A stretch of DNA of 64,000 nucleotides from a virus. Both the position numbers and the translations under genes were made by a program. Under the pieces are notes generated by a model that worked only from the letters and a program-made list of their open reading frames with translations, made no database searches and had not been told where the DNA came from. This document shows positions 1-64,000 of this stretch, piece by piece. The stretch spans positions 1-64,000 of IMG/VR virus record IMGVR_UViG_3300047471_000466; one strand, given 5' to 3'. Within the stretch, counting starts at the first letter, position 1. Each line of letters opens with the position of its first letter.

Positions 1-170
1 CTCCTGTGGCTCCTGTGGCTCCTGTGGCTCCTGTGGCTCCTGTGGCTCCTGTGGCTCCTGTGGCTCCTGTGGCTCCTGTCGCGCCAGCAGAACCCGCATC
101 ACCTGTGGCTCCTGTGGCTCCTGTGGCTCCTGTGGCTCCTGTGGCTCCTGTGGCTCCTGTGGCTCCTGTC
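1..170. repeat. 9-bp tandem repeat CTCCTGTGG (GGA GCC ACA on the minus strand)
   Basis: Two near-perfect arrays separated by a short variant segment at about 80-101. Confidence 0.95.
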
Positions 171-298
171 GGACCAATCAATAGCATACTGGAGAGAGTA
201 GCTTTTCTGCTGTTACCAGATTGATTAACCTCGTATTCCTCCGTGCCGGAAAGCGGAAGAGTGGCGGGGGTTAACTGAGATATTTTCTTATTGGCCAT
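1..298 (-). CDS. Collagen-like (Gly-Ala-Thr)n fibre protein, N-terminal part, truncated by the window edge
   Basis: ATG at 298-296 overlaps the upstream TAA; reads [53 protein letters not shown] with the frame open to position 1; absent from the ORF track. Confidence 0.85.
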
Positions 299-522
299 TA
301 AGCAGTTTCCAAAATTCTAAAAAACCCATCTTCTGTTATGCGAAAATCACCGTCTTCTGTTATGCGAAAATTAGGCGCAACTGCGATATGGTGAGGGACA
401 GAAATGAACGATCCGAATCTTTGCACATCCGGATCTCCGTGATTAGCGCCTGACTGAAGGCGTCCACCTTTTTTCAATGGATCAATGTCGGCCTGAGGTC
501 TGGGTAGACTAACATTAGACAC
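298..522 (-). CDS. Small hypothetical virion protein
   Basis: 74 aa, tandem FRITEDG motif, coupled to both neighbours. Confidence 0.6.
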
Positions 523-874
523 TCTGGGTTACCTCCAGAGATGCGTAAATTTGTCCAAGAGACGGAGTAGAAATTTTATTCGCCGCATCGATCAGTTGAA
601 CGTCCCAGTAGTAGGGAAGACCTTGTCGCATTAAAACCGTGTTATCGTGCGGGATTAAAACATTTATCAATCCATCAGTTCCGTCAGTTACAAAAGTAAT
701 GTCGCTATTCAACAAAGTACCTTGAAACAAGGCATCGGCGTCTGTATCTGTCTTGCTGCGCTTTATGGTAAACGTGATTCCATAATTCGTGAGATCTATC
801 GGAGTGCAGTCGGGATTCGTTAAAGCAATCTGCACTATAGCATCGTCGCCTTGAACTATGAAGAGCTTCACCAT
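515..874 (-). CDS. BppU-N-like fibre/adaptor protein
   Basis: QGDD..PIDLT...FTIK...YYWDVQL pattern resembles BppU N-terminal-like domains. Confidence 0.55.
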   Translation of the reverse strand: MVKLFIVQGDDAIVQIALTNPDCTPIDLTNYGITFTIKRSKTDTDADALFQGTLLNSDITFVTDGTDGLINVLIPHDNTVLMRQGLPYYWDVQLIDAANKISTPSLGQIYASLEVTQSV

Positions 875-898
875 GAATCTAGTGTAGCCTATTTTTGT

Positions 899-1162
899 CT
901 AGGGTAAAGGATGCCACCAAACTTTAGGGGTGGGCTTAGGCGTGGGAGTCACGGGAACTGGATACGGAACATAGACGACAGTAGGCGCAGGAGATGGTTG
1001 AGGTGGTGCGGGGGTCGGGGCGACCTTGGGATGAATATATGTTTTATGATAGTGGTGATGATGAACAACTTTAACATAGCGATGTTGAGCGCAACCCGAA
1101 AAAATAAACAGAGCTAACAATAAATTTACTATGATAATAACTATCAAGATTGTTCGCTTCAT
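899..1162 (-). CDS. Pro-rich lipoprotein, possible outer spanin
   Basis: Signal peptide with lipobox-like FSGC, Pro-rich tail, overlaps the upstream TM/coiled-coil gene. Confidence 0.5.
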   Translation of the reverse strand: MKRTILIVIIIVNLLLALFIFSGCAQHRYVKVVHHHHYHKTYIHPKVAPTPAPPQPSPAPTVVYVPYPVPVTPTPKPTPKVWWHPLP

Positions 1163-1413
1163 GAGCCGTTCCCCATTCTGGCGATCTTACGCAAGAGTTC
1201 AATATTTTCTTTCATCAATACTCCGTTATGTTTTTCTAATTCGTTGATGTGTTCCTTCGCCTCTTTTAATTCTCTTTCCAAAGCTTCTACTCTTGTTTCA
1301 AGTGCGGATATAAAATCAGTCTTTGTGGTATGTTGGTGACCAAAAAGAACCATGATTGCCGTTATCACGGAAACTAACAGAGAACCTAAAGAAATTATTG
1401 TGTAAGGATTCAT
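1159..1413 (-). CDS. Single-TM coiled-coil protein, possible inner spanin or holin
   Basis: N-terminal hydrophobic helix followed by a heptad-rich segment. Confidence 0.5.
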   Translation of the reverse strand: MNPYTIISLGSLLVSVITAIMVLFGHQHTTKTDFISALETRVEALERELKEAKEHINELEKHNGVLMKENIELLRKIARMGNGS

Positions 1414-1880
1414 TCTAGGTCGGGCGGATGAGCAGCTTCTATTACGGCGACGGTGTACAACAACGCCGTTAAAACCATGGAAGTTTGATCGGCGGCGATA
1501 TGCGCCCAGGAACGAATAACACCGTCAGCATATCGTTGAATAATTGTTGCATAAATTCCCGCCCCCGCGGAACACCAAAGAATTACCTGCTGCGGAATTA
1601 GCAGTAAAGTCATCCACGGATTGCTTACTTTTATTCGCACTCGTTTATCTAAAAATAATAAAGCGAGAATAGCCACACTAAAAAGAACCACTATAACTGC
1701 TGGGCGGGAGTTATCGCAGAGGGCGAATAATACTGAGAGGGCTGTAGCGTTGCCAGCGTGAACGTCTACGAGAAGCAATGTTGCCCAGAAAAAGTGCAAC
1801 AAGGTTGCGAAAAGAATTATGTATTTACCAAGCGCATGCCTGGCTATTTTTAGAGTAAGGAGTTCTTTTAGATATCCCAT
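1410..1880 (-). CDS. Multi-pass membrane protein, possible holin
   Basis: 156 aa with about four hydrophobic segments. Confidence 0.5.
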   Translation of the reverse strand: MGYLKELLTLKIARHALGKYIILFATLLHFFWATLLLVDVHAGNATALSVLFALCDNSRPAVIVVLFSVAILALLFLDKRVRIKVSNPWMTLLLIPQQVILWCSAGAGIYATIIQRYADGVIRSWAHIAADQTSMVLTALLYTVAVIEAAHPPDLE

Positions 1881-1918
1881 TCGGTAAGTTTAACCGAATG
1901 AAGGGGAAGAGCAACTTT

Positions 1919-2350
1919 TTACGCGGGCATTCCCATGTCGCCCATTACATTACGAGCAGAGGCAACAGCAGAGCCACCGCCTGATGGAATAGCCCCCGCA
2001 GCGCCAGTAACGCCGGGTGGGTTTTGTTCACCAGCTTCCTCTTCTTTATCCTCATCTTCGTCTTCTGCTTTCCCATTCACAGGGATACCATCGATTTTTG
2101 ACAGTTGAAGATTCCCATCCTCACCCATTTTGAGTGAGGCGAGAGCAGTGAATTCTTCGCCATTCTTTATACCAGCGGGAGGTTTGAAACCTTCAGGCAG
2201 AGGGAAATCAACTGTGCTGTCTTCCACATCGCCAGTATCCGGCTTCTCGGGCTCCGGAGTTTCACCGGCATCCTGATTAGGAGTACCAAGCCTACCATCG
2301 CCGGGCGAACCGGAGATGGCGGCTATGGTATCTTCGACTTTCTTAGCCAT
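1919..2350 (-). CDS. Acidic hypothetical protein
   Basis: 143 aa ORF in the capsid operon. Confidence 0.7.
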   Translation of the reverse strand: MAKKVEDTIAAISGSPGDGRLGTPNQDAGETPEPEKPDTGDVEDSTVDFPLPEGFKPPAGIKNGEEFTALASLKMGEDGNLQLSKIDGIPVNGKAEDEDEDKEEEAGEQNPPGVTGAAGAIPSGGGSAVASARNVMGDMGMPA

Positions 2351-2493
2351 TAATTACCTGTGAATTCGGTAGGCTCGAAACTCGGGATCGTAATCGCGCC
2401 AGCTTCCTTCTCACTCATAGAAGGAGCCATCGGCATCCACGTATTTTTGGTACCTTTGTCCCCGATAGGACTTTTTCTTAGATCACTTGCCAT
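2350..2493 (-). CDS. Small hypothetical protein (47 aa)
   Basis: MASDLRKSPIGDKG...TEFTGN fills the gap exactly; TAATG coupling to the next gene. Confidence 0.6.
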   Translation of the reverse strand: MASDLRKSPIGDKGTKNTWMPMAPSMSEKEAGAITIPSFEPTEFTGN

Positions 2494-2498
2494 AATAA

Positions 2499-2762
2499 TT
2501 ATTTTCCTTTCGGTTGTCCCCCAATCGCCCCAAACTCTGCCAAGTTAGGCGAGCCTGTGGAATGAAAAGGGTTTTGGTTAACGGGTTCACCTGAGCCCAC
2601 ATACTCGGCTTTTGCTCCGTCTTTGGGCATCATAAATTGTTTCATAGATTCGAGAGGATCTCCTTCTCCATCGCCATTACCTCTTATCGAAAGAGGTGGG
2701 GCTTTGGTATGAGAGACCTGTTCTTGCGAACCGTCTGGAACTCCAGTGTTTACTCCAATCAT
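2499..2762 (-). CDS. Hypothetical protein
   Basis: 87 aa ORF directly downstream of the capsid gene. Confidence 0.65.
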   Translation of the reverse strand: MIGVNTGVPDGSQEQVSHTKAPPLSIRGNGDGEGDPLESMKQFMMPKDGAKAEYVGSGEPVNQNPFHSTGSPNLAEFGAIGGQPKGK

Positions 2763-2825
2763 ATTCTTAGCTTAGGACTAGGCGGTCACTCCGTCAAGGA
2801 GCAACCGCCATCATCCGGTTAATTG

Positions 2826-4269
2826 TTAAGAATCTACTGGGCAACCTGCTTCCAAACCAAGCTGCGGATCGCAACGTAGCGAGCGGATAACATAACCCAA
2901 GTCGGGTCGTTCCTGCTTAATACCGTATGCAAAGAGCGCACGGAAGAAGCCGATGTTACCGTCGATGTTACAATCGCGGCTCGGGATATTGCGCCACACG
3001 AACTCTCCAGCCCAGCTATACTGTGCCAGATAAGTCATGCCGCCAATATTACCCTGCGGTTTAGGAATCAGGACTCGCATCACTTCCTCGTGATAGATCG
3101 CTGTATCTTCATACAGTGCCTTCTTGTAGACGTCGGCGACAATCCACTTCTGACCACGCGTAGCGTTGGTCGAACTGTAGGGATACCGGCGAGTATAGAC
3201 ATTGGTGACAATGTCGTAACGAGGCGGGAACTGAACGGCTTGGAATTTAAAACCATGATAGATTTTTCCACCCAAACCAGGAGCGCCAACCAGTACATCA
3301 GGTTCAGTGAACGAGAAGTAGCGGAAGTCATTCCGATTGTTGTCAGTTGATTTCTTGAGCAAGTTAAAGGTATAGTTATTACCAACCGCCGTGTAGACGG
3401 GAGTACCGTCTTCGACACGAGCCGTAGGTTTCAAACTACCACCATTATACCCGAGTTCCTGGTGAACTTCCTCAAGCAAGCCAAACGTCAAAGGCGACGT
3501 AGGCGGGGTCGTTGGGTCAAACGTTGCAGCGATGTTAGGCGTAGCAAGAGCAGTGACACAGTTCGAAACATTATTCAGATACTCGATCTGATAATTTTGC
3601 GACCATACCCACTTACTATTCTCAGCCAAGACACGCGTGACGTTCTTGATCTGATCGAGCACTTGCCACTGGAACTTGAAGTCATCGAGACAAATGTCGG
3701 GAGAATTCACTGCTGCCTTTTTCAAGGAAACAGTTTTCACATCGACAGCGAATGAATCGATATTGTAGCCAGTAACTGCGCAAGCGCCGGTACCGATTAG
3801 GTTGTTACCTGTAGCACCAGTGGCACTCAGGGTTGCGAATGAACTAAAGAAGTCCGAATCAGTTACCGCCTTGGTAACGATGGATCTCTGGTAAATGGGA
3901 TAGCTGTATTGATACCCTTGACCGTCAAGCCATGGCTCTTTCGGCAGGGTTTTAATATAAAAATCCGAATCTTGGATGCTGACCGCTACGTCATTTCTAA
4001 TCAACCAATTTGTTACTGCCTATTTCTAGGCGGTCGTACAATTTCTTTACGACTCTCTGGTTTCAAATATAGCCAGAGTTCGGACTGTATCTTCCCTTTC
4101 GGGGCTGCGTGCAGTCTCTACGGGGTCAACTACGACTTCCCTCGGTATTGTCAGTTTCCTGAGTTTCACCGATATAGCAGCATTTTTCATCTTAGCTATT
4201 TCTAACCAAGAGGCCACACTGATTTATGGCGTGATCCAAGAATAAATTTTCTAAGGCCGTACAGGACAT
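2826..4269 (-). CDS. Major capsid protein, spliced: exon 1 4269-4226, exon 2 4005-2826 (407 aa)
   Basis: Follows portal and scaffold; AAAGGA SD before ATG 4269; intron removal gives in-frame MSCTALENLFLDHAMLIRNDVAV; size typical of an HK97-fold capsid protein. Confidence 0.8.
4006..4225 (-). ncRNA. Group I self-splicing intron, 220 nt, no ORF
   Basis: P1 GCCAU/GUGGC with U-G at the splice site; P2 UCUUGGUUA-GAAA-UAGCUAAGA; P3 GCUGC/GCAGC; P4 UCGGU/ACCGA; P5, P6; P7 GACUG/CAGUC within GUAGAGACUG and AAGAUACAGUCC; P8, P9-P9.2; terminal G; P10 AAUCAGU/GUUGAUU. Confidence 0.93.
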
Positions 4270-4455
4270 AGTTATTAATTCCTTTACTAAAAAATTGGGA
4301 TCGGGAAAATTCTCGTAACCTTTTGCTACAAGGCCCGACTTTCTTTTTCCCTGGCGGTGAATCCGAGAACGGGAATGTCTCGACCGCAAATAGCTGATTG
4401 AGGTCCAGCAACCTACGCCTTATTCCATTCGTGCGTAATTACTGAATAACTATCT

Positions 4456-4863
4456 TTACGAGTTTGTCAAGCCCTTACACTCTTTTAAGCGATCCCAAGA
4501 AACGTGACAAGAGGGGCACAGCAATCGAACACGTTTCGTGTCTGGATTACGTTTAACCCATAACGACATGGCATAACCAGAATTTCCTATTTCTAATCGA
4601 TGTTGTTTACCATCGCCGTTCGTATGGGCGATTTCTAAAATATCCGACCTACGATCTTGACACCCACAAGGACAATCACAGCGGTCTCCTAAAATGCGAA
4701 CGGCGTCGAGACGGGCGCGTTGTTGGTAAGCCAAAGCAACGGCAGCGCGTTTCTCGGAATGTACATAGCGAGAAGTGGTCGCCTTGCCTTTTCTGGTTTT
4801 GCGATAGCGAGCCTGTGCTTCGGCTTTTTGTTTTCTTCGTTCTTCAGGAGTAACCACAGTCAT
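4456..4863 (-). CDS. Free-standing HNH-type endonuclease
   Basis: Basic N-terminus, CxCxCGC...LEIAH..G..HR...LLCPSCH. Confidence 0.75.
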   Translation of the reverse strand: MTVVTPEERRKQKAEAQARYRKTRKGKATTSRYVHSEKRAAVALAYQQRARLDAVRILGDRCDCPCGCQDRRSDILEIAHTNGDGKQHRLEIGNSGYAMSLWVKRNPDTKRVRLLCPSCHVSWDRLKECKGLTNS

Positions 4864-4894
4864 ACAATAAATATTGCATGATTATGGTCTATAA

Positions 4895-6175
4895 TCAAGG
4901 GGGTAAAATCCCTCGCAACCCTTCCCTCATAACTCCCATGAAGGAGGATCCACCGGTAGGGCCGGTAGGGCCGACAGGTGCGGCTGGTGGCGTTCCACCA
5001 CCGGCAACAGGGGTAGCGCCACGCAATTTAGTAATCATGGCGTCTTGTTCCGAGTTCTTTTTTACCAAGTCGGTAACGAGACCCAGAGTAAGGTCAAGAG
5101 CTTCGGCTTGATAAAAAGCTCGCGCCACTGCTTCGGGCGACACTTTACCAAGATCAACTGCTTGAACTTTGGCGATGCGCTCGCTCATGGCTTTGTCCCA
5201 AACTTCGTCTTCGGTCTTGGCGAAGATCGGAGATTCGGCGGTTAGCTTATTAAGACTGGCCGCAAGACTGTTCTTCCAGTTCGCCTCGATTTCTCGGGCA
5301 GATTGGATCCGTGCCGTTTCAGCATTTCGCCTTTGTTCTTCCTGACGTTGAAACGCGGTCTGCAGAACTCTCTGCTTCTCTGCGTTCAATTTGTCATAAT
5401 CTAAAATTGAAGAATCGAATCGCTGCATGTCCAGTCGATTAAAGCTCGTAGACAATTCAGAAAGGGCATCGCTTCGTTTATTGGCGTCCGGTTCTGTGAG
5501 AGCAGAGCGAAGTGCGCCAGCGTCCACACTATATTTGGCGGCCAGTGATTGAATTGTAGCATCTACCGCGGCCAAAGGCTGGGCGATATTAGTAGCGAAC
5601 TCTTCGCTGTTCTGATAATCTACGGCGGCAAGGCGTTCTTTAAATCCTGTATTTTCGTTGCGGAGTTTTTCGACTTCTTCATTAGTGACTGGAGGAGCTT
5701 TCTCAGCAGCCTCAAGTTTAGCAAGAAGACTTTTGTTTTCTTCTTCTAGCCGCGTGTTTGCATTTCGAACATGTTTAAATGCCGTGCCCGCGGCGACAGT
5801 CATTTTCTTCTGAGCCGCGTCTAACTGGTCGTCGGTTAGTTTCGGTTCAACTTCCGCAGTCGCTCCTGTAGGAGAAGGCGCTGGGGCAGCGGTAGCGCCT
5901 GTAGGAGACGGTTCAGGAGCGGCTGTTGCACCGGTAGGAGAAGGTTCGGGGGCAGCAGTTGCGCCGGTGGCAGGCTCGGGGGCCGCGGGGGGTGGTGTGG
6001 GTGGCGGAGTGGGCTCGGGAACGGGGGGGGGGGGGGGTGGAGTGGGTTCATCGGATTCGCGACCTTCTTTGGTTGGTAAAGCTTCAGGAGGAACAATGCC
6101 CTCCGGATAAGCTGCGGCCATGGCTCTAGAGAGAGCTTCGGATGCGGAAGTAGTGGATGTAGGTGCGTCAGGCAT
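4895..6175 (-). CDS. Capsid scaffolding protein (putative)
   Basis: Between portal and capsid; disordered Pro/Thr-rich N-terminus followed by long coiled coils. Confidence 0.65.
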   Translation of the reverse strand: MPDAPTSTTSASEALSRAMAAAYPEGIVPPEALPTKEGRESDEPTPPPPPPVPEPTPPPTPPPAAPEPATGATAAPEPSPTGATAAPEPSPTGATAAPAPSPTGATAEVEPKLTDDQLDAAQKKMTVAAGTAFKHVRNANTRLEEENKSLLAKLEAAEKAPPVTNEEVEKLRNENTGFKERLAAVDYQNSEEFATNIAQPLAAVDATIQSLAAKYSVDAGALRSALTEPDANKRSDALSELSTSFNRLDMQRFDSSILDYDKLNAEKQRVLQTAFQRQEEQRRNAETARIQSAREIEANWKNSLAASLNKLTAESPIFAKTEDEVWDKAMSERIAKVQAVDLGKVSPEAVARAFYQAEALDLTLGLVTDLVKKNSEQDAMITKLRGATPVAGGGTPPAAPVGPTGPTGGSSFMGVMREGLRGILPP

Positions 6176-6518
6176 TTGGAGTTGGTTCTTCGGTTAAGCC
6201 CTGCTCTCGGGCCATTTGTTGAGCGAGTCTTTCTTTGTCGGGTTGGTCCCAAGGTTTTCTATCGGGCATGTGTTCTACTCTAATTTCCGCCAAACCCAAA
6301 AGAGCACGCAAGCATTTAAGATACCCGTGCTGGGTCGCGCCAAACATGGCGTAGTAGTCGATCAAAGTATATTGTCCCGCTCCTGTCGGAGGGCCTTGGA
6401 GAGTGTAAAGACCTTCTTTTATGATAGCGATAGCGTCAACCAAAGCCGGTTCTTGCAATAAGTCCGCGAGTTCTTTGCGACGGGTAGGCGAATTACGCCA
6501 AATCTCTAATAGTGTCAT
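6168..6518 (-). CDS. Hypothetical protein between portal and scaffold
   Basis: 116 aa, overlaps the scaffold start. Confidence 0.7.
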   Translation of the reverse strand: MTLLEIWRNSPTRRKELADLLQEPALVDAIAIIKEGLYTLQGPPTGAGQYTLIDYYAMFGATQHGYLKCLRALLGLAEIRVEHMPDRKPWDQPDKERLAQQMAREQGLTEEPTPNA

Positions 6519-6595
6519 GATATCTTTTATCGCCCAGATTCAGGCAAGGGTTCAACTTCATTATGTCAGAAATACTATGCAGTTTTTCTGACGAG

Positions 6596-8986
6596 TCAAG
6601 CGGTAGGTTTCGGGGCTGCGGCAGCTTCTTTAGCTGCGGCTCTTTTGGCTCTACCGTCTTTTTCTTTTTCGGCCAAAGATTGTGTATGTAACTCCTGTAT
6701 GTGTTTCAATTTGAGTTTGTGTTCATCGTCGGCCCTCGCGAGGTTTGCCTGTTTTTCTTTCATAGCCATCGCATGGGCCTCGGCTTTCTGCTGCATTTCG
6801 GTAGTCTTGGCCTGCAGATCTAACCCATGTTTTTGGGCGGATTGGCCTACATCCTGTTGATGCTCCGCGGCATTCTGATCCATATTCTGGGCATGCTCTT
6901 CCGCTTCAGGCGGGAGACCAGTAGCGGTAGGAGTTTGCTGAGCGGCTAACTTGGCTTGTTGTTTTGCTTGTTCAATTTGATACGCCTTCGCAGCCGCCGA
7001 AGTGCGCTCAGACAGATTGTTAAATTTCCGATTCAACTCTGACACAATCTCCGCGTTCAATTTATCGGGCTTCAGATACTCGATATGTCGTGCAGAATGT
7101 TGTGTCTTAGCCTCGGCGACCTGTAGAAGTTGAGGATTGTTCCCTTGTCCCGGTCCTTCAAGTTGCTCTAGATCATTCTCCAAATTCGGGAGGTGCGCCT
7201 GTAGGTGAAGGATATGATGATCGTTAGGCATCACGGAAACAGGGACGCCAGCACTCATGGCTGCGTTCTGCAGTTCCGCGATCTCAGCATCCAGCGGCAT
7301 GCGCCCATTAAGTTTGAGACGGGGCACATAATTATCAACCTGTGAATATGTTACTTTCTGTGCGAATCGATCCCGCAACAAATTATTTTGACCGACGGCA
7401 TCGAGTGATCCCCAGTATTGCATGAACTCGTCAAAAGCCATCAATCGACTAGTGGGCGATCCGTATCCTACGGCGCGATAAGGTTCTACCCAAGACTCAG
7501 GATCGAGGAGAACTGCCATAGGAACTCCACGATTATGGCACCGTTTACGAAAATCGAACACTTCTCGTCCACCAGGATCACTCGCTTTTAAATCTTTATT
7601 TTTCGTTCTGCGCCACGCCTCATTTAAATGCCTTTTCCACGGCGGGTAAAAAAGATCAAGAGCCGCGGTAGGGATTACAGATTCTTCAGTCGCTTCTTTC
7701 TGAACCTGAAACTTTGTTTTACGCTGGTCGCCTTGGGGTTGGTTAGTAGCGGAACTCAAATTAGGCTGATCGCCCTGTAACAAATTAGACATGTCCTGAA
7801 CGACAGGAAGAATAGCGTCTTCCGGATTGGCCAACTTAATATTTTGGACAGTGACTTCTGGCGGGATATACACGACACCGCCGTAGAAAATTAAGCTCAT
7901 GTCTTCCGCTTCTATCGCGGATTTAGGCTGAAGGATTACCTTCCCAGCCAACCGAGCATTATCAACCGTGTCACATCGGAGGGTATTAAGAACTTGAGCA
8001 GGGGCGTATCGTTCCTGCGCCAGTCCGCGAACGGACATAAGAGTACCATTCGTTCCTACTTCATAAGGAAAGAAATTGAAACACTGATTTACGTTATCAA
8101 ACCTGTTTTCGCATTTGAAAAGAAAATCATCGTTGACCCCTAGTCTTAGAGTAAGATAATAAGACACCTTACCGGAATATTCTCTCACCCAACAATAGGC
8201 GAGTTTAACGTATTCGTTAGCACGGTGGGCCGCATAGATATCGTTGTCTTTTAAAATAGTCTGCCACTTCTCCCATTCACCCTGTGACCATACGGCCTGG
8301 TTGCTATAAGAATTAAGGATGGCTTTGTAGACTTCTTGTTTGTTCCAACGTTTATCGCTGTCGTCGGCTTGTTCGCACCAGTGGTACAATTGAGACGTGG
8401 TGACATCGCGAAACGCTACGGCGATATCTACTTCCTCTTCCGCTAGGGTAGTCATGCGTGGGAGTTTAAAATCTTCAAGTCCAGCTACCCGCCATTTCCA
8501 ATTAATATCGTCCTCGAAAAATAGAAACCCCAGACCGTGGGTGACAAACTTTTGGACCAGTAATTGATAATAGGGATTGAAGGAGTTCCAATCCTTTAGC
8601 ATCTTATGCCATTCTTCAGACATGATTTGGCACCAACTGGTTTTCACCGTGGCGTCCATCTCATTCATAGGCATAGTAACATTGGCTAATACCGGAACTG
8701 ATTCGGTCAGATCGTAATAGCTCATGCACTCCCGCTTTACCCGCTTTTTAAGATCTTGGAAATTAAGATTGCAGCGGCCTTCCTGGCCTGAGTCAATCAT
8801 CCATCTCTCATCAAAAGGAGGCTTGCCATCGACCGCAGCTTGCACATCTTGGCGGTTAAGGGCGGAGATCAAGTCTAACTCGACAAGTTTTTTGACGACA
8901 GCGTTAAGAGATTTACAGTCAAGTATCCTAGTTTTAGGAGCTTTACCGGTGTCGGAGATTTGCTCAAAGTCAAGATTGTCGGCCAT
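6596..8986 (-). CDS. Portal protein
   Basis: 796 aa, downstream of TerL, Gln/Ala-rich helical C-terminal tail as in podovirus portals. Confidence 0.75.
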   Translation of the reverse strand: MADNLDFEQISDTGKAPKTRILDCKSLNAVVKKLVELDLISALNRQDVQAAVDGKPPFDERWMIDSGQEGRCNLNFQDLKKRVKRECMSYYDLTESVPVLANVTMPMNEMDATVKTSWCQIMSEEWHKMLKDWNSFNPYYQLLVQKFVTHGLGFLFFEDDINWKWRVAGLEDFKLPRMTTLAEEEVDIAVAFRDVTTSQLYHWCEQADDSDKRWNKQEVYKAILNSYSNQAVWSQGEWEKWQTILKDNDIYAAHRANEYVKLAYCWVREYSGKVSYYLTLRLGVNDDFLFKCENRFDNVNQCFNFFPYEVGTNGTLMSVRGLAQERYAPAQVLNTLRCDTVDNARLAGKVILQPKSAIEAEDMSLIFYGGVVYIPPEVTVQNIKLANPEDAILPVVQDMSNLLQGDQPNLSSATNQPQGDQRKTKFQVQKEATEESVIPTAALDLFYPPWKRHLNEAWRRTKNKDLKASDPGGREVFDFRKRCHNRGVPMAVLLDPESWVEPYRAVGYGSPTSRLMAFDEFMQYWGSLDAVGQNNLLRDRFAQKVTYSQVDNYVPRLKLNGRMPLDAEIAELQNAAMSAGVPVSVMPNDHHILHLQAHLPNLENDLEQLEGPGQGNNPQLLQVAEAKTQHSARHIEYLKPDKLNAEIVSELNRKFNNLSERTSAAAKAYQIEQAKQQAKLAAQQTPTATGLPPEAEEHAQNMDQNAAEHQQDVGQSAQKHGLDLQAKTTEMQQKAEAHAMAMKEKQANLARADDEHKLKLKHIQELHTQSLAEKEKDGRAKRAAAKEAAAAPKPTA

Positions 8987-8991
8987 TTAGA

Positions 8992-9777
8992 TTAGATATT
9001 ACCCTTCCACTGAGAAAGATCAAGCTTGACGAGACTGGAATCTTTGCATCCATGTAACAACACCGCCTCGTGATTAACCGGCCTGCCACCATATTGATGT
9101 TTGTTTCCGGTCGTATTCACCAAGTCTTTACCGATTAATTCGCCTTCGACCAGATGATATTTTCCAGTGTTCCAAGCGTGAAAGATAAGATTGGTGTCGT
9201 GGCAATCTGGTACTACTTCATCTTCAATCCAAATATCCCAAGGCATCTTCTCCGGAACAAAGTGGATCCGATTGCAGCGGGTTAAAAAATCAGCAGGATA
9301 AATCCCGGCTCCAACCATGTGCCGCCCTTGTTCAAACTGGCTTCCATCCGGCTTTAGATAACGACTAGAGTTGATCACGCCCCAATACGGCTTTCCAACT
9401 TTCTCATAGTCTTGCTCTATCTGCGCAAGGAAATCTTGTTTCAATGGGAATATGTCAGCCTCAAAGAAAAAGAAAGGATCTTTGTTATCATACTCAGCTA
9501 GTCGTTCTGCCGCGGAATAGAACATATGATTTGCCGCCTCAGGCCATCTCAATCCTTCTGGAGGATCAGGTAGAATCCAACGATGCACGACACGAAAAGC
9601 TTTGGTTAACATATCGAAAGGACGCTCAGTATCCCATTGATCTCCCCAGCAATTTACCATGATTGCATCGCGGTCCTTTAGGTTCCCAAAAGACGCAAGG
9701 CGATAAGCCAGCAAAGTAAGCAGATCGGCGTCAACAAACGAAACGGGGAAGACAAGTTTAATCATGAATTTTGCCAA
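8992..9777 (-). CDS. Glycosyltransferase-like (GT-A) protein
   Basis: FFFFEADIFP acidic motif after a beta strand, WDIW and LLHGCK motifs. Confidence 0.45.
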   Translation of the reverse strand: MAKFMIKLVFPVSFVDADLLTLLAYRLASFGNLKDRDAIMVNCWGDQWDTERPFDMLTKAFRVVHRWILPDPPEGLRWPEAANHMFYSAAERLAEYDNKDPFFFFEADIFPLKQDFLAQIEQDYEKVGKPYWGVINSSRYLKPDGSQFEQGRHMVGAGIYPADFLTRCNRIHFVPEKMPWDIWIEDEVVPDCHDTNLIFHAWNTGKYHLVEGELIGKDLVNTTGNKHQYGGRPVNHEAVLLHGCKDSSLVKLDLSQWKGNI

Positions 9778-11627
9778 AGTTTTCGCAACGCTTGTGACGT
9801 TGGGTCCCGCCTAACTGAATCCGGCGGGTTTAAAAATGTTCGTGTGTTAAGATTGTTAGGTCGAGATAACTTCGCAGATCTCATAGCTCTTAGTTGTCGC
9901 CATGAAACTGTGTTAGGGATCGGTTTGTCCACGGCGACAATCATCGTTAGTCCAAAGCGTTCTCGGCACAAGGTAACAAGGATAAAGGCTGCATCTGCAA
10001 TGTCTGGACTCTTCAAGGTACGAAGCTTCATGTCCGCTTTGCTCTCGACGTAGACGCGTTTCTTTACCCCAGTTATGCCGTATTTTCTATCGGTCATCTC
10101 CGTCATAAGATCGGGCGGAATTCCTTTAAGCTGGCCTTGTCTCAGTAACTCTTTTCCTGAGTACCAAATCTCGGATACCCGATCATGGTATTTTTCTTTT
10201 GCAGGAGTGAAGTCAGTTAAACTAACCGGGCTATCGCTGGCACTGCCGCCAAAGTTAACACGAAGAATTTCAGGTGACCAAGTAACACTAACGATATCGC
10301 AGAAGGGAGTGCCCGCACCGGTAGAATCAATGGCGACATGAGAGGGCAGTATGTTTCTCGCCTCGCACTTTTCTTTTATTTGTTTAGCCAGTTGATACGA
10401 GACTGGCTCTTTGCTGGTGGCATCGATTACTAACTTTTCGAAATGATCAAACTGCAGAACAAGCTGCCCAGTCTTATCTCTGCCTATCGTCCCAAAGTAA
10501 ATTATAGGTCGGTCGCCGCCATTCGTAAAAGACGGATCAACCGCAGCCACATAAGTTAAAACTTGATCTCCCCACACTGCGGGCTCATCGCCTTTGTATT
10601 TGATGATGTCCCCGTCTGTGTAGATCAAATCCTCTTCACCAATAGGACACATGAATCCACGCCACATGCGCCAAAACCGCAGGGCATTCGCGCCGCCTTC
10701 AGCTTCCATCGCCGCGTTGATTTGTTCGGCGGTAGGAAGAAAGGCCTTTCCTTTCGGCGTCATATATTTGACAACCGGAATGTTAGGTGATTTTAAAGCA
10801 TCGAAATGTAGCCCTATGCCGTATTGTGTTTCCCAACGAGAACTGTCCACAGTAATAGAAGTCCAGCCGTCTTTCGGTTTCCAAAGTTTAGCAAAACTGT
10901 CGTGATACGAAAAAGGATTCGATAGCCCAATAAATTGATAGTTGGGATTCGAGGTAAGATTGCCGCCCGGTAAAGCATACTCAAGAATAGACTCTGGTAA
11001 TTCCGTTAACTCGTCCGCGATGACAACCACATTCGATTGGTGCATCCCGATCAGTTTGCCGATAGCTTCCTTTTCCTGTTTGCGTTCAGACGCCACCAAC
11101 GAGAGCGAGGATCGATCTCCCGCCTTAAATGTGGGGGAATTGTACCGAATGATTCCCATTGAATCGACAATCTTTAAAGGTAGGAGTCCATCCGGAACTG
11201 CTTTAATAAAGTCAGTAAGCGATCCCCAAATTCGTTTCCGCGCTTCTTTTAAAGATGTCGAGAGAATGACTCCAAGATACTCTCGGGCGTTGGCTAAATA
11301 GTTCATCAACAACCACATTGCCGCAGTTTCGGATTTGGTAGTGCCGGTTGCGCCGCCGACGGCGACATATCTTTGCGAGCAAAACTCCTCGATCATATCT
11401 TCGCCCCAAGGATTCCGGATGAAGTATTTAGAAGTGTTCTTCACGGGATTGGCGGGGCCCCAGCAAAAATCGGTAGCTCGCCAGAAATGTTCCGGTTGGC
11501 CAAGACCCCCCTGATCCACGGTTCGGGCAACCTTGAAACAGTGAAGCTCGATATCGAAGGCCGTATAATTCAAGGGGAAAAGCAGGCCGTATTTCTGTCT
11601 TTTTTTACCGTTTATTGTGCCGTACAT
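9762..11627 (-). CDS. terL: Terminase large subunit
   Basis: Walker A GATGTTKS, Walker B VVIADE, LSNP motif, nuclease VDPS..GGD and SPDIADA. Confidence 0.92.
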   Translation of the reverse strand: MYGTINGKKRQKYGLLFPLNYTAFDIELHCFKVARTVDQGGLGQPEHFWRATDFCWGPANPVKNTSKYFIRNPWGEDMIEEFCSQRYVAVGGATGTTKSETAAMWLLMNYLANAREYLGVILSTSLKEARKRIWGSLTDFIKAVPDGLLPLKIVDSMGIIRYNSPTFKAGDRSSLSLVASERKQEKEAIGKLIGMHQSNVVVIADELTELPESILEYALPGGNLTSNPNYQFIGLSNPFSYHDSFAKLWKPKDGWTSITVDSSRWETQYGIGLHFDALKSPNIPVVKYMTPKGKAFLPTAEQINAAMEAEGGANALRFWRMWRGFMCPIGEEDLIYTDGDIIKYKGDEPAVWGDQVLTYVAAVDPSFTNGGDRPIIYFGTIGRDKTGQLVLQFDHFEKLVIDATSKEPVSYQLAKQIKEKCEARNILPSHVAIDSTGAGTPFCDIVSVTWSPEILRVNFGGSASDSPVSLTDFTPAKEKYHDRVSEIWYSGKELLRQGQLKGIPPDLMTEMTDRKYGITGVKKRVYVESKADMKLRTLKSPDIADAAFILVTLCRERFGLTMIVAVDKPIPNTVSWRQLRAMRSAKLSRPNNLNTRTFLNPPDSVRRDPTSQALRKLWQNS

Positions 11628-11670
11628 GTTGACAACTCAGGTTTTCAAAGCAAGTGTACTGTAACAAGAA

Positions 11671-11991
11671 ATGACCTTTTTACAACGGCGGGATTCGTAT
11701 CTGAAACGAAAATACGGAATTTCCAACGAAGATTTTGAGAATCTCTCTAGAGCCCAAGGGGGATCGTGTTTCATATGCGGGGCTCTTCCAAAGAGTCGAA
11801 ATCTTCACGTTGATCATGTTCACGTTAAGGGTTATAAAAAACTTCCGCCAGGTGAGAAAATTCTTTATGTTCGTGGACTCTTATGTTTTCAATGCAACAA
11901 ACTATTGATGGGACGTGGAATGACTAGAGAAAAAGCGAAACGAATTGTAGAATATTTGTCTAGATTTATACAAGGACAAGTCTGGACATGA
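11671..11991 (+). CDS. Endonuclease VII-family nuclease
   Basis: KYGIS...QGGSCFICG...LHVDH...VRGLLCFQCN. Confidence 0.85.
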   Translation: MTFLQRRDSYLKRKYGISNEDFENLSRAQGGSCFICGALPKSRNLHVDHVHVKGYKKLPPGEKILYVRGLLCFQCNKLLMGRGMTREKAKRIVEYLSRFIQGQVWT

Positions 11992-12161
11992 GTGAATTAA
12001 CCGACGGTGAGTATAGAAAATACCGTAAGCAAGTAGGGCCAGGTAAAGGTGACAAGAGTAGAATCAGCGATATTCAACGCTTTCGTAAAAACTACGCAGA
12101 TATAAATTGGAAACATGATAAATTTAGAAAAAGCAAAAGTCGTAAGAGGCTGGATGAATGA
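11988..12161 (+). CDS. Small basic hypothetical protein
   Basis: ATGA overlap with the previous gene; GKGDKSR...NYADINW; overlaps the next gene by 47 nt. Confidence 0.45.
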   Translation: MSELTDGEYRKYRKQVGPGKGDKSRISDIQRFRKNYADINWKHDKFRKSKSRKRLDE

Positions 12162-12681
12162 CCACGAACTAGAGTGGTTGGCGAACGCAGTTAAGAGAGC
12201 TACAGTTATAATTGAAGTAGGCTGCGCTTATGGACGTACTACTAGAGCTATTGTGGACAACTCTTACTGCTCTACGCTTTATGCGGTGGATACTTGGCGA
12301 GGGAGTCCTGCTGAACTGAACTCTAACCACGAAGACTTCAAAAACGAAAAAGGAGATTTCGCCTACCTCGAATTCTGTAAAGAAATGTTCTACTCCATTA
12401 GATCGAGTAAAGTCGTTCCTTTGCGAATGGATAGCGCCAACGCAGCCCAACTTCTTAGTTCCCAAGGTGTGAAGGCGGATTTCATTTTCATAGACGCGGA
12501 TCATTCCTATGAATCAGTGAAGGCGGATGTCGCAAACTACGGTCCTTTGGTAGCTATGGGGGGCATCCTAGCCGGTCACGACTATAAAAGCTCAAGTTGG
12601 CCTGACGTTACAAAAGCCGTAGCAGAAATTTTTCCTGACGTAGAGAATCCAGCGGGGCATATTTGGATGAAGCGCAACTAA
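12115..12681 (+). CDS. Class I SAM methyltransferase (Methyltransf_24-like)
   Basis: IEVGCAYGRT, VDTW, DFIFIDADHSYE, GGILAGHDY. Confidence 0.88.
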   Translation: MINLEKAKVVRGWMNDHELEWLANAVKRATVIIEVGCAYGRTTRAIVDNSYCSTLYAVDTWRGSPAELNSNHEDFKNEKGDFAYLEFCKEMFYSIRSSKVVPLRMDSANAAQLLSSQGVKADFIFIDADHSYESVKADVANYGPLVAMGGILAGHDYKSSSWPDVTKAVAEIFPDVENPAGHIWMKRN

Positions 12682-13260
12682 ATGAACGAAACAAGTAAAG
12701 CTCAAAAAAGACGCGAGAAGGAAGCCGACTTTCCTTGGAGTGATATCTTTAAAGGCCGCGGCTTGGATGTGGGTAGCGGCAATGATCCTCTTCAGATTCC
12801 AGATTGCGAACACTTAGACCTGCCAGATGGAGGTGGAGACGACGTAACTCAATTTGTAAAAGGACCGTTCGATTATATCCACGGCTCTCAGGTTTTGGAA
12901 CACGCACTTCATCCATTGGTAATGATACAAACTTGGATGGAAGTTCTAAAACCCGGCGGCTATATTGTGGCCACAGTTCCAGATTGGGTATTGTACGAAG
13001 GCAGAGTTTGGCCGAGTCAATGGAATCAAGGTCACACTAACGCCTGGACTACAATAATGTACGAGCTAGGAGATGAACGTGCTGAAAAAGTCCCCCTGAT
13101 TTACGTTCCTCAATTTTTGGACAATCTCAAAGCCGAAGTAATTGTTCTCCGACGTATTGATACTAACTACGACTACACAATTGGAGCGAGCGTAGATCAA
13201 ACTCTCGATCCAAATAAAGGTGTGGAGGCCTTCATAGAGTTCGTAATCAAAAAATTGTGA
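12682..13260 (+). CDS. Class I SAM methyltransferase
   Basis: GLDVGSG, FDYIHGSQVLEH, VLKPGGYIV..VPD. Confidence 0.85.
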   Translation: MNETSKAQKRREKEADFPWSDIFKGRGLDVGSGNDPLQIPDCEHLDLPDGGGDDVTQFVKGPFDYIHGSQVLEHALHPLVMIQTWMEVLKPGGYIVATVPDWVLYEGRVWPSQWNQGHTNAWTTIMYELGDERAEKVPLIYVPQFLDNLKAEVIVLRRIDTNYDYTIGASVDQTLDPNKGVEAFIEFVIKKL

Positions 13261-14225
13261 AGGTCTGTATCCAATCGCCGGATGCCCGCGACCAAATCGA
13301 TGGGACGGTAAACAACAACCTGTTGGCGCATTTTCGAGAACGAGCCTCTCTCGATTCCGCCGACGTTGTAATCGTGCCGATCTCCATGTATCACGACTAC
13401 CAATTTAATCCTGCGCTTCGCCGGATTTCCAAACCTGTCGTCATCGTTGATTTCATGGAATACGAGTGGCAGTGGGACGAACCAGACACCCATCTATTCG
13501 GAAAGAACACAAGAGAATGTCGTTGGCTACGCGAGAACTGGTACCCGTTTGATGACTGGGTTCGGGAGCGTAATCCGATAATGTATTTCAAACGAGAGCT
13601 ACTTCGCAAGGATGTATCCGACAGAGTGAAGCCAGTAGAATGGGGTTGTTATTTAGACAGCGGGCCAATCCAATCCGAGGAAGAATTTAACAACAGACGA
13701 TTGGAAGTTTTCTTTACTTGGGGCTACTCGCATATCTCTAGGCCGGTGTTACATGGTAGAATTTTCGAAGGTATCAACTCTCATGGGTTAGGAGTTATTT
13801 CTAACTACGATCAATTTGACGCACACTTTAGCCACGAGAAGACCCGCCGAAATTGGATGACAGTCCACACTCCACACTTCGCCAGACGCTCAATAGAAGA
13901 AATAATGAGATTTCAACGTCAGGCTAAGATTACAGTCAGTCTGCCCGGCTGTGGCAGGAAATGTTTCCGTAGCACGGAAGCGCCGGTGTCTAGTATCATG
14001 GCTCTGCATGAAGACGAACTCGCATGGTCGCATGATTGGATCCACGGCGAAAACTGTATCCGCCTTCGTAAAGGACATGAGTATGAGGATCTGGAAGCCG
14101 CTACTCGTCGTGATGATCTGTATAAAATTTACCTTGGAAGCCAAGCCACTATAGATAAATATCGCGGGGGACCAATGGTTCACCAATACATGAATCCATT
14201 AATCGAATGCGCATTGAAATCGTAA
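13257..14225 (+). CDS. GT-B-like glycosyltransferase (putative)
   Basis: VFFTWG...SR and AKITVSLPGCG.KCFRSTE resemble exostosin/GT1_2-type C-terminal domains; cluster context. Confidence 0.5.
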   Translation: MKVCIQSPDARDQIDGTVNNNLLAHFRERASLDSADVVIVPISMYHDYQFNPALRRISKPVVIVDFMEYEWQWDEPDTHLFGKNTRECRWLRENWYPFDDWVRERNPIMYFKRELLRKDVSDRVKPVEWGCYLDSGPIQSEEEFNNRRLEVFFTWGYSHISRPVLHGRIFEGINSHGLGVISNYDQFDAHFSHEKTRRNWMTVHTPHFARRSIEEIMRFQRQAKITVSLPGCGRKCFRSTEAPVSSIMALHEDELAWSHDWIHGENCIRLRKGHEYEDLEAATRRDDLYKIYLGSQATIDKYRGGPMVHQYMNPLIECALKS

Positions 14226-14854
14226 GTACTTGTTCTCCTTCATGGATGAATCTGGCTGAACTTGTAGTTCCGGTCATGGCCGCTTATCGGGATAAACACA
14301 ATTATTATGCGTTGCGCGTTCAAACAATACCTTCTACTTGGGAATTTCACAAAATTAAGACCATCGTTGCGGTGCTGGAAGCGGGGGCGGACTTAGTATT
14401 CTGTCTTGATCTGGACACTCTAATCACTAACCACAACGTAAAAGTAGAAGACTTCATCGACGACAAACACGACTTCTACATTACCCAAGATATTAATGAG
14501 GTAAACGCGGGCTCAATAATCGTAAAGAATAGCGATTGGTCCCGCACATTACTAAAAGTTATTCTAGAAGAAGCAGGTCGCTTTGAGAACGAACAGAACG
14601 CAATCAAGCCTTTTGCGAATTATGACAAGGTTAAAATTCTCGATCACCCCTCGATCAACTCGTATCCGTATGATGAATATGCCCCTTCGTATGGATTGAT
14701 CCCTGGGCGAATCCCCCTACTAGGAATCAAAGGCAAGCCCACACACGAACAAGGTAACTGGGAACCAGGAGACTTCGTCGCGCACTTGCCGGGATTACCG
14801 ATGTCTCGTAGAATAGAAATCTTCAACAGAATGAAAGATCAAATAGTTTTATGA
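14207..14854 (+). CDS. GT34-like (GMA12/MNN10) glycosyltransferase
   Basis: LDLDTLITN, NAGSIIVKN..WS, EQNAI, W.PGDFVAHLPG. Confidence 0.8.
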   Translation: MRIEIVSTCSPSWMNLAELVVPVMAAYRDKHNYYALRVQTIPSTWEFHKIKTIVAVLEAGADLVFCLDLDTLITNHNVKVEDFIDDKHDFYITQDINEVNAGSIIVKNSDWSRTLLKVILEEAGRFENEQNAIKPFANYDKVKILDHPSINSYPYDEYAPSYGLIPGRIPLLGIKGKPTHEQGNWEPGDFVAHLPGLPMSRRIEIFNRMKDQIVL

Positions 14855-15375
14855 ACGTGACCGCCCACAATAACATGAATCTGCAGGACATAACTGCGAT
14901 CATGGAGTTGTTAGAACAGATACAACCTACTTCAATGTTAGAGATAGGCATCAATACTGGGAATACGGCTAAACAAATCCTAGATAACTTTTACTCTATC
15001 AGACGTTATGTAGGAATAGATTTAAGTGAGAACGGAAAACATAGCGAATACCGAAATGAAAACGCACATATAATTCCAAGCATACCGGCGGCACAGGTTC
15101 TCGGACGCCCCTGCTTCGAACTTATTCTTCGCCCCCATGGATCGTTCGATGTTACCGCGAAAGAACTAGGAGAGTTTGATGTGGTATTGGTTGATGGCGA
15201 CCATATGTTGTGGGGAATCATGCACGACACAGGATTGGCAAAACGATGCGCCAAGAAACTAATTATCTGGCACGACTATACCGACCTTGAAGCAAAGCCG
15301 TTTGTTGACTTTCTACGTGGGCACCTGTCAATTGTTCATCGAGTAGGCACCAGTGTCGCCTTTGCTAAAATATGA
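14851..15375 (+). CDS. Class I SAM methyltransferase (Methyltransf_24-like)
   Basis: LEIGINTG, FDVVLVDGDH, IIWHDY. Confidence 0.85.
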   Translation: MNVTAHNNMNLQDITAIMELLEQIQPTSMLEIGINTGNTAKQILDNFYSIRRYVGIDLSENGKHSEYRNENAHIIPSIPAAQVLGRPCFELILRPHGSFDVTAKELGEFDVVLVDGDHMLWGIMHDTGLAKRCAKKLIIWHDYTDLEAKPFVDFLRGHLSIVHRVGTSVAFAKI

Positions 15376-16082
15376 AAATCCTTACCGTCTCGAATAAAAT
15401 TCCAACCGCGCCCTATTACTGTTGGAAGGCGTTTCACGAAAGCCTGAAACGATTTGGGTTTGAAGCCATAGTCTTAGGGATGGGCGAACACTACGGCGGG
15501 CTTATGACAAGACCGCGGAAGGCCCGAGAGTGGTTACGAGCAAACCCAAGTCATGAAGTTATCATCATCTGTGATTCGTGGGATATTGTGTTCTCTCGGA
15601 GCCCAGAAGAAATTTGGGGGGCTTATCAAGATATCTGGGGGGATGGACAGCTTGTGTGGAACGCGGAAAAGACTTTCTTTCCGTATGACCCCACACTAGA
15701 TTTTCCCGATCCGGGAACTCCCTATCGTTATTTGAATTCCGGTTTCGCAGTCGGACCGGCCAGCGCCCACTTGCAACTACTGGAAGCTCTTAATCTCGAT
15801 TCGATTCCTGACGATCATAAAAACGAGAAAGGCGAACAAATCAATCCCTTCGAACAACCTCTGGTCCAGAAAGCGTATGTGGATAATGTGATCCCCATGG
15901 CTCTCGATTCACATGTTGAGATTTGCCAATGTTTACACGCGGTTACTCCGGCAGAGTTGGATTTCTCTGGTGAACAAATACGGAACACTATTACAAACAC
16001 GTACCCGATGGTATGGCATATGAACGGCCAGAAAGAACTATGGAGAGAACAAATACTAACCAAACTCAATTTACCTAAATGA
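15372..16082 (+). CDS. PLOD-type glycosyltransferase domain protein
   Basis: DSWDIVF, WNAEK..FP, YRYLNSGFAVG, LDS...ICQCL, P.VWHMNG. Confidence 0.8.
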   Translation: MKILTVSNKIPTAPYYCWKAFHESLKRFGFEAIVLGMGEHYGGLMTRPRKAREWLRANPSHEVIIICDSWDIVFSRSPEEIWGAYQDIWGDGQLVWNAEKTFFPYDPTLDFPDPGTPYRYLNSGFAVGPASAHLQLLEALNLDSIPDDHKNEKGEQINPFEQPLVQKAYVDNVIPMALDSHVEICQCLHAVTPAELDFSGEQIRNTITNTYPMVWHMNGQKELWREQILTKLNLPK

Positions 16083-16261
16083 AAAACTCACCTTTGATCA
16101 TACTCTACGTCTGGATAAGCGTATTATTTATTTGGATAGGCGCGCTATTTCTCAATCGCTGCGCTCCTGAGTGTTGCCCCGGCGCTATCGCCTCAGGAAT
16201 TTCGGCGTTCATAATGTGGATCACTGCGGGTAGTATAAAATCTATAAGACAAGGTAAGTGA
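16079..16261 (+). CDS. Small two-TM membrane protein
   Basis: 60 aa, two hydrophobic segments, coupled on both sides. Confidence 0.55.
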   Translation: MKNSPLIILYVWISVLFIWIGALFLNRCAPECCPGAIASGISAFIMWITAGSIKSIRQGK

Positions 16262-17163
16262 ACCTTTATCATCATACCGGCGATCTCGGTGACGTAATAG
16301 CCTCGTTCCCAGTTTTAAGAGAACTTGGGAAAGGAAAGTATGTTATCAGTGATGCCAAATTTCCGCTAGGACACGGACCAAGAGAGACGCTGAGAGGAGC
16401 TAGATTCGAGGCGCTGCAACCAATGTTCGAAGCTACAGATTACATAACGGATATCGAGTGGCAGAACGCTCCTGAGGGCATAACTCACGATGTTGCTTCG
16501 TTTCGAGGAAAGCCGTGGAAACTATTTGAAACACTAACACAGTGGCAGGGCAGACATTTCAAATTAGATCTACCCGCTGCTCCCGATCCTTGGTTAAAAG
16601 TTGACGCAGAGAAACATGGTAAAATCGTAGTCAGCCGAACTCAACGATACCACACTAACTTTTTTCCTTGGCGATCAATCGTCGATGCTTACGGAGACGA
16701 CATTGTATTCGTGGGAACGCATCCGGAATACATGGATTTTGCGGGTCGAGCCAAAAGAAAAATCGAATACGCGCCTACAGAAAATTTACTCCAAGCTACT
16801 AAGATCATCGCAGGTTCCCGACTATTCATCGGCAATCAATCCGTTCTATTCTGGATAGCTGCAGGACTAGGACACAAACTTATACAAGAAACTCATGCTC
16901 AACTCTACACTCGAAACTCCATTGTTCCTCGTGATAACGCTTTCTATTCTGATAACACTGACAATATGGCCAAAATTTATTCCGAACTGGAACTGGACCC
17001 CGAAGAACTCCAAGAATACCCCGTCCCACTACCAAAGGTAAATCTAAGCACTAGCGCGGGAGACTTTAGAAAAAACATGTCCACCTCGGCGGAAATATTC
17101 CAAGAGGTAGAGCAACTAGGAATTCATGGCACAGACGAAGTTCGCGCACCGAGCAGATGGTGA
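16258..17163 (+). CDS. GT9-like glycosyltransferase
   Basis: GDLGDVIASFP at the N-terminus; L.QA.KII..SRLFIGNQS...IAAGLG. Confidence 0.75.
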   Translation: MNLYHHTGDLGDVIASFPVLRELGKGKYVISDAKFPLGHGPRETLRGARFEALQPMFEATDYITDIEWQNAPEGITHDVASFRGKPWKLFETLTQWQGRHFKLDLPAAPDPWLKVDAEKHGKIVVSRTQRYHTNFFPWRSIVDAYGDDIVFVGTHPEYMDFAGRAKRKIEYAPTENLLQATKIIAGSRLFIGNQSVLFWIAAGLGHKLIQETHAQLYTRNSIVPRDNAFYSDNTDNMAKIYSELELDPEELQEYPVPLPKVNLSTSAGDFRKNMSTSAEIFQEVEQLGIHGTDEVRAPSRW

Positions 17164-17401
17164 ATGGTTCCCGATTCCGTGGGAACATTGGACATTCAAC
17201 TGTTGCACTTGTGGACTTGCGCATATCGCAAGCTTCAATGTAATCGGGGGACAATTATTCATTAGAACATGGCGAGATGAAGACACGACAAGAAAAGCGG
17301 AAAAAGCTATACAAAATTCAAGAAGGCCACGCCGAGGTTCTTGCGACTGCTCTGGAAAACTTCCGGTCAGCCCTGGACGGAAGCGCGACCGGAACAGGTA
17401 A
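17126..17401 (+). CDS. Small Cys/His-containing hypothetical protein
   Basis: DGEW...CCTCGLAH motif. Confidence 0.5.
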   Translation: MAQTKFAHRADGEWFPIPWEHWTFNCCTCGLAHIASFNVIGGQLFIRTWRDEDTTRKAEKAIQNSRRPRRGSCDCSGKLPVSPGRKRDRNR

Positions 17402-18605
17402 GACGATAGTAGCGGCGACGTTGGCGGCGGACAATAATTTACCTGTATTAGTGGTTTGTCCCAAGTCTGGGATTACCATGTGGGAAAGGGCTTTAAGGGC
17501 GCAAGGCTGTAAAAGTCCGAGCGTCGTTAACTACGAGAAACTCCGCACAGGTAAAACAATATTCGGACATTGGGCAGACGGGTTTAACAAAACATGGTTA
17601 TGGAATTTGCCTACTGAAACGCTGATCATTTGGGACGAGGTTCAGAAATGCAAAGGCATGAATACTCAAAATGCTCGCATGCTTTGGTCCGCAAAGCCTT
17701 ATTATAATCTTTGTCTAAGCGCCACAGCCGCCGAGAATCCCACGGACATGAAAGCTCTGGGCTCTATTCTTGGAATCTTCAACATGCGAAACTTTTGGTT
17801 CTGGGCGAAGCAACACGGATGTCGGAACGGGTATTTTGGTGGGCTGGAGTTCTCAGGGGAAGACACCGACCTCGATAAAATTCACAAAGCCATTTATCCG
17901 ATGCACGGTTCCCGCTTGTCTCTGGCAGACATGGCCGATCACTTTACCGAAACTCAGATCATTACCACGCCCATCGATTTTGGCGAGAAGGTGAAAGAAC
18001 TTTACGCGGAAATGGAATACGAGTTAGGAGAACTGGCAGAGAAGAAAACGTATGATTCTACCGACAATGCCCTAACAATTCGTCTTAGAGCTAGACAGAA
18101 GGTTGAGTTACTAAAGGTACCGACCATGTTAGAGATGACTTTGGATCTTTTGGCGGAAGGGAGATCAGTAGTGCTGTTTGTAAATTTTACTCAAACTCTC
18201 GAAGCACTGAAGGAACGTCTTACAGAATACCCCACAGGAATTATCGCGGGCGGCTATGTAAAGGATCGCCAGAAATACGTGGACGAATTCGCGGCAGATA
18301 AACTTCGCGTGATGATCGCCAACATAGAAGCTGGGGGTACGTTGTTGAATCTGCAAGATCAAAGAGGCGAGTTTCCCAGAACCGCGCTGATTAGTCCGTC
18401 CGACAAGGCGATGGACGTTCTACAATGCATTGGGCGCATTCATCGAGCCGAAGGAAAAACCCCAACTCAGCAACACATTCTATTCGCCGCGGATACAATT
18501 GAGGAAGAAGTGAAAGAAAACTGTGATGAGAAAATTAAGAACATCGGGATCATGAACGCAGGGTTGACAGATCCGAAAATCGAAGCAAGTGTATCTATAC
18601 AGTGA
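17277..18605 (+). CDS. SF2 (SNF2-like) DNA helicase
   Basis: TGTGKT, IWDEVQ, LSATA, QCIGRIHR. Confidence 0.9.
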   Translation: MKTRQEKRKKLYKIQEGHAEVLATALENFRSALDGSATGTGKTIVAATLAADNNLPVLVVCPKSGITMWERALRAQGCKSPSVVNYEKLRTGKTIFGHWADGFNKTWLWNLPTETLIIWDEVQKCKGMNTQNARMLWSAKPYYNLCLSATAAENPTDMKALGSILGIFNMRNFWFWAKQHGCRNGYFGGLEFSGEDTDLDKIHKAIYPMHGSRLSLADMADHFTETQIITTPIDFGEKVKELYAEMEYELGELAEKKTYDSTDNALTIRLRARQKVELLKVPTMLEMTLDLLAEGRSVVLFVNFTQTLEALKERLTEYPTGIIAGGYVKDRQKYVDEFAADKLRVMIANIEAGGTLLNLQDQRGEFPRTALISPSDKAMDVLQCIGRIHRAEGKTPTQQHILFAADTIEEEVKENCDEKIKNIGIMNAGLTDPKIEASVSIQ

Positions 18606-19744
18606 AAGAGAGAATTGACGATTCGGGCCAAGCTCACGCTACATTTGCTCCGTCGTCGCTGTCCAATTTTGAAAAGTGCCCAGGATTTCGCAACCGTTCC
18701 GAAGGCGGAGTTGGCGCAGAATCAGCGGAACGTGGAACCAGAATCCATAAAGCTTTAGAGAAAGATTCAATAGACGATCTTACTGATGAAAAAGAAAAAG
18801 GACTCGCCCAAATTTTTAAAGATTACATTGACTCCGTCATACAAGAAAACCTCCCCACTCTCCCTGCGATTGATAGACGAGAAGTCCGGCTTACAATGGA
18901 CTTGGGAGGGGGCCTTAAAACCTTCGGAACTTGTGATCGTCTTCTCATCTACGGATCTCTCGGAAGAATGTTTGACTACAAAACAGGATTCAGAGAAGTG
19001 GCCGATGCTGAAACAAATGCACAAGCTTGGTGCTATGTTCTGGGGGCGTTTGAAAAGTATCCGGAACTTGAAACGATTGAGTTCACGTTCTTAGTTCCTA
19101 ACAGAGATGAAGTTCTTTTTCATACTTTTAAACGCGGCGATCTTCCTGATATTCGGCTACGACTTAATACTATCATTCGTAGGGCTATGGCTATTGATTG
19201 GTCTAAACCCGTCGATCCCGATAAACTTTCTCCACAGCCATCTCTTTGCGAATATTGCCAATATCAAGCATCCTGCCCAGCACTCGCTGCCAAAGCACTG
19301 AAAGTCGGCGCGGCGCTCTCGCCCGGATTACCCGTGCCAGACTCAGTGCTTATAGACCCGAAGCGTCCGGAAGACATTCCGCACCTGTTACGTTTGGCCC
19401 CGCTTCTCGAAGCATGGGCGAAAGGTGTCCGTGAGGAGGCGCTTCGGTTAAATTTAGAAGAAGGTTTGGACGTTCCCGGATTCAAGAGAATCGAACGTAA
19501 AACGCCTAGGGGCGTCACCTCAGTTGCGGGCGCGTATAAGGCAGTCAAGGACATTATTCCTTTGGATGATTTCCTTATCGCCTGTGCCAAGGTATCCATC
19601 GTAGACTTGGAAGACTACTTCGCGGGATTAGCGACGCGAGGCGGCAAGGGAAAAGCGCGACAAGAACTTGAAAACAGACTCCGTTCAGCGGATGTTTGGA
19701 AAGACGAAGGTAAGATCTACTACCTCAAAGAACTAAAATCGTAG
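18602..19744 (+). CDS. PD-(D/E)xK Cas4-like exonuclease (DUF2800-like)
   Basis: PSS....CP, GT.IH, GTCD, FDYKTG, Q...Y, CEYC....SCP. Confidence 0.8.
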   Translation: MKERIDDSGQAHATFAPSSLSNFEKCPGFRNRSEGGVGAESAERGTRIHKALEKDSIDDLTDEKEKGLAQIFKDYIDSVIQENLPTLPAIDRREVRLTMDLGGGLKTFGTCDRLLIYGSLGRMFDYKTGFREVADAETNAQAWCYVLGAFEKYPELETIEFTFLVPNRDEVLFHTFKRGDLPDIRLRLNTIIRRAMAIDWSKPVDPDKLSPQPSLCEYCQYQASCPALAAKALKVGAALSPGLPVPDSVLIDPKRPEDIPHLLRLAPLLEAWAKGVREEALRLNLEEGLDVPGFKRIERKTPRGVTSVAGAYKAVKDIIPLDDFLIACAKVSIVDLEDYFAGLATRGGKGKARQELENRLRSADVWKDEGKIYYLKELKS

Positions 19745-19766
19745 ATAACCAATAAACCAATAAACT

Positions 19767-20540
19767 ATGGCAAAAACATCATTCGTTAAAAAAGAACCAG
19801 AAGATAATATCATTGAGGGGGAAGTAGTGGCACCTACGACAGCAGTCGTTCCTAGAGCGGAACAGGCAATCGTTAAATCCAACGGAAACACGGCATTTCA
19901 GGGAGATTGGAAAGTCTCCGATATGCGGTTCCCGAGATTGAACCTCGTTCAGAAAGTCAGCGACGGGGAACTAATCCAGAACTTTGGGATCGGTTCGTTC
20001 ACGTTGTCTAAGGAAGTCAAAGTAAGCAACGGCGATCCCGTTCCAGTTGTATTCCTAATGGCGATGAAAGACTACATTCAGAAGGTGCCTTTCGGTTCCG
20101 GAGAATCGCCAGCAGTGTTCCGCACCGAGCAGGAAGTTCTTGACTCAGGCGGCTCTTTGAATTGGAAAGACAAGGACACAGATCACTTCTTCCAGCGCCG
20201 AGCGCATATTGAGTTTGCAGTCGAAGCGCCGGAAGGTCTCGATGAGAAAGATCTCGCGCTGTTCCCTTACGAATTCGACGGTAAATCCTACGCCTTGGCG
20301 GTCTACACGGTAGCCTCGTCAGCGTATACCAGCGTAGCAGTGGAGCTTATGACCCTGTGTGAACGGAATAAAGTCATGCGTAAAGGCCAGCAATATGGTC
20401 GCCTTTTGCTTAGCAGCAAGGATGCGAAGTCGCAAGGGAAGAGTTGGAAAACTCCAGTAATTAAATTTGACGGTGAGAACTCTCCAGAGTTTGTAAAATT
20501 CCTGGAAGAGATTGAACCGAGAATTGTTGTAAACGCCTAG
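19767..20540 (+). CDS. Putative ssDNA-binding or annealing protein
   Basis: Follows the exonuclease; DMRFPRLNLVQ motif; function inferred from position. Confidence 0.5.
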   Translation: MAKTSFVKKEPEDNIIEGEVVAPTTAVVPRAEQAIVKSNGNTAFQGDWKVSDMRFPRLNLVQKVSDGELIQNFGIGSFTLSKEVKVSNGDPVPVVFLMAMKDYIQKVPFGSGESPAVFRTEQEVLDSGGSLNWKDKDTDHFFQRRAHIEFAVEAPEGLDEKDLALFPYEFDGKSYALAVYTVASSAYTSVAVELMTLCERNKVMRKGQQYGRLLLSSKDAKSQGKSWKTPVIKFDGENSPEFVKFLEEIEPRIVVNA

Positions 20541-20550
20541 CAGCCCAACA

Positions 20551-20576
20551 GGGAGGGGCGGTTCGCCGCCCCTCCC
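20551..20576 (+). terminator. GC-rich UUCG hairpin, terminator-like
   Basis: GGGAGGGGCGG-TTCG-CCGCCCCTCCC just after a stop codon; weak U tract. Confidence 0.6.
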
Positions 20577-20584
20577 ACTCTCTT

Positions 20585-21136
20585 ATGAAACTAATAGGAA
20601 TCTGCGGAAAGAAAGGAAGCGGCAAAGATACCGCGGGAGCGGTATTAGCGGCGGAAGGATATCATCAGGTAGCTTTCGCCGAGGCGTTGAAGCTGATGAT
20701 GGCCCGCCTGTATGAGTATCTGAAGCTCGATTCAGTTACCGCCAGCAAAATGATTTTCGGCGACCTGAAAGAAATGCCGGTTCCGGAACTGGGCGGGCAC
20801 TCCACTCGTTACGCCATGCAGACGCTAGGGACTGAATGGGGAAGGCTTTGTCTGGACAGGGATTTATGGGTGAACATCGGCATAGCGAAAGCGAAGCAAT
20901 ACGACAAAGCGGTCATCACCGATGTACGATTTCCCAATGAAGCAGAGGCGATCAAGGAACAAGGCGGCGTTATTATCCGAGTGTTACGAGAAACGTCTGA
21001 TAAGGCGAAGGACGAGCATGCTTCGGAAATGATTGACAACATTGTCCCAGATTATTTCGTGGACAATAATGCATCGCTGCAAGATCTCAAGGGAAAAATT
21101 TTAGAAATAGAAAACGAATATGCGCGAAGGAACTGA
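20585..21136 (+). CDS. Deoxynucleoside monophosphate kinase
   Basis: GICGKKGSGKDT, FAEALK, R..MQTLGTEWGR, ITDVRFPNE, HASE. Confidence 0.9.
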   Translation: MKLIGICGKKGSGKDTAGAVLAAEGYHQVAFAEALKLMMARLYEYLKLDSVTASKMIFGDLKEMPVPELGGHSTRYAMQTLGTEWGRLCLDRDLWVNIGIAKAKQYDKAVITDVRFPNEAEAIKEQGGVIIRVLRETSDKAKDEHASEMIDNIVPDYFVDNNASLQDLKGKILEIENEYARRN

Positions 21137-21647
21137 TAAATACGACGACTCAAAAGACGGCGGGTATAGCTACGGAGAGAAACTTAAAATGGCAGCAGAG
21201 GGCATGTTAGACCCCCAAGAAATCGGGTTACCGAAAGACGATGCGGGAATCAAAGCGGCTCAGAATGAATTGAAGCCGCCAACAGTTATGAAACTCGGGG
21301 ACTTCGTTACATTCGAAGCGTCGGTAGTGCCCCCACAACTACGGGCTCATTGGGCTTGGCAAGACTTGGCGGTTAAGCCGTCCGAACATATGAAGGCTTG
21401 GGAAGCGGAATGGTGCGCCGATCATAAAAACGAACACGCGATCCAAGGCCTGTTGCATAGTGGAGCCTTGGCTGCAAAGGTCGGCCAGCTTTTCACGGAT
21501 CCAATTTTAGGGTTCGTAGACCTGATGCGGAAAGCCGCGGATATCTTGGAACAAAAATACAAGGAACTAAAAGAGAATGATCCAAACCCCATTATTACAA
21601 GGGACGAAGCTGCGCAAGAGGAAGCGAAGCGAATTACGGGAGCGTAA
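21120..21647 (+). CDS. Hypothetical protein
   Basis: 175 aa ORF within the operon. Confidence 0.65.
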   Translation: MREGTDKYDDSKDGGYSYGEKLKMAAEGMLDPQEIGLPKDDAGIKAAQNELKPPTVMKLGDFVTFEASVVPPQLRAHWAWQDLAVKPSEHMKAWEAEWCADHKNEHAIQGLLHSGALAAKVGQLFTDPILGFVDLMRKAADILEQKYKELKENDPNPIITRDEAAQEEAKRITGA

Positions 21648-22056
21648 TTTCTATTCCTCTGTGAAAGGGCAACGAGGCGGAGTGAAAGATTTTTATGGGA
21701 AAATTTACGCGGTTAATACGGACGGATCATTGAAACGCTTGAGTCCTAGACGACATGAAGAAAACTGAAAATCCGCTACCTCAAATATTGCACGACTACT
21801 TTAGAACGCTGCGCTTTAACCCTAAACATCATTTAGGTCTCGGGGATATCCGCTTAACTCTCGGTCAACAAGACCAGTTGGTGGTATTGGCAGAAAAGTA
21901 TTGCCACAGACAAGGAACAAGTTTAACATGACAGAATGGAATCCCTCATGCTGGTGTCGTAGGAAATCTACGGACGGGTTGCGACAGCAGATTCTGTCTT
22001 GCTGTATCGCCTCTTCTTGCCTTGTGAACGCTTGAGGGATTCCTAATTTTTACTAA

Positions 22057-23829
22057 ATGAGCAATCACGTTTATGCTATCGACTATGAGACCTTCTATAC
22101 CAAGGAGTATTCAATTAAACATCTTGGAAACTGGGCCTACACCCACCATGAAGAATTCGACGCCTATCTCCTCGCCGTCACAGGAACTGACGGATACCGA
22201 TGGGTTGGAAATCCAAGCGACTTTGAATGGGATATACTACGAGGACAGGAACTTGTTGCTCATAACGCAGGTTTCGAACTTGCGGTTACCGAAAGACTTA
22301 AAGAGCTTGGGATCGCGCCCAAAGATTTCACGCACGGGCGGCTATACGACACTGCGGACCTTACCGCATACCTTGGTTATCCCAGGAGTTTAGAAAACGC
22401 AGTCCAATATTTGTTAGGCGAGAAGATCAACAAAGATGTTCGCGCTAACATGCAGGGCAAACGATTCGAAGAACTTCCCGCAGAAGAGCAGGAAAAAGTT
22501 AGGCTCTACGCTCAAAGTGATGCTGATCTGGAACTCAGATTGTGGGTAGACCACAACCACAAATGGCCAGAACATGAACGACTACTCTCAGAAGAAACAA
22601 GAGAGATGTGTTGGCGTGGGCTACCGACTGATGTTGATAAAGTCAACAAGGCGATCAAAGTCCTCGAACACAAACTTCTTAAAGCCAGAACCATTATACC
22701 GTGGGCTCGCGAGCCGGATGCACCAATACTTTCGTTACCCAGAGCAGCACAGGAAGCAAGAAAACATGGAATCGCACCACCGAAAAGTTTTGCTAAAGAC
22801 AGTGAAGAATTTGAACAATGGCTCAAAGAACATGGAGAGAAATTTCCATGGGCCAAAGCTTTAGGAGAATACAGAAGTGCAAACAGACTATCAAAAACAT
22901 TTCAGACACTTAAAGAAAGAACTGACGAAGGAGGGGTGTTCCGCTATGGTCTTAAATATGGCGGGGCTCACACATTACGAGATAGCGGGGATGCAGGATT
23001 TAATGTCCAGAACCCCCCGAAGGAGTCTCTATTTGGTTGCGATCTTCGAGGAGGAATGCTCACCGCCCCAGAAGGATATATCCTTTGTATCGCGGATGAG
23101 AGCGCTATTGAACCAAGAGTCTTATCGTGTCTCTCCGGAGACGAAAAATTAAGAGAGATGTTGGCCGCGGGCACAGACCCTTATGAGGCTCAAGCCAGAA
23201 TTGCGCACGGGTACACTGACACTCGGCCACTAAAACTTGTGGATCCGTTACGCCGCCAATACATGAAGGTTGAAGTTCTGGCTTGTGGTTATGGAGCAGG
23301 AGAAGAGAAGATCCAACTAATCGCTAAGCGGCAGGTAGGATTGGAGCTTTCGTTAAACGAAGCAAAGAAAATTAAAGAAGGTTTCCGGAAGCGGCGCTTC
23401 ATTCCCGAATTTTGGGAACGTCTTGAACGAGATTGTCGCAAGTCTGCGCCGGGAAATTATGAGATCGACCTTCCCAGTGGAAGGACAATGCTTTATCGAG
23501 ACGTTAAAAGCTTCGGTTCGATTAGTGCGGTTATCCCGCGGCTAAACCAAATGATGCGGGTCAAGCTTTGGGGCGGAACTTTGACTGAGAATGTTTGTCA
23601 AAGTTTGGCGAGGGATATCTTCATGTATCATATCATGGAAATCAAAAAACAGTTGTCGTTAAACGCTTTACTGCGAAGCCATGATGAGGGTGTTTGGTTA
23701 CTGAAAGAAGATACCGCGGAACAGGATTTCAAAAATATTCTTTCAATCATGCAGACCGCGCCCGAGTGGATGCCAGACTTCCCTGCTGCCGCGGAAGGCA
23801 AACTCAAGAAAGCCTACTGCAAAATATGA
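22057..23829 (+). CDS. polA: Family A DNA polymerase with 3'-5' exonuclease
   Basis: IDYET, AHNAGFE, YAQSD; NVQN; motif A ADESAIEPR, motif B R..MK...LACGYG, motif C SHDE. Confidence 0.93.
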   Translation: MSNHVYAIDYETFYTKEYSIKHLGNWAYTHHEEFDAYLLAVTGTDGYRWVGNPSDFEWDILRGQELVAHNAGFELAVTERLKELGIAPKDFTHGRLYDTADLTAYLGYPRSLENAVQYLLGEKINKDVRANMQGKRFEELPAEEQEKVRLYAQSDADLELRLWVDHNHKWPEHERLLSEETREMCWRGLPTDVDKVNKAIKVLEHKLLKARTIIPWAREPDAPILSLPRAAQEARKHGIAPPKSFAKDSEEFEQWLKEHGEKFPWAKALGEYRSANRLSKTFQTLKERTDEGGVFRYGLKYGGAHTLRDSGDAGFNVQNPPKESLFGCDLRGGMLTAPEGYILCIADESAIEPRVLSCLSGDEKLREMLAAGTDPYEAQARIAHGYTDTRPLKLVDPLRRQYMKVEVLACGYGAGEEKIQLIAKRQVGLELSLNEAKKIKEGFRKRRFIPEFWERLERDCRKSAPGNYEIDLPSGRTMLYRDVKSFGSISAVIPRLNQMMRVKLWGGTLTENVCQSLARDIFMYHIMEIKKQLSLNALLRSHDEGVWLLKEDTAEQDFKNILSIMQTAPEWMPDFPAAAEGKLKKAYCKI

Positions 23830-24194
23830 AGCGAGCCCGTGACCAGAAATATGTGGACCTTGTATTCGATCATTATGGGCGCAAGTGTATATGTTGTGGG
23901 GAAGAAGAACTTTTGTTTCTAACCTTGGACCACATAGATAACAATGGAGCAGCGCACCGAAAAGAAATTGGAACAAAGAACTCGAAACATGGATGCAACG
24001 GAACGGCTTTCTACAGATGGGTTGTGCAGAACAATTACCCAGATTTTTTACAGACCCTTTGTTCTAATTGCAACCACGGGAAACACAGAAACGGCGGAGA
24101 GTGCCCCCACAAAAAGCAGACGCCGACCGCCGAGGGAGAAGAGGGTCCGTCAGACCTACAAGTTCCTCCACTAGCTAATCAACGTCTGCAATAA
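23826..24194 (+). CDS. Free-standing HNH endonuclease
   Basis: ATGA overlap with the polymerase stop; CICCGE...LTLDHIDNNG...LQTLCSNCN. Confidence 0.85.
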   Translation: MKRARDQKYVDLVFDHYGRKCICCGEEELLFLTLDHIDNNGAAHRKEIGTKNSKHGCNGTAFYRWVVQNNYPDFLQTLCSNCNHGKHRNGGECPHKKQTPTAEGEEGPSDLQVPPLANQRLQ

Positions 24195-24204
24195 AATCTA
24201 AGAT

Positions 24205-24594
24205 ATGAAAATCTACATAGCAAGTCGGTTTGCCGACAGAGAACGACTAAGAAAACACGCCCATAAAATCTGGGACTTGGGGCACGAAGTAACGTCCTCA
24301 TGGCTGGACGAAGTGAAGAAAGCTTCGGGCATGAGCCACGACGAGTTCTGGACAAAGCTGGGGCGCAAGGATTTACAGGAAATTTGCGCTAGTGATTTGC
24401 TAATCCGTGACGTTCATGATATAAGCTCGACCGGCGGCGCTGATACAGAATACGGTTTCGCTTTGGCTCGCCATCAGCATTGCCTGATTTGGTTGATTGG
24501 GCCAAAGCGGAACGTGTTCCACATGCTGGCGGACAAACACTTTAAGAACTGGAACGAAGCACTGAAAGAACTGGAGAAATATGCCATACATTAG
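24205..24594 (+). CDS. Nucleoside 2-deoxyribosyltransferase / nucleotide N-hydrolase family
   Basis: KIYIAS, DL..I...D, GG..TEYGFA, NVFH. Confidence 0.8.
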   Translation: MKIYIASRFADRERLRKHAHKIWDLGHEVTSSWLDEVKKASGMSHDEFWTKLGRKDLQEICASDLLIRDVHDISSTGGADTEYGFALARHQHCLIWLIGPKRNVFHMLADKHFKNWNEALKELEKYAIH

Positions 24595-24844
24595 TCAATC
24601 AAATCGAACTAAAATAGAAGATGTTATTCGGGGGACTATTGATTACGACGAAATCCTTAGCCCTGGGCACCTTAATTTTGCGATTTCAAAAATGTTAGAA
24701 GTATACTGGGCGAACGTAGGACATCGATATCAAACAATCAACGATATCCTTGGAGCATTGGAAGGGGCAAAATTGGAATTTTATAGACGCGTAGCGGTTC
24801 CTTATGAGGAACAAAAGATCAAAGAGAACGGGGATATTTATTGA
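24581..24844 (+). CDS. Conserved phage hypothetical protein
   Basis: MPYI...PG.LNF...GALE.AKLEFYRR...PYE..KI.ENGD pattern. Confidence 0.75.
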   Translation: MPYISQSNRTKIEDVIRGTIDYDEILSPGHLNFAISKMLEVYWANVGHRYQTINDILGALEGAKLEFYRRVAVPYEEQKIKENGDIY

Positions 24845-24971
24845 TGAAATATTGGATGCCTTGGGATAGAGAAATTTTTGATTGGAAAAAAGACATACCT
24901 TGGAACGAGCCGATGTTCTGGTTTCCATTTATGCTAATCGGTTTCGGGATAACTGCTTTTTTCATTTTTAG

Positions 24972-27089
24972 ATGAGATTCTTCTGCCTACCAAACCTGAC
25001 CTCTCAGGACTTAACTGAAGGCGATCCTCGAACAGCCGCACCGCGGCCAGAGTTCGAAGATAAGAAAGCCTTTCGGGAATGGTGCGCACAGAACAATACC
25101 CAGCACATTTTCTTCAATCACGTAGAACCGTTGACGCCAAGTCTGCGCACCACTAAATCCAATCCTCCCTTCTATTTATTTGGCTTCACTGCAGATTATG
25201 ACGCCGAGATTTCCCAAGACGAGGTCCTCTCCCTCGTCGCCGCCAACGCCCCCGCCGGATTACTGCCCCTATTCATCTCCTCAACGTTTTCCGGCGGGGT
25301 GCGTCTTACGTGGGAATTCTCAGAACCAGTTATAGTGGATCAACCAGAGCTTGCGGCCAAGTTCATGCACCTGTTGGTGAAAGAACTGGGAGTAGGCGAC
25401 CTTAGTGTAGGATATGACCGAAACAGTGAAAACTTGCAGCAATACTTCGAGGCGGGAACAGATTGGAAAGCTGTGCCGAATGGGAAACCGGTGTCCAGCA
25501 AAATACTGGGAAATCTTTTCTATCGTGCAGCTAATGACTCTAAAATCAAATCAGAGGGTCCCATTATTCCTATCGGCAAAGTTGCCGAAGAAGTCAAGGC
25601 GAGATGGCCTGGACGAGTCACAGATTTCTCAGTGGGAAACCGAGTCTCCCTCTTTTGGGTCGAACCATACGAAGACAGAGTAGGCGCTCAGATTGGCGAT
25701 GCGGGAATGATATGCTATTCTTCCCGCGCTGGAAAGAGTTTTGTGCCGTGGAGTGAAATCCTCGGGACAGAATTTATGCGCGGCTATCAGGCAGAGCGGA
25801 TAGGCGCGGCGGTGGAAAACATTTATTATGACGGACAACACTATTGGATCAAAGGCGAAGGCAAGCGGTTTATGCGCAGGACGACAGAGGACACGTTCCG
25901 GTATCTCAAGGGTCAGGGGATCTGTCCCAAACCCGACGGAAAGTCCTACGCTTCTGAAGCCGACCGAGTATTGCTCGCAGTCCAGGAACACCACGAAGTC
26001 AAAGCCGCTGCTCCAGTACCCCACGACAAAAGATTACTGGTCAAGATTAATGGGGAAACCTACTTAAACACCTCGACGCTAGAAATAATGAAACCCGCGG
26101 AGAGCGGGAACCCGGAAAAGTTTCCATGGATACAGGAGTTCATCAACAACGTTTGGGACAAGCCGAAAGAAACACAAAGAGACCATTGGCTCGCGTGGCT
26201 ACAGTACGCCTACGTGACATGTCTAGATGGAAAGCCAACTCAGGGACAGGCGATCTTTATCGCTGGCCCCTCCTCTTCGGGAAAGACTTTTACAAGCCAC
26301 CATATCTTGGGAACTATATTCGGCGGCTGGTCAGACGCCAGCGAGTATCTTCTCGGCAAGACGAACTTTAACAAACAGGATTCTGAAGTATTTTTGTGGG
26401 CAATCGACGATACCCGAGGAAGCGCTACGTGGGAAAATAAAGCCCAGTTCTCCCACAAGCTGAAAGCCCACGTAGCCAATCCTCAAATTAGATGTGAAAG
26501 AAAAGGCAAAGATGCAGTCACGCTCCCCAGAAAAGGACGAACAGTTATTACGTGTAACGACGATGATGCCTCATACTCCATTATCCCCCACATGGACATC
26601 AATATTAAAGACAAGATATCCCTGTTTAAGTGGAACTCATGGAGGGCAGACTTCCTTCCCGGTGGAGGTTCAGAAGTAGTTGTATACAAAGAACTTCCAT
26701 ACTTTCTAGCTTATTTAAAGGCTTGGAAACCCCCTGCTTACGTCATGGATGCCAACCCAAGGTTCGTGGTAAACGCGTATCACCATCCGGATATGTTACA
26801 AGCGGCTTATGAACAAAGCAGTGAAGCAAGGCTGCAAGAGTACATTGATGAATATACCAGTGGTGACAAGGATGCAGACCTCAAACACAAGATATGGGCT
26901 TCCCCTACTCGGCTACGGAAACTGTTAGCCAATGAGAAAGGACTCAGTGTGGACCTGAGGGAGTTCGGTAGGGAGCGTATGGCACAGGCTCTTAAGGCTC
27001 TAAAACTAAGAACTAGGAAACACGGCGGATCGACCGAGTATTTGATTTATGATCCCGACGTACACTTTGAAGGTGCAAAAGGTGTATAA
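24972..27089 (+). CDS. Primase-helicase (PrimPol plus SF3-like ATPase)
   Basis: N-terminal ADYD acidic motif; Walker A GPSSSGKT, Walker B AIDD, ITCN. Confidence 0.8.
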   Translation: MRFFCLPNLTSQDLTEGDPRTAAPRPEFEDKKAFREWCAQNNTQHIFFNHVEPLTPSLRTTKSNPPFYLFGFTADYDAEISQDEVLSLVAANAPAGLLPLFISSTFSGGVRLTWEFSEPVIVDQPELAAKFMHLLVKELGVGDLSVGYDRNSENLQQYFEAGTDWKAVPNGKPVSSKILGNLFYRAANDSKIKSEGPIIPIGKVAEEVKARWPGRVTDFSVGNRVSLFWVEPYEDRVGAQIGDAGMICYSSRAGKSFVPWSEILGTEFMRGYQAERIGAAVENIYYDGQHYWIKGEGKRFMRRTTEDTFRYLKGQGICPKPDGKSYASEADRVLLAVQEHHEVKAAAPVPHDKRLLVKINGETYLNTSTLEIMKPAESGNPEKFPWIQEFINNVWDKPKETQRDHWLAWLQYAYVTCLDGKPTQGQAIFIAGPSSSGKTFTSHHILGTIFGGWSDASEYLLGKTNFNKQDSEVFLWAIDDTRGSATWENKAQFSHKLKAHVANPQIRCERKGKDAVTLPRKGRTVITCNDDDASYSIIPHMDINIKDKISLFKWNSWRADFLPGGGSEVVVYKELPYFLAYLKAWKPPAYVMDANPRFVVNAYHHPDMLQAAYEQSSEARLQEYIDEYTSGDKDADLKHKIWASPTRLRKLLANEKGLSVDLREFGRERMAQALKALKLRTRKHGGSTEYLIYDPDVHFEGAKGV

Positions 27090-27145
27090 AGTGTACGCGA
27101 GTGCATCGGACAGACGTACACTTTTGGGTGAAAAGGTGTACGCGG
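27057..27145. repeat. Direct and inverted iteron-like repeats, candidate replication origin
   Basis: GACGTACACTTT x2, AAAAGGTGTA x2, GTGTACGCG x2; inverted pair CGTACACTTT/AAAGTGTACG. Confidence 0.55.
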
Positions 27146-27235
27146 CTAAGGCGAACGCGGGCAGGCACTTAGGCGGGATTTGCCCCCTTTTATGAATATT
27201 AAAACACTATCGCCCAGTAAACACTAAAATAATAT

Positions 27236-29353
27236 ATGGAATACAGCCAGAAACAGACCGAAAACACGGCCAACCAGCAACCCTCTGAAAAAGTGCATGA
27301 GTCACCCAAAGATCGGAGTATGTGGATTAACCTTCGTAATATCAAGTACATACAGATCCCGCCCATGGGGGTAGGGTTTGTTGTCGCCTATCTCGATGGA
27401 ACCCACACGACTCTTTCTTTTAATCCGTTGGGGGCGAATCGATGCTTCGGACGGGAAGATTGGGTGACCTACTAATTATGAAAGACGATAAATACGAAAT
27501 TGAGGGCCTCGCCCCAGACCGGTTCAACATTTATGTGGTGCGCAAAGGCAAGCCGAGAGTCCTCGCCTGTACCGCCCCTTCGGAGCAGATAGTAAAAGTA
27601 ATAGCTATCGCCTTGATGGAACTCGATAAGAATTCCCGAGGTATTGATTGGGGAAACCCCTGATATGAAAATAACTGTAGGAGTCAAAAATATGGCCTTG
27701 TACCCAGAAAACGATGCAGAAGTGCATCAACTGGAGTGGGTTGCGCAGGAATTACAAGATTGGATAAAGGACTATGAGGAAACCCGTCATTGGAATATTA
27801 CTTGTTTGAAGATCCCTCTATCGCCTAAGGAGATACATGCTGAAAGATAAATCTGCTGCCTTGCTGCCTTGCAGCCCCGCCAGTGGCCCACAGTACCCAT
27901 TAGATTCTCAGGAGAATCGTCGATGAGTGCAGCCCGCTCCCTTGACCTTCTCCCACCAGAATTTGAGCGTTTCGGGTTTTCCTTTCGCCAAGTGCATCGT
28001 ACCCCTGTCGCCGCGGTTTATGAAGCCATGCTACTGGGAGGAGGTTCGCCTATGTACGAGGTTATCAGACCCAATATATCCAAGCAGAGGAACGTAGATG
28101 GAACCTGGATACCTTGTTCGCCTTACGAAGCCTACCCTTCTTCAGAGCAGTGGGGAAGCCGTGGGTGGACGTTTTTAAGTAAAGATGAAGCAATGGAGAA
28201 ATGTGAAACAATAAAGAAATGAACTACGAAATAACTGAAGAAGATATCAAATACGCAGAGTTAGCAGCCCATAAGGTTGCACCCTTGTTTCAATGCTTCC
28301 AGTGGCAATGGCACGATGTTGCGATGTTCGCCGAAGAAGGGGGATATAGTGAAATCAAAGAGCAGGGGTACACGCCCACCGTTCAGCAGATCGCCGATGA
28401 GTTTATTCGCCTGATCGAGGATTTTGAGAACAACGGTCGGCTCGGTTTGGAAACTGGAAGACTTGGAATTAAGAAAGATGAAGAAGGATATCAACTGTAT
28501 TTAACGTTATGATAACCCGAATGTTTACCGACCCTGAAAGAGAGAAGCTAGTTGAAGCGGTGGGGATCCACGCCGCCAACAGAATAGAAACCTTGGAAGA
28601 CGATATTAAAGCTATCACGGAATATCTAGAAGTTATAAAAGTGTATGGAACCCAAGGTTGGAAATACGTCCACAACTCGGAGAAGTCGCGATGAATAGAA
28701 GAAAAGCAATCACATTACTGTCGGCAGTGCTGCCCTGCGCCTTTGTAGCCAGGATGTTGGGAGAGAAAGATTTACATGGAACGCCTTCGCCTTATCCGGT
28801 CCAACCTTACACGAGTGGGTTTCATGTAGAGGTATATGAACTGGCGGAACGCTATGATATGGAGGGTAATAAACTGCCGCCTTGTTTCCGTGCGATCATA
28901 AGAGACTGCAAGACAAACTACGTTGCGGCTCTGAACTCTGCCGAGTGGGTGGACGGGGTAAAAGATAAGCGAATCGCTCTACAGGGTTTGTATAGAAGTG
29001 TCGCCTATGTTTTACAGCGGAGACAATTTCCCGCGGACACAAAGATTTATGATGTGGAGAAAACTGAGCATGGATTGAAGTGGGTAAACCCGAGGTATCA
29101 CAATGAGTGATGTCGAAACTGCCGCTTTGGTTTTCTTCGTCTTCTTCGGTCTTGTAGCCTTGTTTTATGGAATCAGTAAATTCATGGAGAAGAGACAATG
29201 ACTGTAAAAGAGTTGATCATTGAATTGTTGAAGTGGCCCATGGACGCCAAAGTGTTTACCGACACAGATTATGAAGGCGGGAATGAATTTATTGCTGATA
29301 CAGTTGAAGAATTCCAAGAATATTGCGGAGAGAAAGGAATAAAAATATCGTGA
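27236..29353 (+). other. Run of small hypothetical genes (27236-27475, 27478-27663, 27665-27850, 27923-28222, 28219-28512, 28509-28694, 28691-29110, 29198-29353)
   Basis: Tightly packed, mostly ATGA-coupled plus-strand ORFs without recognisable motifs. Confidence 0.6.
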
Positions 29354-30240
29354 CAATCGCGTTGCACACGATGGTTAAAAATGGTAGAGAGAAACTTCCT
29401 GCTCTATTAAAATCCGTTACAGGTTTCTGCGATAAGGCGATCATCCTCGACACGGGCTCCACGGACGGGACGCAGAAGTGGTTGATAGAGCAGGATATTC
29501 TTCCTGCTGAATACGCTTCTTGGCCTTTTGATGACTTCGGCACTTCCCGAACTAAAGGAATGGAATACGCCAAAGGAAAGGCCGATTGGTTGTTACTCCT
29601 CGATGACGATATGCGACTCGTCTTTAACAAACCAAAGGAAGAGATAAAGTCGTCCCTCGATCCCGCGGCTGGCTGCTACATGATTAAACATGAGGCCCCG
29701 GTGTCGTATTGGATTACTCGCCTTGTCCGCGGCGACCAGGATTGGGAATACAAAGGCGTTACGCACGAATATCTCGACCGTTCCTATACCGCCCTGCGCC
29801 TAGACGGCCTTGTAATAGATCACCAGTATAACCACGGACCGGAGAAGTTTGAGCGGGATCTTCGCCTTCTTTCCGCCGATATCGCCCGTGATCCTTATGA
29901 CGCTCGGACGATCTTTTATTTGGCCCAGACGCTGCGCGATATGCGGCACACGTTACCGGCGATCCGGTATTATGAGCTACGAGCAAGAATGGGTGGTTGG
30001 GAAGAAGAAGTGTATTATAGTATGTATGAAGCCGCCCGTCTCGCCGAGGATCCCGCCGCTATGACTCTCGCCTATAATTATCGTCCCTCTCGTGCAGAAG
30101 CGCCACAATGGTTAGCGTGGTATTATGGAAAAAAAGAGGGGGCCAATTGGAAGATAACCGCAGATTATTGGGAGGGTATTCGTAAGAGTACCCCCATGAC
30201 AAAGGACATTTTATTTGTGAATCAAGCAGCGTATGGATAA
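29350..30240 (+). CDS. GT2 glycosyltransferase with TPR-like C-terminus
   Basis: MVKN, DTGSTDGT, F.DFG.SR, LLLDDD, GVTHE, FYLAQTL; likely GTG start at 29350. Confidence 0.85.
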   Translation: MTIALHTMVKNGREKLPALLKSVTGFCDKAIILDTGSTDGTQKWLIEQDILPAEYASWPFDDFGTSRTKGMEYAKGKADWLLLLDDDMRLVFNKPKEEIKSSLDPAAGCYMIKHEAPVSYWITRLVRGDQDWEYKGVTHEYLDRSYTALRLDGLVIDHQYNHGPEKFERDLRLLSADIARDPYDARTIFYLAQTLRDMRHTLPAIRYYELRARMGGWEEEVYYSMYEAARLAEDPAAMTLAYNYRPSRAEAPQWLAWYYGKKEGANWKITADYWEGIRKSTPMTKDILFVNQAAYG

Positions 30241-30630
30241 ACATTACGACGTATATCGAATTAGTACTAATCAAGTAATTACAGATTTTGAATTATTGAA
30301 AGACGCGGAGTTGTGGGTTGCGGAACAGCGCACTCCAAGTGATTATGATATCATACCTGTCGAGGTTCAGGAATGCTCTTCGCCTATGAATTTATTTTTG
30401 AGCCATGGAACTTTAACAAGAAACAAAAAATGAGGTACAAATTAGAAAAATACAAAGCAACTTTGTGGGAGCGTATTTGGAAGACTCTCGAAACTTGGGA
30501 TTGGGCGGATTCAGAATATCAATATCAAATGAAGGAGGTTTCACCTTTGGATCCAGAATACGAGTTCGCTCCTTTTGAATTAGGGAACACATTTTACGAA
30601 GAAAGATTTTCATTAATAATACCAAAATGA
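30233..30630 (+). other. Two small hypothetical genes (30233-30433, about 30430-30630)
   Basis: Coupled ORFs. Confidence 0.55.
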
Positions 30631-30941
30631 AAACATTAAGAGAATATCAAACAGCCGCGTGGCTGACCGCCCTTCCTTCTACGAAGAATGTTAACTATAT
30701 GGCAATGGGGTTGGGTAACGAAGCAGGAGAAGTGTTAGGTAAGGTTAAAAAAATTATTAGAGGCGATTCGAGTTGGAGTACTCAGGACATATCAAAAGAA
30801 ATCGGCGATGTATTGTGGTATTGTGCGGGATTAGCTAGTGTGTTGAATCTTACATTAGAAGGAATCGCCCGAGAAAATATTAACAAATTAAGCGACAGAA
30901 AAGAAAGAGGAGTGATACAAGGTAATGGCGATACTCGATGA
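30627..30941 (+). CDS. mazG: MazG-like NTP pyrophosphohydrolase
   Basis: GL.NEAGEV..KVKK, KEIGDVLWY, N..KL..R. Confidence 0.9.
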   Translation: MKTLREYQTAAWLTALPSTKNVNYMAMGLGNEAGEVLGKVKKIIRGDSSWSTQDISKEIGDVLWYCAGLASVLNLTLEGIARENINKLSDRKERGVIQGNGDTR

Positions 30942-32829
30942 AGATTTTCTCAAACCCTACAAAAAGAAAAAAGTTGACTGGGGGTTCAATGGTCTCGGCT
31001 ATGTGGTCTATAAACGAACCTATTCCCGCCTCAAATCCGACGGATCCTCCGAGGAATGGGCTGACACTTTACGACGTTGTGTTGAGGGAGCGCAAGAGAT
31101 CGGTGCTGGATATACTAAGAAGGAAGCCCAAACGTTATACGATCACTTGTTTAACTTGCGGTGCAGTTTTGCTGGACGAATGCTTTGGCAGCTTGGAACG
31201 GATACAATTCATAAGATTGGAGCCTCATCGTTGCTTAACTGCTGGTTTGTCGCCATTAGAGAGCCTAAAGATTTCTGCTTCTTGTTCGACCAACTCATGC
31301 TCGGAGGCGGAGTCGGATTCTCTGTAAGACGGGAAGATATTTATGATTTGCCTAGAGTTAAAACCGGAGTTTGCATCAAGCATGAAAGAACAGCAGATGC
31401 TGACTTCATCGTCCCGGACAGTCGGGAAGGATGGGTCAGTTTGTTGCGAACGATATTGGATTCGTTTTTCGTCACTGGAAAGTCCTTTACGTTTTCGACA
31501 TTGCTTATTAGATCCAAAGGCACCCCTATTAAAGGTTTTGGAGGATTTGCTTCAGGACCCGCGGTGCTGATTGAAGGACTGGAAAAAATATGCAAGGTTC
31601 TTAAAGAGCGTGAAAACAAAAAAATTAGATCAGTGGATGCTCTGGACATTGCTAACATCATCGGCTCCGTGGTGGTTGCAGGGAACGTACGGAGGTCCGC
31701 CGAAATCGCCTTGGGGGATCCTGATGATGTTCTTTTTCTTCGCGCTAAACGTTGGGATCTTGGTAATATCCCTACGTGGCGGGCGATGAGTAACAATTCA
31801 ATTTATGCAGACAACTATAACCACATCATGGAACACGTATGGGACGGGTACTCTGGTAACGGGGAGCCCTACGGATTCTTTAACCTTCCTCTCGCACGGC
31901 GCGTGGGAAGGCTTGGAGAAGATGTTCGGGACAACTGTGAAGGACTCAATCCCTGTGGAGAACAAGCACTGGCGAGTTATGAGTGCTGTAATCTCTCCGA
32001 ATTGTATCTTAACCGAATTGAAACCGAGGAACAATTAATTGAGTGCGCTTCGCTCTTATACAAAACACAGAAAGCGGTCGCAGCGGCATCCTATCACTAT
32101 CCGGAAACTAACAGTGTCGTCCACAAAAACATGCGAATCGGATTGGGAATCACGGGGATTTGTCAAAGCAACAATAAGCTTGACTGGTTATCCAAGTGCT
32201 ATAAAGCCTTACGAAAGTTGGATAAGGAATGGAGCAAAGAGCGAGAATGGAATACGTCGATTAAGCTCACAACGGTTAAACCCTCGGGCACACTATCTCT
32301 GCTTGCCGGTTCAACGCCGGGCGTTCACCCTGCTTATGCTCCTTATTATACTCGTCGTATCCGCCTTTCGACGGACGATAAACTTTGTAATGAGCTTCGT
32401 TCGTTAGGCTACGAACTTGAATACCAAAAGAACCAAGACGGATCTGTGGATCACGCTACTACTGTTGTTGAGTTTCCTTGCACTGCTGGCGATAGCCTCG
32501 TGGCTAAGGATATGACCGCGGTGAAGCAACTAGAGTTAGTAAAGAAAATCCAGACGTTATGGTCAGACTCCGCCGTAAGCGCCACCGTGTATTACAAGAA
32601 AGAAGAACTAACCCCAATACGAGAGTGGCTTAAAGAGAACTACACCAATGGCGTTAAGTCCATTAGTTTCCTGCTTCATGAAGGTCATAACTTTGTTCAA
32701 GCGCCGTATGAAGAAATAACAAAAGAACAATACGAAGAACGAATTAAAAAATTGAAACCAATACAAAACATAACAACCGGTGATGCAATCGTTGCCGAGT
32801 GCGATCAAGGTGTATGCCCGGTACGTTAA
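30925..32829 (+). CDS. nrdJ: Class II (AdoCbl-dependent) ribonucleotide reductase
   Basis: YKRTYSR, LLNC, GNVRRSA, NPCGE..L....CCNL, TTVKPSGTLSLL, C-terminal CDQGVCP. Confidence 0.93.
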   Translation: MAILDEDFLKPYKKKKVDWGFNGLGYVVYKRTYSRLKSDGSSEEWADTLRRCVEGAQEIGAGYTKKEAQTLYDHLFNLRCSFAGRMLWQLGTDTIHKIGASSLLNCWFVAIREPKDFCFLFDQLMLGGGVGFSVRREDIYDLPRVKTGVCIKHERTADADFIVPDSREGWVSLLRTILDSFFVTGKSFTFSTLLIRSKGTPIKGFGGFASGPAVLIEGLEKICKVLKERENKKIRSVDALDIANIIGSVVVAGNVRRSAEIALGDPDDVLFLRAKRWDLGNIPTWRAMSNNSIYADNYNHIMEHVWDGYSGNGEPYGFFNLPLARRVGRLGEDVRDNCEGLNPCGEQALASYECCNLSELYLNRIETEEQLIECASLLYKTQKAVAAASYHYPETNSVVHKNMRIGLGITGICQSNNKLDWLSKCYKALRKLDKEWSKEREWNTSIKLTTVKPSGTLSLLAGSTPGVHPAYAPYYTRRIRLSTDDKLCNELRSLGYELEYQKNQDGSVDHATTVVEFPCTAGDSLVAKDMTAVKQLELVKKIQTLWSDSAVSATVYYKKEELTPIREWLKENYTNGVKSISFLLHEGHNFVQAPYEEITKEQYEERIKKLKPIQNITTGDAIVAECDQGVCPVR

Positions 32830-32981
32830 CCTCTGCTGTGTTAGATGAAGTTCATGAAGAGCTTAAAAAACATTCGATTCCGCTATCCTACGATGAAGAA
32901 GGCCGACCGTGCTATACTATTCAGTTTGAAGGAACTGAAGAAGAATACAAAATCTTGAAGCAGAAACTTTCTGAACTATGA
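32799..32981 (+). CDS. Small hypothetical protein
   Basis: Coupled ORF between nrdJ and the next gene. Confidence 0.5.
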   Translation: MRSRCMPGTLTSAVLDEVHEELKKHSIPLSYDEEGRPCYTIQFEGTEEEYKILKQKLSEL

Positions 32982-33637
32982 GATCCTATTTACTTTGGGT
33001 ATCCGCCAATCAAGGCAGGATGACCCCGCTGTTACATTCCGCTGATCGCCTTTATGATATCGCCATTCATGATTATGGTGACTGGACGGAAGAAGACGTT
33101 AGAAAGAATTGCGAAGCTGAGTACTGGCTTCCTTTTCCACGAAGAGAGAAGTTTGAAGTCGCCGCAACGATGGTGAACGTTCTTCCTTCCTATCGATACT
33201 ACGCATTTCTTGACGACGATCTCACTGTTGACGCGGTCATTCTTAACCGGCTTTTTCTTGTCGGCGATTCTCTAAATTTGGATCTTTATCAACCGGCGCT
33301 GACGAAAGAAAGTTTTTCCAGCCACCAACATCTGTATCAAAATAATTACGGCGGACCCATTCGTCGTGCCCCATTTGTTGAGATTATGTGCCCGTTCATG
33401 AGCCGGAAGATGGTTGAGCAAGCTGCTCCTACCTTCGATCTTAACCAATCGGCGTGGGGGCTGGACATACATATTTGGCCGAAGTTGGCTGTGGATTGCT
33501 ATGTTGTAGACGCCCTCCCAGTCGCCCACATGCGACCTCCAGCAAGGCGGGACAGGGTACAACGAAACGGATTAACCCCTCATCAGGAATATGAGATAAT
33601 CAGAAAGATGAATTATGATGGAAACAGACCTTGGTAA
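32978..33637 (+). CDS. DUF707-like GT-A glycosyltransferase
   Basis: Y.YYAFLDDDL, QPAL, FVEIMCP, WGLD. Confidence 0.75.
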   Translation: MRSYLLWVSANQGRMTPLLHSADRLYDIAIHDYGDWTEEDVRKNCEAEYWLPFPRREKFEVAATMVNVLPSYRYYAFLDDDLTVDAVILNRLFLVGDSLNLDLYQPALTKESFSSHQHLYQNNYGGPIRRAPFVEIMCPFMSRKMVEQAAPTFDLNQSAWGLDIHIWPKLAVDCYVVDALPVAHMRPPARRDRVQRNGLTPHQEYEIIRKMNYDGNRPW

Positions 33638-34448
33638 AGCAGTCGTTGTTGTCGCCTGGCATAACGAAGAACAACTAGCAGCGTTTAAACGAGAGTGGTA
33701 TATCAAGCAGGACGACCCTGTGATATTCCAGCAGGACAAACATAAGGAAGGCTGCGCCGTCACTAAGAACAAAGGAATAAAGAAAGCCTTTGATTCCGGA
33801 GCCGAAGTCATTTGTGTTTTGGATGACGACTGCTTTCCTGATTCTAGCAATCTTCTTTGGCCGGGCAACATTCGCTATTTCATCCAGCAACACGTTGAAG
33901 CCTTGCGGCCTCAAGCCGTGCAGCGGGTAATCTCTACGACCATACCCAATTCCCGTGGGACTCCTTATCGCCATACAAGCATGAAGATGCCGGTCGCTGC
34001 CTCCATGGGGTTCTGGTCGGGCTATCCGGACTTCGACGCTATCGCAGCCTTGCAGCTAGGAGAAACTGCGAAAGTGAAATTCAACCAACAAGCGATCTTT
34101 GGATCCTTCTTTCCATTGTGCGGAATGAACTTCGCCTTTAGGCGGGGTTGGGTGGATTGCGCTTTGCAGGTTGAGGGATGCAACCGGTGGGAGGATATTT
34201 TCGGAGGTTGGGTTTTTCAGAAGATCGCGTATGAACAGGGTTGTTGTTTTAACTTGAACGGTCCCGTAGTTCGCCATTCCCGGCAATCCAACGTCTGGCA
34301 TAACCTGAGAGAGGAAGCTAAGTATATCGAACAGAACGAAACGCTTTGGGAAATTATCGCTAAAGCTCCTTATGGGTTGTCTGCTAATTCGTTGCGAAAA
34401 CTTTATATTGAACCTATGTTGAAAAAAGGAGGTGATAAGAATGGCTGA
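33615..34448 (+). CDS. GT75/RGP-like (UDP-arabinopyranose mutase-like) protein
   Basis: LDDDC.P, RG.PY, G.W...PDFDA, P.CGMN.AF, R..DI..GW, HSR.SN...NL..E match the reversibly glycosylated polypeptide motifs. Confidence 0.8.
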   Translation: MMETDLGKAVVVVAWHNEEQLAAFKREWYIKQDDPVIFQQDKHKEGCAVTKNKGIKKAFDSGAEVICVLDDDCFPDSSNLLWPGNIRYFIQQHVEALRPQAVQRVISTTIPNSRGTPYRHTSMKMPVAASMGFWSGYPDFDAIAALQLGETAKVKFNQQAIFGSFFPLCGMNFAFRRGWVDCALQVEGCNRWEDIFGGWVFQKIAYEQGCCFNLNGPVVRHSRQSNVWHNLREEAKYIEQNETLWEIIAKAPYGLSANSLRKLYIEPMLKKGGDKNG

Positions 34449-34587
34449 GAAAAAAGATAAGAAATGGATCCAGAAAGCGGTGAATCCTGATCATAAAGGA
34501 TACTGCACCCCTATGAGTAAAGCTACTTGTACGCCGCGGCGAAAAGCTCTGGCGAGGACGTTTAAGAAGATGGCGAAGGACCGTTAG
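34441..34587 (+). CDS. Small basic hypothetical protein
   Basis: MAEKKDKKWIQKAV...ALARTFKKM. Confidence 0.6.
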   Translation: MAEKKDKKWIQKAVNPDHKGYCTPMSKATCTPRRKALARTFKKMAKDR

Positions 34588-34590
34588 AGT

Positions 34591-35154
34591 TTAGATATCT
34601 TCCAACGTGTAGATAGTTTTAACTTTAAGTGTGTTCGCGGGGTTGCCCCCAGTCCAAGAAGTCGGATTGGAAGAAAAGGTTAGTAACTGTAGCGGTTGGT
34701 TGTTGTATATTGAAGCCACCCCTGGCTGTTCCGTTACCCCATAGCCGTGGGTAGAGAAAGCTTGTATCCACGGCCTGAGAACAAGAAGATTAGAAGTGCC
34801 GAACGTGTTACCAAAAAAATCAGTTAGATTTGTTACGCTTTCGGCGGCGAGATCGTAGCAAGCGGTGGAGGTAGTGGTATAAATATCGTCGCCATCAACC
34901 CATCCACTATACGCTCCTCCTTCAAAATGACTGGTCAGTATTACTTGAAGAATAGAAATCCATTTGTTTAGCCCGGGAGCCGCGATAAGATTTACGGGAG
35001 TACTCGGTAGCGTTTTGATTTGTGCGTCTGTTAGTATCGTGGTGGAGGTCAGTATACCAGAACTATCGTTTCCGCCGTCTTCTACTACTTCTAAAACCGG
35101 AAGCGTTTCTCCATTAACAACAACAAAAGCGGTACCAGGTAAATGAGCAGCCAT
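34591..35154 (-). CDS. Beta-rich putative virion accessory protein with shared N-terminal module
   Basis: Likely start MAAHLPGTAF at 35154; Thr/Gly-rich. Confidence 0.6.
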   Translation of the reverse strand: MAAHLPGTAFVVVNGETLPVLEVVEDGGNDSSGILTSTTILTDAQIKTLPSTPVNLIAAPGLNKWISILQVILTSHFEGGAYSGWVDGDDIYTTTSTACYDLAAESVTNLTDFFGNTFGTSNLLVLRPWIQAFSTHGYGVTEQPGVASIYNNQPLQLLTFSSNPTSWTGGNPANTLKVKTIYTLEDI

Positions 35155-35200
35155 ACGAAAGAATACTAGATCTTTATGATTTGACAAGGCGCGGACTTTT
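35069..35200. repeat. Diverged direct repeat, copy 1 (promoter plus first 28 codons)
   Basis: Matches 36841-36971, e.g. TTCCGCCGTCTTCTACTACTTCTAAAA and TCTTTATGATTTGACAAGGCGCG. Confidence 0.9.
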
Positions 35201-35220
35201 AAAAAATTGGCGAAGAGTCG

Positions 35221-35985
35221 CTAGGAAAAACAACGTCCTAAAAACGAAATGAAATCGTCTCCCAGCGCCGCTGTGAAATTCGATGGGTCGCCATGATCTC
35301 CTGTCGTTAATATGCAGGTTGCTTCAGTCGCATGTCCCGTTGCCAGAGTTACTAAAGCTTGTCCGTGCTGATTCACTGGAACTGTTGCGTCGGCTAATGA
35401 ACCCATGCAGCGTAATCTGAGACCATTAAATGCGGAAGCTGCGAACTGCATCGGATCGCGGCCTGTTGTGCCTGTGGGGTAACTTGGAAACGCGATGTTT
35501 ATTGAAGCAGTCAGATTGGCGTTCCCGTGCGCCACAGAAAGATCACATACCGGAAAGATACCGTGCCAGCCCTTAACAGTTACGCCTGGAAATCCTTGGG
35601 TCGCCTTCATTAGGCCCAGCGGTCCACCTGCACTTCCGCCCGTCAGTACAACTTCAGTAACCCCGTAATTCGCCACGAGATACGCCACAAGATTTTCACA
35701 AGCGGTCTGCGCGGTCGGGTTATCCCATTGATTGGGTCCCCCCATCATACAGGCCGCATTCAAGTATCTATTCTCTATAGCTTTCGACCAGTAGTAGTGA
35801 TTGAGAGTGGGAATTGTAAGACTGAATTCATTCATGTTACTGACGAACTGCCCCAAACCGTGGCACCATACCAGAGCCGTACCAGCGATGCGGTTTGTAG
35901 GAACCATGATCCTGGCCAAGTCTCCTGAAATTGTGGTATCAACTATTGAGTAGCTACCAGTTATAGAGCCGCCCGACGATTTCAT
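35221..35985 (-). CDS. Alpha/beta-hydrolase (esterase-like)
   Basis: HGLG oxyanion motif, GGSAGG nucleophile elbow, D.TVP, C-terminal H. Confidence 0.8.
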   Translation of the reverse strand: MKSSGGSITGSYSIVDTTISGDLARIMVPTNRIAGTALVWCHGLGQFVSNMNEFSLTIPTLNHYYWSKAIENRYLNAACMMGGPNQWDNPTAQTACENLVAYLVANYGVTEVVLTGGSAGGPLGLMKATQGFPGVTVKGWHGIFPVCDLSVAHGNANLTASINIAFPSYPTGTTGRDPMQFAASAFNGLRLRCMGSLADATVPVNQHGQALVTLATGHATEATCILTTGDHGDPSNFTAALGDDFISFLGRCFS

Positions 35986-35986
35986 T

Positions 35987-36925
35987 TTAGTTGTTTATGA
36001 ACGCGAACAATCCTGAATTTCCAGAGCCACCCAAAAAGGATCCGCCCAAAAAGTTTACTCCGGAATCGCCCCATTCATTCCAACTTATGTAATGATACCC
36101 CAATCCGGGGGTTCCTTTATAATTGGCGGTTAATGGTATAATTGAAGTAGCTGCTGCGCTCATAATAGCCATGATTCCTGAAAAAGAGGTAGTTGTGTCT
36201 ATTCCTATACCTGACCCAACTGAGCCTGCAGATACCACGCTAGTCATTAGTGTGGCTTCGACCATGTCGGTAGCATATCCTGTTACATATTCAACCTTGT
36301 TACCAGAAATTCCGTGAGCCTGTCGAATCGCACTTAGTTCATAGGCCCAACTTGCGGCGGTATCAATGACTCCTAAAGCACGAGTTACTTGGTTATAGGC
36401 GTTCCCAACAAATCGTTTCCCTCCCACATTAGTAACTGTTCCTCCTTCGCTATCTTCTGTGACATTAGTCCCACTCGCACGAACCCACCCAATCCATAAT
36501 TTTGTATGGTCGCTGGCAAGAACAGTAACACCATCCTGTGTTCCTAAAGCATCTGCGCGGGTTGTGTCGTTCGTCCACGCCGATGATAGGCTTAACGCTG
36601 TTGCGGCGGAGTTAACAAAAACGTCATAGTTTTTTCCACTTGTGATCGTAAGCGAAAGCGAGATTTCCGAAAATGTCTTAGCCTGCCAAGCCGTTCCATT
36701 CCAAGTGTTAACATTGTTGTGGATGAAGGGCGTGTAATAAAGAGTTCCTTGATTCGTTCGATCAACTGTTGAGATAGCAACACCTGATTCCGTTGTTAAC
36801 CTACCTCCCGGAATATTGAAAACAACGTTAGCGGTTCCGCTTCCGCCGTCTTCTACTACTTCTAAAAATGGGAGGGTTTGCCCGTTTACAACAACAAATG
36901 CAGTTCCCGGTAAGTTAGCGGCCAT
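35987..36925 (-). CDS. Tail fibre or receptor-binding-like protein with shared N-terminal module
   Basis: Likely start MAANLPGTAF at 36925; GGRLT..SG...TLYYTP, NYDVF, NAYNQV; Thr/Ser/Gly-rich. Confidence 0.6.
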   Translation of the reverse strand: MAANLPGTAFVVVNGQTLPFLEVVEDGGSGTANVVFNIPGGRLTTESGVAISTVDRTNQGTLYYTPFIHNNVNTWNGTAWQAKTFSEISLSLTITSGKNYDVFVNSAATALSLSSAWTNDTTRADALGTQDGVTVLASDHTKLWIGWVRASGTNVTEDSEGGTVTNVGGKRFVGNAYNQVTRALGVIDTAASWAYELSAIRQAHGISGNKVEYVTGYATDMVEATLMTSVVSAGSVGSGIGIDTTTSFSGIMAIMSAAATSIIPLTANYKGTPGLGYHYISWNEWGDSGVNFLGGSFLGGSGNSGLFAFINN

Positions 36926-36971
36926 GAGACATAATACTAAGTCTTTATGATTTGACAAGGCGCGAACTTTT
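36841..36971. repeat. Diverged direct repeat, copy 2
   Basis: Matches 35069-35200. Confidence 0.9.
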
Positions 36972-36986
36972 GTTTTAGATTTTGGT

Positions 36987-37289
36987 ATGAAGAAAATCAT
37001 ACTAGCGGTATTTGCCGCACTGTTAATGGGAAGTGCCATCGCCAAGTCTGATGTTGTTATCGGATACGATGGTGACTGTCAGGTGTACTTCAGACCCGAC
37101 TACGGATACTTCGAGGTCTGTGAACAACAGGCTCCCGTCTTTTTAGGCGCGGAGTTCGACGTTCATACGTTTCGCCGAGGATTCCGGGAAGGACCTAACT
37201 TCCACGAACACTTCGGTCGGCACTGGTCTGGGCCCCAGACTAGATATGAAACCAGGGAAACCATTACCGAACATCGCAGGGGCCGGTAA
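36987..37289 (+). CDS. Secreted hypothetical protein
   Basis: Sec signal MKKIILAVFAALLMGSAIA; preceded by TTGACA-N18-TAGATT-N5-ATG. Confidence 0.65.
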   Translation: MKKIILAVFAALLMGSAIAKSDVVIGYDGDCQVYFRPDYGYFEVCEQQAPVFLGAEFDVHTFRRGFREGPNFHEHFGRHWSGPQTRYETRETITEHRRGR

Positions 37290-37341
37290 ATAACCTAATG
37301 CGCGTAGTTGACATATTTGTCGATTACGCGCATTTTCTCAT

Positions 37342-37509
37342 ATGAATCTAATACCACTAATTCTACAAATCATCGCGCTGATCCTGTTGTTCATGGCTTC
37401 GATAGGAAAGAGTAATATCTTTTCTGGTAAGATGCAGACATTCCCGTTAGGGATGTTCTTCTGGTTGGCGAGTCTGATGGTTACCCTTGGAATCCACGAA
37501 GCGCACTAA
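37342..37509 (+). CDS. Small two-TM membrane protein (55 aa)
   Basis: MNLIPLILQIIALILLFMASI...; TAATG coupling to the next gene. Confidence 0.6.
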   Translation: MNLIPLILQIIALILLFMASIGKSNIFSGKMQTFPLGMFFWLASLMVTLGIHEAH

Positions 37510-37700
37510 TGCCCGCTAAATCTGTAGCCCAGCGTCGTCTCATGGCCGCTGCTGAACATGGGGCCAGCTTTCCCATGGCCAAGCAGATTAGGAAATCCAT
37601 GACTCATAAGCAGATGCACGATTTCGCCTCAACCCCAGAACAAGGGTTACCTAGAAAAAAGAAGAAACGCGGCCCGCTCTCGGATTACGAAATGCCGTGA
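37509..37700 (+). CDS. DUF3008-like small basic protein
   Basis: MPAKS.AQ....AAA...SM...Q..DFAST...GLP. Confidence 0.7.
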   Translation: MPAKSVAQRRLMAAAEHGASFPMAKQIRKSMTHKQMHDFASTPEQGLPRKKKKRGPLSDYEMP

Positions 37701-38701
37701 GCTAGGAAGTGTTTCCAAAAAGGAAATCCTCGCTCGTTGTGTTTGTTTAAAGCCCTCTCGCCTCTGTGGCCTTGATTCTCCAGCAATAGTCTAATTCCTA
37801 CTTCTGCCACTTCGACCACATTGTCGGGTTCTGCCTTCCATTGCTCGGGGGCCCATCGTATAACCGGAGATACGACAGAAGGAACGCCTACTGAAATCCC
37901 GTCTGCAGTAATCATATTAAAAGATTCAGTGTAGGAGAGTTGGAGTAAGAGATCCATTTTGCCAATAAGTTTTATGAATCGATCCCAGCTATCCCAATCA
38001 TGTTTGATTAGTTCAACTGAGGGCAATCCTTCCACCATTTCTTCTATGGCGGGCAGAGTTGTAGATTTACAGCCGTCGCCTCCGGTAGACATATGGAGTC
38101 TTAGCGGAACGTTTAACTGATTCTGTATCACCAGTGCTGCCGCAGCCGCGGTCATAAAATTTTTCTCAGGCCTGATCGCGCCGAAAGCCCCGATATTCAG
38201 AACGTCCGAATTCCATCGTTTTCCGTGGATGTGGCCGATAGGATACAGGTTTGGCAGTAAAACACAGTTCTCGTTGTAGACAGCCCGGAACCAATGAACA
38301 AACGAGTAGTTGTTTCCACCTACCATAAAGTTATCCACGGTCTCAGAGAATTCTGCATATAGGCGAAATAGCTTAATCGCGTTTGGATCCGCCTGTAGGA
38401 AGCCGATGTTCGAATGGGACAGAACCGCGAACTTAGTATGATGAAAGTGCCTGATAAGGCTTTTAAGATCGTGGAGAGTTAACCAGGGAGCGGAGATTAC
38501 TACGTGGGTAAAAGGACGTAGTTGATGTCTCGCCTTATCCAGGATTTTTACCACATCCACATTATGTCTTACGGCAAAAGCTTCCGCGTCTATTCCTTTC
38601 CCCCGCAGGTATTTCGCCGTGGTGTACCCGGCTACGTTTAATCCTACACAACTAGATCGAACCCAGTGAGCGAAGTCTTTGAAGAATATGGCAAGTCTCA
38701 T
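37685..38701 (-). CDS. GT-B (GT4-like) glycosyltransferase
   Basis: GAIRPEKN, D...QLSYTESFNMITAD....GVPSVVS. Confidence 0.75.
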   Translation of the reverse strand: MRLAIFFKDFAHWVRSSCVGLNVAGYTTAKYLRGKGIDAEAFAVRHNVDVVKILDKARHQLRPFTHVVISAPWLTLHDLKSLIRHFHHTKFAVLSHSNIGFLQADPNAIKLFRLYAEFSETVDNFMVGGNNYSFVHWFRAVYNENCVLLPNLYPIGHIHGKRWNSDVLNIGAFGAIRPEKNFMTAAAAALVIQNQLNVPLRLHMSTGGDGCKSTTLPAIEEMVEGLPSVELIKHDWDSWDRFIKLIGKMDLLLQLSYTESFNMITADGISVGVPSVVSPVIRWAPEQWKAEPDNVVEVAEVGIRLLLENQGHRGERALNKHNERGFPFWKHFLAHGIS

Positions 38702-39195
38702 GTGGTTTTAGTATAGCATGAAATTTCTAGAAAAAAATTTTTCTCTGTCGGTGATATACGCTCACACGCGGGACAGTATGGGGACGTGACGCGATAGGGG
38801 CGGGGCGGTCTGATGCAGCCCTAGTAGTGCAGACACGATCTGCACCCAGTAAAGGGTAAACGGATGAAGTCAGTAGGTAGTAGTAGGTAGTGAGATTTCT
38901 CTGGGGAATGTCAGACGCCTTGACAGTGTTGCGAGTAGCCTTGGCACAGTGTAGTAGATGCAATCACTACATTCGGAAGGACGCAATAGCGAGTAGCTCA
39001 ACAAGCGTAAGCAAACCTGCACAGCCCTCACTGAACGACGAATAGACCAAACTTCAAGCCAGAAAAAGCCAGTGAACCTGTATCACTGAAGCACTGCTGC
39101 ACTGACCTATGCATAACATACATAGGTTAGACAACATAGCGGAAGTTAGACATGTAGTTGAAGCTGTGCTGCTCCCCAAGCGGGGACAGTCAGCC

Positions 39196-39459
39196 ATGAC
39201 TGCAATCTATCGAAACGGGAGAACATTCGGAAAAGTGCCGATGCGCGCCTTCACAGGTAGCAAAGGTCGTTGCCGTGAGGCTTCACGTTGGGAATTCAAT
39301 CCCCAAACGTTGAAGGAAGCGGAAGTTTTCCGGGGCAAGCGCGAAGATCGTAGTAAGCACATTACTGCATGGTCACCTTGCCCAACTGCGCCAATCGAAA
39401 CTCCAATGAGTTTTTACCAGCGCAATATGTTCAAACGTTTCCACCGTGTAGCCTCGTAA
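39196..39459 (+). CDS. Possible early hypothetical protein
   Basis: Basic ORF, start uncertain. Confidence 0.4.
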   Translation: MTAIYRNGRTFGKVPMRAFTGSKGRCREASRWEFNPQTLKEAEVFRGKREDRSKHITAWSPCPTAPIETPMSFYQRNMFKRFHRVAS

Positions 39460-39795
39460 GAGGCTGCATAGGTCAGTGTAGTAATGCTTATTACAACTTT
39501 GCGATATTGCTTCAATGTCGCATTGCACCAGTGATTCAAGGTCGCATCCCTGAATTATTATGCGTTGGCTATAACAACGCTTTAAGGGTGAATGAGCATC
39601 ACAACACTATGGGCACGCTAGGTGTTTAGTGTGACAGGCACGTTATGTGTCTGTCTGTGATTCTGCTAGGTCATATTGTTGCATTGGTGCAATGTCGCAA
39701 GGCTACATAGGTGAATAGTTTAATTCAACTAATGTTTTGTGGCGTTTGCGTGGTGCAACGGACTTGGCAGATAACAGACAGCGAAAGGAACAACT

Positions 39796-40266
39796 ATGGA
39801 CAACCAAATTGTTCCCGCAAACTCTGTTACGTTGGCAGAGATTGATGAGTCGGAAGACTTGGGTCAATACAACAAGCCAACTGTGTCTGCGTTCATCGCA
39901 GCACAGCACGGCATCGTATTGTCCAAGGGCAATCGCAATCTCAAGTTTATTGTGGCTTCACTTGTGAAGTCCGGTAAAACTGAGGCGGCTGCAAAAGACC
40001 TCGTTAAACTCGGTCGCAAAGCGCATGATAAGCATGTTGCCGGATATTACAAAAATATCCGTGCGGTCAATGCTGTCATTGCGGCAGACCCCGATTATCG
40101 CCAGTCCATGAAAGTCTGGCGCAATAAAAAGGGTGATCTTTGTGCCAACACGATGTACCGCAAAGCGGGTGTCGTGTCCTCTGCAACGTATGAGGCAATG
40201 CGGGACGAATTGGCTGCGCTCAAGGCAATTGTGAAAACATTGCCTGCTGCGCCAGTCAAGGCGTAA
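39796..40266 (+). CDS. Early hypothetical protein (basic)
   Basis: AAAGGA SD; 156 aa. Confidence 0.75.
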   Translation: MDNQIVPANSVTLAEIDESEDLGQYNKPTVSAFIAAQHGIVLSKGNRNLKFIVASLVKSGKTEAAAKDLVKLGRKAHDKHVAGYYKNIRAVNAVIAADPDYRQSMKVWRNKKGDLCANTMYRKAGVVSSATYEAMRDELAALKAIVKTLPAAPVKA

Positions 40267-40394
40267 ATCGGTGTCTGCTGCAATGCTCAATGGTAGCATT
40301 GCAGCAGCAATCGCTTTATGCGAATGAAAAGTCTGAGGCTTTGGCCTTTGCCGCCAATATAAGACTCAGCATAGCGTTCGCATAAAGCACAACT

Positions 40395-40535
40395 GTGGAA
40401 AAGCTAATCGTCCAAATAATCCGACGACTTGACGCTCCATGCTATGGCGATTTGCCGCTAACTGCGGCTACTCTCGCCAATATCTTGGAGCAGGAGTTGC
40501 TGGATTATACTGTCGCCCAAGAGGCGAAACAATAG
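40395..40535 (+). CDS. Small early hypothetical protein (46 aa)
   Basis: GTG ORF lying exactly between two hairpin elements. Confidence 0.45.
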   Translation: MEKLIVQIIRRLDAPCYGDLPLTAATLANILEQELLDYTVAQEAKQ

Positions 40536-40579
40536 TTGCGGTGTCGGCTGCTCCTTAGGGAGCAGCTTGACCGCTATTA

Positions 40580-41605
40580 CGCGGAATAGTTAGGCGACTT
40601 ATCGCCTTGTGCGGCGCATGGAACGCCTGTGGGAAAGGGAGACTTGTCTCCATGAAACACATCCATGCCACAAGCCACAGTGTAACTCAGGCAGGTTCTT
40701 CAGCACCGTAAACCTTGAAAGTGAAAAACGGGCTTATTGTCGTAATGCGACACTGCTGCCTTGCAACAGGGTTCCGTGAAAAATTGGCACGGCGGAAAGC
40801 CAATACCGATGTTGCAAGGTAGCCAGTCGCATTGTGAAATGCCAGCGGCGGGCTAATAGCCGTGTGTCGAAAGATACCAAACAGAAGCAATGCGGCCTTC
40901 CGTCTCCTAAGGTGAGAGTGAGACACATATAGAACTGGGCGCACGTTGCGTCCACAAGCAGGTTCGTATGGTAAGAGTAACGGGCGGCGGCCATAGCTGC
41001 GTAAGGTTTCCCGACGCCTAGACGAATAGATGAAGACCTGACAACAGCGTGTAGGAGCGATTGAGGTTGATAGTTCCAATCAGCATTGCTCTGAATCTAA
41101 AACGAACGTGCTATCTCTGCGGCAGTCTCTTTTTGGTGATGGAGCCGTGGGTATGAAACCAACGCAGGTTGGGAAGCTGCGATATCAAGGTTCCGCAAAT
41201 AGAACGATGCAATAATAGCATTGCGACGTGCTGCGGCGTGGATGGTTGCTATTCTATTCCACGCCGTAGTGGTCGCGGTGTAAAGAAGTTAACGGGTAAA
41301 GTCCACCCTTTTGTGGTTCCGTGCTTGCTCCTCTGCGACGTGAATGTTGCTACGATAATGCGCATCGTGTTGCGACACTGCAGCATTGTTTCAAGGTGCC
41401 ATAATAAATTCAGGCAAGGCAGTCTGATACCTGTGAGCAATGCTGCATAGCCGCAATACTCCCGATTGCAGCACAATCGGTGTCGGTATTGCAAGGCTGA
41501 CCTAACAGCTACAATCAAATGGGCATAGCGGAAGTGTAGTTCCGCCTTGGTGTTTGCGACACACGCGGCATTACGACGGTAGTGCTGCGGAGCCGCAATT
41601 CTGCG
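40580..41605 (+). ncRNA. Candidate large structured non-coding RNA (about 1 kb)
   Basis: No credible plus-strand ORF; many 11-14 bp stems whose G-U pairs favour the plus strand; GNRA loops; potential end-to-end pairing. Confidence 0.55.
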
Positions 41606-41615
41606 GAAAAAGGGG

Positions 41616-41801
41616 GTGAGTTATATAAAAGCTGAAGTAAAAAACAATACTTTGTTTATTGAGATTCCACTCCAAACACCCACGGCCAGCGGTTCGGGCA
41701 AGAATCTTGTGATTGCCTCGACTCACGGAATCACGGTGTCTGGAGCATCTTTCAATGGCAATCCCGTCAAAATCGGGCTAAATGCCTTTGTGAAGGCGTA
41801 A
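41616..41801 (+). CDS. Small conserved-type hypothetical protein
   Basis: S.SGK..VIAST.G...IGLN pattern. Confidence 0.7.
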   Translation: MSYIKAEVKNNTLFIEIPLQTPTASGSGKNLVIASTHGITVSGASFNGNPVKIGLNAFVKA

Positions 41802-42099
41802 TTCTCGAAGTCGTGGCTCTGGCAACAGAGCCACGCATTCGGTAATTGTAGTGAGTTCGATTGTGGACTTAAAATTACCAAGCCACGCATGGTAAACAAA
41901 CCGTGCTGTTTGCAATCCTGTAAGCCGTGGCTAAATACTTTGTGTGAGTGAGATAATCAGGTGAGGTATGCGCTACCAAAATACTGACGATGGAAAAGCT
42001 GGTAAAGGATGAGGAGCGCAGGTTAATCCTTGGCTTGAATCCCTACCCACTCACACAATTCAATTTGCCGCGTGGCGGCTAACATGTAGGATAAATATT

Positions 42100-45000
42100 A
42101 TGAGTCCAATCATTCTTTTCCTTCGTGTTTTCGGGAAGAAAGACCCAACTCAGACGACGGGTGATTTCAAGAATGAGTGCGGAAACCTCACTCAGGACAG
42201 GACATTCGTTGCTGAAGTGGAAGCTTTCGCCAAGAAAACTGGCATTATTCCGGAAACCGAAGTCATCAGCTAATCGCTGTCGCAGCCTTGGAAACAGGGC
42301 TGCGCAAGCGGTGAGTTTTATGAACGCGTATTACTACACGAACGTCAAAAACGTTCCCTTTTTAATGATGATAGTCTACGCCAAGGATATTGAAGAGGCC
42401 GATTGGTTTTTTCAAAAACAAACAGGCGTCAATCCGAATAAGAATTCATTTATCACTTGTCGAATTGAGTTTAATTCGACTCCAATTGTATGGAAAAAAT
42501 AACCCTGAATAACAGGCTCGTATTACGCGGCCCTTTGGGCTGGCTCTACGAGCCTCAATGGGAAGGCCAAGACGGGCTTTGCGCAAGCTGCGGTAAGCCG
42601 CTGTCAGAGCATCCTGATTGGATTTTGCCTGATCGTGTGGTTAAATACTGCAATGTTTCCAAATCTTGATGCTTTAGTTATTCCAGTCGGCCTGGTTATT
42701 GTCGTAATTCTTTTTGTGCATGCCATTCTGGCATCGCTTCCGTGAAATATGGTTAACGAACATCCAACTATGGAAGAAGACATTCAAAGCCGTGTAGCGG
42801 CTGATGAAGAAATCACCAAGTTGCAGCGAGTCAAGGAGAATATTCTGAAAACTGCGCTTGATGATGATACCAAATGGCGATGGATTCGTCGAATAGACGC
42901 TGAAATCGCCAAACGATTATGATAGAAATAATCCGAAAAGACGGCTCGTGGATAAAGTTCTCATGTCCTGAGTGGAACTATCTGTCCCCTGCTGCTCAGA
43001 AAGACATTATCAGGAAGTTACAAGAAAATCCGGTTAACATTATCTGGCCTCGGCCTGAGACTTGGCATAAACGAGAAATTGTTCGATCACACGGCGAACT
43101 GAAAACTCCGTGATGGCGGTAGGCTTGCCATTTGTTTCTAGCAAGCTGCGCTAGCTTACCGAGATTCGTGTGAGCCCCGCTCCCCTGCGGCCATGTCCCG
43201 ATAGGGTTTGTTACATGGCCGCAGCGAGCAGGGTTTTCCTGCTGAAAGGGGGTGAAAATAAATGGTTACAGTTAGAATACGCCGATCTAAATGGTCGCGT
43301 GGTAACTGCGATTCCAGCAATATGTTGTTGGTTAAAGACGGAAATCCCAGACTAAACAAGTCCTTTAGATCAGGAAATATGTGTTGTTTGGGTTTCGCTT
43401 GTCTGGCTTTAGGGGCCAAGAAAAAAGACATTCTTGACCAAGCTATGCCGGACATGGTCGCCGACGACGAGGCAAGAGAAAAGTTAAAGGGATTGGTGAA
43501 TAGTCACGGCGACAGCAGCCAGTTTGCGTTGGATGCTGCAGAAATAAACGATAATGATGAGATTTCAGATCGTGAAAGAGAGCGCGAGTTGCGGCAGTTA
43601 GCCAAAGAAAATGGGTTTAGGTTCGTGTTTGTTCCGTAAGTCTTGCTTCCCTGCTACCGTGGTTTTCACGGTAGCAGTCAGCAACGTTTACCGTTGCGAA
43701 CTATGAAACAACACATAAAGACAGTAATCGCTGAACTGCGAAATCCAAACAGATCGTTGCGGCACAATCTCGCAATTATCCGTTGGAGAATGCAGTATAA
43801 CTACTGGCAATAAGTGAATAAGTGGGGCTGAGAATCAATGGTATTCTCAGCCCCATCCTTCACTTATTTTCGTGGGTGAACGGTGAAAAACCTAGTAGCT
43901 AATGCGGAACGGAAGCTTGGTGAGCAACCCGTTAGTTCTAAAACACCAAAGCCCATGCACGGTTCTACGCTGTGCATGGGCAACCAATTTATGAAGGTAA
44001 AACTAACAGACAGAGTCGTAGACGTTGAAGTCGTTAGGATGAACACTCGCACAATGTGGGTTCGTCTTCCCGATGGAAACGTTATTAAACGTCATAAGCG
44101 CAAACATGTGGTGACAGAAAATGAAGGACAATCGTGAACCAGAGTCGAATCCTTTAACAAAAAAAGAATTCGATGAAATTCTCAGGAGAACGGATGGCTT
44201 CGAGTCTTTCGTTCCTACTTGTGAAGATATCGTAAGATATCGTTCTCAAGCTACTCGGCTACTATTAAAGTTGCCTTGTTGGGGTTGTCCGGTGGAAGCC
44301 CAAATCACAAAAGTTGTGAATGGAGGAGAATACTTCGTGTATTCAATCCTTGGTATGACAAACCACTGGGCTTGTATCCGCGAGGTAGAAATTTTATACA
44401 TGTTTCCGCCTCAAGAGTTAACGGAACGAATTCGTGATTTAGAAACACCCGTAGTAACTGTGGGAGAAGTGAAGAAAGTCCTAAAGAAAGCGGATAAAAC
44501 TAACAAGCAAATAGGTAAAACATTAAAAGAGTTATTTGATGAACAAACCAAGAAACAGAAACGTTAAGAATCGTGCAGCAGCACGGTCTCCAGGTAAACG
44601 GGCACGATTACCAGTTAATGGAGCGCCGCAACAATTAACAAACCCTAAATTCATGAGTTCGCCTCAGAAAAAGGCGTTTGCTGAAGGTGTGGAGATTTGG
44701 GTATGATTTCTGAAGAAATTGAGCGGGCAATGGAAGACCTACAGGAACAAATTAGCACTTTACGATCAAAAGTTCATTATCAAGATGATCGAATACGCGA
44801 ATTAGATAACAGAATCTATGATTTAGAGGCAAAAACATGACACACATACAAGAATACCTGACAGGACAGATTAGTTACACCGAAATGTGGCGGGAACTCG
44901 CCGATTCCGGTGAGTTGGATTTATTGCCTTTGGCGGTAGAGTAATCCGGTGGCCGCTGCATTCGAAAGAATGCAGCGTGACCGGTTTATGAAATTTCGTA

Positions 45001-45892
45001 TGAGATTAATACTCGACTGTCTGCATCGCAGATATTATTTATGGACAAGAAAGCATTGGAAACATTGGCGTTGGATTTGGCCCTTCTGATTCTTCAAACA
45101 GATTTATACACAGAGAGGCCGGATATCAAGGAGAAAGTCGATCAATTGATCACTATAACATTGGTGAAATTATGAATGAAAATGAGTTGTGGAGCGAGCA
45201 TATTCGACGAAATCCCTTAAGAATGAATCAACTTCGTCAAGATAACGATGAAGGACAGAATAACGAACCTCCAGAGGAACTAAGCGAAAGCTTTGTCCAC
45301 ATGGTGGAAACATCAACGCCTATATGACAGATAAGCGATACCAAGAGTTGATGGGAGAAGGCGGCGAAGGAGATGCTGCTGAAACTCCAATGTTGTCCGA
45401 AGCAGAACAAGACGAAGGATGGCATTTCTGTAACGAGTTCGATGGACTTTTGGTGCAAGGCGACCCGAAGGAAAAGTATTGCGGGAAGGCTTGCATCGAG
45501 TGGTGTAGAGGAAAATAAAACATGAATATACAGTTTGTTAGACCCGCCGCTGTTCGTGGCTGGTGTAAACCCAAAGCGTTGTTAAAGATTTTGTATCACT
45601 CTCCTTCGATTGGAATCGATCAATGTATTTGGTTGGAGTCCGGTTCGCCGGATAACAAAAGAGAGGCAGACGAAATAAACGCAGTAATGAATGAAATAGT
45701 ATGCAAACTACAATGATAAACCAACAGACAGAAACAACATACATACACAATCCCTTGGAACGAGGCGTAATCCCGCCCAAGCAACGTGGCGCTTGCCGCC
45801 ATTTGCTGGGGCAATACGACCCGCTGTTACACGCTTGGTGCAATGGAGTATTGCTTCTTGTAACAGGGGAGAATTTGTATCCGAGAGTTTAG
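42100..45892 (+). other. Run of small early genes (42100-42273, 42320-42502, 42490-42669, 42749-42922, 42919-43113, 43262-43639, 43703-43813, 43991-44137, 44121-44567, 44837-44944, 45324-45518, 45522-45716, 45701-45892)
   Basis: Dense co-oriented short ORFs separated by hairpins. Confidence 0.6.
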
Positions 45893-46446
45893 GACGCGTC
45901 CTCAATCTGAGGAGCTTCCGGTCGCACTTCGTAAGCTTCGATAATCTGCGCCTCGGCGTGGCCTTCAACAGCTTCGTTAATATGCACTAAAGTTTGCTGG
46001 ACTACGGAATCATTCTCTAGTCCAGCAGCCCTTCGTGCAATTCGATCCGCAATGTCGAGTTCCTTGAAATCTTTCGGGGCTCTCGCTCTGAACTTCTTTA
46101 GAGAAGTGTTCGCAATTTTGAACGCTTGTTCGCGGTGCGATTCGCCACTTTTACCCCAGTCTCTTTTGTCGCCTTTCTTTTGTTCCGCCAAGAGTTTTTG
46201 TTTGTCTCTGTGATTTATCATTCGCCAACCGTTACGCTTGGCGCGGGAGCAAATTGCTTGGGAAGTGAGTTTGAATCTTCGAGACGCTTCTGCGACGGTG
46301 AGGAAAGAAGTATCTTGTTTTCTATTCGACGGGACATTGCAAGCTTCTTCGATCATATCCCAAGCGATTACTTCGCCATCGGCGTTTTTGATGGTGGTGG
46401 TTGCGACTCCTGGTTTTGACTGATTTTCTGGTAAGCCCCAAGGCAT
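45889..46446 (-). CDS. Terminase small subunit-like HTH protein
   Basis: W..I...T..E.SRRF.LT..AI.SRAKRNGW HTH typical of TerS N-termini; helical middle; E...V tail. Confidence 0.55.
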   Translation of the reverse strand: MPWGLPENQSKPGVATTTIKNADGEVIAWDMIEEACNVPSNRKQDTSFLTVAEASRRFKLTSQAICSRAKRNGWRMINHRDKQKLLAEQKKGDKRDWGKSGESHREQAFKIANTSLKKFRARAPKDFKELDIADRIARRAAGLENDSVVQQTLVHINEAVEGHAEAQIIEAYEVRPEAPQIEDAS

Positions 46447-46480
46447 TAATTAATTTTACACAACAGAAAGGAAAAAGCAA

Positions 46481-49022
46481 TTGAAAGAAATACAAGAGTT
46501 TAAACATAAATTAGGTATTTTAAGGGATTCGCTCCGCGTAAAGTTAGTGGAGCTTGAGAAAATTCAGAGTGAATTTTCCAATATGTCCGAGAGTTTAGAT
46601 CGGGCTGTTGAGGGGTTGACTGATTCAGTAGACAGTTTGAGCGCAGAAGTATGATACGATACGAAATTAGAGAAAGAGCCCCGATTTTCGGGATAGGCTG
46701 GATTGTTCGCGCCGCGTTTGACAACGTTGGTGACGCCCGAGGTTATTGGTCTACAGCAGTATTTGATGGGGTGGAGGCGGAATTGGTGCAGATTAAATGC
46801 ACTGAAACCCGTCAACACTACCATTCTGCGGATGGAACGGAAGCCTATTAATTTTATGAAACTAGGAAGCCCTGAAGCAATGAGACAAGAACCCTCGAAC
46901 CATGGTTGGGAAGAGAGGGAAGCAGAGCGGGATGAAGCGGAGCGTAAAGCAGAAGAGTTAAAAGAACTCGAAGTTCACATTAAGAAAATCTTAATCGAGA
47001 CTGAAAATTCGTGGATAATTAGGAATCTTCAGCCAGTTATTGCAAACTTATCTCCACGAGTGTATATCGAAGAGGCGATCTTGGCTAACCAGACTCCACG
47101 ATTTGATTATCTCGCCGCCAAGAGCAAGACGAGCGAAATCATAAATGAGTGGACAGAAATTCAAGAAGAAAAGTATCGTCTAGCTGATATGGCAGCAGCA
47201 AAACAAGAATACGACGCTGCAACGCCAGCGGAGAGAGCGAAAGTTCTCGGAGAAGAGGATGAAGACGAATGTCCCCATGACGAACACGATCATGGTATTT
47301 GTTTGGATTGCGGCAAGGATATATGGGACGATGTGGTAGCTGCGGCTGAATTTAGAGCAGATAGTTTGGAGGATAGATGAACGCTAAAGACATTCACCAG
47401 TTGGCCGTTCAAATTTGGATTAAAGAGAGCCCTTTAGCTGGAAAAATTCCTGATCGTAAAGAAGTAGAGTTTTTACGAGCGTGGATTCGCTCAACAATAG
47501 AAGGATTAAGAATTTACAGGCTATGCAAAAAGCAATGATTATGTGGCCCTATCTCTGTTCCCGTCTTGGCTCCTTCGCTTTACCAAGATTACGAAGCACT
47601 GTCTACGCCAGACGGAACCAATGGCGATCAATTTATGAACACTTACCTCGCAGTAAAAGATGATCGAGTTATCGCACGAGCCGATTCTCGTGGAGAACTT
47701 TGTTTGCAAATTATGTCAGTTTTGGTTGATGATGCGGGTAAAGTTTTTATAGGAACCAATCAAGATTCGATATCATACGACCCAAAACAGTGGTCAAAAG
47801 AAGAGGCTTTTAGAGATTTTGTGAGATACCGAATGAAACACAAACTACCAAGCGGGGTAGAAGTATTTTATTGTGAAAGAATATGAAAACGTATGTAACC
47901 GTCTGCAAGAATGTAATCTTGCGAAACCTAAAACGAGGAAGGAATGACCCGCCGATTCGCGTCAGCAGGGGTAAGTATGGTCGTGCTAGTCATCACCATA
48001 CTTACCGAAACGGACGAATAACTGTGCGATCAGAAATGCACGAACCGTTGCCTTGGGGCGCAAGAGTGTGGGTGGAGATAGAAGACTAAGCAAATGAGTA
48101 CTGAAATAGCGGAAGTAAAAGGCAGGTATAACAAACTTGATCTCTCGCAATTTTATGGCGGGAAAAAAGAAGGACTGTGTTTGCAGTTGACTCCGTGGCC
48201 TCCTGACCCAACCGGAGCCTATGTTCAGTTTACCAAAACCCAAGTCCAACAACTCGTTCGTGAATTGCAGAACTGGTTAGGTGAAACAGAGTTGCCTTGG
48301 GAGCCTGCAGATGGGCAAGATTATCGAGATCAAGAATGAAAATCATAGGAGATACACAAATAGTTAGAACCGTTCCTCTGTCAGAAGACATGGGCGGGAT
48401 TGCGGAATGGGAAATCCCTGTCGCCTTCAACGTTGAAGAATTGTATAAAGGCAGCGAGGAACCAGACGACCCCTCTACTTGCACTATAAATGAGCGGGTG
48501 AAAGTGTTGGAAGACACGGGCCCGTTTAAAGTAGGCGACATGTTAGTCCTTACAGGAGAGGAACAGCGAGAAATAGAACAAGAGGAATTACAAAATCAAT
48601 TATGAAAAACATACCAGAGACTTATCGAGGGTCTTCCTCGGGGTTCATTAAAAGAACAAAAAAACCGGTGATCGACATCGTTCTCCAGAATGGTTATATC
48701 TACGACATTGTGGACATTCCAAAAGGAACCACGATAAGAGTTTTTGATTACGATACAGACGGAATTGACGCCGATCAGTTACGTAACTCGCCCTACGATG
48801 AGGGCAAACAAGCAGTATTAACATATTGGGAATAACATGAGAGCAACAATAGAAGATCTAATTAAAGATTTTAATGACGTAGCGAATCGAAAGAATCCAA
48901 GACTCCCGTTTGATTTATATGAGGGCATCCGAGATATCATTGATACCTTTGGTGGCAAAGCATCAGATGCAGGGAAGTTTTTTGAGGAGTATAGACGAAC
49001 TCGACACATCGACAAAATATAA
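46481..49022 (+). other. Run of hypothetical genes (46481-46654, 46651-46851, 46856-47380, 47566-47886, 47883-48089, 48094-48339, 48336-48605, 48602-48835, 48837-49022)
   Basis: Coupled plus-strand ORFs. Confidence 0.6.
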
Positions 49023-49034
49023 CAGAAGGAATAA

Positions 49035-51209
49035 ATGAAAGTAGCAGATTATGGTGGTAGTCCTACTCAAGCTACGCCGTTTGAAACTGCGAAGATAGGT
49101 CTGGCGAAGTCGCGGGAAGGTCAGTTGATGATCTTGAACGTGCTTTCCAGCACTTTGTATTCGGATAAGATTTCGGCAGTGTGGCGGGAGTACGGATGCA
49201 ACGGCGTAGATGCGAACATAGAAGTAGGCAAAGCAGACGTTCCAATTAAGATCGTCCTGCCCACTACTGTTTCGCCTACGGCAATCATTCGTGATTATGG
49301 AACCGGCATATCGAAAGAAGATATGTTGGGGCGGTTCCTGTGGATGGGTGAATCCACTAAACGAAATAGCAATGCAGTGACGGGAATGCTTGGTATTGGC
49401 CGGATGTCAGGTTTGGCTTACGGAGATTCATTCCTAGTCGTGTCTTATACAAACGGCACGAAGATAACATACAATATCTATCGTGATCAGGGTGTCCCTG
49501 CGATGGCCGTGATGCACGAAGATAAAACCGATGAACCGGATGGACTGGAAATCAAAGTCCCAGTTCGTCGGGAAGATATCAACACTTTTGCACAACGGGC
49601 AGAGAAAACCTTTCGATATTTCAAAGTCCGTCCGGAAGTAAAAGGCGGAACGATAGATTGGAAAAGTTCGGAACCCAAGTTCAAAGGAAACGGTTGGGCC
49701 ATAACTGGAACCGGCGAATCTGTCGCAGTTATGGGTAATGTGGGTTACGCGATTGACCGATACTCTCTGAGTGTTGGGGGGAGCCTAGAGGAAATATTAG
49801 CACAGGGCGCAATCCTGTATTTTGATATTGGCGAACTTGAGATTACCGCCAACCGGGAAGGGCTGCAGTATAAAGGCAAGACTATTCCGGCGATCAAAGA
49901 GAAGTTGAAAATTCTTTCCGATGAACTGGCGGCGACAATTACCCAGACCATTGCCTCTGCGTCGTCTTATTGGGATGCGAAGAAAGCTTTTGGTGTGGCG
50001 TTTGAACACGGTGGAAGTAATCAATTCTATGGTAGTGGATTGTCGAATATTGTATCCAACAAAGTAACTTGGAACGGCATTCCCGTTAAGACGGGGCGGT
50101 TTAAGATACTGAATGATCTGGGGAAAGACGGCAATCCGGACCCAGAGATTGGTGTTACTCTCTACGACAAATCAAACTGGCGAAGAACGGTAAAACGAAA
50201 TCCGAATCCTGAAATGATTTTCGCCAATGATAAAAACTTCTTGGTGGAGAACGATCTCCCGAAGAAAGGGCCGTCGCCAGCAAGAGTAAAACAGTATTTC
50301 ACAGATCATCCGGATGTGGTAGCATTAGCGGTTTTAACCTTCGACACCGACAAAGCGAAAGATCGGTATTGGAAGGCGAGACATTTGGACGGTGCGCCGA
50401 TACTTCTGTTGTCCACGTTTCCGAAACCTGCGCCGATTCCAAATGTGGCGGGGAAAACAGGGCCGTATAATTCCAAGTATTCCGCAAGGGCGTTTGTCTT
50501 GGACGAAGGCACAACATCTTCTCGAATGTCTTATCAAAAAGATAAATGTTCGGATTGGTGGAAGCAGGAATCGGTGGATAAGAACGCTGGTGGAGTTTAT
50601 GTTGTAATTGACAAATTCGAAATTAAGAATCCAGCAGGATATACTGAGGTTCCTCGAAGTATCCTAACGCACGTCGCGTCATGGCGAACAGCGGGATTGC
50701 TGACAACGCCGCTATATGGATTCAAGGAAGACAAAGTGGCGAAGTTGGGGCCGAAGTGGGTTAAGTTGCAGGATCATTTGGCGGCTAAATTGGCCAATGT
50801 AATGATGTGGCCCACTGCAGCCAAGGACCTTGCAGAATATTTCGCTGCTGCCAAGTATGACGGCTTCATTGATGCCAAGCATAAAAAGTTACTGCCCGCT
50901 AATTGTTCGGCGGCACAGTTGATCGCGACCAGAGAAATGTGGCTGGGAGTGAAACATAACGAGATTTACAAAGTTCTGTATTCACACCAGAATTCCAGAT
51001 TTCTAAAGCTGCCCGCCATAAAGTCCTCGGGGGTATTCGATTATGAGAAATTTGAAAAGAGCGTTAAGATGCGGTATCCTTTACTGGATTTGCTGGCGCG
51101 GCATATTGTTCTTGCCTCCGACACGAAAATATTTCAACCAATTGCAGATTACATTAATTTGATAGAAAAAGATTTCGGGAGCAGAACTCCCACAAAACAG
51201 AAAGTATAA
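49035..51209 (+). CDS. rIIA: rIIA-like protein with GHKL ATPase domain
   Basis: LYSDKI.A..RE...N..DA, IRDYGTG, STK..SN...G.LGIG, NREGL. Confidence 0.85.
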   Translation: MKVADYGGSPTQATPFETAKIGLAKSREGQLMILNVLSSTLYSDKISAVWREYGCNGVDANIEVGKADVPIKIVLPTTVSPTAIIRDYGTGISKEDMLGRFLWMGESTKRNSNAVTGMLGIGRMSGLAYGDSFLVVSYTNGTKITYNIYRDQGVPAMAVMHEDKTDEPDGLEIKVPVRREDINTFAQRAEKTFRYFKVRPEVKGGTIDWKSSEPKFKGNGWAITGTGESVAVMGNVGYAIDRYSLSVGGSLEEILAQGAILYFDIGELEITANREGLQYKGKTIPAIKEKLKILSDELAATITQTIASASSYWDAKKAFGVAFEHGGSNQFYGSGLSNIVSNKVTWNGIPVKTGRFKILNDLGKDGNPDPEIGVTLYDKSNWRRTVKRNPNPEMIFANDKNFLVENDLPKKGPSPARVKQYFTDHPDVVALAVLTFDTDKAKDRYWKARHLDGAPILLLSTFPKPAPIPNVAGKTGPYNSKYSARAFVLDEGTTSSRMSYQKDKCSDWWKQESVDKNAGGVYVVIDKFEIKNPAGYTEVPRSILTHVASWRTAGLLTTPLYGFKEDKVAKLGPKWVKLQDHLAAKLANVMMWPTAAKDLAEYFAAAKYDGFIDAKHKKLLPANCSAAQLIATREMWLGVKHNEIYKVLYSHQNSRFLKLPAIKSSGVFDYEKFEKSVKMRYPLLDLLARHIVLASDTKIFQPIADYINLIEKDFGSRTPTKQKV

Positions 51210-51974
51210 ATGGTCCCACATATAAAAACAGATGAAGCGTTGACGGCGATCATTGGTAGCAAGGCGTATACAATTACGTCTGATAATCCGTCCTATACGC
51301 AGGTATGGGATGCGATTGCTAACGACGAGCCGGATTACGAGATCGTCGAATTGTTCAATCAAGCGACGGCAGTTAAGCGGTATTTCCAAGGTGACGGCAT
51401 CGAGGTTACCGACGATAACGAACTGTTCTTCAACGGAGAACGGATTCATAACGTAGCGGTAGATCGAATCTTCGACTTTATGTCGAAAGGTCTGCCGTAT
51501 CAGCCGTTGCTGAAGTTCCTGCAACGGTTGCAGGCTAATCCGAGTCGAACCTCGGTAGAGGAATTGTATAAGTTCCTTGAGCATAAAGCGTTGCCTATCA
51601 CTGAGGACGGGTTCGTTCTCGGTTACAAAGGCGTAACCAGCGATTACAAAGATGTTCACACGAACACTTTCAACAACCGTCCAGGTGCGAAGAACTCGAT
51701 GCCTCGGAATGGTGTTGACGATAATCGCCGTAATCATTGCTCGTCTGGATTCCATATCGGTTCGCTGGAATACGCGACCCATTGGGGTAACCGAGTAGTG
51801 ATTGTGAAATTCGATCCCGCCGATGCAGTGTCGGTTCCAGAGGATTCGGATTGTCAGAAACTCCGAGTATGTAGGTATGAAGTGGTGTGTGATTACGAGG
51901 GACCATTGCCTCGTCCGTTGCACTCCTCTAACGACCCATACGAGGACGACATCGACCACTCGTTCGACTACTAA
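51210..51974 (+). CDS. rIIB: rIIB-like protein
   Basis: NPS....EELY.FL, ITEDG...GYK, MPR..VDD....CS.G.H, DP.D.VSVP, K.RVC.Y.V. Confidence 0.88.
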   Translation: MVPHIKTDEALTAIIGSKAYTITSDNPSYTQVWDAIANDEPDYEIVELFNQATAVKRYFQGDGIEVTDDNELFFNGERIHNVAVDRIFDFMSKGLPYQPLLKFLQRLQANPSRTSVEELYKFLEHKALPITEDGFVLGYKGVTSDYKDVHTNTFNNRPGAKNSMPRNGVDDNRRNHCSSGFHIGSLEYATHWGNRVVIVKFDPADAVSVPEDSDCQKLRVCRYEVVCDYEGPLPRPLHSSNDPYEDDIDHSFDY

Positions 51975-51991
51975 GATTAGCTAACCAAGGT

Positions 51992-52025
51992 AGGACGACG
52001 GGTCCAAATCCCGTCGTCCTCTTTT
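51992..52025 (+). terminator. Rho-independent terminator
   Basis: AGGACGACGGG-loop-CCCGTCGTCCT followed by CTTTT, after the rIIB stop. Confidence 0.65.
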
Positions 52026-52697
52026 AACAAAAGGAGAACCAAATGAACGAATGGGACGTAATCAAGGAATTACGAGAAGCTCTAACGGACGCGAGAGATC
52101 ATTTACAGTATTGCGGATACGGTGATAAATGGGAAAGAGAGTGCGCTCAATCAGCTAAACTCCCCCAACAAATTCAAAAGGCGATAGATAAAGCCGATGA
52201 ATTTTTAGCACAATGAGCGATCAATTTTCGACACCACAATGTCGTCCAACAGATTTGTTCCTTTCAGGAATGAATAAATCCGAAAGGGCAAAGTTAATCA
52301 GTAAGCCTTGGGGCATGGCAGACGTGATGCGAGAGAAAAAAGCAGCAGAGAAACGAAAGGAGATTGTAGCGAAGTGGCGAGAAAGAAACAGAAAAAAGTA
52401 GAGCCGTTGAAATATTTACGTTATCCAGATCGATTTAGAAAAGAGTACCGAGTTTGTGTTGAAGTAATAACAACTGGATGGGTGGACGCTTGGGACGAAG
52501 TTCAAGAAAAACTTCCGGAAGGAAAGGTGATATGGGTAGAAGAAACTTAAAGAAGGGGGATTCTGTTCTAGCCGCGGCAGCGGCCACATACTGGAGCGAT
52601 GAACTATTAATGCTCACCGTGCTTGAAGCATGTATAACTGAACAAGTGCTTCCCGCTAAAAATTCGCCGTGTCACAAAAGACTAAGAAAGATTATTC

Positions 52698-53270
52698 GTG
52701 AAGCTAAAAGAAATAAAACCCACAGAAGTCACTAACTTCAAACGCTCACAAGCGGAACTGGAGTTGTTCTGGATTTACTGTTTATGTGTAGCCGGAAAGA
52801 ACGCGGATAACACCGCGAGAGTAGTTAACAAACTATTCCACGGCAAGAAAGAAACACCGTTTCAATATCTTCGGAAGAATCTTGTAGACTTGCACAATAT
52901 TCTGGTTGCGCATCGAGTAGGCCAGTATACTCGCCTTGAACAGGCGATTACTAAAAGTCTGGACCTCAATCTTAGAACTTGCAGCGTCGAGGACATGATG
53001 AAGATTCACGGAGTGGGAAACAAAACCAGCCGGTTCTTTATCCTTCATTCCCGAGAGAATGCCGATCATTGTGTGTTGGATATTCATATTCTGAAGTGGC
53101 TGCGAGACCGTTGGAAATTGGATAACATTCCTACTAACACGCCGCAGAACGACCAAGACTACGCAAGGTTGGAAAACATAACCAAGAATTTAATGAAAGC
53201 AGATTACCCAGATTTATCGTTAGCGGAAGCTGACCTATTGATTTGGGGAGAACAGAGTAACAGATTATGA
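52698..53270 (+). CDS. HhH-family DNA glycosylase-like protein (Ogg-like)
   Basis: GVGNKTSRFF helix-hairpin-helix, VLDIHIL, Y..LE, ADL.IW. Confidence 0.75.
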   Translation: MKLKEIKPTEVTNFKRSQAELELFWIYCLCVAGKNADNTARVVNKLFHGKKETPFQYLRKNLVDLHNILVAHRVGQYTRLEQAITKSLDLNLRTCSVEDMMKIHGVGNKTSRFFILHSRENADHCVLDIHILKWLRDRWKLDNIPTNTPQNDQDYARLENITKNLMKADYPDLSLAEADLLIWGEQSNRL

Positions 53271-53542
53271 AAGGAAAGAAAGTGAAAAAGAAAATTAAGA
53301 AAAAGAAACCAGTGAACGTAATGCGAAACAAGAACAAGAGATTCCCGTTTCAAGATACCTTTGCGTCCAAAACCAAGGGATTCGGGCATTCGAGGGGGAA
53401 ATGAAAAAACCCAAATTAAAGCCGTTTAAAGTGAATGTTACGATAGAGGTGCATGAAAAAAATTGGATAGCGGCGTGGGATTTTGTTGAAAGAAAATTAG
53501 GAGGAGAAATTGTTTGGGTAGAGGAGAGTAATCCGGAAAAAG

Positions 53543-54241
53543 ATGAAACTATTAAGCGTTGGAAATGATGCAAAAACAATTAAAGGAGAGAAGAAAGGGT
53601 ATCTTACTGGTATTTTATATCTCGCTCCTGCTAACGTGGCAGGTAGCCGCAGCGTATGTCCGTTCTCGACTGCTGGTTGTAGGCGGGTATGTCTTTATAC
53701 TGCTGGTCGTGGCGGCTTCAACGTGGTTCAGCGAGCAAGAATCCGAAAGACGAAAGAGTGGCTCGAACACCCGAAGGAATTCCTTGCGACCCTCGAACAG
53801 GATATTAAGGCGCTGATAAAACAAGCGGAGAAGAGAAGCCTGATACCGGCGGTGCGGTTGAATGGGACTTCGGATATTCAGTGGGAGAACTACGGAATCA
53901 TGGAGAAATTTCCCGATCTGCAGTTCTATGATTATACAAAGTTTCCAAGCAATCGTCGGTGTGGCTTGCCAAAGAACTATCACCTGACTTACTCGCTCTC
54001 CGAGCGCAAGAACGCTATTGAACAGGCGATAGGCTGGAAGGTTCGCGGGGCAAACACCGCCGTTGTATTCTTTGGGGCGCTGCCCACAACCTTCACTTTA
54101 GATTTCGAGATCGATCTTCAAGTGATAAATGGAGATGAGTCAGACTTGAGATTCACAGACCCGCATCCTTGTATTGTTGGGTTGAAAGTAAAAGGAAAAG
54201 CTAGAAAGGATGATGGAGATGGATTCGTCCACAAAAATTAG
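53543..54241 (+). CDS. Gp88-like Cys-rich protein (radical-SAM-like fold suspected)
   Basis: CP....GC...CL, VRLNGTSD, FYDYTK, NYHLTYS, GDESDLRF. Confidence 0.65.
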   Translation: MKLLSVGNDAKTIKGEKKGYLTGILYLAPANVAGSRSVCPFSTAGCRRVCLYTAGRGGFNVVQRARIRKTKEWLEHPKEFLATLEQDIKALIKQAEKRSLIPAVRLNGTSDIQWENYGIMEKFPDLQFYDYTKFPSNRRCGLPKNYHLTYSLSERKNAIEQAIGWKVRGANTAVVFFGALPTTFTLDFEIDLQVINGDESDLRFTDPHPCIVGLKVKGKARKDDGDGFVHKN

Positions 54242-54515
54242 AACTTGTCCGGTAGGAATAGAGATTGCAATGCACTTGTATTATTCCCCGAATCCCAGTT
54301 CGTTCGAGGGAACACTAGCCTTCGATAGTGTAATTGAAGACTTGGGAAAAGCTGGAATCGTAGAATGGGCTACTGCGTCTGGAAGTTGGGAGTCTGCTTG
54401 GCGATTAACGGCAAAAGGGAAAGCATGGGTGGAGTTAATCTGCCATACGCCGTATCCAATTCATAGTACAATTTGGAAGGACCCAAGAACAAATGAGAGT
54501 ATTAGTAGCATGTGA
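54210..54515 (+). CDS. Hypothetical winged-helix-like protein
   Basis: L...GIV...WRLTAKG. Confidence 0.5.
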   Translation: MMEMDSSTKIRTCPVGIEIAMHLYYSPNPSSFEGTLAFDSVIEDLGKAGIVEWATASGSWESAWRLTAKGKAWVELICHTPYPIHSTIWKDPRTNESISSM

Positions 54516-55098
54516 ATCTTCAGGAGTCGTGCGGGAAGCTTTCCGGAAGAAAGGGCACGATACTTGGAGTTGTGATATTCTCCCATCAGACGATAACTCG
54601 AAGCGTCATTATCAATGTGATGTGCTTCATGTGTTAGAAACTGAAAAATGGGACCTTATGATAGCGCATCCTCCCTGCACTTATCTGTGCAACTCCGGAG
54701 TGAGTTGGTTATGGCACGATGGAAAAATTCAAGGGTGGAATGTTGTGAGAGAAACCGCAATGATCAAAGCCTGTAATTTCTTTAAGGCGCTAATGAATGC
54801 CGCCATTCCGAAGATAGCAATCGAAAATCCTATACAACATAAGTATGCTCGATCACTTATCGGGAGAAGCTATGACCAAATCATTCAACCTTATCAGTTC
54901 GGGCATCCTGAGCGCAAGGCTACTTGTCTCTGGCTAAAGAACTTGCCCAAGTTAACGCCTACTTGTATAGTTCCTTTACCTATGGATAAGAAAAAAGCGC
55001 AACGATTGCATTGGCTTCCGCCGTCGAAAGACAGGTGGAAGATACGATCAAAAACCTTCGAGGGCATAGCAAAAGCTTTTGCAGATCAGTGGGGTTAA
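54493..55098 (+). CDS. Short C5-cytosine DNA methyltransferase-like protein
   Basis: VLVACE.SG, SCDI, DLMIAHPPC, IENP, K.TCLWL, RSKTF.GIA.A.A.QWG. Confidence 0.75.
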   Translation: MRVLVACESSGVVREAFRKKGHDTWSCDILPSDDNSKRHYQCDVLHVLETEKWDLMIAHPPCTYLCNSGVSWLWHDGKIQGWNVVRETAMIKACNFFKALMNAAIPKIAIENPIQHKYARSLIGRSYDQIIQPYQFGHPERKATCLWLKNLPKLTPTCIVPLPMDKKKAQRLHWLPPSKDRWKIRSKTFEGIAKAFADQWG

Positions 55099-55490
55099 GA
55101 TTAGCCTTGTTATGCTTGATGTTATCCTCCTGTGAAGCAGTGCCGAAACAAACAAGTAACAAGAAAGGGATGGCGAGAGTAACATTTTACAACAAACATG
55201 AAGATAAATACGGAAATAAAATTGCTAGTTCAAACACTCGTAGAGCTAGACGGGGCCGCACAATTGCTGCGGAAAAGTCATTCCCATTTGGCACAGTTAT
55301 ACAAATACCTTGGCTCGCAAAAATCCTGGGAAGTTCCCGATATGTTGTCGAAGATAGGGGATCTGCGATTAATTCTCGACGAGCGTCTGGAGGAAAGACT
55401 CCGGTCTTCGACATTTACACCGACTCCAAGAAAGAAACAAACCGTCTCGCGGCGATAGTGCCGCCTTACTTACCTTATGAAATACAATAA
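55011..55490 (+). CDS. 3D-domain (lytic transglycosylase-like) lipoprotein
   Basis: LSSC lipobox-like; VTFY, TIAA...FPFGT...IP, VEDRGSAI, FDIY; true start probably near 55089-55110. Confidence 0.7.
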   Translation: MASAVERQVEDTIKNLRGHSKSFCRSVGLRLALLCLMLSSCEAVPKQTSNKKGMARVTFYNKHEDKYGNKIASSNTRRARRGRTIAAEKSFPFGTVIQIPWLAKILGSSRYVVEDRGSAINSRRASGGKTPVFDIYTDSKKETNRLAAIVPPYLPYEIQ

Positions 55491-57740
55491 ATTCTGGACG
55501 ATAACTTCAGAACATACAACACATACAAACGATAGAAGCACGAGATTCGAAAATTATTCTGACGCAGCTGCCGCGGCTTCTCGAAGACTACAAGATAATC
55601 AAAACGTAACTGGTGTTATACTCTTGGAGTCCGTTGCTTTAGTTCGTCGAACTGCGCCCCCAATAGAAATCGTTGTACTGTGAGCGCAGGATGGAACGCT
55701 TATACCGGACCGCACGACTCAATTTACGCACCGTCACAAGTACCAATTTATGAAAAAACCAACAAAACAACTAGTAAAAGTATTCAACGTAATGACAGAC
55801 TGCAGGTGGCACACACTCGCAGCAGTAGGAAGAAGAATCGGCGCTCCGACGCAGAGCGTCTCAGCGCGACTTCGAGACCTTCGTAAGAAAGCATATGGTA
55901 GTAATAGAGTGGATAGACAGGAACGTGGCACAGTATTTGTATACCGCTTGGGTTGAGTTTTTACTCTGGCGATGGAAGCGTCAGCACAAAAGAGCCTGTG
56001 CAATCTTGGCGCAAGAATTCAATAAAGCAATGGAACAAAAATACAAAGAGGAATACTTAAAATTAGTAAATGAAAATAAACCTATACAACGACGGTAGTT
56101 ATACAGTAGATCATGGTTGGAAGGCAGCATCTTTTCCGCCAGCAGCAAAAAGCTATGCTTATTATTTCCCAGATTCAACGAACCAATATCACATCGGGTA
56201 TAATTCTGAAGATGTAGGTAGAGAGGCAGAAGACGCCCGTAGAATTCCTTTCATCTGGAAAACCGATAACGGTAGGCTATATCTAGTCGAAGATATGGCC
56301 ACGCCTCATTTGATCAACGCCATTAATATGATTTGGGGTAATGTTTTGGGAACTAGGAACGAACGTTCTTATATCAAAAATTGGGATTCTCTTTACATAG
56401 ACCGAGCGATCAAAGAGTTTAGTAAAGAACTCCTGACTCGGGTTAGGGAAGCGTGATTAAATTCCTGCTTTGGCTCTATGGATTCAGGTTCGTAGTGGTT
56501 CAAGGCAGTGCCGTATTCATGGCCCTCGATGAGAGGGCCTTGAACGGCGCTGTTCGAGATTATGTGGATTTGTTAGACAATGGAGGCGATGAGATTTCCC
56601 CGATAGGAAAAGAGTGTTATCCCGGAATTCTTCACGCCCAAACTACAAAAGGAAAGTGTTTGATTTGTAAATGAGAACTGAAATAGGGAAAATTAATAGT
56701 ATTTCCTTCGGACACGGGGGATATCAAGACGCCATGATCGGAGTTACGTTTGATCTTGGCGGGAAAGCTTGGGGCGTTGGAGATTTCTGGGGAACTTGGT
56801 CGATGAAACGAAGTGAGAGTTGCCAGTGGACAGAAGCGGATAGGATTAAAATACTAGGCGAGACAGTTATGAAGCTCAATAAGCTTCTCGAAGAAGCAAA
56901 GGTTTCCGATTTAAAGGATTTAAAAGACGTTCCTGTGGAAGTCTCCTTTGAAAATAACACTTTGAAAAGTTGGAGAATCCTCACAGAGGTTATATGAAGA
57001 AAGAACGTAAACCATTCTGTGTCGTATGTGGAGCGAAAAATAGAAACAGATTCCAAGATACCTGTGACTCTATCTGCACTCGCGCCAGTCACGGCAGCAA
57101 AGATCGTGGAAGGCAGATTGAATTGGAGATTAAATCGGAGTGGCGAAAGCCGATTCCGATACGATCAACCCGCACTACTCGGGGGGAGATCGAGTATAAC
57201 CGGCCTTATATGGTAGATACAATATGATCAAGCTAGCATGTGTAATAATAATCTGCTTCACTGTGATGATGGGCTTCGGCCTGTGGCTAGTGGACAGGAA
57301 AGAAGAACGAGTACTAAAATTCAACCAATTCCTAATGGAAAATCATTTATGGCAACCACCTTCGAAGAATACTGGGATACCGTCGGTTCCCGAGAAGATA
57401 TAGCAGATCACAAAGAACGAGCTAGACGGGCGTGGGAGGCCGGTTGGTTCGCAGGAGAATGGGCCTACTCAGGGCAACCCAAACCAGTAGTTTACGTAAC
57501 TCAAGAACGATACCCAATGATAGGATGAAAAAGCAAACCAGTAAAGAAGTAACAGGATGGAAACATCCGCCGTCAGGATGGTTTCCTCAAATCGGATTGG
57601 ACTATCAAATCCGCGGCGGGCAAACGTTGAAGGATTACGTCGCTAATGAACTGCCGCAACAGGAACTTGCTCCAATGAAACGAAAGACAGGGAAAATCAA
57701 ACGAAAGAAAGTGAAGGGCAAATGGATATCGATAGTATAA
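55477..57740 (+). other. Run of hypothetical genes (55477-55683, 55895-56098, 56070-56456, 56453-56674, 56671-56997, 56994-57227, 57238-57528, 57525-57740)
   Basis: Coupled plus-strand ORFs. Confidence 0.55.
55750..55956 (+). CDS. Winged-HTH DNA-binding protein
   Basis: W.TL.......G....SVSARLRDLRK. Confidence 0.7.
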   Translation: MKKPTKQLVKVFNVMTDCRWHTLAAVGRRIGAPTQSVSARLRDLRKKAYGSNRVDRQERGTVFVYRLG

Positions 57741-57942
57741 TCGAGGCAGCACAACAGGTCTCCTATGAATATGGCTGTCATGGAAACCACGATAGCGATT
57801 TAATATCAAACGCCTTTGAAAGATTTGTATTTTATCTTGAACAAACAAGGCGACAGAAAGAGAAAGAGCACTATGTGGATGGAATTCCTCTATAGGCAAC
57901 CACTCGTTAGGCCTAGAAAATAAAAAAATTTCCTACGGGGAT

Positions 57943-58383
57943 TTAGAGAGGGTACTGATTATTGAGATGTCTTTGTCTATCTCTGCATCCGCAGTCCTGA
58001 CCTATTGTAGCCTTGTACCAAGACTTAAATGCGTCGCCCCCCACTGGACCAATGGTTCTGGCGATAATATCGCCAAGGCCTCGGTCGCCTTCTTTGGCAA
58101 GAGCTTTAAAGGGCAACAAGTATACGGGCCATGAAATCGGACGCGTCGGGGAACATAATCTTCTTTGATCGTCTTCGGATAGATGTTGGCACAGCCAGTC
58201 CTCTACTTCGTCAGCTAGAGTTGCGAAGGGTGGGTTGATGGCGGGTAGATTCATGTTCTTACGGTGCTGCATGATCTTAGGAAGAACTTGTTCGAATGTT
58301 ATTCCTGTCATCCAGTAATTAGTGCTTGCCTCCTGAAAACGCCAACCCAGCGGCGGCGCGGTCAGTAAATCATTTAGTTTCAC
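57943..58383 (-). CDS. Hypothetical protein with C-terminal CGC..RQ..LN motif
   Basis: 146 aa; RGLGD...CGC.DRQ..LN. Confidence 0.65.
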   Translation of the reverse strand: MKLNDLLTAPPLGWRFQEASTNYWMTGITFEQVLPKIMQHRKNMNLPAINPPFATLADEVEDWLCQHLSEDDQRRLCSPTRPISWPVYLLPFKALAKEGDRGLGDIIARTIGPVGGDAFKSWYKATIGQDCGCRDRQRHLNNQYPL

Positions 58384-58402
58384 AATTTATGAAAGTATAT
58401 CA

Positions 58403-58570
58403 ATGAAAACAATACCATGGATCTGTCTCTTTGGAATCATATTTCCTTGGGGGTGGCTCCTATCTTATTTAGGTGTAGTCGGTGCGTTAGCCGGATTCGG
58501 TTACCAATGTTTGGCGTGGGTTGGCGTGGTCTGCATCATGGCCTTCTCTAAGGTGAACAAAACTTATTGA
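58403..58570 (+). CDS. Small hydrophobic membrane protein (55 aa)
   Basis: MKTIPWICLFGIIFPWGWLLSYLGVVG... fills the gap between two minus-strand genes. Confidence 0.45.
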   Translation: MKTIPWICLFGIIFPWGWLLSYLGVVGALAGFGYQCLAWVGVVCIMAFSKVNKTY

Positions 58571-61500
58571 TTAGTGTTCTTCTCGGGCGGGGTTGGGTGT
58601 TGATGAACCGCAAACATCGATCCCACAAGAGCAAGACTTGCCCCGATAATTGTATCCCGCAATTTAGGTTCAATTCCTTGTTGATCCATAGCATTGCTCC
58701 AGCCTTCTACGGTAGCCGCTAGAGGAATTGGTCCTTTGGTAAGAGCCCAATGAGTAAGCGAAATAGGATCTTTTGGATTTCGTGGCGTCGAAAATTTTAC
58801 TCCCATATTTTCATATAAATTTTGTAAAGCTTCAATAGGCTTCCCAGTATACTGCTGCTTTGCTCGGGCGATTTCTACCAGATCCGAAATGGAGGGCGTT
58901 ACTTTACCCATCGCATAGTTGATAATTTTATCTGTGTAGGGTTGACGATTTTCGGCAGGGATTACATGAGATAGGGCGACACTTAAGGATAGCCTTAGGG
59001 GCGCAAGAAAAGAACTTGGAGCGAGCACTGTCTGACCATGCACTTTGAACGCCAACCAATCGGATCGGGTTGGGTCAAACCAATTTATTTTATCGTCTGA
59101 ATTAACTGCTTTTAATATTGCAGCATTCACGCCTAGCGCAGCTACCATAGTAGAGGCCATCTCTGCAGATCGTCGAAGCACTGCCATACGAAAATATCTT
59201 TCTGCAGGAGTGGCCGCGGTACCTTTTAAAAACAAACCGGTTGCGCGAAGGGGGTCAACGACCATTTGCTGCCATCGGGCTCCCTCTAATCTTGGGGCGA
59301 ATAAAAATGTTCTCCAGTCTCCCGTGAGGAGATTACCAATTTTTGTAAATCCAGGAGTAGTGGTTCCGGTTTCAGAGTTAATCCGCGACATCGCTTCTTT
59401 CACAACTTGATCTTTATTATCTTGATCCAGTTCTTTGAACCAATCTTTACCTTGTAGTCGTTTGTATTCTTTCTGCCCCACGTTCATCCGCAAGACTTTA
59501 AGGGTATCCATTCCGCGATTACCCGCGACTCCGATTCTTCCTAAATAATTGTTGTATTGTCCCATATCTTCCAACGTTCCCACTTTGGCAGCGAGACCTT
59601 GTTTCGTTAGATAGGCGTAATCATCCGCATTCATAACATCCTGCATCAGTTTCTCATGATACGCGGCGGCGTCCATTTTTACTCCTTTTTCATTTTTACC
59701 ACCTAGAAAGGCTGCGCGAAATGCCTGAGGAATTGCGGCAAGTTCTTCTCTTCCTGCTGATAAAGGCCTAAATAACAAAGATCCTGCATGTGTAAGAGCG
59801 GGGTTGACGTGACCAACAACTGCAATGGTACGAGGAAGCTCCCAAAGTTTGGCGAGATTGCTTAATACTTTACCCTTGTCGGCATTGTCCATAAACGTTT
59901 TAGTGGCTTGCACAATCGCTCGTTGCTGTGCCTGTGCTTTATAACGTTCTGCCTCGAAAGCTCGCACCGTCTTAGGAGCCGAGATTGCTTCTTGGACTAC
60001 GCGCCTATCGATCTTTAAATCACTGGCGACATCGTTAACCAATTCTTCTGGCCGAATATACTCTGTGCCGTCTAAATAATTTGCCTTAATGAACTTCCAA
60101 ATATTACCGACTTCACGAATGGTAAGATTCTTCTGGCCAATTCTATACGGCTTAGCTTCGAACCGTGCGTTAAGATATTGGCTAAGTTTCTTTCCAGCAT
60201 CGGCGGGATCGTAGTCGAATCCAAATTCCAGTTGTCCAGTGTCTTTTCCGGTGGGATCTTTCTTTGTCTCTACTCCTGCTGCCTTGGCGGCTTTCTTTTC
60301 GGCGCTAGTTAGTTTGGTTCCTTCCGCCGCCTTACCTAATTCATTCGTAGTTCCCTCGGCAGTCTTGACAATCTCTTGTCCCATTTTGATAGAGTTCTTT
60401 AAGGTCTCAACTCTCGCCTCGGTCGTAGCTTGAACGATTTGTTTAACCTGTTCCTCTTGCTTGGGCGTAAAGTCTTTCCCATAAACCATTTTGAAATAGG
60501 ATCGAAGATCGAAGAAGTCGCCGGTATTAATATCCAACGCCCCTTGTACCGCTTGTAAAGACTTACCGGCTTCCGCGGTCTTGTTATAAACTTTTTGCAT
60601 CCAGTTTTGTTCCTTGGCGTAAGCTGCTTGAGCAGCGGCGGTATCACCTTTTACTCGGGCCGCTACTTCTTCTCGCCTAATCTCGGAAACCTTTGCACGG
60701 AATAAATGAAAGTCTTCTGCAGATGGGACCGCCTTCCCTTTCACTAAGAAATCCAAACGTTCATCAGCAGCGTTGGGATTCTTGGCCAATATATCTTGGG
60801 CATCTTTGGCCATTTGTTCATGGGTGCCAAGGAAGTTTCCGACGTAGGGAACCCCCGCATCTCGCATGATGACAGCGTATTTGCCTTTGCTCTTGGGGAG
60901 TTCTTCTGGCGATAATCCAGCAGCGATAAGAAGTCTATCTGTTAGGGTGAATTCATCCGGAGTCTTTACCAGATCGTAGGATTTCCCGGTGATGTTGGTT
61001 TTCGGGTTGCCTTCGGCGTCTTTGAAAACTGGTGATCCGCCTTTTGGATTGTCAATACCATACGCTATAGCAGTATTGCTAGTTCTGGGTTCGGCTGATT
61101 TATGTGGACCTAAATCCACTGCTTCTCCTTTCTGCCCTGTTATCTTCTCCATTGCAGAAGGGAGAGTCTGGTCGTAGTGGAGTCGCATGCCTTTGTCCTG
61201 TAATGGTTTAGAAGCTTCCGCAAGAAGTTCAGGAGTGACCTGTACGTATTTAAAATTACGCTTACCATCATCTTTCTCCGCCTCTTCTTTTAATCCCGCC
61301 AGACCGCCACCCTCTTTAGTTACACGAATATCTGGCTCACGAACTATGGCGGCGTCAGAAATATCACCGTTACCAAGATGTCCGGCCACCCAATCGCCTA
61401 CTTGTGCTCGAACTGGATACGCCCGATCATGCCCCTCTGTCATCATCGCTGTCTCGGCATCGGAGAGAATTACTTTACTCGCACCGATTTCCTTGGCGTG

Positions 61501-64000
61501 TTGGATCGCTGCTTTCAAGGCGAGGGATTCGTAGACTTGAAGGAGTGGATGGTTTCCTTGCCGAGGATCGCGAGCTTCGTGTTCTTGTTCGATAAGTTTT
61601 TTCTCAGCCGCCTTAGCTTGTTCTTCAGTGTCATAATCCAAATGACCGTTATCCGCCGTATACAAAGACCAATAATTATCTCCTGCGATTGGTTTGGAAA
61701 TGGAAATCTTTGATAGCCTATCTTTTAATTTCTCGGCACGATTACGTTCTTGTTGTGCCCAGTCACTTTGCACCTCTATAACATGGAACGCTTTGCTTCC
61801 ATCCGGCAGGGTTTCCTCGTAGCCACGGTAGAAGGAGAGAACGTTTCTATCTTCCGCGCCGAAGTGAGGACCACGATAATTTACTTTATTAGCTTCGTCT
61901 ATCGCCTTATCATAATATCCGATATCCTTTGACGGTAGTCGCACCAATCCCTCCACGTATCCCGGCATGTGTTCTTCGGACTTCGGACCTATGAAAGAAT
62001 ATTTTGCATCTGTAGATTTGGGTGCGCGTATATTTTGTAGCTCAGCCCAACGTTGCGCTTGCTGTCGAAACCTTTGATCGTCTCCGGTATGCGCCCCTGC
62101 TTGTCCAAGATGATCTTCAGAAGCTTGATTTAACCATGATTTAGTATCGGCGGAATCTGGATCGTGTAGATATTCACGAACAAAATTTGCTATGGAGGTT
62201 TGAGTTTTATCCGTAAGATTATCAAACCATTCATGACGCATCCGACTGCCTTCATTAATTGCTCCTATTTGTGAGTTAAAATCAGTTGCGGTTCTACCCA
62301 ACTTCTTCGTCTCCACCGTCGGTCCTCTGGTCCTCAGACCCTGATCCAATGTTCGAACGTTTACTTTTCCATTCTGGAATGCTTGAGGAACTATCGTCTT
62401 ATAAAGAGCAATCTCCGCTTTGTTCAACGGCTTGTTCACGCCACCTACTTTTGCGAATGCAGTCTCGTCTATCTCTCCGGACTTAGGCAGGGTATGTTTA
62501 TCGCCTAGTCGATTTGTTTCGACATTGTAGGGAGCCATGGAATACAGGAATCGGTTACCCGCCGGTATCATTCCTTTCTTGATCCGGTCTATCTCATCAG
62601 GCGATAGTCCTGCACTCTCTGCTTGCTGAATGGCGTTTGATCGCAGACCTATCTCTGCTTTACCTACATGAGTTGGGGCTTCCTGCGTCAGCGCGGCGAC
62701 TGACTCAAAGTACTTTTGTATGTTGTCCTGCTGTTCCACAGGTCGTCCGGACACCAACTGCATAATCATATTGCGGGCTTGGTGAAGAAGATTTAATGCC
62801 CTTCCTTTTATGGAAGTATCGGCGGGAAGGCGACCTAGAAAATCTACCAACTCGGGGTTAGTTATTTCCGCCACCAGTTCCTTGGTATTGGCGAGGCCGT
62901 AGAACTTGGAATAGTTATCGTAGAGTTTGAAAAGTTGGTCGTGCGATAGATTAACCGTTGTATCATTAGGATTGTTCAGCCACTTGGTAAATTCGGCGAG
63001 TTCTTCCTTGGTTCCAGTTCGCCCGAAGGATTCTTTCCACGCAGCCTGGCGACCTCGTGTCAGTAATCTATCGAGGGATTGAATCGCTACCGCCTCGTGG
63101 GCATTGGGCACGTATCCCGGCAGCAGCTTCCACACGGTAACATGGTGCAAGGCTTCATGCAGCAAGGCGCCATAGATCGAGGATGCACTGTGGTCGGAGT
63201 TAAGATTAAGATAAATATTGAAGCCGTGTTTCCCGTCGTATTCATAAAGGGCCTTCTGCGCCATTTTGTTATCGAACGAAAGTTTTATTTTGGATGTATC
63301 GATTCCGGAGTTAAGCAAAAGCTTGGCGATAAATTTTTGAACTGCGGTTCCTTTTTCTGCCAACCCACGCAAGCCCGAGCCGACAGGATCTTTAGGATCA
63401 AGCGCGCCTATATTGTCAAGCTTCTGAGTGTTCTCTAGCACACGAATGGGATTAATAGGAACAGAAGATTCAGTCCTTACTGTCTTACCTGCTGCAATGC
63501 CTGAGTCCGTCGGGGCTTGCCTTGTCATCTTCTCCGCTTTCTGCATCGCTTCTGCTAGATCCTGCATCGTCTTTTCAGGCAATCCTTTTTTACGGGCTAT
63601 CTCGTTAGTTCGATCAAGGGCAGCTTTGGGATCCGTGATGCCATGATCCATGAGAACTTGTTCATGCGGTGTAACGGCTTCCTCTGTTGGGGCTTCTGGT
63701 TGTTGAATAAATTCGGGCGCAGTTCGTTCTGTTTCCTCTGGCGTTTCCGCCTGTGTCGGCGCTCCTTCAGTTATTTCTTTGCGAGCTTCATCCAGCGGAA
63801 CCGTATGCTTTGTCTTTCCCCCCTCACCCCACATTGCCTTATACAGTTTAGTCCCCGCATCTTTTCCGAACTTTTGTAAATCCTGAATCGTAAAATCTCT
63901 TTCCGGATCTTGTACGTGGTCTAGCCAAGCTTGTTTCGCAGCTAACTCTCTGTCCCGAGTTTTAAAAACAAGATCTTTCGGGAAAGGTTTGTCAGGTGGA
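58564..64000 (-). CDS. Giant internal virion/ejection protein (over 1800 aa, 5' end outside the window)
   Basis: Frame stays open from 63834 to the window end; HEALHH zincin-like motif with a later E; HF...IEVQSDW segment; helical C-terminus. Confidence 0.75.
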   Translation of the reverse strand, partial: PPDKPFPKDLVFKTRDRELAAKQAWLDHVQDPERDFTIQDLQKFGKDAGTKLYKAMWGEGGKTKHTVPLDEARKEITEGAPTQAETPEETERTAPEFIQQPEAPTEEAVTPHEQVLMDHGITDPKAALDRTNEIARKKGLPEKTMQDLAEAMQKAEKMTRQAPTDSGIAAGKTVRTESSVPINPIRVLENTQKLDNIGALDPKDPVGSGLRGLAEKGTAVQKFIAKLLLNSGIDTSKIKLSFDNKMAQKALYEYDGKHGFNIYLNLNSDHSASSIYGALLHEALHHVTVWKLLPGYVPNAHEAVAIQSLDRLLTRGRQAAWKESFGRTGTKEELAEFTKWLNNPNDTTVNLSHDQLFKLYDNYSKFYGLANTKELVAEITNPELVDFLGRLPADTSIKGRALNLLHQARNMIMQLVSGRPVEQQDNIQKYFESVAALTQEAPTHVGKAEIGLRSNAIQQAESAGLSPDEIDRIKKGMIPAGNRFLYSMAPYNVETNRLGDKHTLPKSGEIDETAFAKVGGVNKPLNKAEIALYKTIVPQAFQNGKVNVRTLDQGLRTRGPTVETKKLGRTATDFNSQIGAINEGSRMRHEWFDNLTDKTQTSIANFVREYLHDPDSADTKSWLNQASEDHLGQAGAHTGDDQRFRQQAQRWAELQNIRAPKSTDAKYSFIGPKSEEHMPGYVEGLVRLPSKDIGYYDKAIDEANKVNYRGPHFGAEDRNVLSFYRGYEETLPDGSKAFHVIEVQSDWAQQERNRAEKLKDRLSKISISKPIAGDNYWSLYTADNGHLDYDTEEQAKAAEKKLIEQEHEARDPRQGNHPLLQVYESLALKAAIQHAKEIGASKVILSDAETAMMTEGHDRAYPVRAQVGDWVAGHLGNGDISDAAIVREPDIRVTKEGGGLAGLKEEAEKDDGKRNFKYVQVTPELLAEASKPLQDKGMRLHYDQTLPSAMEKITGQKGEAVDLGPHKSAEPRTSNTAIAYGIDNPKGGSPVFKDAEGNPKTNITGKSYDLVKTPDEFTLTDRLLIAAGLSPEELPKSKGKYAVIMRDAGVPYVGNFLGTHEQMAKDAQDILAKNPNAADERLDFLVKGKAVPSAEDFHLFRAKVSEIRREEVAARVKGDTAAAQAAYAKEQNWMQKVYNKTAEAGKSLQAVQGALDINTGDFFDLRSYFKMVYGKDFTPKQEEQVKQIVQATTEARVETLKNSIKMGQEIVKTAEGTTNELGKAAEGTKLTSAEKKAAKAAGVETKKDPTGKDTGQLEFGFDYDPADAGKKLSQYLNARFEAKPYRIGQKNLTIREVGNIWKFIKANYLDGTEYIRPEELVNDVASDLKIDRRVVQEAISAPKTVRAFEAERYKAQAQQRAIVQATKTFMDNADKGKVLSNLAKLWELPRTIAVVGHVNPALTHAGSLLFRPLSAGREELAAIPQAFRAAFLGGKNEKGVKMDAAAYHEKLMQDVMNADDYAYLTKQGLAAKVGTLEDMGQYNNYLGRIGVAGNRGMDTLKVLRMNVGQKEYKRLQGKDWFKELDQDNKDQVVKEAMSRINSETGTTTPGFTKIGNLLTGDWRTFLFAPRLEGARWQQMVVDPLRATGLFLKGTAATPAERYFRMAVLRRSAEMASTMVAALGVNAAILKAVNSDDKINWFDPTRSDWLAFKVHGQTVLAPSSFLAPLRLSLSVALSHVIPAENRQPYTDKIINYAMGKVTPSISDLVEIARAKQQYTGKPIEALQNLYENMGVKFSTPRNPKDPISLTHWALTKGPIPLAATVEGWSNAMDQQGIEPKLRDTIIGASLALVGSMFAVHQHPTPPEKNTNQ

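Follow-up and report, generated by a model that had tools for sequence, protein, structure and literature searches.

How does an uncultured N4-like soil phage make its major capsid protein when the unspliced message of the capsid gene would stop after 25 codons? The phage is represented by a 79,247-bp virus genome (79 kb) from a rhizosphere metagenome, which has direct terminal repeats and is rated complete by CheckV. The window analyzed here, 64,000 nt in length, covers positions 1 to 64,000 of that record (IMGVR_UViG_3300047471_000466). The initial annotation had proposed that a group I intron at 4006–4225 interrupts the capsid gene after codon 14. This placement was found to be exact to the base when the junctions of homologues, the capsid fold and covariation were taken together, and 4006–4225 is very probably a genuine ORF-less group I intron that splits an N4-gp56-type major capsid gene, with splicing predicted from the sequence. 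The capsid gene and the intron are both on the minus strand, and every element was found where the initial annotation had put it. The locus consists of the following elements.

2826–4005, minus strand: exon 2; G4005 completes the Met codon and is followed by 392 codons and the stop codon
4006–4225, minus strand: group I intron (predicted), 220 nt, no ORF of its own, terminal omega G at G4006
4226–4269, minus strand: exon 1; ATG at 4269–4267, 14 codons (MSCTALENLFLDHA) and AT, with U4226 as the last base
4270–4455, minus strand: capsid-gene leader, from the stop codon of the HNH-type ORF to the capsid ATG, partly conserved with intronless relatives
4456–4863, minus strand: free-standing ORF of HNH / His-Me-finger type, 135 aa, between the scaffold-like gene and the capsid gene
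4895–6175, minus strand: scaffold-like protein, 426 aa, rich in Pro/Ala/Thr, named by its position

Intronless homologues set the splice junction

The intron splits codon 15 between its second and third base, 44 nt into the coding sequence, and a Shine-Dalgarno-like AAAGGA is located about 10 nt 5′ of the ATG at 4269–4267. Read-through without splicing would add INQCGLLVRNS to exon 1 and then stop, giving 25 codons in total (ORF 4192–4389). When AT|G is joined, the spliced coding sequence is 44 + 1180 = 1224 nt and encodes 407 aa plus a stop, with CACGCCAU|GUUGAUU as the predicted junction in the RNA.

A search with exon 2 gave 206 homologues, most of which were 404–412 aa long and had the N-terminus MACTALENLFLDHAMLIRNDVAV or near variants of it. 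Intronless homologues open with MACTALENLFLDHAM..., and the predicted N-terminus across the junction, MSCTALENLFLDHA-M-LIRND, is the same in dozens of them. The intronless P0003 and P0004 encode MACTALENLFLDHAMLIRNDVAV and P0019 encodes MSCTALENLFLDHAMLVRND, which reproduces the junction peptide DHAMLIR, and the 407 aa of the spliced product is also the length of P0003 and P0004. Residues E7, L9 and F10, all encoded by exon 1, show a conservation of at least 90% across 61 homologues, and exon 1 is therefore part of the capsid protein. Alignment with the intronless homologues, in which exon 1 was shared and the junction matched, set the predicted exon boundaries exactly. The claims that the AT|G splice restores the frame, with DHAMLIR as in the intronless homologues, and that the unspliced RNA stops after 25 codons were thus borne out. 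Several homologues have a short form of the capsid protein (P0002, P0012, P0015, P0025, P0030, P0032, P0046 and P0066), and an intron may be present in their genes as well.

The interrupted gene encodes an N4-type capsid protein

The capsid, portal-sized, scaffold-like and HNH ORFs of the window had no match in Pfam and PHROGs, and a tblastn search of 50,697 phage records with the capsid protein as query also gave no match. Structure prediction identified the host gene as a capsid gene. The AlphaFold model of the intronless P0004, which is 91% identical, had a pLDDT of 73.6 and a pTM of 0.72 and showed an HK97 fold. The best Foldseek match of the model was the capsid of phage N4 (9e99, E = 2.7e-9, probability 1.00). 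Matches to the capsids of N4, Moo19 and DEV ranged from E = 2.7e-9 to 4e-8 at a probability of 1.00 and a TM of ~0.5, and the model also matched the N4-gp56 family in BFVD. The gene order, with a 796-aa portal-sized ORF, a 116-aa ORF, the scaffold-like ORF, the HNH-type ORF and then the capsid gene, fits a capsid role. Homologues of the scaffold-like protein immediately precede the capsid gene in five related loci (L002–L006), where they are its usual left neighbor. An alignment of the leader from seven loci showed a conserved ACGCACGAATGGAATAAGGCG block followed by hairpins, and a TTGACA is found at 4473–4468, within the 3′ end of the HNH-type gene; on the sequence, a promoter role of this motif or of the leader region is conceivable.

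Covariation establishes the predicted ribozyme fold

Sister introns were located by searching public collections with a conserved stretch of the core, and three of them were aligned with the intron in the window.

L099: same site as in the window, 220 nt, 89.5% identical to the window intron
L003: 16 nt downstream, after ...RND (codon 20), 220 nt, 74.7% identical, in an orthologous capsid gene with 83% protein identity
L007: codon 300 of a different N4-gp56 capsid gene, 223 nt, 78.4% identical

The helices and the joining segment read in the window intron, all on the minus strand, are as follows.

P1: 4230–4225 / 4218–4213, GCCAU|A / UGUGGC
P2: 4210–4204 / 4197–4191, from the four-sequence alignment
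P3: 4181–4177 / 4108–4104, from the four-sequence alignment
P4: 4172–4167 / 4147–4142, from the four-sequence alignment
P5: 4162–4159 / 4154–4151, GAAA loop
P6/6a: 4141–4139 / 4124–4122 and 4136–4134 / 4127–4125
P7: 4118 and 4116–4112 / 4087–4082, A4117 bulged
P8: 4103–4101 / 4096–4094, 3 bp, GAAA loop
J8/7: 4093–4088, AAGAUA
P9.0: 4081–4080 / 4008–4007, GA with UU, read directly from the four sequences
P9: 4078–4073 / 4060–4055, from the four-sequence alignment
P9.1: 4053–4048 / 4038–4033, extra 3′ hairpin
P9.2: 4031–4027 / 4022–4018, extra 3′ hairpin
P10: exon 2 at 3999–4004 (UUGAUU) / intron at 4224–4219 (AAUCAG), which aligns the 3′ splice site

The claim that all core helices from P1 to P10 can be read was substantiated on the four-way alignment, where the full fold comprised 60 pairs and 99.6% of the cells were paired. 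Both sides had changed in 23 of the 60 pairs among the four introns, and every variable helix covaried. In the controls, slid alignments were only 33–42% paired and none of 500 shuffles was as good. This covariation established the predicted fold. The core helices P3–P8, including the P3/P7 pseudoknot, were 100% paired in the four sequences, and P3, P5, P7 and P8 contained compensatory changes. Two features of the fold are weak, namely the P8 of just 3 bp and the P1 with 5 exon base pairs. All four loci, which come from different samples, have this 3-bp P8, with a compensatory C-G to A-U change. J8/7 (AAGAUA) and the P7 strands (GAGACU / AGUC(C)) equal the consensus of the family (>100 loci among the matches listed).

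The pairings that involve the exons changed together with the exons. P1 reads GCCAU/GUGGC in the window compared to GCGAU/GUCGC in L099 and L007, and its covarying columns are G-C/C-G at 8–21 and A-U/G-C/C-G at 11–18, while the wobble between U4226 and G4217 at the 5′ splice site is invariant in all four introns. The altered starts of exon 2 in L003 and L007 match altered 5′ segments of the introns in P10 (GGAC..CAAC/GUUG..GUCC and UUGG/CCAA, respectively). The P9.0 pair is G·U in three of the introns and G-C in L007, and P10 and P9.0 changed coordinately in L003 and L007 where exon or tail differs.

Two ORFs of at least 25 aa overlap the intron, an opposite-strand run-through and a 56-aa internal one; both are mechanical and unsupported, in agreement with the initial annotation, which had described the intron as ORF-less. 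When up to three mismatches were allowed, no second copy of the core motif was found in the 79-kb genome.

A check against group I covariance models, which the initial annotation had suggested, was positive in one part and negative in another. A local search of 701 nt gave a full-length match to RF00028 (38.4 bits, E = 3.2e-8), which was under the gathering score of 50; at the gathering score there was no match in the whole window, and the match was absent from the whole-window and whole-genome scans. The L003 intron scored 40.5 bits against the same model. The very short P8 and the two extra 3′ hairpins after P9 caused P8, P7′ and P9 to be wrongly aligned by RF00028, and the sub-threshold score is a limit of a single broad model and not counter-evidence to the fold. 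A 5′ site after GGAU at 4234 and a 3′ site at G4016 or G4005, as implied by the Rfam alignment, were rejected since U4226 / G4006 alone reproduces the DHAMLIR peptide of the homologues.

One ribozyme lineage at several insertion sites

The gene that hosts the L007 intron belongs to the N4-gp56 family by its source name and matches Pfam Phage_capsid_3 (E = 1e-4). Its predicted junction, KSD|PTNRF, gives a 335-aa product that equals the intronless P0275 exactly. This match, together with the other sites, places one ribozyme lineage at three positions in N4-type capsid genes, and that the window intron is slightly closer to L007 than to L003 points to horizontal movement. A gap of 243 nt in the capsid match of L200/L201 was suspected to be a third intron, and it turned out to be an in-frame coding insertion.

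The lineage is part of a large ribozyme family of bacteria and phages, with relatives outside phage capsid genes. The 28-base P6-J6/7-P7 core was present in >120 metagenome contigs among the matches listed, with insertions in 23S rRNA (two sites), 16S rRNA, tRNA(CAU) anticodon loops and phage genes, and some of these members carry ORFs. The window intron has its P4/P5 and J8/7 consensus in common with these rRNA and tRNA(CAU) introns. With intron ends placed by exon motifs, which is accurate to a few nt, the members at rRNA and tRNA sites were ~170–218 nt long, plus one 255-nt member in tRNA(CAU). The proposal that the window intron ranks near the lower size limit of natural group I ribozymes was therefore not upheld, since the relatives in 23S rRNA and tRNA(CAU) of ~170–218 nt make 220 nt ordinary or even large for the family and not minimal. 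The intron has P2, P9.0 and P9, lacks P5abc and P7.1/P7.2, and shares its core with the tRNA(CAU) introns. The tRNA/rRNA niche and the compact architecture suggest an IC3-like type; IC3 is among the bacterial group I subgroups (PMC3984707).

Intron-bearing variants were found in several metagenomes, from other rhizosphere and groundwater assemblies, and one of them had a G-to-A change that turns a G·U pair of P2 into A-U. Contigs of four DNA runs overlaid on the stretch gave no joints, and an intronless allele was not seen among them. The search for runs that contain this DNA gave no RNA run.

An HNH-type gene accompanies the intron

The ORF at 4456–4863 ends 187 nt upstream of the capsid ATG and contains the motifs CDCPCGC, EIAH-TNGDG-KQHR and LLCPSCH. 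It had 2329 homologues in a representative library, with the consensus CxCCGE..IDHxNGxG..HRKE..LCxNCN; the Cys4 and H-N-H motifs were conserved within its subclade, and the window ORF has an Ala in place of the consensus Asp of 'IDH'. Pfam did not call the window ORF HNH and gave weak matches among members of its family (Endonuclease_7 in 3 of 40, HNH in 2 of 40). The predicted structure had a pLDDT of 95 and weak fold matches, mostly to HNH domains (Foldseek E >= 0.2; VIA-align Z <= 3.7), and sequence and profile searches of the PDB with this ORF gave nothing meaningful. On its motifs, the ORF is a candidate trans-acting homing endonuclease.

Each of the four intron loci (window, L099, L003 and L007) had an HNH-type ORF immediately upstream of the capsid gene, compared to one of ~71 intronless loci (Fisher p = 6e-5, or 1e-3 with the window and L099 taken as a single event). 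The genes upstream of the sister introns in L099 and L003 are homologues of the window ORF with 64% and 28% identity, respectively, and that of L007 matches Pfam HNH_5 clearly (E = 2e-10). A survey of 79 IMG/VR loci whose capsid genes are related showed intron and HNH together in L135 (= L003) only and HNH without intron in L209 (= L006) only. About 67 of 75 related IMG/VR loci had an ORF-free spacer of 170–430 nt between the large upstream ORF and the capsid gene.

Proposed mechanism and alternative readings

The late capsid transcript would fold into P1–P10, and exogenous guanosine would attack after U4226, held as a U·G wobble by the internal guide GUGGC. P10 and P9.0 would set G4006 in the G-binding site of P7, and exon ligation would give the 407-aa capsid protein, whereas unspliced RNA would give the 25-residue peptide alone. 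We infer from the sequence that splicing does occur and that it is autocatalytic. Capsid alleles that lack the intron would be cleaved close to the insertion site by the putative HNH-type nuclease, from which the intron would shield its own genome.

That there is no splicing, with the capsid protein starting at TTG 4004 and the 14-codon upstream frame being a separate small ORF or non-functional, is highly improbable. The TTG opens a 392-codon ORF (2826–4004) and gene callers start there, giving the 392-aa form (P0001, P0002), but no Shine-Dalgarno motif was read in the sequence upstream of it, and exon 2 lacks its own ribosome-binding site. Exon 1 is the conserved N-terminus of the family, the frame is continuous only if exactly 220 nt are removed, and compensatory changes support a group I ribozyme fold for the 220 nt in between. 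A start at TTG 4004, the contrary case named in the initial annotation, was thus unsupported. It is improbable that the intron is decayed or splicing-defective, which would make the genome a dead-end variant, or that it depends on a protein cofactor supplied by the host or the phage. The very short P8 and the Rfam score under the threshold would fit such a state, but four loci from separate samples share the architecture, including the 3-bp P8 with its compensatory change, all junctions of the catalytic core equal the family consensus, the genome is CheckV-complete with terminal repeats, and variants exist in several other metagenomes.

The role of the neighboring gene is less certain. We tentatively favor, at a little under an even chance, that the HNH-type gene at 4456–4863 mobilizes or maintains the intron by collaborative homing, the published term for an intron with a free-standing nuclease (PMC3984707, PMC6083498). 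There is also a considerable possibility, somewhat short of an even chance, that the intron is real but unconnected in function to the upstream HNH gene, which would be a selfish element in its own right or serve another purpose. Their adjacency would then reflect a common preference for the scaffold-capsid junction, and the intron would spread via reverse splicing or general recombination in co-infections, or merely persist. Several observations fit such independence: L006 has three HNH homologues beside an intronless capsid gene; P0003, which is intronless, and P0123, an HNH homologue, are singletons, each on a Logan contig of 4133 nt, probably one and the same contig with the same HNH-without-intron arrangement; the three HNH genes have strongly diverged or come from separate families (the window and L003 share 28% identity, and L007 has an HNH_5 type); the L007 intron is ~900 nt away from its HNH gene; and phage structural modules often contain free-standing HNH genes (PMC3706429, PMC10448857). 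Against it, all four intron loci have an HNH-type gene in a slot that is empty in ~70 related loci, and the arrangement equals the published cases of collaborative homing (PMC3984707, PMC6083498). An extension of collaborative homing, which we consider unlikely, would make the one ribozyme lineage and the diverged HNH genes a two-part mobile unit specialized on N4-type capsid genes. The unit would have settled at no fewer than three sites (codon 15, codon 20 and codon 300 of another capsid), with guide and nuclease specificity re-tuned at each move; the nuclease would attack the capsid gene of co-infecting intronless relatives, and the intron would be the immunity half.

Comparison with known introns

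The initial annotation had based its high interest in the intron in part on its location in a capsid gene, and this ground did not hold, as capsid-gene introns have already been published for the lactococcal phage Tuc2009 (PMC3706429), for the mycobacteriophage LittleE, where splicing was established by RT-PCR and N-terminal sequencing (PMC3706429), and for crAss-like Delta/Zeta phages, which have group I introns in their MCP genes (PMC7886860). In these phages, as in the window, the capsid gene is interrupted, the interruption was recognized by comparison with intronless relatives, and the output of capsid depends on splicing, which for the window is a prediction. The LittleE cDNA was 820 bp shorter than the genomic DNA and its intron has a LAGLIDADG-like ORF (PMC3706429), in contrast to the ORF-less 220 nt of the window intron. 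The crAss-like introns were found via endonuclease domains (PMC7886860), whereas the window intron is ORF-less and located 44 nt into an N4-gp56-type capsid gene. The 265-bp intron in the minor tail gene of the mycobacteriophage BAKA (PMC3706429) is, like the window intron, small, ORF-less and in a virion structural gene, and it is likewise related in sequence to a capsid-gene intron, that of a sister phage. BAKA belongs to another phage group, and its splicing was seen by RT-PCR where that of the window is predicted.

The ORF-less group I intron in psbA of the cyanophage S-PM2, with the free-standing endonuclease F-CphI (PMC3984707; PMC6083498), resembles the window in that the gene of a free-standing His-Me-finger nuclease, putative in the window, adjoins the interrupted gene and in that the pair of intron and nuclease is sporadic among close relatives. 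In contrast, the host gene in the window encodes a capsid protein and not psbA, the putative nuclease gene is upstream and from a different, poorly annotated His-Me family, and some intronless relatives have the HNH gene only. The window intron, with its compact core and P9.0, fits the architecture of the small bacterial tRNA and rRNA introns (IC3: Azoarcus tRNA-Ile, cyanobacterial tRNA), but it is in a protein-coding phage gene and has the extra P9.1 and P9.2 and a very short P8. Given the published capsid introns and the published pairs of ORF-less introns with free-standing endonucleases, the intron is an additional example of a known phenomenon, and it is a new, well-defined case in an N4-like phage.

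Implications

Current concepts are unchanged by these findings, and their consequences are mostly for annotation and for the study of intron mobility. The capsid proteins of this phage and of several relatives (385–396-aa forms that start from MLIRND or just after) are mis-annotated as N-terminally truncated proteins. An Rfam scan at the gathering score misses this intron entirely, and metagenomic virus catalogs therefore probably contain more small ORF-less introns in structural genes of phages than have been counted. The three insertion sites, the three diverged HNH genes, and the HNH-only and empty alleles provide natural replicates for the collaborative-homing model, which so far rests on very few cases, and the data bear on how a ribozyme is re-targeted by changes in its guide sequence. 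Each virion needs hundreds of copies of the capsid protein, and for the phage itself their production would depend on the folding of a ribozyme and on free guanosine. If the two-part unit were real, the pair would be a phage-versus-phage weapon against the most essential late gene and not a neutral parasite.

Introns of the same lineage in other capsid genes

The 220-nt intron in the major capsid gene of the window has a sister in L003, a related phage with a capsid protein that is 83% identical, and a further intron of the same ribozyme lineage was found in L007, in another capsid gene of the N4-gp56 family.

L003:2721-2780, plus strand: exon 1 of the capsid gene
L003:2781-3000, plus strand: sister intron, 220 nt
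L007:10192-10414, minus strand: intron, 223 nt
L007:11340-11999, minus strand: HNH ORF (Pfam HNH_5), lying between the scaffold-like and capsid genes

The L003 intron sits at ...RND|VAV, 16 nt downstream from where the window's intron lies; its guide sequence differs and its P10 fits the L003 exon 2. The HNH gene upstream of it showed only 28% identity to that of the window. The L007 gene (335 aa) is interrupted at codon 300, and the exon junction was borne out by intronless homologues. A gene caller would read through this intron and give a 411-aa ORF.

The core of the window's intron (the 28-base P6-J6/7-P7 stretch) was also common in metagenomic bacterial rRNA and tRNA genes.

16S rRNA: L019, L062
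23S rRNA: L013, L017, L024 and others
tRNA-CAU: L020, L043, L054, L064 and others

L053 carried a tandem pair of introns with this core, and an ORF with a Cys-rich motif was located within the intron in L009, L069, L071, L082 and others.

HNH genes and the capsid leader

Window 4270-4475, minus strand: capsid leader (about 190 nt) and 3' end of the HNH gene
Window 4895-6175, minus strand: scaffold-like protein gene
L006:2939-4201, 1667-2797 and 5033-5482: capsid and HNH region

The leader was partly kept in relatives, as a ACGCACGAATGGAATAAGGCG block with hairpins after it. The final codons of the window's HNH ORF contain the hexamer TTGACA, which puts the HNH insertion right next to the likely promoter of the capsid gene. 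The scaffold-like protein has a long Pro/Ala/Thr-rich N-terminal tract in which the unit APEPSPTGATA is repeated. In the relative L006, the capsid gene lacks an intron and is flanked by three HNH-type gene copies; around codon 47 the capsid ORF shows a one-base frameshift (PWL*), which may be an error of assembly.

Capsid protein variants

An insertion in two more distant capsid homologues (L200:3880-4122, and L201) was first suspected to be an intron but is an in-frame, coding one. It adds 81 residues of Ala/Thr/Gly-rich repeat between residues 280 and 281 and looks like a surface decoration domain. A single protein cluster at 90% identity (P0015/P0274) contained both a 396-aa form starting at MLIRND and a 410-aa full-length form. 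These may be nearly identical capsid alleles that form an intron-plus and intron-minus pair.

Follow-up and report, generated by a model that had tools for sequence, protein, structure and literature searches.

The kilobase at 40580-41605, which a first-pass annotation had put forward as a discrete non-coding RNA of GOLLD- or ROOL-like complexity, is part of an unusually structured 5-kb early region and is probably not a single giant ornate RNA. The observation behind that annotation was real but mis-bounded, and its ornate-RNA interpretation is partly supported. The stretch has no coding function that we could recognise, its structure is local and specific to the plus strand, it is modular, and it is partially conserved in a relative. 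The best reading, to which we give somewhat less than even confidence, is that of a modular hairpin array acting in cis on an early polycistronic RNA. With one genome and a partial comparison to draw upon, the case is a lead and not a discovery.

The window analysed here comprises the first 64 kb of an IMG/VR record with a length of 79,247 bp. The sequence is also present in rhizosphere and soil metagenome runs, and its source is an uncultured soil phage. The phage gene set includes a family-A DNA polymerase, a helicase, an exonuclease, a ribonucleotide reductase and rIIA/rIIB, together with a weak terminase match. Genes to the left of 38.7 kb lie on the minus strand, while approximately 39.1-48.8 kb is occupied by small plus-strand ORFs of unknown function and then rIIA/B; we infer from this gene layout that the plus-strand block is early. 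Neither blastn of the flagged region nor tblastn of the terminase found a match among GenBank phages, rIIA is at most 33% identical to its best matches, and a search of IMG/VR with the rIIA and 156-aa proteins returned no relative. Related loci were sought across viral, metagenome and genome contigs with rIIA, the 156-aa protein, alignments A1 and A3 and P0012 as queries, and none were found; a 25-mer of the second conserved block described below likewise had no match in viral contigs. None of the runs in which the stretch was found is an RNA run. Searches for tRNA and tmRNA genes found none.

Two further observations concern the record itself. Tandem repeats of 9 nt, CCTGTGGCT, make up both of its ends (window 1-170, genome 79075-79247); their minus-strand reading gives collagen-like Gly-X-Y triplets, and the record’s “direct terminal repeat” call may thus stem from the assembly of a repetitive gene and not mark true genome ends. 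A run of approximately 15 G at 6023-6037, in or beside minus-strand ORFs at 4895-6252, could be either a slippage-prone tract or a sequencing artefact.

The absence of a credible gene from the flagged kilobase, as originally claimed, was borne out for 40536-41615 by codon usage, Pfam, PHROGs, a protein collection and the indels of a relative found in metagenome run X4. The gene-free extent is certainly 1,080 nt (40536-41615) and probably 1,349 nt (40267-41615), so that the boundaries first given enclosed a real structured gap but were drawn too narrowly, the gene-free structured stretch beginning at 40267 or 40536. Codon usage was scored as log-odds, with the 29 ORFs of 250 aa or longer as the training set; the four gap ORFs of at least 86 aa scored -11.0 (130 aa, minus strand), -9.0 (93 aa, plus strand), -7.2 (89 aa, minus strand) and -3.3. 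The gap ORFs had no matches in Pfam or PHROGs and were absent from a collection of 15 billion proteins, and a search of 5.8 billion proteins with the 130-aa ORF yielded no homologue. In the X4 relative, replaced segments have changed length by +95 and -53 nt, neither a multiple of three, which excludes a conserved long ORF in the gap. As protein-coding genes the gap ORFs fail in codon usage, homologues and frame conservation alike. The 46-aa ORF at 40395-40535 is doubtful as a gene; its codon score is 8.6, but it has no Shine-Dalgarno (SD) sequence, is absent from the protein collection and lies inside a 34-bp hairpin.

Small proteins that escaped these searches could also account for the conserved parts of the stretch, and the obvious candidate is a 29-aa ORF at 41067-41156, the sole ORF in the region preceded at a suitable distance by an SD-like AGGAG. 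Its start falls in the second conserved block. However, that start is a TTG, the codon score is negative (-3.8 for a 31-aa form), there is no family match, and the X4 alignment stops at 41115, in the middle of the ORF. We consider this explanation highly improbable.

The gap ends at a 61-aa ORF (41616-41801, plus strand; codon score 8.1) with an SD-like AAAGGGGGTGA at 41607-41617 and a plus-strand hairpin after its stop (41807-41840). In the protein collection the 61-aa protein occurs from its own contig alone, with no homologue beyond. An identical AAAGGGGGTGA stands at 43245-43255 ahead of a 125-aa ORF (ATG at 43262). The 61-aa ORF lacks a canonical start at normal spacing, as a GTG overlaps the SD sequence and an ATA follows it by 8 nt.

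Between these limits, the spacer is predicted to contain several short hairpins as well as long imperfect ones of 26-39 bp, of which there are at least five; two conserved blocks lie between them. All features are given on the plus strand. Single-hairpin z values were computed from 200 dinucleotide shuffles and range from -3 to -7; they are inflated because the hairpin boundaries came from the fold. An upstream hairpin block at 40267-40535 (z -7.9), just outside the coordinates first annotated, opens with a perfect 13-bp hairpin (40275-40307) directly after the stop of the 156-aa gene, and continues with a hairpin at 40313-40388 and the 34-bp hairpin (40416-40508) that overlaps the doubtful 46-aa ORF. 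Helix probabilities in this block are 0.96-1.0, and single hairpins reach z -5.5 and -7.2. The first conserved block (40533-40697) contains a hairpin of gene-end type (40538-40574), a small one (40593-40606) and a third at 40616-40668, with z values of -4.5 and -3.2. It is followed by long hairpin A (40740-40837), whose 35 bp fall into four helical segments and whose asymmetric internal loop is rich in A (helix probabilities 0.95-0.99; z -6.0).

The second conserved block (40936-41115) coincides with a predicted closed domain (40936-41112) that consists of a hairpin at 40936-40954 and a segment, 40957-41112, closed by 4+6+7 bp. Although the closing helices have probabilities of 0.91-0.98, folding of 40930-41120 gives z -1.3 on the plus strand and +1.4 on the minus strand, and the fold of this domain is no better than chance. 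Further downstream are a 26-bp hairpin with six G-U pairs (41218-41281; z -7.0) and long hairpin B (41367-41459; -41.8 kcal/mol, z -5.3), which has a four-helix layout and an A-rich loop like those of A. Hairpins A and B are paralogues: their 5′ arms are 74% identical over 46 nt, four pairs are maintained despite changes on both sides, and in an nhmmer search over the genome they are the only two copies. The last part of the spacer is a variable 3′ segment (41441-41607) flanked by direct repeats (41441-41465 and 41583-41607), with small hairpins at 41453-41492, 41528-41545 and 41565-41588 (z -3.8 and -5.1).

Most of the stems listed in the first-pass annotation were recovered with helix probabilities of 0.94-1.0 (40755-40768/40810-40823 with 40740-40751/40826-40837; 41230-41242/41258-41270; 41380-41391/41435-41446; 41565-41574/41579-41588). 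The exception was 41345-41377, a weak 6-bp alternative that is absent from the minimum free energy fold. Other elements of that description were not reproduced. The stretch had been described as almost fully tiled by stems, but local folding is only average across 40840-41215 (z -0.4 to -1.8 in 300-nt windows). Instead of several GNRA-capped hairpins there is a single clear GNRA tetraloop, GAAA at 40869-40872. The helix proposed to close the whole stretch, pairing 40580 with 41598, was seen in one fold and is not among the helices with a probability above 0.7 once the flanks are included.

A short oriented motif, KCAAGGY, has nine plus-strand copies in 39.1-41.7 kb where the genome-wide rate predicts 1.1, while its complement occurs only three times. 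The position of the copies (39536-41497) within hairpins is inconsistent. A reading of the CAAGG motif as a CsrA sponge was rejected, the motif being without GGA. Two other local readings were also discarded: a tetraloop-receptor pairing of CCUAAG (40907) with UAUGG (40967), whose flanks are unpaired, and a group II domain V at 41141-41170, which forms only approximately 10 bp and is 450 nt away from the 3′ end. As a separate observation, the plus strand of the small-gene block has CATAGCGGAAGT at 39135 and 41524 and a third occurrence, as ATAGCGGAAGT, at 48106; the recurrence may be either a signal or coincidence.

The original argument is strongest in its use of the repeated G-U pairs, which had been taken to indicate a plus-strand RNA over DNA cruciforms, and this stood up to analysis. 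When the 14 hairpins of 40267-41615 are folded on each strand, G-U pairs number 24 on the plus strand and only five on the minus strand. Since the GC skew of the flagged stretch is only about +0.1, base composition is unable to explain this ratio. Against shuffles, 40600-41599 folds with z -5.82 on the plus strand and with z -2.13 on the minus. The difference is also seen in individual hairpins, with the minus strand losing 17 kcal/mol at 41218-41281 (-42.0 versus -25.1) and 9 kcal/mol at 41565-41588 (-14.7 versus -5.5), and hairpin A falling from -46.5 to -39.4 kcal/mol. The minus-strand fold is weaker for all tested hairpins except 41453-41492, which is equal on both strands. A mismatch-type test using the no-GU fold gave only 4:0 in the region and 17:9 in the island, and when applied to arbitrary 3-bp-flanked pairs it was dominated by noise. 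The asymmetry in G-U pairs and energy supports selection on a plus-strand RNA.

This evidence also bears on the alternative that the stretch is a DNA-level element, such as a replication origin or regulatory region, in which the conserved blocks would be protein-binding sites and the hairpins either incidental or acting in single-stranded DNA. In keeping with such an element, the most conserved block has no significant RNA fold, a short oriented motif is enriched, and divergent transcription and the GC-skew switch at about 38.2-38.7 kb lie approximately 2 kb from the flagged stretch. Nevertheless, no iterons and no AT-rich unwinding element are present, no tandem or CRISPR-like repeats were found in the region, its GC content exceeds the genome average, and the G-U asymmetry and the energy gaps between the strands favour RNA. 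A DNA-level role is, in our judgement, distinctly improbable.

Whether the structure belongs to one large RNA or to many modules was addressed by folding 40536-41615 in full and with a pair span of at most 120 nt, in each case against 25 shuffles. The local-only fold gives z -7.0 and the full fold z -7.6. Long-range pairs contribute -42.1 kcal/mol, no more than in the shuffles (-41.4 ± 6.1; z -0.1), and all of the excess stability is therefore local. Helices with a probability above 0.9 are nearly all local, while long-range helices are 5-8 bp in length with probabilities of 0.7-0.9. Long-range complementarity is raised (20 versus 7.2 for 8-mers and 10 versus 2.0 for 9-mers), and part of it is made up of the arms of hairpins A and B and the CAAGG motif. 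Given this local origin of the stability, together with neighbouring mRNA that is equally folded, the proposal of a discrete, globally folded 1-kb RNA is not supported.

The accompanying claim that the stretch belongs to no known RNA family was confirmed, as cmscan of the whole window against Rfam 15 at gathering thresholds gave no matches. Permissive Rfam scans of 40200-42000 and 38600-44600 returned only miRNA and snoRNA noise (10-22 bits against cut-offs of 45-100). The covariance models for GOLLD, ROOL, OLE, HEARO and raiA did not match, and those for Intron_gpI, Intron_gpII and group-II-D1D4 had no matches at E ≤10; the stretch is thus assigned neither to these large RNAs nor to the introns.

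Structure comparable to that of the flagged kilobase extends from 39.06 to approximately 44 kb. After regression on GC content, 39.2-44.1 kb accounts for 19 of the 25 300-nt windows with the most extreme folding in the 79-kb genome, almost all of them on the plus strand, and 39.6-42.3 kb contains eight of the 22 plus-strand hairpins with ΔG ≤-40. For comparison, 1-kb coding control windows gave z +0.1, 0.0, -0.7, -3.0 and -4.8. Downstream of the gap, 41616-42100 folds with z -4.6, and throughout 39.06-42.1 kb the structure equals or exceeds that of the flagged kilobase, the 156-aa gene included. The mRNA of that gene (39796-40266, plus strand) has a folding z of -7.2, which is unusual for coding sequence, and the gene-poor structured leader upstream of it (39060-39795, plus strand) has z -9.7, the most extreme in the genome. 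As both are folded to the same degree as the gap, the folding does not mark a separate RNA gene.

The leader includes a 400-nt multi-branched plus-strand domain (39089-39489) with an 18+5-bp closing helix (39089-39112/39466-39489, probability 0.96-0.98). As a candidate discrete folded RNA, this predicted domain ranks above the flagged kilobase. A 116-aa ORF whose codon score is weak (3.7) sits exactly within it. A 46-bp plus-strand hairpin (39657-39775, -49.6 kcal/mol) ends 21 nt before the ATG at 39796. The 156-aa gene that begins there is well supported by its codon score (29.3) and 13 clusters of distant homologues. Its protein is predicted by AlphaFold with a mean pLDDT of 83 and has no significant PDB match (best E 0.12), and so gives no hint of an initiator or an RNA-binding partner.

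Hairpins are frequent at gene ends in this part of the genome. A hairpin with ΔG ≤-20 starts at the stop of seven of the 24 plus-strand ORFs with positive codon scores in 39-48.7 kb; among the other such ORFs the count is four of 117. No T runs follow the strong hairpins, leaving no U-tract, and a terminator scan found six sites where 6.2 were expected from shuffles; they are therefore not classed as intrinsic terminators. A promoter scan gave nothing above expectation.

The sole comparison with relatives was made over 39000-43000 with Logan contigs from four soil and watershed runs. It totals 357 substitutions, which for the region were counted block by block. Runs X2 and X3 contain the same phage, in pieces at least 95% identical. 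The X4 relative is more informative, with a 1,251-nt contig colinear with 40533-41457. The first conserved block differs at 10 positions in 165 nt (94% identity) and is flanked by DNA that cannot be aligned, and the second, at six differences in 180 nt (97% identity), is the best conserved part, while coding DNA nearby in the same run is 81-87% identical (39681-40323, 42062-42281 and 42488-42655). Hairpin A has nine substitutions and 18 gapped positions, and hairpin B 19 substitutions and six gaps. Elsewhere, segments have been replaced outright: 135 nt stand in place of 40698-40737 and 49 nt in place of 40834-40935, and the aligned piece at 41202-41281 is bounded by alignment joints. At its end the contig jumps from 41457 into TCTGCGGAA (equivalent to 41600-41608), and in a second X4 contig the place of this phage's hairpin at 41565-41588, immediately ahead of 41593, is taken by an unrelated 8-bp hairpin. 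This pattern suggests that hairpin modules may be exchanged while the flanking repeat (41441-41465 and 41583-41607) stays. The hairpin segments that are replaced or changed in length in X4 fit modules better than one architecture.

The same mosaic of alignable and replaced segments might be expected if the spacer were non-functional, that is, if early-gene cassettes had been lost or swapped by mosaic recombination and had left gene-end hairpins and fragments behind. The blocks with 94-97% identity would then reflect recent exchange and not selection. The generality of gene-end hairpins in this region is consistent with such an origin, as is the central part of the spacer (40840-41215), which folds no better than average. 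We nevertheless regard it as quite unlikely. Phage genomes rarely retain more than 1 kb of junk, runs from five studies retain the region at least in part, and maintenance of the hairpins on the RNA strand is shown both by the 24:5 ratio of G-U pairs and by the z of approximately -7.

A more substantial rival is that the flagged stretch, and perhaps also the closed 400-nt domain at 39089-39489, gives rise to one or more discrete trans-acting non-coding RNAs of a new class, acting for example as a dsRNA decoy for RNase III or an RNA-sensing defence, or as a protein sponge. Several of the observations above are in accord with this: non-coding blocks conserved above the flanking genes, strong folding specific to the plus strand, the A-rich internal loop common to the paralogous hairpins A and B, the excess of KCAAGGY (9 versus 1.1 expected in 39.1-41.7 kb) and the lack of a match to any known family. 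On the other hand, promoter and terminator signals are absent, there is no thermodynamic sign of a global fold, the adjacent mRNA is structured to the same level, and modules are replaced in the X4 relative. On balance we hold trans action to be doubtful, if credible. In its widest form, the idea is that the island at 38.75-42 kb encodes a new class of large early trans-acting phage non-coding RNAs in a lineage without a cultured relative. These RNAs would be the 400-nt domain and the 1.1-1.35-kb hairpin array with its two conserved blocks, and would serve, for instance, as dsRNA decoys or protein sponges against host RNases or RNA-sensing defence. This broader proposal strikes us as unlikely.

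According to the preferred reading, that of a hairpin array acting in cis, 40536-41615 and probably 40267-41615 would form an untranslated, hairpin-dense spacer within a plus-strand small-gene transcription unit starting at approximately 39.0 kb, assembled from independent modules. The hairpins could serve as double-stranded sites for processing and 3′-end protection, of the RNase III type known from the T7 early region, and could keep a long untranslated stretch folded, thereby barring Rho and single-strand-specific RNases. The role of the two conserved blocks would probably depend on their specific sequence, for instance as a protein-binding site or a start signal. Transcription of the spacer, its early timing, its cleavage and its effect on RNA stability are all presumed in this scheme.

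The cis-array reading leaves some of the data unaccounted for. Processing or insulation needs one hairpin per gene end, not approximately 1.1-1.35 kb with a dozen of them. Nor does a hairpin function explain why 40936-41115 is the best conserved block, since its folding is not significant (z -1.3). It is these two points, the need for a dozen hairpins and a best-conserved block that is the least folded, that keep the rivals alive. The hairpins also lack a U-tract, neither promoter nor terminator was found, and the block-wise conservation could reflect recent recombination between mosaic phages and not selection.

If the array is functional, approximately 2.4 kb of a 79-kb genome would be folded, untranslated early RNA, with one clear gene, folded to the same degree, between the two stretches. 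Such an investment would far exceed the single intercistronic hairpins of T7-like early regions, and would point to a strong, undescribed pressure on early transcripts, for example from RNases, Rho or RNA-targeting defences. As the lineage has no relative in the GenBank phage or IMG/VR searches, any RNA confirmed here would be new; the novelty is at present plausible but unproven.

Four known systems provide points of comparison. GOLLD and ROOL are large ornate RNAs of phages and prophages, with a global architecture, long-range helices and multi-way junctions. The flagged stretch is like them in its size class, phage location, lack of coding capacity and GC content above the genome average, but it has no Rfam match even at E ≤10, and there is no sign that multi-way junctions or long-range helices exceed chance expectation. 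Group I and II introns may likewise be approximately 1 kb in length, structured and conserved above their flanks. Here, however, the flanking ORFs are separate genes, and homologues of the 156-aa protein stop where that protein stops. For pervasive folding, an analogy can be found in the genomic RNAs of the RNA phages MS2 and Qbeta, as in both cases folding greatly exceeds that of shuffled sequence whether or not the RNA is coding (z -7 to -10 here), although the present RNA would be a DNA-phage transcript with no sign of RNA replication or packaging.

A further parallel is with the RNase III hairpins R0.3 to R1.3 of the T7 early region, which have similar intercistronic counterparts in T3 and lambda. 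In T7 these are single hairpins of approximately 60 nt between genes, whereas the present array has about a dozen predicted hairpins over a gene-free 1.1-1.35 kb, and the coding sequence beside it is highly folded too. In other respects the two are alike: long imperfect hairpins lie between or after small co-directional genes, have no U-tract and are enriched at stop codons, and their 26-39-bp helices with internal loops are long enough for RNase III. Hairpins of the T7 type, with approximately 20 bp or more and a position between cistrons, are found at 40292-40409, 40416-40508, 40740-40837, 41218-41281 and 41367-41459, and the genes that flank them are all on the plus strand.
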